This document shows positions 1 to 27,883 of a DNA stretch of 27,883 nt, piece after piece. Made by a program: the position numbers and the translations under genes. The number at the start of each line of letters is the position of its first letter. Positions within the stretch are counted from its first letter, which is position 1. Source of the stretch: a bacterium (GTDB lineage Bacteria > SZUA-182 > DTGQ01 > JAFGSM01); the NCBI GenBank assembly GCA_049472355.1, contig JBLIRP010000027.1:1-27883 (forward strand). The letters run 5' to 3'. The notes below the pieces were generated by a model. It searched no databases. It saw only the letters and a list, made by a program, of their open reading frames with translations, and was not told the DNA's origin.

Positions 1-1
1 T

Positions 2-1720
2 CACGATCGGCCCCTGGGTGCCTTCATACTCCGCGACGTAATCGGAGGGTTCCTCCTTCTCTTCGATGAATTCCAGGGAACCATCCTCCTCCTCCTGGCG
101 TATCTCCTCGATAAGCTGCTCGATACCACCTTCCGGTCCCTGCTGGCTGCTGTAAAACCGGTCGATGGCATTCATCAGAAAGTATTCGGCAGCGCCGAAG
201 GGGACGATCGTGTATCCCGATATGAACTCCAGGTCGCTTATCTTGTTCATGTCCTTCGGATTGTCGAGCGCGGTGTAGAGCCTCTGGTCATCAAGCTTGA
301 AGGGCAGTGAGTAGTAGCGCTTCGCATACTTTGATGGTATGGTCTCCAGGATATTGTTGGGGATGTTTGTGAGCTCGGTCAGATGGAGCATGGAATACCC
401 CGTGAATTGCTCCGACAGATACTGGAGCACCTCCTTTTCATTCAGGTAGTTCAGCGCGGCTACGGTGTACTGGATGGAACGGCCGCTTGTCTTCCGCGTG
501 GAAAGCACCTGCTGGAGCTGCTGTCTGCTGAGCCTGGCATCGGAATAGAGCCGGTGTCCGAGTGTTTCATCGACATAGTAGCCATCGGATTTCTCCTGTT
601 TGCTGCAGGCAGTCCGAAGGCTTTCGGTGAGGGCCAGGTAAGTGTCGATGTGATCCTCCTGCTTCAGCCTGGCGGTCAGCTTGTTGATCAGGTTGCTCGA
701 CACCTCACGAAAATTCTCGCTGACCTTGTCGAGCTCGTCGAGCCCCGAGATGATCGCATTGAATCCCTGGGCCACCATCTTGCGAATCTGCCAGGATTGA
801 TCATCGAGCCTTTTGCCATAGTGATCGAGCAGGGTCCGTGCCTCGTCGATCCTGCCTGCTTCAAGGTATGCGGACAGCTTCTCCTTGATTTCAACGGCAT
901 GCCTCGCCAGGAAGTCTATTTCCGGGACCGAGCTTCCCGGGACCTCCCTGAGGGTGATATCGTCCGGCGTATCCGATCCTTCCAGGCAGAGCCCGCTTGA
1001 TCCATCCGAAAGGGAGCCCTCCGCGTGGCGAGGAGACGCATTCGATCCATCAACGGCATCATCCTTCAGGGAGACCTCCTCACCATCCCCAATGGTCCCG
1101 GGGTCTTCATCGAGAATGAACTCATCGATACCGGGGACCTCAGGGGGAGCGCCCCCGGCGCCGTCGAGATCATCCGCCCGGTATCCGGGATCGGAGGGAA
1201 CCACTTCCTTCCCTGTTTCATCATCGATCTCATATACATCCGAACCCTGGATGCCCTTTGCCGGTGCCGCCCCACCCACTGCCCGGCTGTAATGGACCTC
1301 TTTGATTTTTATAGAGGAAATACCTCGCTTCCTGAGGTTCTCCGCCATTCCCCCCTTCTTGCACAGTTCTTCCGGCTGCGCCGACAATGCCTGCAAAAGG
1401 TCCTTCAAATCCTGCTGCGAGAGCCCCCTGGTAAAGGTGACACCCGACACATTCCGTGCGAGCATTTCGCTGATCAACTTGAAGGAGAAATCGAATCCCC
1501 TGTTAATCGGGGTATCCTCCACCAGCAACGTATCCTGGGCGACACGAATGGTTATCCTGTTTTTTTTCTTGAGAAGCGTGGAGAAAAGCTGAAAGGCCTT
1601 TTGGACCGGTTTGACGGAGGCGGGGTGATTTGCAGGGTAGGATCCTATCCCTTTCAGGCCAAGATAGAGATGTTTCACGGCGTCTTGCAACGCCGGCCGC
1701 CGCTCGCCTTTTTGGGGCAT
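2..1720 (-). CDS. PilB/GspE-like secretion/pilus ATPase with long N-terminal extension (5' part only; runs off the window edge)
   Basis: Not in the ORF track because it has no stop in the window. Manual translation from ATG 1720 (GAGGTG RBS) stays open for 573 codons. It reads MPQKGERRPALQDAVKHLYLGLKGIGSYPANHP..., then an acidic linker, a degenerate MshEN-like segment (TLGHRLYSDARLSRQQLQQVL), the T2SSE_N-like IPSKYAKRYYSLPFKLDDQRLYTALDNPKDMNKISDLEFISGYTI, and ends ...EGTQGPIV, like the PilB 'APIV' motif. The ATPase domain itself is outside the window. Confidence 0.75.
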   Translation of the reverse strand, partial: MPQKGERRPALQDAVKHLYLGLKGIGSYPANHPASVKPVQKAFQLFSTLLKKKNRITIRVAQDTLLVEDTPINRGFDFSFKLISEMLARNVSGVTFTRGLSQQDLKDLLQALSAQPEELCKKGGMAENLRKRGISSIKIKEVHYSRAVGGAAPAKGIQGSDVYEIDDETGKEVVPSDPGYRADDLDGAGGAPPEVPGIDEFILDEDPGTIGDGEEVSLKDDAVDGSNASPRHAEGSLSDGSSGLCLEGSDTPDDITLREVPGSSVPEIDFLARHAVEIKEKLSAYLEAGRIDEARTLLDHYGKRLDDQSWQIRKMVAQGFNAIISGLDELDKVSENFREVSSNLINKLTARLKQEDHIDTYLALTESLRTACSKQEKSDGYYVDETLGHRLYSDARLSRQQLQQVLSTRKTSGRSIQYTVAALNYLNEKEVLQYLSEQFTGYSMLHLTELTNIPNNILETIPSKYAKRYYSLPFKLDDQRLYTALDNPKDMNKISDLEFISGYTIVPFGAAEYFLMNAIDRFYSSQQGPEGGIEQLIEEIRQEEEDGSLEFIEEKEEPSDYVAEYEGTQGPIV

Positions 1721-1863
1721 GGATCACCTCTGCATCAATAATTGATTGTGGTTGTCGTCATTACATTCCCTTCACCTCGCTTTCCTGCTCCCCTGTGCGC
1801 AAAAACCTTTGATGACCGGAACGTCCGGGATCGCCCGTGATTCAAGCGAATCCCGATGACCGC

Positions 1864-2142
1864 TCATCGTTTATGTTCGGCCCTGCGGCCGCCCCGCCGC
1901 ATAATCACCCTCCGAAGACACCATCTCCAGCCTGCCGCAAGGATGTGCATAAAACCAGGGCGGCGGCATGAAACGATCTCCATGCCCCTCTGACCGCGAG
2001 AAAAGGGGCTGGTGTGAGAAAGATCACCCCTCTCCCCGAAAAGGATCCTGCCTGATCCACCCCTGACATCATCGATGGGCACAAGATCCTCGATGTGTAT
2101 TACCTTTGTCTCGTCCTTTCCTTTAAATCCCTTCCCCCTCAT
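1864..2142 (-). CDS. Small protein with double-glycine-type leader (candidate substrate of the neighbouring C39 ABC exporter)
   Basis: 92 aa with AGGGGTG RBS, just downstream of a sigma54 promoter. N-terminus MRGKGFKGKDETKVIHIEDLVPIDDVRGG|SGRILFGE ends in GG at residues 28-29. Confidence 0.6.
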   Translation of the reverse strand: MRGKGFKGKDETKVIHIEDLVPIDDVRGGSGRILFGERGDLSHTSPFSRGQRGMEIVSCRRPGFMHILAAGWRWCLRRVIMRRGGRRAEHKR

Positions 2143-2179
2143 ACAACACCCCTATCCAAAGGGAAGATACCACCATAAA

Positions 2180-2196
2180 TGCAAGGCCCATGCCAA
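2180..2196 (-). promoter_or_regulatory. sigma54 (-24/-12) promoter
   Basis: Minus strand reads TTGGCATGGGCCTTGCA: GG-N10-GC, matching TGGCA(C)-N5-TTGC(A/T). It lies about 40 bp upstream of ATG 2142 and directly downstream of a bEBP gene. Confidence 0.85.
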
Positions 2197-2211
2197 TCGG
2201 CTCTTTGCCGC

Positions 2212-2224
2212 TATTATCTTGATA
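2212..2224 (-). promoter_or_regulatory. Possible IHF site
   Basis: Minus strand TATCAAGATAATA has one mismatch to WATCAANNNNTTR. It sits in an AT-rich patch just upstream of the -24 box, the usual IHF position at sigma54 promoters. Confidence 0.35.
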
Positions 2225-2308
2225 TAATTTGTTTTTTAAGCAATTTACTCATGCCGTGCACCGCACCATGGTTGCTTTATGATCACACACGTAAGGTTTC
2301 TATACACC

Positions 2309-3313
2309 TCATCGCGACGCATGCAATGCCAGCTTCCGGTCAAGGGTTGCCCTGGAAATACCCAGTATCCTGGCGGACTGTCTCTTGTTCCCGTTCATCT
2401 TCTCGAGGACGATCCTGATGTAGCGCTGCTCAACCTCCTCCAGCGACAAACCCGCATCGACGTCAAGGGAGGACCCGCTCGATTCCGGTTCGGAAGCGGT
2501 GCCCGGGAATTCCATCCTGTCGATGAGGATCGCATCCCCCTTGATGACGTCCCCTTTCGTGATGGCAACGGCGGCATTGACCACACGATTCAGCTCCCTC
2601 AGATTTCCCGGCCAGTGATAGGAAAAGAGCCTGTCTGCCGCCTTCTTGTCCAGCCCCCTGATCGATTTGTCCTGCTTTTGATTCGCCGCCACAATCTCCC
2701 CGGCCACAAGGGTGCGCAGGTCATTGGGCCGCTCCCTGAGAGGGGGGATGCAGATCCTGATGCCGCACAGGCGATAGAACAGGTCCTTCCTGAACCTGTC
2801 GAGCTCCATGAAACTCTGCAACGGGAGATGGGTGGCCGAAATGAGCCGCACATCGGCAATCAGGATCTTCTCCGAACCGAGCCTTTCAAACTCACCATAC
2901 TCCACCGCCCTCAGGATCTTTGATTGTGCGGCAGTGCTCATGTCCGCGATCTCATCGATGAACAGCGTCCCCTTGTCGGCCAGTTCAAACTTCCCCTTCA
3001 CCACCTTTTCGGCGCCGGTGAATGCACCCCTCTCGTGCCCGAACAACTGGCTGTCCAGGAGCGTATCGCTCAGGGCCGCGGCATTGAACGACACAAAGGG
3101 CCCTTCCGACCTCTTGGAGGAGTTGTGGATTGCCTTTGCAAGCAGGGTCTTGCCGGAGCCGGTCTCGCCGTGGATAAGAATGGGCAAATCGGTCTGGGAG
3201 GCGATCTTTGCCATTTCAAGACAGTTCTGCATGGATGCATCCGCTGTCCTGAAGTCGTCGAGGGTGCAGTCGTTCAGGTTCACCTGCTGATCCATGTATC
3301 GGTCTATGTGCAT
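2309..3313 (-). CDS. sigma54-dependent transcriptional activator (bEBP) with AAA+ and Fis-type HTH, no N-terminal sensory domain
   Basis: Walker A GETGSGKT, FGHERGAFTGA, Walker B LFIDEI, FRKDLFYRL, WPGNLREL, C-terminal GNKRQSARILGISRATLDRKL. Only about 20 aa precede the AAA+ domain. Confidence 0.95.
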   Translation of the reverse strand: MHIDRYMDQQVNLNDCTLDDFRTADASMQNCLEMAKIASQTDLPILIHGETGSGKTLLAKAIHNSSKRSEGPFVSFNAAALSDTLLDSQLFGHERGAFTGAEKVVKGKFELADKGTLFIDEIADMSTAAQSKILRAVEYGEFERLGSEKILIADVRLISATHLPLQSFMELDRFRKDLFYRLCGIRICIPPLRERPNDLRTLVAGEIVAANQKQDKSIRGLDKKAADRLFSYHWPGNLRELNRVVNAAVAITKGDVIKGDAILIDRMEFPGTASEPESSGSSLDVDAGLSLEEVEQRYIRIVLEKMNGNKRQSARILGISRATLDRKLALHASR

Positions 3314-3417
3314 GTCAATGATAACCGGCCCTCCCGGTATGTTTTTTCCCGATGCCTTTGCATGACGCTGCCGTACCTGCGGGGGTCACCCCCCGGGGCC
3401 ACCGTGCAGGGCAGGGA

Positions 3418-6400
3418 TCACCTGCATAAACCGCACGGCGCATTTTCAGACTCCTCCCTTATCTTTTCGGAACGTCCGGGCCTTTTCATTTCCTGTTCCA
3501 TGCCGAAGAGCTGGCGGAAAATGCCTCCCAACTCCATGAGATCCTTGTACGTCCCTTGCTCGACAAGGATCCCCTTCTCCAACACCATGACGAGGTCCGC
3601 CTGCCTGATATGGGAGGCCCTGTTATCAACGAAAAAACATGTCCGGCCCGCCAGGAACCTGTTCATATTCTCGATGAACGCGTTTTCGAAATCCCTGTCC
3701 AGGAAGCAGGTGGCATTATCGAAGAGGATGACCGACGGCCGGTGATAGAGTATCCGCGCGATCGCTATGCGCTGGCGTTGACTCGCGGAGAGTGCCAGGC
3801 CGGAGTCTCCCACCCTGGTGTCATACCCGAGGGGCAACCGCTCGATGAATGCATGGGCATTGCTCAGGCGCGCCGCCCAGAGCACCTGATCCATATCCGG
3901 CTCCCACTCCCCCAGTGCGATGTTCTGTGCTATGCTCCCCTCAAAAAGGTGATTCTCCTGGAGCACCAGGCCGCAATGCCTCCGCAGATCACGATGATTC
4001 AATGTCTTCGCATCGACATTGTCATAGAATACCGCCCCCCCGGTTGGGTCCAACAGCCCGGCAATGCACTTGAGCAGCGTAGTCTTCCCCGAACCGTTGC
4101 GTCCCACTATGCACACCCTTTTTCCGGCGGGCACATCAAAGCTGATGTGGTTGAGTATGCACGAAGATTCCGGCCCTGCAAAGCGGAAGCTGACATCCTG
4201 AAAACGAATCCGGCCGTCCAGTGCCCTTACCGGCTTGAGCCCGGAGTGGTTGCTCCCCTGTTCCGGCGCCTGATCCATGATATCCTGCAACCTCCGGGAG
4301 ATCCTCACCAGGGACTGGGCATCCTGCCATCCGGAAAACAAGGTGCTGATGGCCCGGGTGGCAAGGCCCGCCAGAAAACCGAAGGCAACCAATCCCCCTA
4401 TGGTGAGTTTCCAGTGCAGGACCTGACGCGCCCCGATCCACCAGAACAGGGCAATGGCAAAAAGGCCTATCAGACTGACGATCCCGTCATACCACATGAG
4501 GGTGAAACCCGCCTTGACCAGGGGGGCCGTCGCCCCGCGGAATTGCTCCAGTGCCCTTTTTCTCAGCATCTCCTCTGAGCCCGTCGACTTGACGGTCTCT
4601 ATCCCCTGCACGATGTCACGTTCCATGGCGAAGTATTTGGCAAAAAACTCCTCACGCACAGTGAGGTTGAGCTTCAATTGTCGGGTGGAACAGCGCATGA
4701 GCAGGAACAGGAGGGGAATCGTTGCACAAAAGGCCAATCCCATGGCAGGGCTGTAATATGCCATGAGTACCAGGCAGAACACAAGCTGCGTCACTGCCAT
4801 CAGGATATCCGCGCCGTTCTCCACCACGTAATCGAGCAGCGGCCGTATACCCTCGATGGATTGCTGCACAAACACCGTGACTCGCGAATTAAAAAAGGCC
4901 ATGGGGAGATCCAGCAATTTTTTGATAATGGAATCCATGGCTGATATATCGATGTGCGCCGAGGCAAAACTCAGGAGATGTCGCTGGAGCGCCAGGGCAA
5001 TGGTCATCAGGACCATGATCCCCGCCATGGAAAGGGCAAACACCGAAAGCAGCCCCTGGTCCTGGGCGACAATCCCTCCATCGATGAGCCTCTGGATGAA
5101 TACCGGCAGCGAAACCTGCAGGAGGCCGATGACAATGGTCACCCCGATGATCTTGGCGACAACGCCCTTGAAGGGCCGGAAAAAGGGCCAGAGCCATTGC
5201 ACGGAAGAGGTCTCCTCCGAATCCCTCTCCCCCTTGTGCGAGTAATCAAAAAGGGCTGCATACCCCGTCCATTCCCTCTCGAATTCCTTACGTTCCATGC
5301 GCGTGATCCCCACCGCGGGGTCCGCCACATTCACATACCGCCTGTCCATATCGTACAGGACCACCCAGTGGTCCCCCTTCAGATGGACAATGGCCGGCAA
5401 CGGCATTTTGTGCAGGTTGCGTTTGGATGCCTTAATGGCGCGGGCCTCAAGCCCCAGTTCCCGTGCGGCCCGGCAGATCGCCTTGAGGCTGGTGCCTTCT
5501 GCTCCGGTGTATGCCAGTTGACGCAGGTGATTCAATCCCACATGATTTCCGAAAAACCTGCACACCATTGCCAGGCTCGCCACGCCGCAGTCGGTTTCAT
5601 CCCCCTGCCAGATGTAGGGGAAACAGCGTATCCGCTTCTTGTTTCTTTTCACAAAGAGCCCCTCGGGAGAGGCAAAGGGGCCGAGCGTGGCGCTCACTGC
5701 CGTTCCGGTGTATTCCTCCTCGGGTTCCTCCGGTGTGACCGCTTCCTCCACCTCCTTCTCCTCCTGCCGCTCGCTGCCCAGTAGCTCCTGGTGGAAATCC
5801 AGGGGTATGCCATCGATGTGACGGTAGTCGTATTGAGAAATCCTCTCCTCGATCCGGGTTATGAATTCGGGGTAATTATCGATCATCATCCTGAAGCTCT
5901 CCCGCATGAGCATGAGGAGCTTGCATGGGGTAAGTGCCTGGACGGATGCAGAGCGGCTGATCCCCTTAAACATGGATAATTCCCCGAAAAAGTCGCCCTT
6001 TCTCAGGTATGCCCGGTACACCCGGTCATGGCCCTCTCCGGTAAAGACCCTAAGCATTCCATCCTCGACAATGTACATGGGGCCGGCCTCATCCCCCTCC
6101 CGGATGACCACCTCTCCTGTGTTGACAGCAATCTCCCTGGCCTCGGAGAGCAAGGTCTTCAAGGCCGCAATGGGAAGACGGGCGAACGGGGTGTATTCCA
6201 GGAAGAAATTGTGCAGATTGCGGTAGCGTATCTGCAATTCGAAGTATTCACTGATCTCCGGATTTGTGGTGATCAGCCCCTGGAACAGCGAGGCATCGAG
6301 CCTGAAGGCAACGGCCTCGGTGCTGGCGCGGACCGTCGCCATCCTCCTCTTTTCCGTCCGGGAGAGGAGCCCCATCTCCCCGAAGGTATCCCCTGGCCGA

Positions 6401-6624
6401 AGCAGGTAGAGGGATATCTCGTCCCCGTTTGCATCCAGCTTCACCACGCGCGCCCTCCCGGAGGCCAGGACATAGAAGGCATCCGCAGGCTCTCCCTCCT
6501 TCACGATGATATGCCCGAACGGGTAGGAAACCGGCACAAAGCTGCTGATGACCAGTTCTTTGACATCCTTCGGCAGCAGTGCGAAGATCGAAAGATTATT
6601 GAGCACCGAATACTCATTCTCCAT
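3418..6624 (-). CDS. Peptidase-containing ABC exporter (PCAT): 2x cNMP-binding + C39 peptidase + TMD + NBD
   Basis: cNMP motifs FGEMGLL...RMATVRA and FGELSMFKGISRSASVQA. C39 motifs QGDETDCGVASLAMV and LPAIVHLKGDHWVVLYD. Hydrophobic TMD, then NBD with GRNGSGKTT. Start moved to ATG 6624 (AGGAG RBS, just after the upstream TAG). Confidence 0.93.
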   Translation of the reverse strand: MENEYSVLNNLSIFALLPKDVKELVISSFVPVSYPFGHIIVKEGEPADAFYVLASGRARVVKLDANGDEISLYLLRPGDTFGEMGLLSRTEKRRMATVRASTEAVAFRLDASLFQGLITTNPEISEYFELQIRYRNLHNFFLEYTPFARLPIAALKTLLSEAREIAVNTGEVVIREGDEAGPMYIVEDGMLRVFTGEGHDRVYRAYLRKGDFFGELSMFKGISRSASVQALTPCKLLMLMRESFRMMIDNYPEFITRIEERISQYDYRHIDGIPLDFHQELLGSERQEEKEVEEAVTPEEPEEEYTGTAVSATLGPFASPEGLFVKRNKKRIRCFPYIWQGDETDCGVASLAMVCRFFGNHVGLNHLRQLAYTGAEGTSLKAICRAARELGLEARAIKASKRNLHKMPLPAIVHLKGDHWVVLYDMDRRYVNVADPAVGITRMERKEFEREWTGYAALFDYSHKGERDSEETSSVQWLWPFFRPFKGVVAKIIGVTIVIGLLQVSLPVFIQRLIDGGIVAQDQGLLSVFALSMAGIMVLMTIALALQRHLLSFASAHIDISAMDSIIKKLLDLPMAFFNSRVTVFVQQSIEGIRPLLDYVVENGADILMAVTQLVFCLVLMAYYSPAMGLAFCATIPLLFLLMRCSTRQLKLNLTVREEFFAKYFAMERDIVQGIETVKSTGSEEMLRKRALEQFRGATAPLVKAGFTLMWYDGIVSLIGLFAIALFWWIGARQVLHWKLTIGGLVAFGFLAGLATRAISTLFSGWQDAQSLVRISRRLQDIMDQAPEQGSNHSGLKPVRALDGRIRFQDVSFRFAGPESSCILNHISFDVPAGKRVCIVGRNGSGKTTLLKCIAGLLDPTGGAVFYDNVDAKTLNHRDLRRHCGLVLQENHLFEGSIAQNIALGEWEPDMDQVLWAARLSNAHAFIERLPLGYDTRVGDSGLALSASQRQRIAIARILYHRPSVILFDNATCFLDRDFENAFIENMNRFLAGRTCFFVDNRASHIRQADLVMVLEKGILVEQGTYKDLMELGGIFRQLFGMEQEMKRPGRSEKIREESENAPCGLCR

Positions 6625-6629
6625 GTGAG

Positions 6630-7694
6630 CTACTCCTTGTGGATGATGGTTTCCCATCGAACCACTCGCCGTATCTCGGAATCGAAAAGGTGGTCCAGGA
6701 TGGCATCCTGTGCCCTCTGCCGCAACAGGGGATCGTCATCCGACGGCATCACCTTCGTTTGTATCAGGAAAAGACGGGGATTCCCGCCGGCATGAACGGG
6801 GCCGACCAGTTCACCCTTCCGGGAACACAGGAAGGGGCCGTACAGGGAGGGCTCCACCTGCTCGAGGTAAAAATGGTCCTCGCGCACCCGGCATCCCATC
6901 CGTGCCGCCACATCGCCGATCCCTTCCCCATCCTCCCGTACACAGAGCGCAGCCTCCCGGGCCACTTGCTCGTCAGGGGTGGAGAGGCAGAGGCAATCGA
7001 TCCGTATCCACTCGATATTGTGCAATTGTATCTCCTTGCGGATCGCATCCGGCGTACACTGCGCCGTACAGAAATCCCGATACGATGCCTCCATGCAGGC
7101 AAGGGCCTTCAGCCTCTTCCCCATGGCGTCCGGGATGCCATAGGCCTCACCGCATTCCTGTATATTCCGGGTGAACGCTTCGAGCAGGTCCTTCGCATTC
7201 TTTGCCACCGATCCCCCTTCGCCCGATCTTCGTTCATGTATGGATGCACGCACCGCCAGCTTGCGGCACAGGCTGACCAGTCGACCGGAACATACCCCCA
7301 CGGTCTTTACCTCGCCCTCTATTTCCTCTTCAGTTACCGGAAAGCGGTTCGTGATCTCCTCCATCCTGTCCGCCCACCTTTCCCTCAGCAGGGACATGCA
7401 CACATATTTCATCCAATCCACGATTCCCAGCCCCCACTGCCGGAGCCACACCTCCACCTCTTCACCCGAGATCAGGCTCTGCCGGTAGCGATATTCCTTC
7501 AGTGCGTTCTCCATCTCCTCATCCGTGGGGGATTCCCCTGTTTCCCTCATCCGCTTTGCACACGCCAGTCCCTGGCGCGCCTCTTCCCTCAACGGGCCCC
7601 ACTCCCCCCAGGCCATTGCCGCAAAAACCACATCCTCCCAGCAATAGGTCTTCCCCCCCGCGGTAAACACCGCCTGCCCGATCAAGGTCTTCAT
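6630..7694 (-). CDS. Parvulin/PpiC-like foldase-related protein
   Basis: 354 aa with AAGGAGG upstream. The C-terminal part (EQVAREAALCVREDGEGIGDVAA...KGELVGPVHAGGNPRLFLIQTK...LRQRAQDAILDHLF) resembles the PPIase-like proteins that accompany cNMP-C39 exporters. Its stop lies 5 bp before the PCAT start. Confidence 0.6.
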   Translation of the reverse strand: MKTLIGQAVFTAGGKTYCWEDVVFAAMAWGEWGPLREEARQGLACAKRMRETGESPTDEEMENALKEYRYRQSLISGEEVEVWLRQWGLGIVDWMKYVCMSLLRERWADRMEEITNRFPVTEEEIEGEVKTVGVCSGRLVSLCRKLAVRASIHERRSGEGGSVAKNAKDLLEAFTRNIQECGEAYGIPDAMGKRLKALACMEASYRDFCTAQCTPDAIRKEIQLHNIEWIRIDCLCLSTPDEQVAREAALCVREDGEGIGDVAARMGCRVREDHFYLEQVEPSLYGPFLCSRKGELVGPVHAGGNPRLFLIQTKVMPSDDDPLLRQRAQDAILDHLFDSEIRRVVRWETIIHKE

Positions 7695-8591
7695 GGAATG
7701 ACCACGCCTCCTTCACTCAATGAAGTGCGGCACGCACCTTGACTGCACCGGATCGATGGCTTCATAGGAGGGCCATGCCCCCTTCGCAGCCCCGGCCATC
7801 ACCAATACCCTTGCTCCCCCGGGAAACGGCACCGCTATCCCCCGAAAGACCATTGCCTTCCGGATTCAGGTGATGCATTTGCACATACGGAATGGCACGC
7901 CGGGCCATGCCGGTCCGGCCGGACCTGCGGCGGGCCATAGAGGTCTTCCGGGCGATCCCTGTATGTACAAGCACGGACATTACCTCCGGATGATGCATAC
8001 GTATGCCGATGAAAACGAGTACTCTTATCACTTATATCGGCAATTGGCGCCGTCCGGCTTCCATGCCCCAGACAGGGAATCGGGCAAAAATCACGCCTTG
8101 ATTCATCTTAAAAATCACCCGTGAATAGCCATTTCGCCCCCTGATAAATAAACCAAAACTGCCAACGACATCGGATTTATTAAGGTGTTTCCCTTGCGCA
8201 GCAAGTATCTTTAGTCAGGTAATTTCTTATAGTCCCTTCAATCTCTGGGTCAACTGCAACGATATCTCATAAATATGATTCCTGGATGAACCCTAAAATG
8301 TCATTTTATATTTCATTAGGTAAGGGTTGATCGAATATAAATGATAGATTATAGTATACTTATAACATGACTAAGACTGATATAAGAACATTTGAAATAA
8401 TTGTTCGAGTGCTCGTCCATCGCGGTAGACCGCATAATATGTTCAGACCTATAGTTTGATATACACCAAAAGATAAATTTGATTACTAAGACATTATCAC
8501 AAAATAGTTGCCAGAGTTCGCTCAGGGGAATAGGGGGGAGTGACGGATTTATTAAGCGCGGATTGTAAATAGCTTTGTGCCTAAGTCTATC

Positions 8592-9593
8592 TTAATGGAG
8601 AACCGATAACCCGTGGAATTTTATGCCCACAGCATAGAGGGAAGGCCGGCTGAAGACTGGCAACGGCTTGAGGAGCACCTCATTGGCACCGCTGAACTCG
8701 CCGCTGCATTTGCCGCCGAATTCGGATGCGCGCAATGGGGCCGATTGGCGGGTCTGTGGCATGATGTCAACGGTCTTTTTAAGTGAGCCATTTTCGGTCG
8801 TGAAAAGTGAGCCACCTGGTACTTCATTTTGGCTCATTTCCGTCCCTTCCTTTCCGACTTTTTCACAAAGCCTGTAGCTGTTGCCCCGGATGTTGATGAT
8901 AATGCTGTGGTGCAGCAAACGGTCCAGGAAAGCCGTTACGATGACCGGGTCATGAAACAATTCGGTCCAATCGGAGAATGCCTTGTTGGATGTGATAACG
9001 GTGCTTGCTTTCTCATAGCGATTGGCAATGAACCTGAAAAAGAGATTGCACTCCTCCCGGCCTATTGGCGTGTAGCCAACCTCGTCCACAATCACCAGCG
9101 CCGATTTATTGTAGCCTCTGCCCCTGCCTTTTCGCTCAGTTCCATGATCCTTTTTCAACTTTCCGATAAGGTCCTCCATGGTGGTAAAATAGATACTCAT
9201 ACCGGCTTGGCACGCCTTCAGGGCAAGTGATACTGCCAGGTGAGTCTTCCCTACCCCGGGCGGGCCCAGAAAAATCACATTGCCTTTTGGCCTGATAAAG
9301 GTAAGATCAAACAGGGACATCACCTTTTGGCGATCCAGCTTGGGTTGAAAGGTAAAGTCAAACTCCTCAATACCCTTGATAAAGGGGAGCCCCGATATCT
9401 TTAATGATGTTTCAACGCGCCGCTGTTCCCGGCAGGCTATCTCTTCTTCCAGGAGCTCATCAAGAAAGCCCAGATAGCTTTTCCCCTTCTCCTGTGCCGC
9501 CTGCATCACGCCTTCAAGGATTTCACCCATCCGGGGGAGCCTCAGCCGTGCCAGGCTGGTCTGAATACGATCGAGAACCAGGGCATCACTCAT
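8592..9593 (-). CDS. istB: IS21 helper ATPase IstB (ORF reads through the IS end into flanking DNA)
   Basis: LGPPGVGKTHLA, VIVDEVGY, ITSNKAFSDW, AFLDRLLHH, GNSYRL. The last ~57 codons lie outside the element. Confidence 0.9.
   Translation of the reverse strand: MSDALVLDRIQTSLARLRLPRMGEILEGVMQAAQEKGKSYLGFLDELLEEEIACREQRRVETSLKISGLPFIKGIEEFDFTFQPKLDRQKVMSLFDLTFIRPKGNVIFLGPPGVGKTHLAVSLALKACQAGMSIYFTTMEDLIGKLKKDHGTERKGRGRGYNKSALVIVDEVGYTPIGREECNLFFRFIANRYEKASTVITSNKAFSDWTELFHDPVIVTAFLDRLLHHSIIINIRGNSYRLCEKVGKEGTEMSQNEVPGGSLFTTENGSLKKTVDIMPQTRQSAPLRASEFGGKCSGEFSGANEVLLKPLPVFSRPSLYAVGIKFHGLSVLH
8613..8765 (+). pseudogene. cas3: 5' fragment of type I-C cas3 (HD nuclease domain), truncated by IS21
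   Basis: GTG start gives MEFYAHSIEGRPAEDWQRLEEHLIGTAELAAAFAAEFGCAQWGRLAGLWHD, the typical Cas3 HD N-terminus (YAHS...EHL...AGLWHD). It is cut at the HD motif by the IS end TGTCAA, and the frame stops at 8786 inside the IS. Confidence 0.88.
8765..8817. repeat. IS21 terminal inverted repeat (IRR)
   Basis: TGTCAACGGTCTTTTTAAGTGAGCCATTTTCGGTCGTGAAAAGTGAGCCACCT. Confidence 0.85.
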
Positions 9594-10866
9594 ATCCGCA
9601 CCTCCCCCACTGCATGATCATAGATATACGAAGGCCTGATCTCGACATCCATATCATAGAGCGGTTTCACCGGGCTGATCGTGCATTTTGCGCGACCCTT
9701 GCAGCGTCTGCCCTGGCCGTATTTGAGCCGGTTCATCTCGCGATCCTTTCTGAGCGATTCATAGAATCGTGTATCCTGAACCAGGTGCCCTTTGCCTTCA
9801 GGAATCTCATAGGTCACCACCAAACGATCATCATTGAAGATCCTCATGACCTTTTCCTTAACCCGCAGAAGAAGATCCTTCCCCACGAGGGTATGGGAGA
9901 CCACATAGCTGTTGCCTTCAAAACGAACGGTGCAGTCCTTGCACACCGTGCGATAAACTCGCTAGGACGTGTCAAATGCCAGGGAAGGCAGCGCCTGTAA
10001 CCGCGATCGCTCTCGCTCGTATCGGTGCAGCACCACTTCGTGGGTTGTCCCGTGAATCCGGTTGTCTTTGAGCTGAAGCCATTGAAGCAGATCTCGATTA
10101 GCCGTCTCACGGCAGACAAATCCGTATCCCCGCCAAAACCCTTCCCGGATAAAGTGATAGGGCCGCTCAATCTTCCCCTTCACCCAGGCGGCATAGGCAG
10201 GGGCAACCTGTGGCTTAAAACCATAATGCAATGCAAATCCCTTCAGTGTATCGTTGAACGTGTCCTTGACGGCTATCCTTCTGATATAGACGTTTTTCAT
10301 CCGGTCATAGAGGATCTCCTCGGTCACGCCGCCGAAATAGTCGAAGGCACGGATATGGCAATCAAGAAAAGTCGGCATATCACACCGATGAACAAACTCC
10401 GCGTAGATCCGCCGGGAATAGCCCAGAATCATCGAAAAAAGATACAGTTTCAGTATGCTGCCATCGGCGTTCTCAACCTGGAATTCCCCAAAATCCACCT
10501 GCGACTGAAATCCCGGTTCCGTCTCAAAACGCATGTACGCAACCCGCTGCCGCTCATCTTTGATAGCATGAACCGCCCTCTTTACAATCTCGTAGCTGCC
10601 GGAAAAACCCATCGGCTGAAGACGATCGTATATCCAGGTGGCCTTATACTGCATATCTTCCTGAAGCCACGCTGCAATGTTGCCCTGGTACGGATCCAGC
10701 AAGCTCTTCCTGTCTATTTTAGTCCGATCATGCTCTGGATATCCCCCATGCTCAAGGTACTTCTTTACCGTATTGCGGCTTATACCCATCTTCTTTGCGA
10801 TCTGCCGCTGGGTCAATCCCTTTCTCTGCATCACCACTATGTCCAAAACGGTCTCCTTTTTTTCAT
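9590..10866 (-). pseudogene. istA: IS21 transposase IstA, interrupted
   Basis: HTH (RQIAKKMGISRNTVKKYL), RFETEPGFQSQVDFG, YDRMK, KGKIER. An in-frame TAG at 9962-9964 splits ORFs 9962-10846 and 9590-9946, which are in the same frame. The RBS-preceded ATG at 10866 is out of frame across an A7 run. Confidence 0.88.
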
Positions 10867-10939
10867 CCTATCCACCTTGTTTAGACTGAGATAAAAAATC
10901 ATAGTATAATTCTTTTTCTCAGTAACTCCACCTCCCAAA

Positions 10940-10992
10940 GTGGCTCAATTCCTCACGACCATTTTTGGCTCAGTTTATCACGACCACTTACA
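10940..10992. repeat. IS21 terminal inverted repeat (IRL)
   Basis: Reverse complement TGTAAGTGGTCGTGATAAACTGAGCCAAAAATGGTCGTGAGGAATTGAGCCAC aligns with the other end. Confidence 0.85.
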
Positions 10993-11155
10993 CCCCCGCG
11001 CGGGGGCGTGGATTGAAACACTACAACGTATGCGGAAAAAGCCTGTATCAATTCGCGTCGCCCCCCGCGCGGGGGCGTGGATTGAAACGTTGACACGCGG
11101 ATAGTATTATAGAGTTCAAACAATCGCCACCGAACGGGATCATTGGTTAAAAAAC
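10993..11155 (+). CRISPR. Trailer-end remnant of a type I-C CRISPR array (truncated repeat, full repeat, degenerate terminal repeat, 2 spacers)
   Basis: Full 32-nt repeat GTCGCCCCCCGCGCGGGGGCGTGGATTGAAAC at 11057-11088. The same repeat lacking its first 5 nt at 10993-11019 abuts the IS. Spacers are 11020-11056 (37 nt) and 11089-11122 (34 nt). A degenerate repeat ATCGCCACCGAACGGGATCATTGGTTAAAAAAC follows at 11123-11155. Confidence 0.88.
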
Positions 11156-11161
11156 GGGACC

Positions 11162-11482
11162 ATGATCCTTTTCACCGAAACTAAAAACACGGCGATCACA
11201 GGCGATCTGAACCTGCTCAAACCCAAACCTCGGGCATTGGTGGATGACTTCATGAAAAGGCGATCACTGCCGGACGATTCCGATCAGGATTTCATCCACG
11301 CCATGAAGGAGGTCCTTTCCGGTCTCACCAAGTTCTCAGTAAAGATCGCTGACCTGCGTACAGCGCTCCTCTCCGGTGGATCACCAGCCACTCCGGCTGA
11401 GATGAAAAAGCGGTTCGAGGAATATCTGGCTTGGATTATCAGGGGCAAAGAGCCTGGCAAGGTCCGGATTGTATTGGAGTAA
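11162..11482 (+). pseudogene. 3' remnant of a DUF6079-like (BREX-associated BrxC/PglY-type ATPase) gene
   Basis: The C-terminus ...[41 protein letters not shown]...[12 protein letters not shown] matches, from recall, the end of these large proteins. Only about 100 aa are present. Confidence 0.65.
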
Positions 11483-11488
11483 GCCATG
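11445..11488 (+). repeat. 44-bp imperfect direct repeat, copy 1
   Basis: GCAAAGAGCCTGGCAAGGTCCGGATTGTATTGGAGTAAGCCATG, 39/44 identical to 12987-13030, with the last 21 nt identical. Confidence 0.9.
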
Positions 11489-11544
11489 AAAACACACGAA
11501 TATGCCATCATGATACCAAAGGGCGACGACCTGTCAAAACACGA

Positions 11545-12951
11545 ATGAAACAGAACAATTACGTCATGACAGCCGAACAGGTGAAGCTCCTCATTCGCTA
11601 AGGCGAAGGGCTTACCGTTGAGTTCAAGGAGCGATACACGCCCCGCATTGATGAAGACATTGTGGCCTTTGCCAATGCAAAGGGTGGAACACTCCTTCTG
11701 GGTGTGCAGGATGACGGGAGAATCAATGGCGAGAATCTCACCAACGACATGAAAGCCAAAATCAACAGCCTGGCCAGAAACTGTAAACCCTCTATTCCCT
11801 TGCATCTTTCTCAGATCGACAAGGTCGTGGCCGTTGTCGTTCCGGAGGGCACGGAGAAACCCTATTCATGCAGCTCCGGCTACTATCGGCGCCTCGATGG
11901 AACTACTCAGAAGGTGAGCCACGACGAGCTGCGCATCATGTTCGCCGAGAACGAACCCCTGCCATTTGAGGAAAAAACGGTCAAAGGTTTTACCTTCGAC
12001 GATATTTCGAGGGGCAAGATCAGCGCATTTGCCAAGGAAGCAGGAATCCGCATTGGTTCCATCGCTATGCCTGACTTCCTTCGCAGCCTGAAGGTTGCAG
12101 ACGAAAGCCAGGTCAAAAATGCGGGCATCCTCTTTTTCGCCAAAGAGGTATATCAACATTTGCACCAGGCACAAATGACGCTTTTGGCCTTCAAAGGAAC
12201 GGACAGACTCCACATATACGACCGCCATGATGTACGGGACGATCTGCTTACCCAGTTCAACGAGGCTGTCGCCTTCCTAAAAAAGCATCTGAATCTCCGC
12301 AGTGAAATTCGAGGCCTGAACCGCGAGGACATCTACGAAATCCCAATCGAAGTCCTCAGAGAGGCGATGGTTAATGCGCTTATGCACCGAGATTATAGCA
12401 TCACCGGCACCCAGGTCAGCGTAGAGGTCTTTGACGACCGGGTGGAAATCATTAATCCGGGAGGTTTACCCAAAGGTCTGTCCATTCAAGATCTCGGCAG
12501 GGTTTCCATCAGGCGCAACGAACTGATTGCGGACCTATTCTTCCGTCTCCACAAGGTCGAGCGGATCGGCATGGGTATTCTGAAAATGAAATAGGTTATG
12601 ATAGCCGCCGGACTCCGTGAGCCTATTTTTGAGCCCGATGGTTTCTTCAGTGCAATATTCCACCGTTCCCCTGAGCTTGCCATGAAGGAAGCAAAGCACG
12701 GCATCGTGGCCGATGGAAAACAGGGCAAAGCTAAAACTGCCCAGAAAACTACCCAGAAAACTACCCAGAAAATAATTGCCATGATTCAGAGAAACCCGGA
12801 AATAACACGTCAGGAACTGGCAGCAGAACTTGGGATTACGGACAGCGGGGTTAAATATCATTTGAAGAAGATGCAGGATAAGGGCCTACTCTGTCGTGTC
12901 GGACCGGATAAGGGGGGGTATTGGAAGGTAGTCCGGCAGGATACGGAATAG
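11545..12951 (+). pseudogene. AlbA_2 (Schlafen-like) + HATPase_c_4 + wHTH protein with two in-frame stops
   Basis: MTAEQVKLLIR*GEGLTVEFKE...IVAFANAKGGTLLLGV, REAMVNALMHRDYS, NPGGLP, ERIGMGI, LKMK*VMIAAGL, and a C-terminal HTH ending VGPDKGGYW. Stops are TAA 11599-11601 and TAG 12592-12594. Confidence 0.85.
12733..12772 (+). repeat. 12-bp coding tandem repeat (AAAACTRCCCAG x3)
   Basis: Encodes KTAQ-KTTQ-KTTQ-K in the linker before the HTH. Confidence 0.85.
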
Positions 12952-12986
12952 ACGCCATGGCCTTTTTCACTGCGCGAGAAGCTGAA

Positions 12987-13030
12987 GCAAAGAGCCAGGC
13001 AAGATACATATTGTATTGGAGTAAGCCATG
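12987..13030 (+). repeat. 44-bp imperfect direct repeat, copy 2
   Basis: GCAAAGAGCCAGGCAAGATACATATTGTATTGGAGTAAGCCATG (KEPGKIHIVLE* plus ATG). Confidence 0.9.
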
Positions 13031-13117
13031 GGAAAAATGGGATCAAAACGCCATTAACAGGATCATAAATGGCTATTATCTGATGCGAGAATATATTGTT
13101 TTTTGGAGAATCTCCGG

Positions 13118-13402
13118 ATGAAATTCATTCACTCCGCAGACCGGCGGATCGGAATGATGGCCGATTTTGTCGGCCAGGCCGGGCAAAAGGGTCCGGGATG
13201 AGCGCTTGGCGGCAGGCAGGCGACTGGTCGATGCTGCAAACAGTGAAGGGGCAGAATTCATCCTGATTGCCGGGGACCTTTGCGAGACAATGCCGTTGAC
13301 CGGACTTTGATACAGAAAACCGTAAACATCATTAGCCGGTTTCACAGTCCGGTGTACCTTATTCCGGGTAATCACGATCCCTTGGTTACCAACGGTGTGT
13401 AA
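13118..13402 (+). pseudogene. SbcD/Mre11-like metallophosphoesterase nuclease, frameshifted 5' fragment
   Basis: GGAG RBS. Pieces across frames read MKFIHSADRRIGM.., RDERLAAGRRLV..AEFILIAGDL, NAVDRTLIQKT..PVYLIPGNHDPL, covering motifs I, II and III (GNHD), then TAA. Confidence 0.8.
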
Positions 13403-13570
13403 TGTTAAGGGAAACTGAAAATATGTCTCAAAGAGAAAGAAATAATATAGCCCGGAAAGGTTTATTCCCTTCAAAACAAAGAAACCTTTTTGAAGGGTCC
13501 TCATGTAATGAATTTCATTCTTCATTGGGATGCGTAGGTCACGGGTGTTTAAACGAAACGCGATTCAATT

Positions 13571-13599
13571 TTGACAACCTCTTTTAATCCCTTTATAGT
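13571..13599 (+). promoter_or_regulatory. sigma70-type promoter upstream of the TPR-J-GrpE-Hsp70 operon
   Basis: TTGACA-17 bp-TATAGT. Confidence 0.75.
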
Positions 13600-13829
13600 A
13601 ATGTCGTAATGACATGATAGTATTCAAGAGTGATGCTGCCTGCAGGATGATGATTGCCTATCTCAGGAGATCCCTTTTGACGAATGCGGCGGTAATGATT
13701 TACGCTCCAAAGAAAATCTTCCTTGGAATCATCCTTCATCCTTCCAAATCATTGTTACGTGATTTGGAGGAATCGGCCCGGCCCGCCGGGTGTTTCGCTG
13801 ATCAATTATATAAATCGCATTGAAGTCCA

Positions 13830-16325
13830 ATGGGCAAGAAGAAACGTGACAAGGCCCGCAAAAAGGCCAAAAAGATCCACCTTGCCGATATCCCCCCGGA
13901 GGGGCTCCGGAAAAATGCGGCGTTATATCTGGAGAGGGGTCAATACAAGAAGGCCATTGAAAACTATAAGGCCATCCTCTCCAGCCACGGGAATCATGAA
14001 GATGTTCTGGACAAACTGCACATGGCCTACGCCGGTCGCCTCAGGGAGCTGGCCGGCAAGGGGATGCATCGCGAGGCAGCCGAACTCTGGGAGCACATCG
14101 CGAAGGTGTACCATTACGTGCAGGACCTTCCCTTTTATATTGAGCGTCTCATCCAGGCAGGTGATTACCCGAAGGCCGTTCGGACCTTGTATCAGAATCA
14201 GGAAAAAATCAATGATTCCAAATGGTTTCAAAGGCAGGAATCCGTCCTGGCCCTGTTTGTCCTGGCCGGTGTCCCGGACATCGGTGATTTGATCCCCGAC
14301 GAATCCCTGATTCTGCGGCAGAGGTCGCTGGTCCAAAAGGCGCTGGAGGCGCTGTATAAGGGTGATGAGGACCGGGCATCCGAGATGATCCGTCCGGTTG
14401 GAATGAATTCTCCATACAAGGACTGGAAGCTCCTCATCAAGGGGCTTGTCGCCTTCTATGCTCACCGGGATGAGGAGGCACTGGATATCTTCCGGCGAAT
14501 CCCCGATGATTCGCCCTTAACCCGGATCGTCAATCCCTTGCGCTTCGTTCTGGAACCATCAAACGCCGCCATGCCGAAGGGGACCGGGCCTTTTCCCCGC
14601 CAGGAGGAGATCTCCTTATTGAAGGAGGTCCTGGGAGACAGGGCCGGGTTCCTGTCCCTGCAATGGCACCTGGCGACGGCGGAGGACGGCCGGAATGCCA
14701 GGGATGCGGTCGGGATCTTAAAAAGAATGGCCGATGATCTTCCTGCGGACTCGGACCAGGAGCTGTTAAGGCGCTACTGCGTCCATTTTCTCATGCGCTC
14801 AGGCAAAGAAGATTTTCTTCGGAAATATCGGTCCCTCTGGGGCAGCGCACCGGATCCCTTTGAAGGATCAAGGCTCCAGGCCCTCATGCAGGAGAGGGAG
14901 TGTGATTGGATCGAGGCCAACGGCTACTGGGATGACTGCATCGATCTGCTGAAAAAGGACCGGACCCGGCGGTATTTTCCCGACCGGCGGCAGGAGAACC
15001 TGGCCATTGCCCAGATTCTGAGGCATATGGCGGACAACATGAAAAAGGACCTGCATTCCGAAGATGCCCTTTTTGACCATATCTTCGGCGGTGATGCCGA
15101 GGATGAGGAAGATGAAGAAGATTTTATCTCGTATCTCTTGGAGAGTTTGAAATTCGATCCCGGGGATGTTCAGACCTACAGAAAGATCGTAGATTATTAC
15201 AAGGAATGCGGGGACAAGAAGAATGTCGCCAAATGGCTGGAGCGATTGATCCAGGTATGCCCGGGGGATATGGAGGCGGTGCTGGAGGCGGCAAGCCTGG
15301 CCTTTATGAGAAAGTCCTTCCAGAAATCCCTCCGTTTTCTGGAAAGGGCCTTACACCATGATCCGCTGAATGAAAAGGCGCGCAGGCTGAAGATCGCCAT
15401 TCACATTGTGTCCGCGCATCAGCGTTTCAGGCAGAAGAAATACAACCTGGCGCGCAGGGATTTTGAAAGGGCCGGTTCGATCATCACGTCGCAGAGCAAA
15501 AACGGGCGATTCGAGATCATCCGTGGCATAGGAGAAATGGCCATGGGTGATGAGAAAAGGGGGCGGGATCTCATTGAACGCGGGTTGACACTGCAAGGGG
15601 ATAATCCGTGCCGTTATTTCCGTATCCCCATCGAGGGGAGTATCTGGGAGGTCCCGGAAGACAAAATCGCACCCTATCATGAATGCCTCCGGACGATGCT
15701 GCAGGGGCAACCGACCATCGAGCAGGTCGGGCAACTGCTGGACATCGCCTTTTCCTGTTTCCTGACCTATATGGAGATTCCCATCCATACCCGGCGGAAA
15801 ATGGGGATCATCGGGCCTTACTTGGACAGGGCCTTACGCCGATGCATGTTTTCGGAAGAAGACCTCCAGGATATATGTCATTTTCTGGCCATTGTCCACC
15901 TGCATCCCCTTTTGGTCCGGTATGCCGGAGAAGGGAAAAGGCGGTACCCGGAAAATCGGAGGTTTCGCTTTTACAGCCTCATCGGCAGGCACAGGGGAAT
16001 GCCCTGCCCGGAGGATGATGAGGGGTGTGACCTGATCGAGGAATTGGACATAAGAAGCGCGAAGCCGAAGGAGAGGAGAATGGTTTTCGAAATCGATCAA
16101 TTTATGCAGGGCCGGCATCCCCTGTATTCCTTGACGCTTGAAGAAATAGGCCGTTTGAGCATGTCCGGGGAGCTGACGTCTGACAAGGGGGGCATACTGC
16201 CGGCATCTCAACAGGCCGATGACAAAGGGGTTATATCGCCGGGACCTCACCCGTCCGCTGGTTCTCAATCCGGGCCCCAAAAGGGATCCAGGCAGTTGTC
16301 CCTATTCAGGGAGATGGATGAATGA
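13830..16325 (+). CDS. Large TPR/helical-repeat protein
   Basis: 831 aa with TPR-like segments (LERGQYKKAIENYK; LKFDPGDVQTY; FLERALHHDPLNEKA), an acidic patch and a low-complexity tail ending QLSLF. Confidence 0.85.
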   Translation: MGKKKRDKARKKAKKIHLADIPPEGLRKNAALYLERGQYKKAIENYKAILSSHGNHEDVLDKLHMAYAGRLRELAGKGMHREAAELWEHIAKVYHYVQDLPFYIERLIQAGDYPKAVRTLYQNQEKINDSKWFQRQESVLALFVLAGVPDIGDLIPDESLILRQRSLVQKALEALYKGDEDRASEMIRPVGMNSPYKDWKLLIKGLVAFYAHRDEEALDIFRRIPDDSPLTRIVNPLRFVLEPSNAAMPKGTGPFPRQEEISLLKEVLGDRAGFLSLQWHLATAEDGRNARDAVGILKRMADDLPADSDQELLRRYCVHFLMRSGKEDFLRKYRSLWGSAPDPFEGSRLQALMQERECDWIEANGYWDDCIDLLKKDRTRRYFPDRRQENLAIAQILRHMADNMKKDLHSEDALFDHIFGGDAEDEEDEEDFISYLLESLKFDPGDVQTYRKIVDYYKECGDKKNVAKWLERLIQVCPGDMEAVLEAASLAFMRKSFQKSLRFLERALHHDPLNEKARRLKIAIHIVSAHQRFRQKKYNLARRDFERAGSIITSQSKNGRFEIIRGIGEMAMGDEKRGRDLIERGLTLQGDNPCRYFRIPIEGSIWEVPEDKIAPYHECLRTMLQGQPTIEQVGQLLDIAFSCFLTYMEIPIHTRRKMGIIGPYLDRALRRCMFSEEDLQDICHFLAIVHLHPLLVRYAGEGKRRYPENRRFRFYSLIGRHRGMPCPEDDEGCDLIEELDIRSAKPKERRMVFEIDQFMQGRHPLYSLTLEEIGRLSMSGELTSDKGGILPASQQADDKGVISPGPHPSAGSQSGPQKGSRQLSLFREMDE

Positions 16326-16415
16326 GCATACCATATAGAGATGAATGAGCACACCCATATGGATATGAACATCCAAGAAAATTTCGATGCTCCACCTAGT
16401 TAAGGAGGGAGATGG

Positions 16416-16730
16416 ATGAGCACACCGTACGAGATTCTGGAGGTCGAGCCCTCCGCAACAGACGAGGAGATTAAAGCGGTCTACATCGAAAAGGTAAAGC
16501 GTTACCCGCCCGACAGGTTTCCCGAGACGTTCAAAGAGATCAGGGATGCCTATGAAAAGATCGCCACCCTCAAACATAGGATCGATTACCGGCTCTTTTC
16601 GACGGATCCGCCGGATCTGAACAGGCTTCTGGAGCGCCTTCTTTCGAAAGGCGAGAGAAAACGCCTCTCACCTCAATGCCTGGTTGAGACGGCACTGCAG
16701 GGCTTTCAGACACCAAAGCAACACGGATAA
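16416..16730 (+). CDS. Small J-domain (DnaJ-like) protein with non-canonical PPD motif
   Basis: PYEILEVEPSATDEEIKAVY...KRYPPDRFPETFKEIRDAYEKI; AAGGAGG RBS. Confidence 0.85.
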   Translation: MSTPYEILEVEPSATDEEIKAVYIEKVKRYPPDRFPETFKEIRDAYEKIATLKHRIDYRLFSTDPPDLNRLLERLLSKGERKRLSPQCLVETALQGFQTPKQHG

Positions 16731-16751
16731 CGGAAGGGGATAGACCAAGGG

Positions 16752-17654
16752 ATGAACAACGACGAATCAAAAACACCCTGCATAGAGAATGCCGCCGCTG
16801 ATGGTGAGAATCTGCCGGGGACGGTTCAACGGGGGACGGATGCCTCCGGATGCGACCAGCCCTCCGCTTTTGGCGTGGGTTCGTCGAACGATGAAGAACA
16901 GCAGGTTGCGGATGCCCATGAACATGAGAGAGCGCACGGGGAATGGGCGGAAGGGTTCAAAGAGGAGATGGTATCCAGGTTTCGCCTCTGGCTCGACAGC
17001 CAGGACATCGCGCAGGTGGCCGGGCGGGTGTTTGAAAATGCCGAAGGCACCTTCGCCCCCCCTGAAGCAATGGACCTGTTTACCCTTTTTTCCGAACTGA
17101 CCGCCTTGAAGCAGGAGGTCAAGATCGCTTCCAGGCAATGGAAGACCGGGGCGGACCAATGGGAAGGGACAACCCGGGGCCTGCAGAAGGCCTTGGATGC
17201 CTTGCAGGCGGAGCAGGCCCAAAGGCGCCGGGAAGCGGCCGAGGTTAAGAACGCCTTTTTGCGCCCCCTGTTGAATGACATCCTGGACATCCGCGACCGG
17301 ATGGAACAGGGGATCGATGCGGCCAGACACAATCACCCTTCCCTGCTGACAAGGGTGTTGGGCCGCGGGAAAGAGACGGGAGGGCTTATTGAAGGGCTCA
17401 TAGAGGGGCACAAGATGACCTTGAGGCGTCTTGACCGCGTGCTGGCATCTTACGGGGTCACACGGATCGAGGCGGAAGGGAAGGGCTTCGACCCTTTCCG
17501 CATGAGGGCGGTTGAGGTCGAGAGCCGGGGCGGCCTCCCCAATGGTTTGGTGATAGAGGAAATCCGCAAGGGCTTTTTGTTTTACGAAGAGGTCCTGCGG
17601 CCGGCGGAGGTCAAGGTGAATAAAATTGAGACACAAGAGACCAAAGATCAATAA
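16752..17654 (+). CDS. grpE: Nucleotide exchange factor GrpE family, N-terminally extended
   Basis: C-terminal GKGFDPFRMRAVE...VIEEIRKGFLFYEEVLRPAEVKVNK, with a coiled-coil middle. Confidence 0.88.
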   Translation: MNNDESKTPCIENAAADGENLPGTVQRGTDASGCDQPSAFGVGSSNDEEQQVADAHEHERAHGEWAEGFKEEMVSRFRLWLDSQDIAQVAGRVFENAEGTFAPPEAMDLFTLFSELTALKQEVKIASRQWKTGADQWEGTTRGLQKALDALQAEQAQRRREAAEVKNAFLRPLLNDILDIRDRMEQGIDAARHNHPSLLTRVLGRGKETGGLIEGLIEGHKMTLRRLDRVLASYGVTRIEAEGKGFDPFRMRAVEVESRGGLPNGLVIEEIRKGFLFYEEVLRPAEVKVNKIETQETKDQ

Positions 17655-17697
17655 ATGGCTTTTTATGAAGTGATCATGATTGCGTGAGGTAAAAGAC

Positions 17698-19473
17698 ATG
17701 GAAACCATCATAGGTATCGACTTAGGGACCACCAATTCGGAGGTGGCCGTCATAAAGGATGGCAGGGCGGTGGTGATCGGGGATGACAACGGTGAGAAGA
17801 TCATGCCCTCGTTTGTGAGCCTGTCCGATGACGGGGAGATCCTGGTGGGCGTGCCTGCCAGAAACCAGTACGCGCTTTATCCCGAGCGTACGGTCAGATC
17901 CATAAAGCGCAAAATGGGGACGGACGAGCGGGTGTCCCTCGGTGATGCGCTGTATACGCCTCAGGAGATATCGGCCATCATTTTGAGGGCATTAAAGCAA
18001 AGGGCGGAGGGATTTCTGGGGCATGAGGTGAAAAAGGCGGTGATCACCGTGCCCGCCTATTTTTCCGACGCCCAGCGACAGGCGACCCGCGACGCAGGGG
18101 AGATCGCAGGGCTGGAGGTGGCGCGCATCATCAACGAGCCGACCGCCGCATCCCTGGCCTATGAAACAGGGCACCATAAGGAGCAGAAGATCCTGGTCTA
18201 CGATCTGGGCGGGGGGACCTTCGATGTCTCGGTGGTGAGCATCCATGCCGGCCTGGTGGAGGTCCTCTCCAGCCACGGGAACAACCATCTGGGCGGGGAT
18301 GATTTTGACGAAAGGATCTACGCCTTTATACTCCAACACCTCAAAGATACACTGGGGAAGCAAGAGGCGGAAGGACTGAGCAGGGAGAGGCGTTTTCACG
18401 CCCGTCTGATCCGCTCGGCGGAGAAGGCCAAACGGGAGCTGAGCGACCGGCCCTTTGCCCTGGTTGAAGAGGAATATATGGCGAAGCAGGGAGGCAAACC
18501 CTTCCACCTGTCATTGGAGATCTCCAGGGCGGCGTATGAGGAGATGATCCATCCCTACATTGAAGAGACCCTGGAGGCCATTCATATCGCCCTGAAGGGG
18601 GCCGGCCTGACACCGTCTCAGATGGACAAGGTCCTGCTGGTGGGCGGGGCGACCCGCACGCCCCTTATCACCAGGATCATCGAAGAAAGGCTGGGCATCA
18701 CCCCCAGGCAGGAGCTGGAGCCGGACCTCTGCGTGGCCATGGGCGCGGCGGTCCAGGCGGGTATGATCGCGGGCGAGGAGGTCTCTGCGGTGCTGGTGGA
18801 TATTACCCCCTATACCTTCGGAACAAGCTACCTGGGTGAATTGGATGGAGATCCCCTTTATCCCCATGTATTCGCCCCGCTGATCAAAAAGAACACCCCC
18901 ATCCCGGTGTCCAAGAGCGAGGTCTTTTTTACCCTCCGCGACCGGCAGAAGGCGGTGGATGTAAAGGTCTATCAAGGTGAAAGCAGGGACGCGGAAGAGA
19001 ATGCCCTGATCGGGGAGTTCAGGGTCGAGGGGCTCGGCCCCATGCCTGCGGGCAATGAGATCATATGCCGATTTGATCTGGACATGGACGGCATCCTCCG
19101 GGTGTCCGCTGTTGAGAAAAGGACGGGCCTGAAAAGGAATATCGTCATCGAGAACGCCCTGTCTCAATTCGGGGTGGAGGAGAAAGAGCGGGCCAGGGAG
19201 AGGGTAGGACGTCTTTTTGAAACCGGAGGGACTGGGGAGACGGGTCGGGCGAATCAACCCCTGCTGACCAAGGAGGCCAGGGAAAGGATCGTGCAGGGCA
19301 AGGCCCTGGTTGAAAAGGCGGAAAAGATGTTCCCGGGTATCCCCGAAGAGGACAAGGAAGAGGTCATCAACCTCATCGAGGGGGTCAACGACGCCATCCG
19401 CAACGAAGCGTATGACAGCCTGGCCGCCCGTGTGGAGGACCTTTCGGAAATCCTCTTTTACCTGGGGGCTTGA
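17698..19473 (+). CDS. Hsp70 family protein (specialised DnaK paralogue)
   Basis: [51 protein letters not shown], and SBD VYQGE. Start set at ATG 17698 (GAGGT RBS). Linker [11 protein letters not shown] and a short lid differ from canonical DnaK. Confidence 0.95.
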
Positions 19474-19474
19474 G

Positions 19475-19765
19475 ATGGATTTTCGCTGCCCCACCTGCAA
19501 GGCGCCATACACGGAAGGGACACAATGCTACCGGTGCCGGTGCGACCTACGCCCATTGCTGGCCATCCTCAGGCAGGCCACGGAATTGCGGAATCAATCG
19601 CTTTGCCTCCTCACGCAAGGGGAAATAGAACCGGCCAAGGATGCCATCCAAAGGTCCCTGTTTCTTTCACGTGACCCAAAATCCGAGGAGATTTATGCCT
19701 TGATCTGTGCATTTGACGGGGATTTCGGCAAATGCCTCCGGTATTTGAGTGGGGTCAGGTCTTGA
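19475..19765 (+). CDS. Small Zn-ribbon + TPR-like protein
   Basis: ATG 1 bp after the Hsp70 stop. MDFRCPTCKAPYTEGTQCYRCRCDL has two CxxC motifs, followed by a helical TPR-like segment; 96 aa. Confidence 0.75.
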   Translation: MDFRCPTCKAPYTEGTQCYRCRCDLRPLLAILRQATELRNQSLCLLTQGEIEPAKDAIQRSLFLSRDPKSEEIYALICAFDGDFGKCLRYLSGVRS

Positions 19766-19883
19766 ATTATAAGCGCAACACCTTACACGTATCCGACAAG
19801 GCACCCTGCAGGACGTTTCGGCATCGAGTCAAAATTCCACATTCAAGGCAGTCAGTCGTATTTCTCAAGACCGGCCAAAAACT

Positions 19884-20246
19884 ATGAGCCCTTCCGAATG
19901 GAAGCAATTACTCGATCGTATACTCGAGACCTTCACGATCCGGTACGATGACTTTTCCGCCGAGGCATACCGGCCGTACCGGCAACGACGCATTGTGGGA
20001 TTTGTTCGTTTCGAACGGAGGGAAATCCTTTTCGACCAGGACATCGAAGGGAGCACCGAGGAGGTGACCTGGGCGCACGAGGCATTGAGCATCCACTACT
20101 ACCATTTCCTCGGGATCATCAGGCATGACGACGAGGTGGAGCGTGAGGCGCGGTCATTGTGCAAGGATGCGGCCTATGTGGAAATACTCAGGAAGTACAT
20201 CCAAAAGGCGCGAACCGGGGCGATACAAGATAATCCAAGAAAATAA
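19884..20246 (+). CDS. Hypothetical protein, possible degenerate ImmA/IrrE-like zincin fold
   Basis: 120 aa; VTWAHEALSIHYYH...DEVEREA resembles T-x-AHExxH...E-x-EA. Confidence 0.6.
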   Translation: MSPSEWKQLLDRILETFTIRYDDFSAEAYRPYRQRRIVGFVRFERREILFDQDIEGSTEEVTWAHEALSIHYYHFLGIIRHDDEVEREARSLCKDAAYVEILRKYIQKARTGAIQDNPRK

Positions 20247-20288
20247 ATCGGAGACGCACGATGACGCATATCCGTTGCATACGAGGCA

Positions 20289-21974
20289 TCAGTACTCCAT
20301 GTGCTCCAGTTGCCTGTAACCCATGACCATGGGGGCGATGCCCACCACGGCCGTCATCACGACCGTGACCAGCCACGACACGGCAAGCATGCCGTGGAAG
20401 ATCTGTTCTGAAATGAACCCGTTCACCTCGAAATTGTAAAAGGGACCCAGAAAGGCCCCGATCACGATGACCACGTAAAAGAGCGCCACCACGAAATTGA
20501 GTGTCCCGCCGAATCCCGAAACGATCTTTGCGGTATTGTCCTCCCTGAAGTTCGGATACAGCGAGCCCAACCCGATGGACAGACCCACCAGGCCGAAGCT
20601 GGCAAGGCCTGCCACACCGCAGGACACGTAGATGAGCGGGCGGCTGGTCTTGAGGATGATATTGGTGGCCAGCATGAGGGATTCGCTGATAACCAGGATG
20701 CCGGCGAGGTAGGTGAAGAACTTCTGGAAGATCAGCCGCCGGAAGGTGATGGGGGCAAGCCCCAGCACCCAGATCTTGTTTCCCTCTAGGCTCATGAGCG
20801 GGAAGAGGAACCTCACGGTAAGCGAGGCAAGCACCAGAACGGTGGCCGTGAGATTGAGGAAGGTGATGTTGACCCTCCAGAAGGGGCTTATCGCCTCCGT
20901 GGGGATGTTCCGCAGGTTGAAGATGTATATCCCGAGGATGCTGAAGTAGAGGAGAAACTGCGACCACTGGGCAGGGTCCCTCAGGAAGATCTTGGTGTCC
21001 TTGATGATCATGGTCACGGTGGAGCGGGGCAGAAAGAACAAAAAAAAGGCCATGCGATTGATGATCCCCTTGTGCACCGGATAGGCCCGCTCCCTCCGCC
21101 CTCCCCGTGAGGTGACCCATCCCCTGAAAAAGGTCTTGTGCGCCACAAACCAGTTGATCTGGATGAGGAAGATCGTGGTGATCGTGAAGGTGAGGAAATA
21201 GAAAAGGGCGTCGGGAATGTTGTTGACACTCGAGCTGATGATGGATCTGGATATCCAGTATCCCGGGAACAGGGGATATCTGAAGAAACGCACGTGGTGC
21301 AGAAGGTCGTTCATGATGAATTCCATCTCCGTTTTCGCCGAGAAGGCGGGCCTGATATTGATCTTATAGGCCCAGTAGAACACCCCGATGAGGGCGCCCA
21401 CGGCTATGGCGAGGATATACTTTACCTTCTCGAAGTTCATGAATCTCATAATGACCAGGATGATGAGAGAGGCAACAGCGGTGGGCATGATGAGATAGGG
21501 GATGAAATAGAGCGGGATCACCCCGTAGAACCAGATGGGCACCTGCTTGATGAGGGCGTAGGCGATGAGGAAGGGGACCCCCAGAAAGAGGAAGGCCCAG
21601 GAACTGAAAAACACGGATTGCATGAACCGGTAAAAGAAGACGATCGTTTCACTTATGGGCTTTGAAAAGAGGAAATCCGTTTCCGATGCGGTATAGAAGG
21701 TCATGTAGCAGATGATGATGCTGCTCAGGACAAGCAGGATGAACAGGGCGGCAAAGAAGAGGTAGATCGTTTCATTCACCAGGATACCCCCCACCAGGGG
21801 GAACCGGTTCAGGAACCTGAACCCCTGGTATGAAATGCCCAGGGTGCCGAACCAAAAGGCCAGTACAAAACAAAGAATGAAGACTACCTTCAGCCGGGGC
21901 TCCTCCCGGACCCGGGCGCAATAATTCCTGAGCATCCATATCTGGGCCTTGATAATCCCGGTGAGTCCTTCCAT
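20289..21974 (-). CDS. Multi-TM ABC exporter permease
   Basis: 561 aa with many hydrophobic helices; IIKDTKIFLRDPAQWSQ and FPLMSLEGNKIWVL; follows an ABC ATPase. Confidence 0.9.
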   Translation of the reverse strand: MEGLTGIIKAQIWMLRNYCARVREEPRLKVVFILCFVLAFWFGTLGISYQGFRFLNRFPLVGGILVNETIYLFFAALFILLVLSSIIICYMTFYTASETDFLFSKPISETIVFFYRFMQSVFFSSWAFLFLGVPFLIAYALIKQVPIWFYGVIPLYFIPYLIMPTAVASLIILVIMRFMNFEKVKYILAIAVGALIGVFYWAYKINIRPAFSAKTEMEFIMNDLLHHVRFFRYPLFPGYWISRSIISSSVNNIPDALFYFLTFTITTIFLIQINWFVAHKTFFRGWVTSRGGRRERAYPVHKGIINRMAFFLFFLPRSTVTMIIKDTKIFLRDPAQWSQFLLYFSILGIYIFNLRNIPTEAISPFWRVNITFLNLTATVLVLASLTVRFLFPLMSLEGNKIWVLGLAPITFRRLIFQKFFTYLAGILVISESLMLATNIILKTSRPLIYVSCGVAGLASFGLVGLSIGLGSLYPNFREDNTAKIVSGFGGTLNFVVALFYVVIVIGAFLGPFYNFEVNGFISEQIFHGMLAVSWLVTVVMTAVVGIAPMVMGYRQLEHMEY

Positions 21975-21978
21975 CTCC

Positions 21979-22701
21979 CTATCCTTCTGCGGTGAGCCGT
22001 AAAAACACGTCCTCCAGCCCGCCGGCCTTGGTGGTGTCCTTCTTTATCTCCTGTACCGTGCCCAGGCTGATCAGCCGTCCCTTGTTTATGATCCCGATGC
22101 GGTCGGCGATCTCCTCCGCCAGGCTGAGGGTATGGGTGGCCATGAACACCGTGGTCCCCTGGCGGGTCCTCTCCTTGAGGATGTCCTTGACCAGGCGGAC
22201 GCTTCTCGGGTCCAGCCCCACCATCGGCTCGTCGATGATGATCACCCGTGGTTCATGGAGAAGGGCCGAGGATATGACCACCTTCTGCCTCATGCCGTGG
22301 GAATAGCCCTCCATGAGCATGTCCCCGTTGTCCTGCATCTGGAAGAGACCCAGGAGACGCTCCACCTCCGGTTCATAGTGGTCCTTTTTCAGGTCATACA
22401 GCTCGGCGGTGAAATAGAGGAATTCCCTGCCGGTCAATTTTTCATATACGTAGGGGACATCGGGCACATAGCTGATGAGCTTCTTCGCGGACAGGGCCTT
22501 TCTGGTCATGTCGTATCCCGCGACCCGCACCATGCCCGATGTCGGGCGCAGGAGCCCGGCGATGATCTTCAGGGTGGTGGTCTTACCCGCTCCATTGGGG
22601 CCAAGAAAGGCAAAGAACTCCCCTGCGGGTATGCTGAGGTTCAGATCATTCACCGCGAGGGTATTTCCAAAACGCTTTGTCAGACCCTCGATCTCAATCA
22701 A
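21979..22701 (-). CDS. ABC transporter ATP-binding protein
   Basis: GPNGAGKTT, YSHGMRQK, IIIDEPMVGLD, MATH. Confidence 0.95.
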   Translation of the reverse strand: MIEIEGLTKRFGNTLAVNDLNLSIPAGEFFAFLGPNGAGKTTTLKIIAGLLRPTSGMVRVAGYDMTRKALSAKKLISYVPDVPYVYEKLTGREFLYFTAELYDLKKDHYEPEVERLLGLFQMQDNGDMLMEGYSHGMRQKVVISSALLHEPRVIIIDEPMVGLDPRSVRLVKDILKERTRQGTTVFMATHTLSLAEEIADRIGIINKGRLISLGTVQEIKKDTTKAGGLEDVFLRLTAEG

Positions 22702-24193
22702 GGGGCTCCCTCCATGCCTGAGCGTCCAGTATCTCGATGTCGATCCTTCCCAAGGTCACGGCGAGTTTCGCCTGGGCGGAAAAATCGCCCGAGACCAGTT
22801 CGAAATGGGTTGCATCCGCCACAGGCTGCCCAAAGGTGGGATCACAATGCACCCACTTCCCTACAAATATCTTCGGCCATGCGTGATAGTAAAATCCGTC
22901 CTCCATGTATACAAACCCCGCGCACATCTCCGCGGGAATGCCGCATGCCCTGGCGAGGGCCACAAAGAGCACCGTGTGTTCATTGCAGTCCCCCTCCCTG
23001 TTCGCCAGCACCGAGGTGGCAACCGGGATACCGACGCTGAAGGACTTGTTTATGTTTTTATGGACCCACGTGCCGATCATCTTTGCGGCACGCCATCCGT
23101 CCCGTTCCCCTTTGATAATCCTTTCCGCCCTCTTAACGATCGCCGGGTCCGAGCTCTGGATCCACAGGGAGGGGCGCAGATACTCCCTCAATCCGCTATC
23201 CCGATAGGGCAGGGATATCGACTCCTGCCCGCTGGGAGCGATCGCCCGTATTTCAACGATCCCCTCCTTCCGGTCAACGAGATCCTGCCGTTCCCCGTCA
23301 AAGGGGAAATCCACCAGGTCAATGCCGGAGACCTTAATCCGCATGAACCCCACCTGGCGGGGGGATGGGATCCTTCGCATGGTAATGACGGCGGCCTCGC
23401 TGAGTATGTCCACCCCCTGGTGGGCATGTTCACTCATGTGCCGCTCCACCTCCTCCCGGGTCTCCAACTTCATGACCCATCCGTTTGGCGTCTCTTCCCT
23501 GACCACGTGGCCATCCTTGTCGATCCACGAGTTTGAGGACAAACCGGAAAACTTCGTCTCCAGAAGCAGCAGATCGTTCTTTCTGCCGACCACCCGCACA
23601 TCCGTGGAATCCACCGTAAAAGTAACGGGGTTGAAGAGGCTCAGCGTGTACGTATCCCCCACCTTGAGCCCCTTTCCCCGATATATGGAGAGGATGCTGT
23701 TTTCGAGAAAGAGATCGTCGCTTGCAGGGAACACCTTTTTATACCGTGCCTTGCCGTACCGGATCTCCAGGAGCATATTGTCCCCCAGCCTCTTGCCCGT
23801 CAGCATGATATGGGTCATCCCCGAAAGGCGCGCCTCAAATTTCAGTACACGGAAATCGGCATCAAGGACCTGGACCGAGGTGATCTCGATCTCCTTCAAC
23901 TGGTCAAACATGCTGAAGCGCAAAAAGGAGGTCCCATTGATGAGATATCCCTTCCGGTCCCCTTCGGTGTATGGACCCATGATCATGTGAACGTATCCTG
24001 CCCACTGGTTCGAGATGTAGATGCTCTTCCACGCGTCCATCTCGATATCCCGGGGGATGAGCTCCCTGAAATTCCCGCGCACTCCCCTGGGTTTCAGCAT
24101 GCCCTCCCTTTTTACCAGGAGGGTCATTGCCACCATCCAGGAGGCAAGGATAACGATATTCAGGATGACAAAGAAAACCCGGCCCTTCTTCAC
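22694..24193 (-). CDS. Membrane-anchored transglutaminase-like domain protein
   Basis: N-terminal TM segment; Cys-His-Asp triad motifs GDCNEH, YYHAW, HCDPTFGQ. Start set at GTG 24193 (GTGA overlap with the cutA stop, GGAGGT RBS). Confidence 0.88.
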   Translation of the reverse strand: MKKGRVFFVILNIVILASWMVAMTLLVKREGMLKPRGVRGNFRELIPRDIEMDAWKSIYISNQWAGYVHMIMGPYTEGDRKGYLINGTSFLRFSMFDQLKEIEITSVQVLDADFRVLKFEARLSGMTHIMLTGKRLGDNMLLEIRYGKARYKKVFPASDDLFLENSILSIYRGKGLKVGDTYTLSLFNPVTFTVDSTDVRVVGRKNDLLLLETKFSGLSSNSWIDKDGHVVREETPNGWVMKLETREEVERHMSEHAHQGVDILSEAAVITMRRIPSPRQVGFMRIKVSGIDLVDFPFDGERQDLVDRKEGIVEIRAIAPSGQESISLPYRDSGLREYLRPSLWIQSSDPAIVKRAERIIKGERDGWRAAKMIGTWVHKNINKSFSVGIPVATSVLANREGDCNEHTVLFVALARACGIPAEMCAGFVYMEDGFYYHAWPKIFVGKWVHCDPTFGQPVADATHFELVSGDFSAQAKLAVTLGRIDIEILDAQAWREPLD

Positions 24194-24495
24194 CCGGTGA
24201 CCTCCCCGATCCATGCAAGATACTCCGGATTCCCCGTTTCGATGTCCACCACGATCACCTCGGGGACCTCGTAGGAATGGAGCGTTCTCACGTTCTCGAT
24301 CACCTCGTTAACCAGTGAAGGTGTCGTTTTCATAAGGAGTATTGATTCCTTATCGGCTTCTATTTTCCCCTTCCACCAGTATTTGCTCATCACGCCCGGA
24401 ATGATGTTGACGCAGGCAACCAGCCTTTTCTCCAATAATCGTTCCGCCAGTTTGTCCGCCTCTGCTTCGGGGCAGGTACTCATGATCAGCTTCAT
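24190..24495 (-). CDS. cutA: Divalent-cation tolerance protein CutA
   Basis: LLEKRLVACVNIIPGVMSKYWWKGKIE...LHSYEVPEVI...GNPEYLAWI. Confidence 0.95.
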   Translation of the reverse strand: MKLIMSTCPEAEADKLAERLLEKRLVACVNIIPGVMSKYWWKGKIEADKESILLMKTTPSLVNEVIENVRTLHSYEVPEVIVVDIETGNPEYLAWIGEVTG

Positions 24496-24554
24496 ATGCT
24501 CACCCCCTTTCGCACTGTCGATGCCATTCCATCATAGGACGCACCGTGCCTGTT

Positions 24555-24570
24555 TGCAATGCCCTTGCCG
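24555..24570 (-). promoter_or_regulatory. Candidate sigma54 promoter upstream of cutA operon
   Basis: Minus strand CGGCAAGGGCATTGCA: GG-N10-GC with TTGCA, about 60 bp upstream of the cutA ATG. Confidence 0.45.
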
Positions 24571-24699
24571 GGGATCATTTCAGGCAGGCATGCAGCAATG
24601 CTGATTTGAACCTCCGGGAAATGAATAGGGGCAGACAAATTTAGTCCGATACACGGGAAGGGGGGTGCATTGCGCATACTGGATTTACCCTTCCGGACC

Positions 24700-24708
24700 T
24701 GGTATAGT
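24700..24708 (+). promoter_or_regulatory. Extended -10 element upstream of oxidoreductase alpha
   Basis: TGGTATAGT (TGn-TATAGT); no convincing -35 box. Confidence 0.4.
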
Positions 24709-24834
24709 TATTGTAGACATCAGGTAATGTTTCCTCCACAATGGTTTCTGCTCACGTAACGATTCCTTAAAGGCCATAAAGCGGGCGAGTGCAACCTCGT
24801 CATGCCCACCCAAAAGGATCTCGGAGGTAATTGT

Positions 24835-26547
24835 ATGGATTCTTCGGCTCCGTCACATCCGGACGATATCTCGATTGTCCTGTGCGGCGCTGCAGGGCAG
24901 GGTATTCAAACCATCGAACATATCCTGACCCAGGTGTTGAAGCTGTCGGGATACAATGTATTCGCCACCAAGGAATACATGTCCCGCATCCGGGGGGGAA
25001 GCAATTCCACGGAAATCCGTGTGTCTTCTAAAAGGGTCGCCGCCTCCCTCGACCGGATCGATCTCCTCGTGCCGCTTGACAACAGCGCCATCCCTCACCT
25101 GGAGTCCAGGATCTCATCATCGACCGTCATCCTCGGGGAACGGACGAAACTTACCACCAAGCTCGAGATCACGGACATCCCCTTTTCATCCATTGCGGCT
25201 GAAATCGGCGGCCAGATCTATGCAAACATGGTCGCCATAGGGGTGATCGCCGGGCTGTTTCGATGCGAAAAGCCCCTGCTCGACCGCTATATCGCCGCCT
25301 ACTTTGCAAAAAAGGGCGAGGCGATTGTCGAAAAAAACAGGCAGGCGGTACGGAAGGGATTCAAGATCGCTGCGGACCTTCTCGATAAGGGGAAAATCAC
25401 CATCGATATGCACAGCGACAAGAAGGTGGGAAAGGAGATGCTCCTCACCGGCGCCGAGGCGGTATCCCTGGGCGCCATCGCGGGCGGGTGCACCTTCATC
25501 GCCGCCTACCCCATGTCCCCCTCCACCGGGGTGCTTACCTTTCTCGCCCAGCACGCACAGGAGTTCGGGATTGTTGCGGAACAGGCCGAAGACGAGATCA
25601 GTGCAATAAACATGGTCGTTGGGGCGTGGTATGCGGGCGCCCGCGGCCTGGCATCCACCTCCGGGGGAGGCTTCGCCCTCATGGAGGAAGGACTCAGCCT
25701 CGCCGGCATGATCGAGTCACCGGTGGTGATTCACCTGGCCCAGAGGCCGGGGCCTGCCACAGGCCTTCCCACCAGGACGGAGCAGGGAGACCTGGAGCTT
25801 GCCCTCTACGCCGGGCATGGGGAATTCCCCAGGGCCATCCTTGCCCCGGGAAGCATCGGGGATGCCTTCCATCTCACCCGGCATGCATTCGATCTGGCTG
25901 CACACTGCCAGGTCCCCGTGTTCGTGCTGACCGATCAATACCTGATCGATTCCCTTGCCAACGTACCGCCGTTCGATGTGTCGGATCTGCAGGTGGAACA
26001 CCATATCGTGGAGACCACCGCCGGGTACCGCCGTTTTGCCTTCACCGAAACCGGCATCTCCCCGAGGGGCGTCCCGGGGTTCGGATCGGGGCTCGTGGTT
26101 GTGGACAGCGACGAACACGACGAGGAGGGGCACATCACCGAGGACATGGAGATTCGCACCCGGATGGTGGAGAAAAGGCTCAGGAAGATGGAATCCCTGC
26201 GGCAGGAGGCCATCCCCCCCGATTTGCTCGGCGCGGAGGAGTATACCACCCTGGTCATCTGCTGGGGCACCACCCTTCACGTGGTGAGGGAGGCGGTTGA
26301 GCAACGGGGTAACAAGGGTGTTGCCATTCTTCATTTCAGGCAGGTATATCCGATCCACCCCGCAGCCACCGACTATTGTGCGAGGGCGTCCAGGAGGGTG
26401 ATCGTGGAAAACAATGCCACCTCCCAATTCGGGAGGCTGCTCACGCTGCATACCGGTGTGGAAATGGACCACGCCATCCTCAAATACAACGGCCTCCCCT
26501 TTTCCGTGGAACAGGTGGTCGAACGGCTTAAGGCCCTGGGAGAGTAG
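24835..26547 (+). CDS. 2-oxoacid:acceptor (ferredoxin) oxidoreductase, alpha subunit (gamma-alpha fusion)
   Basis: [54 protein letters not shown]. Start set at ATG 24835 (GGAGGT RBS). Confidence 0.95.
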
Positions 26548-26551
26548 ACCG

Positions 26552-27418
26552 ATGGATACAAAGGCCTTCGATCGAGACGATATCGATATCGCATGGTGCC
26601 CAGGATGCGGCAATTTTCCCATCCTCACCATCCTGAAGGAGGCCCTGGCGGAGATGGAGATCCCTCCCGAAAGGCTGGTGCTGGTGTCGGGGATCGGACA
26701 GGCGGCAAAGACGCCCCACTACCTCAGGGCCCACGTATTCAACGGCCTGCACGGAAGGGCGATCCCGCCGGCCACCGCCATCAAGGCATCAAATCCGGAG
26801 CTGACCGTGATTGCCGAAAGCGGGGACGGGGACATGTACGGGGAGGGGGGAAACCATTTCATTCACGCCGTGCGCAGGAATCCCGACATCACCACCCTCG
26901 TCCACGACAACATGGTGTACGGGCTCACCAAGGGACAGGCGTCACCCACCAGCCAGCCCGGATTCAGGACCCCGGTGCAGGTAAGCGGCGTGTCCATGGA
27001 GCCCTTCAATCCGCTTGCCGTGGCTATTGCCCTGGACTGCTCCTTTGTGGCCCGTGCCTTCTGCGGGGACAAGGGACAGACAAGGGAGATACTCACAAAG
27101 GCGGTTCAGCATAAGGGATTCGCCCTGGTGGACATCTTCCAGCCCTGCGTCTCCTTCAACAAGGTGAACACCTACCAGTGGTTCAAGGAGCACACCTATT
27201 ACCTGGAGGATGCCTACGATCCCTCGGACAGGGTGGAGGCATTCAGGAGGGCCACGGAAACCGAACGACTCCCCCTGGGGATATTTTACCTGAATAAGGC
27301 CAAGAAGACCTTTGAGGAGCACACCGGCGTGTATGAGGAAAACCGGGACCCCCTGTACCGGAGGGAGCCGGATTGGGAGGGGCTGCGCAGCCTCATCGAG
27401 TCCAAGCGAGGGACATAA
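26552..27418 (+). CDS. 2-oxoacid:acceptor oxidoreductase, beta (TPP-binding) subunit
   Basis: [25 protein letters not shown]...[19 protein letters not shown]. Start is ATG 26552. Confidence 0.95.
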
Positions 27419-27551
27419 GCCCATCCAATAGCGTCTTCCAAGCTTGATAGGTGGAGCGAAGCGGAACACTACGCTGCCCGATAGACTCACCAAAGAGGCA
27501 GCGACCCCGCTTTCAACCAAGCTTGCTCGGTGACCCTCCTTACAGGCCTGC

Positions 27552-27581
27552 TTGCGCACCCTTCATGCTTCCTGGTATAGT
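27552..27581 (+). promoter_or_regulatory. sigma70-type promoter upstream of aminotransferase
   Basis: TTGCGC-18 bp-TATAGT with extended TG. Confidence 0.5.
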
Positions 27582-27701
27582 TACCACATTCGGCGCACGA
27601 TGGTTGCCTGGACGGGGATACATCCTGCTGATAGATCCCTGCGATTACCTGCACGCAATCATCGCTCCACGACAATACCTTCAAGCCCTGCGGAGGAAAC
27701 C

Positions 27702-27883
27702 ATGCCGGCAGCCCGTAAGATGGTGCAATTTATGGAAAAATCGAGCTGGATCAGAAGGATGTTCGAGGCGGGTGCAGCACTCAAGGCCCAGTTCGGTGCG
27801 GAAAACGTGTTCGACTTCAGTTTGGGGAATCCGAACCTGGAACCGCCGCCCATATTCACCCGAACCTTCATGGAGTGCCTCAA
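27702..27883 (+). CDS. PLP-dependent class I/II (aspartate-type) aminotransferase, 5' part
   Basis: GGAGG RBS; MPAARKMVQFMEKSSWIRRMFEAGAALKAQFGAENVFDFSLGNPNLEPP; runs off the window edge. Confidence 0.88.
   Translation, partial: MPAARKMVQFMEKSSWIRRMFEAGAALKAQFGAENVFDFSLGNPNLEPPPIFTRTFMECL

Follow-up and report, generated by a model that had tools for sequence, protein, structure and literature searches.

Probable IS21-linked loss of a type I-C CRISPR-Cas locus, and recurrent cas3 stubs that end at the HD motif

The locus described here raises the question of how the first codons of a type I-C cas3 gene and the inside of a CRISPR repeat came to lie at the two ends of one IS21-family element, with the genes expected between them missing. 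The window, i.e., the whole 27,883-nt stretch of DNA that was analyzed, belongs to a 3.49-Mb assembly (G000) of 148 contigs, each longer than 5 kb, with a completeness of 87.5%; its features are collected in Table 1. Our reading is that the window probably holds what remains of a dead type I-C CRISPR-Cas locus within a decaying defense island, with IS-linked loss as the likely cause.

Table 1. Positions of the features discussed, in window coordinates
Feature	Coordinates	Strand	Remarks
Window			Whole contig C69 of assembly G000
Variable region (island)	8127..19880		~11.7 kb; absent from same-genus genome G001
istB	8592..9593	-	No stop within IS; read-through into antisense of cas3 stub
cas3 5' stub	8613..8764	+	51 codons, GTG to HD motif
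IS21-family element	8765..10992	-	2228 bp, TGT...ACA; single copy in assembly; no target duplication
istA, broken	9590..10866	-	In-frame TAG at 9964-9962; ATG at 10866 out of frame
Type I-C repeat without first 5 nt	10993..11019	+	Last 27 nt of 32-nt repeat
Spacer	11020..11056	+	37 nt; no target found
Complete type I-C repeat	11057..11088	+	32 nt
Probable second spacer	11089..11122	+	34 nt; not brxC-like; no target found
Hybrid of repeat-like and brxC-like sequence	11123..11155	+	Second, IS-free junction
BREX brxC (DUF6079) 3' fragment	11156..11482	+	Remainder of BREX not found in assembly
44-nt brxC 3' end, first copy	11445..11488	+
AlbA_2/RecG-C-like regulator gene	11566..12951	+	Split by TAG at 12592-12594
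44-nt brxC 3' end, second copy	12987..13030	+	89% identical; closes AlbA cassette

At the left junction, positions 8613 to 8765 translate to a sequence ending in LAGLWHD, the Asp codon of which is completed by the first base of the IS. The stub matched TIGR01596 (E = 1.8e-5) and the PADLOC model Cas3c (E = 2.7e-10) and is 74.5% identical to the intact Cas3 of locus L039, in which the downstream ORFs were judged by eye to be cas5, cas8, cas7, and cas4; a type I-C Cas3 is present in the window as this fragment alone. As the earlier note had pointed out, the fragment is hidden antisense beneath the istB read-through ORF. The junction was crossed with 0 differences by contigs from runs X1 (8019-8810) and X6 (8230-8810), which belong to two studies. 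The same note had the IS cutting cas3 exactly at its HD motif; the junction does stand at that codon, but the cutting of a then intact gene is doubtful because IS-free stubs ending there are common, as described below. A second decayed cas3 stub further upstream was considered and rejected, since a DNA profile of 32 sequences gave no match in 8001-8612.

Members of the IS21 family have TG...CA ends with subterminal repeats and generate a short target duplication. The element in the window has such ends, with subterminal repeats at 10941-10989, and belongs to the family by its gene content, istA (DDE) followed by istB (AAA+ ATPase), with IstA matching NF033546 (E = 9e-81; 271.6 bits against a cutoff of 160) and IstB matching NF038214 (E = 2e-77; 259.8 bits against a cutoff of 200). 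Its left end was set by copies with different flanks in G001, G007, L119, and L120, and loose contig ends at 8765 and 10992 agree with both of its ends. The transposase is not intact: the TAG in istA falls where three relatives have Tyr, and the start codon is put out of frame at an A7 run that is A8 in L120. Recoding of this TAG was rejected, as it is an ordinary stop here, found in 319 of 1482 long frames of the genome. The open end of istB is shared by homologues, 36 of 119 of which have 275 aa and also run up to the IS end. Because the element holds istA and istB only, the cas piece and repeats lying outside, it is not a CRISPR-associated transposon.

No target duplication was detected at the IS for lengths 1 to 20, in agreement with what had been noticed earlier from the flanks, nor for lengths 3 to 12 with the ends shifted by up to 3 nt. 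Two full-length relatives occur among 401 genomes, L120 with a 5-bp duplication and L119 without, so that a 5-bp rule is seen in one of two copies. The duplication at the window IS was probably lost by deletion. Relatives of the element showed no preference for CRISPR repeats or cas3, the flanks in G001, G007, L119, and L120 and the sequences at the loose ends at 8765, 10992, and 10994 being unrelated in this small sample. Among plasmids, 22 records matched the IS, none of them covering 80% of it. A lone, ~56-bp end of the window IS without a body is present at ~4538-4617 of L022 (G001), and its flanks were also seen in runs X3, X5, and X6.

The right IS end had been placed inside a CRISPR repeat, and this was borne out by the truncated repeat that directly follows it. 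Repeats that differ from it by 2 to 3 nt come after cas1c-cas2, in the same orientation, in the I-C loci L019 and L034; the side missing from the window is therefore the leader side. The repeat was found nowhere else in G000 with up to 6 mismatches allowed. Searches of viral contigs with 22- and 23-nt parts of the spacers gave 0 exact matches, the first spacer had one chance-level phage match (E = 0.5) and the second none, and no self-target was found with up to 9 mismatches. The stretch 11123-11155, with which the earlier note closed its span, is indeed repeat-like (2 of 2000 shuffles were as good) but can be read equally well, in frame, as brxC (8 homologues at 48% identity; 3 of 5000 shuffles), and 11089-11122 is not brxC-like (18%); the third repeat position is thus where the array passes into brxC, in a separate junction that involves no IS. 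Because of this fusion, the remnant may not be the original trailer end. Positions 11057-12325 lie within one exact contig of X1. The other BREX-locus proteins that were tried gave no match in G000.

In the same-genus genome G001, the flanks of the variable region are only ~70 bp apart, so the CRISPR remnant sits within an island, at the joins of which no terminal repeat was seen. This is a decaying defense island, in which istA and the AlbA/RecG-like gene are broken and BREX is reduced to the 3' end of brxC. Also inside the island, at 13830-19473, is a cluster encoding an 831-aa TPR protein, GrpE, and a 597-aa Hsp70, with no PADLOC match. Elsewhere in the window, at 2309-7694, a sigma-54 activator lies next to a 1079-aa peptidase C39 ABC exporter with two cNMP-binding domains and a 354-aa ORF without a family match, a region conserved in G001.

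The missing cas genes were sought throughout G000. Profiles of Cas1 and Cas7 had 0 matches. For the Cas3 HD profile, 8 weak matches all fell below the cutoff, the stub among them, and tblastn with 6, then 18, Cas proteins from related loci returned the stub only. Nine array-like loci were detected elsewhere in the assembly, none looking like a CRISPR array. No second copy of the window IS was found and no contig end carried IS words, so the genome-wide check suggested at the outset, for the rest of cas3, further IS copies, and further repeats, turned up nothing in G000. With cas5c, cas8c, cas7, cas4, cas1, cas2, and the leader all absent, the window holds a remnant and not a working system, and the locus is incapable of interference or adaptation. 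No strain retaining the ancestral locus turned up, and five family-level relatives gave no cas3 match above the cutoff, though one of them (G004) retains cas7-cas4-cas1-cas2. As separate observations, contigs C9, C64, C70, and C83 of G000 carry tandem 75- to 81-bp repeats sharing a GCTTCGCTCCGCC-type motif that are not CRISPR-like, and I-C loci that look decayed occur in relatives, namely, L018 (G013; 4941-6932, a broken cas3 and one repeat), L019 (G004; 12770-16249, cas7 to cas2 and one repeat), and L020 (G005; 99-200, a short array with no adjoining cas gene seen).

As G000 is incomplete and its contigs all exceed 5 kb, a contig with the cas genes might be unbinned, and short-read assemblies break at 2.2-kb repeats; the window could then be an assembly collapse of two identical IS copies around a wholly or partly intact cas operon. 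We compared contigs from 4 of 20 runs, X1, X3, X5, and X6, with the window. None among the contigs listed from these four runs bridged the right junction, which lies inside a repeat, a result that suits a collapse. Neither the start of the repeat nor the continuation of cas3 was found beside an IS end among the 24 loose ends listed at 8765 and 10992 from the four runs (59 further loose ends and 198 further contig pieces belong to the same comparison), and the pattern named beforehand as contradicting a loss, the cas remainder beside another IS end, did not appear among these 24. Uneven cover inside the IS, seen in the same comparison, was set aside as having no evidence value. Since G000 contig ends also lack IS words, and since even a collapsed locus would still be interrupted at the stub and within the repeat, we consider a collapse unlikely.

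Absence of the duplication points instead to a deletion at the IS. An inversion or translocation mediated by the IS, which would leave the cas genes elsewhere beside a reciprocal IS copy, could produce the same unmatched flanks, since these also result from recombination between IS copies according to the accessible text of PMC11708052, but 3.49 Mb yielded neither a cas gene nor a second IS copy, and the co-linear flanks are accounted for by a simple loop-out; we regard such a rearrangement as very improbable. It is just as improbable, in our estimate, that the cas genes were gone earlier and that the IS took a short stretch or entered the break without a duplication. IS-free decayed I-C loci do exist in the class (L018, with its broken cas3 ~200 bp from the one repeat, and L019), the window holds a second, IS-free junction of its own, and insertion without duplication is proposed in the part of PMC11708052 available to us; however, this history requires an extra event, and the repeat is cut precisely at the IS end. 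We thus keep to a deletion linked to the IS. The loss of cas genes, leader, and leader-side spacers proposed in the earlier note fits flanks that stand in the right order and orientation with these elements missing between them, which is support for the loss of the locus and not proof; the route may have been recombination between IS copies or an adjacent deletion.

The left junction led to a broader pattern. A search for short homologues of the stub returned 18 proteins of 50 to 77 residues, most ending near the HD motif, which lacked genomic context and some of which may be contig ends. We then assembled 86 loci with a window-type cas3 start (6 of 7 metagenome loci and, of 99 genome loci, the 80 that matched best), leaving out L036, which ends at the match and duplicates L034. 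By open frame, 44 were continuing, 40 were broken, and 2 ended with the contig; a profile check, with five hand corrections (L065, L068, L100, and L071 over-extended; L112 a frameshift only), gave 35 stubs, 4 genes broken elsewhere, and 45 continuing genes. These calls were based on frames, profile domains, and the distance to the next gene instead of blastn break points, a measure confounded by the continuing L037 and L110, which also lose DNA similarity near the HD motif.

All 35 IS-free stubs stop close to the HD Asp codon, at approximately -25 to +35 nt, the IS junction of the window being at -1. A new gene begins within 130 nt in 31 of them; among the 35, a script resolved 21 loci, 6 of which have the stub stop at most 8 nt from the start that follows. 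What follows the stub is a different cas3 (18 loci), a cas5-first module (7), an accessory gene (7), e.g., Bro-N, PIN, Phd/ParE, or REP transposase, or an unknown gene (3); where the locus was long enough, the cas5-first order was cas5, large subunit, cas7, cas3, cas4, cas1. Behind the 39 broken starts, the genes can be grouped into 17 families at 45% identity, so the join was formed many times. Stubs are stacked in L031 and L034, and a stub precedes an intact cas3, directly or across a cassette, in L044, L052, L058, and L104. Internal frameshifts in at least 4 of the 35 argue against a role of the stub protein. By eye, the window IS end was not seen in the 60 nt after any of the 35 stubs. Elsewhere, L028 (G029) has a lone stub at 4899-5048 ahead of an IS3 remnant, and the stubs P0004, P0007, and P0011 have a common tail, NEIxxKGF, directly past the break, which suggests one common inserted repeat.

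As a control, an N-terminal profile was run on 401 genomes of the Nitrospirota-side phylum, giving 50 places, 27 of them in frames shorter than 170 residues (some at contig edges), compared with 73 places for a 51-residue internal helicase segment, 0 of which were in frames shorter than 400; the profile was made from short proteins and the draw of genomes overlaps the source of the 86 loci, so the comparison serves as a control and should not be counted as a replicate. Within the 86 loci, recruited by the cas3 N terminus, which affects the comparison, short frames held 48 of 90 cas3 N-terminal places versus 0 to 2 of 23 to 53 places for each other cas segment (20 segments). Altogether, there is good support for a recurrent pattern of cas3 remnants that end at the HD motif.

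The clade to which the 5' sequence of the window belongs comprises 23 stubs and 12 intact genes. Since stubs make up 16 of its 20 nearest sequences, these comparisons moderately favor a cas3 start that was already a stub before the IS arrived; in the window itself, the bases past the HD codon are gone. A single origin of the stubs gained no support from the tree, which requires 18 changes between stub and intact states, 183 of 500 shuffled labelings being as low (147 columns, bootstrap unsettled), and which shows no more than that stubs are not clustered. A phage origin was rejected, as none of 10 pattern matches in viral contigs was confirmed. A G-quadruplex hot spot at the HD codons is a weak candidate: among intact genes, the HD block ranked first in G4 propensity in 13 of 20 close and 3 of 14 distant ones, and GGG codons were enriched (38/90 versus 181/752), but just 4 of 19 genes beat synonymous recoding at ≤2/400, and silent-site identity was not raised (0.32 versus 0.26 to 0.39); the score of the window itself was 0.97. 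The stub-ending region, ~60 nt of a 2.2-kb gene, is a target of ~3% for an IS junction arriving by chance; the IS junction on this codon reflects either a general hot spot or chance, and the IS relatives show no preference for the site.

We compared the 31 loci with full Cas1, Cas7, and Cas3, the pairs of which are not independent. Cas1 was at least 75% identical in 85 pairs, and in 76 of these Cas3 was less than 45% identical; loci with 75 to 91% identical Cas1 mostly had Cas3 of 22 to 45% identity. L042 and L079, for instance, share 90% of Cas1 and 77% of the 5' DNA, against 21% of Cas7 and 24% of Cas3. Over the 31 loci, identities of Cas7 and Cas3 were correlated (Spearman 0.92) and those of Cas1 and Cas3 were not (-0.18), so the interference genes appear to move as a block between the stub and cas4/cas1. 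Module exchange as the probable origin of the stub loci is well supported by these comparisons. Whether it extends to the general statement that Nitrospirota and other sediment bacteria swap the whole interference module of their type I-C loci between two fixed arms, at a break point not described before, with the window stub as one such scar, is a proposal that we advance tentatively, at somewhat less than even confidence.

In such a swap, one arm would be cas4/cas1 and the other the first ~55 codons of cas3. Truncated at the HD motif, the start of the former cas3 would be kept as a scar, serving as a reusable recombination handle and as the carrier of the promoter. The route that we favor, as a proposal, would pair homologous crossover in cas4/cas1 with joining by microhomology between the G-rich HD codons and the purine-rich start region of the incoming gene; stub-bearing donors, once made, might spread by ordinary double crossover. 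A related concept is homology-facilitated illegitimate recombination. Escape from anti-CRISPRs is a plausible driver of these swaps.

Some of the modules concerned are of interest in themselves. L042, L045, L063, L093, and L074 (in the first ~6 kb after the stub) contain I-C-like modules of cas5, large subunit, cas7, and cas3, L074 having been followed as far as the large subunit. The large subunit of these cas5-first modules, 667 to 756 aa, had no NCBIfam match and a weak Cas_Csd1 Pfam match in one of four scanned; their Cas5 and Cas7 fall under the I-C cutoffs, with Cas1 (in L042) and the repeats being standard I-C. Bro-N, RhuM, and four-helix-bundle genes form recurring cassettes inside I-C operons in L039, L045, L063, L064, L079, L093, and L096.

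For the window, the following order of events is proposed. The locus would have opened with a cas3 stub ending at the HD motif, the scar of a replaced interference module (cas3-cas5-cas8-cas7), or otherwise with an intact cas3. IS21 would then have entered at one of the two points, normally making a 5-bp duplication. Either a deletion next to the element or recombination between it and a second copy would have cleared the interval between the HD codon and base 6 of the repeat, i.e., ~8 to 9 kb of cas genes (a size taken from comparison with L034) along with the leader and the spacers next to it. Independently of any IS, the array became joined at its third repeat to the final ~120 codons of brxC; this junction is plainly visible, and it probably arose as a separate event. 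istA was broken at that time or later.

The deletion in the window is one further IS-linked loss of CRISPR, of small importance alone; such deletions are known and represent ordinary decay. The recurrent cas3 scar is possibly undescribed: no description of cas3 stubs ending at the HD motif, and no IS21 case of CRISPR-cas loss, was found in the literature searched, with subscription papers and supplements largely outside it. The stub pattern provides a visible, countable scar for replacement of the interference module, and it makes swaps of class 1 effectors with the spacers kept testable through defined arms. For annotators, short "Cas3 HD" genes ahead of I-C operons would be scars rather than split cas3 genes, and stubs lead to divergent, cas5-first I-C modules whose large subunit is missed by the Cas8c model. 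In archaeal comparative work by Garrett and colleagues in 2011, adaptation and interference modules were reportedly exchanged between CRISPR-Cas loci. The loci described here resemble that exchange in that the ancestry of Cas1 is uncoupled from that of Cas3 and Cas7, and they differ in that it occurs within type I-C and leaves a fixed scar made up of the initial ~55 codons of the former cas3.

The nearest parallel to the window deletion is in the accessible part of PMC7708916, which describes IS6110-mediated CRISPR-cas deletions in the Mycobacterium tuberculosis complex, with a cut csm6 joined to a repeat, explained by recombination between two copies and with loss biased to the cas side. In both cases a single IS links a truncated cas gene to what is left of the repeat-spacer array; unlike that system as presented there, the element here is IS21 (IstA/IstB) rather than IS6110, the locus is type I-C rather than III-A, and an ancestral strain is missing. 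The portion of PMC11708052 that we could consult reports IS-linked deletions without duplications in 14 of 14 cases, and here, too, an absent duplication marks a deletion beside an IS. In PMC10359306, as far as its available text goes, cas genes are inactivated by ISs, so that CRISPR-Cas is likewise knocked out, through insertions there and through a deletion here; IS21 has 0 occurrences in the main text of each of these two papers. Lastly, the available part of PMC2853133 describes insertion with long target duplication among restriction-modification genes, the duplicated stretches being at least 30 bp and without a mobile gene. The 44-nt brxC ends around the AlbA gene are similar and suggest a comparable insertion, as do the stub-cassette-cas3 layouts of L052, L058, and L104. 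In contrast to that process as described, 25 of the 35 stub loci show a different cas module after the stub, which amounts to substitution at a fixed break point.
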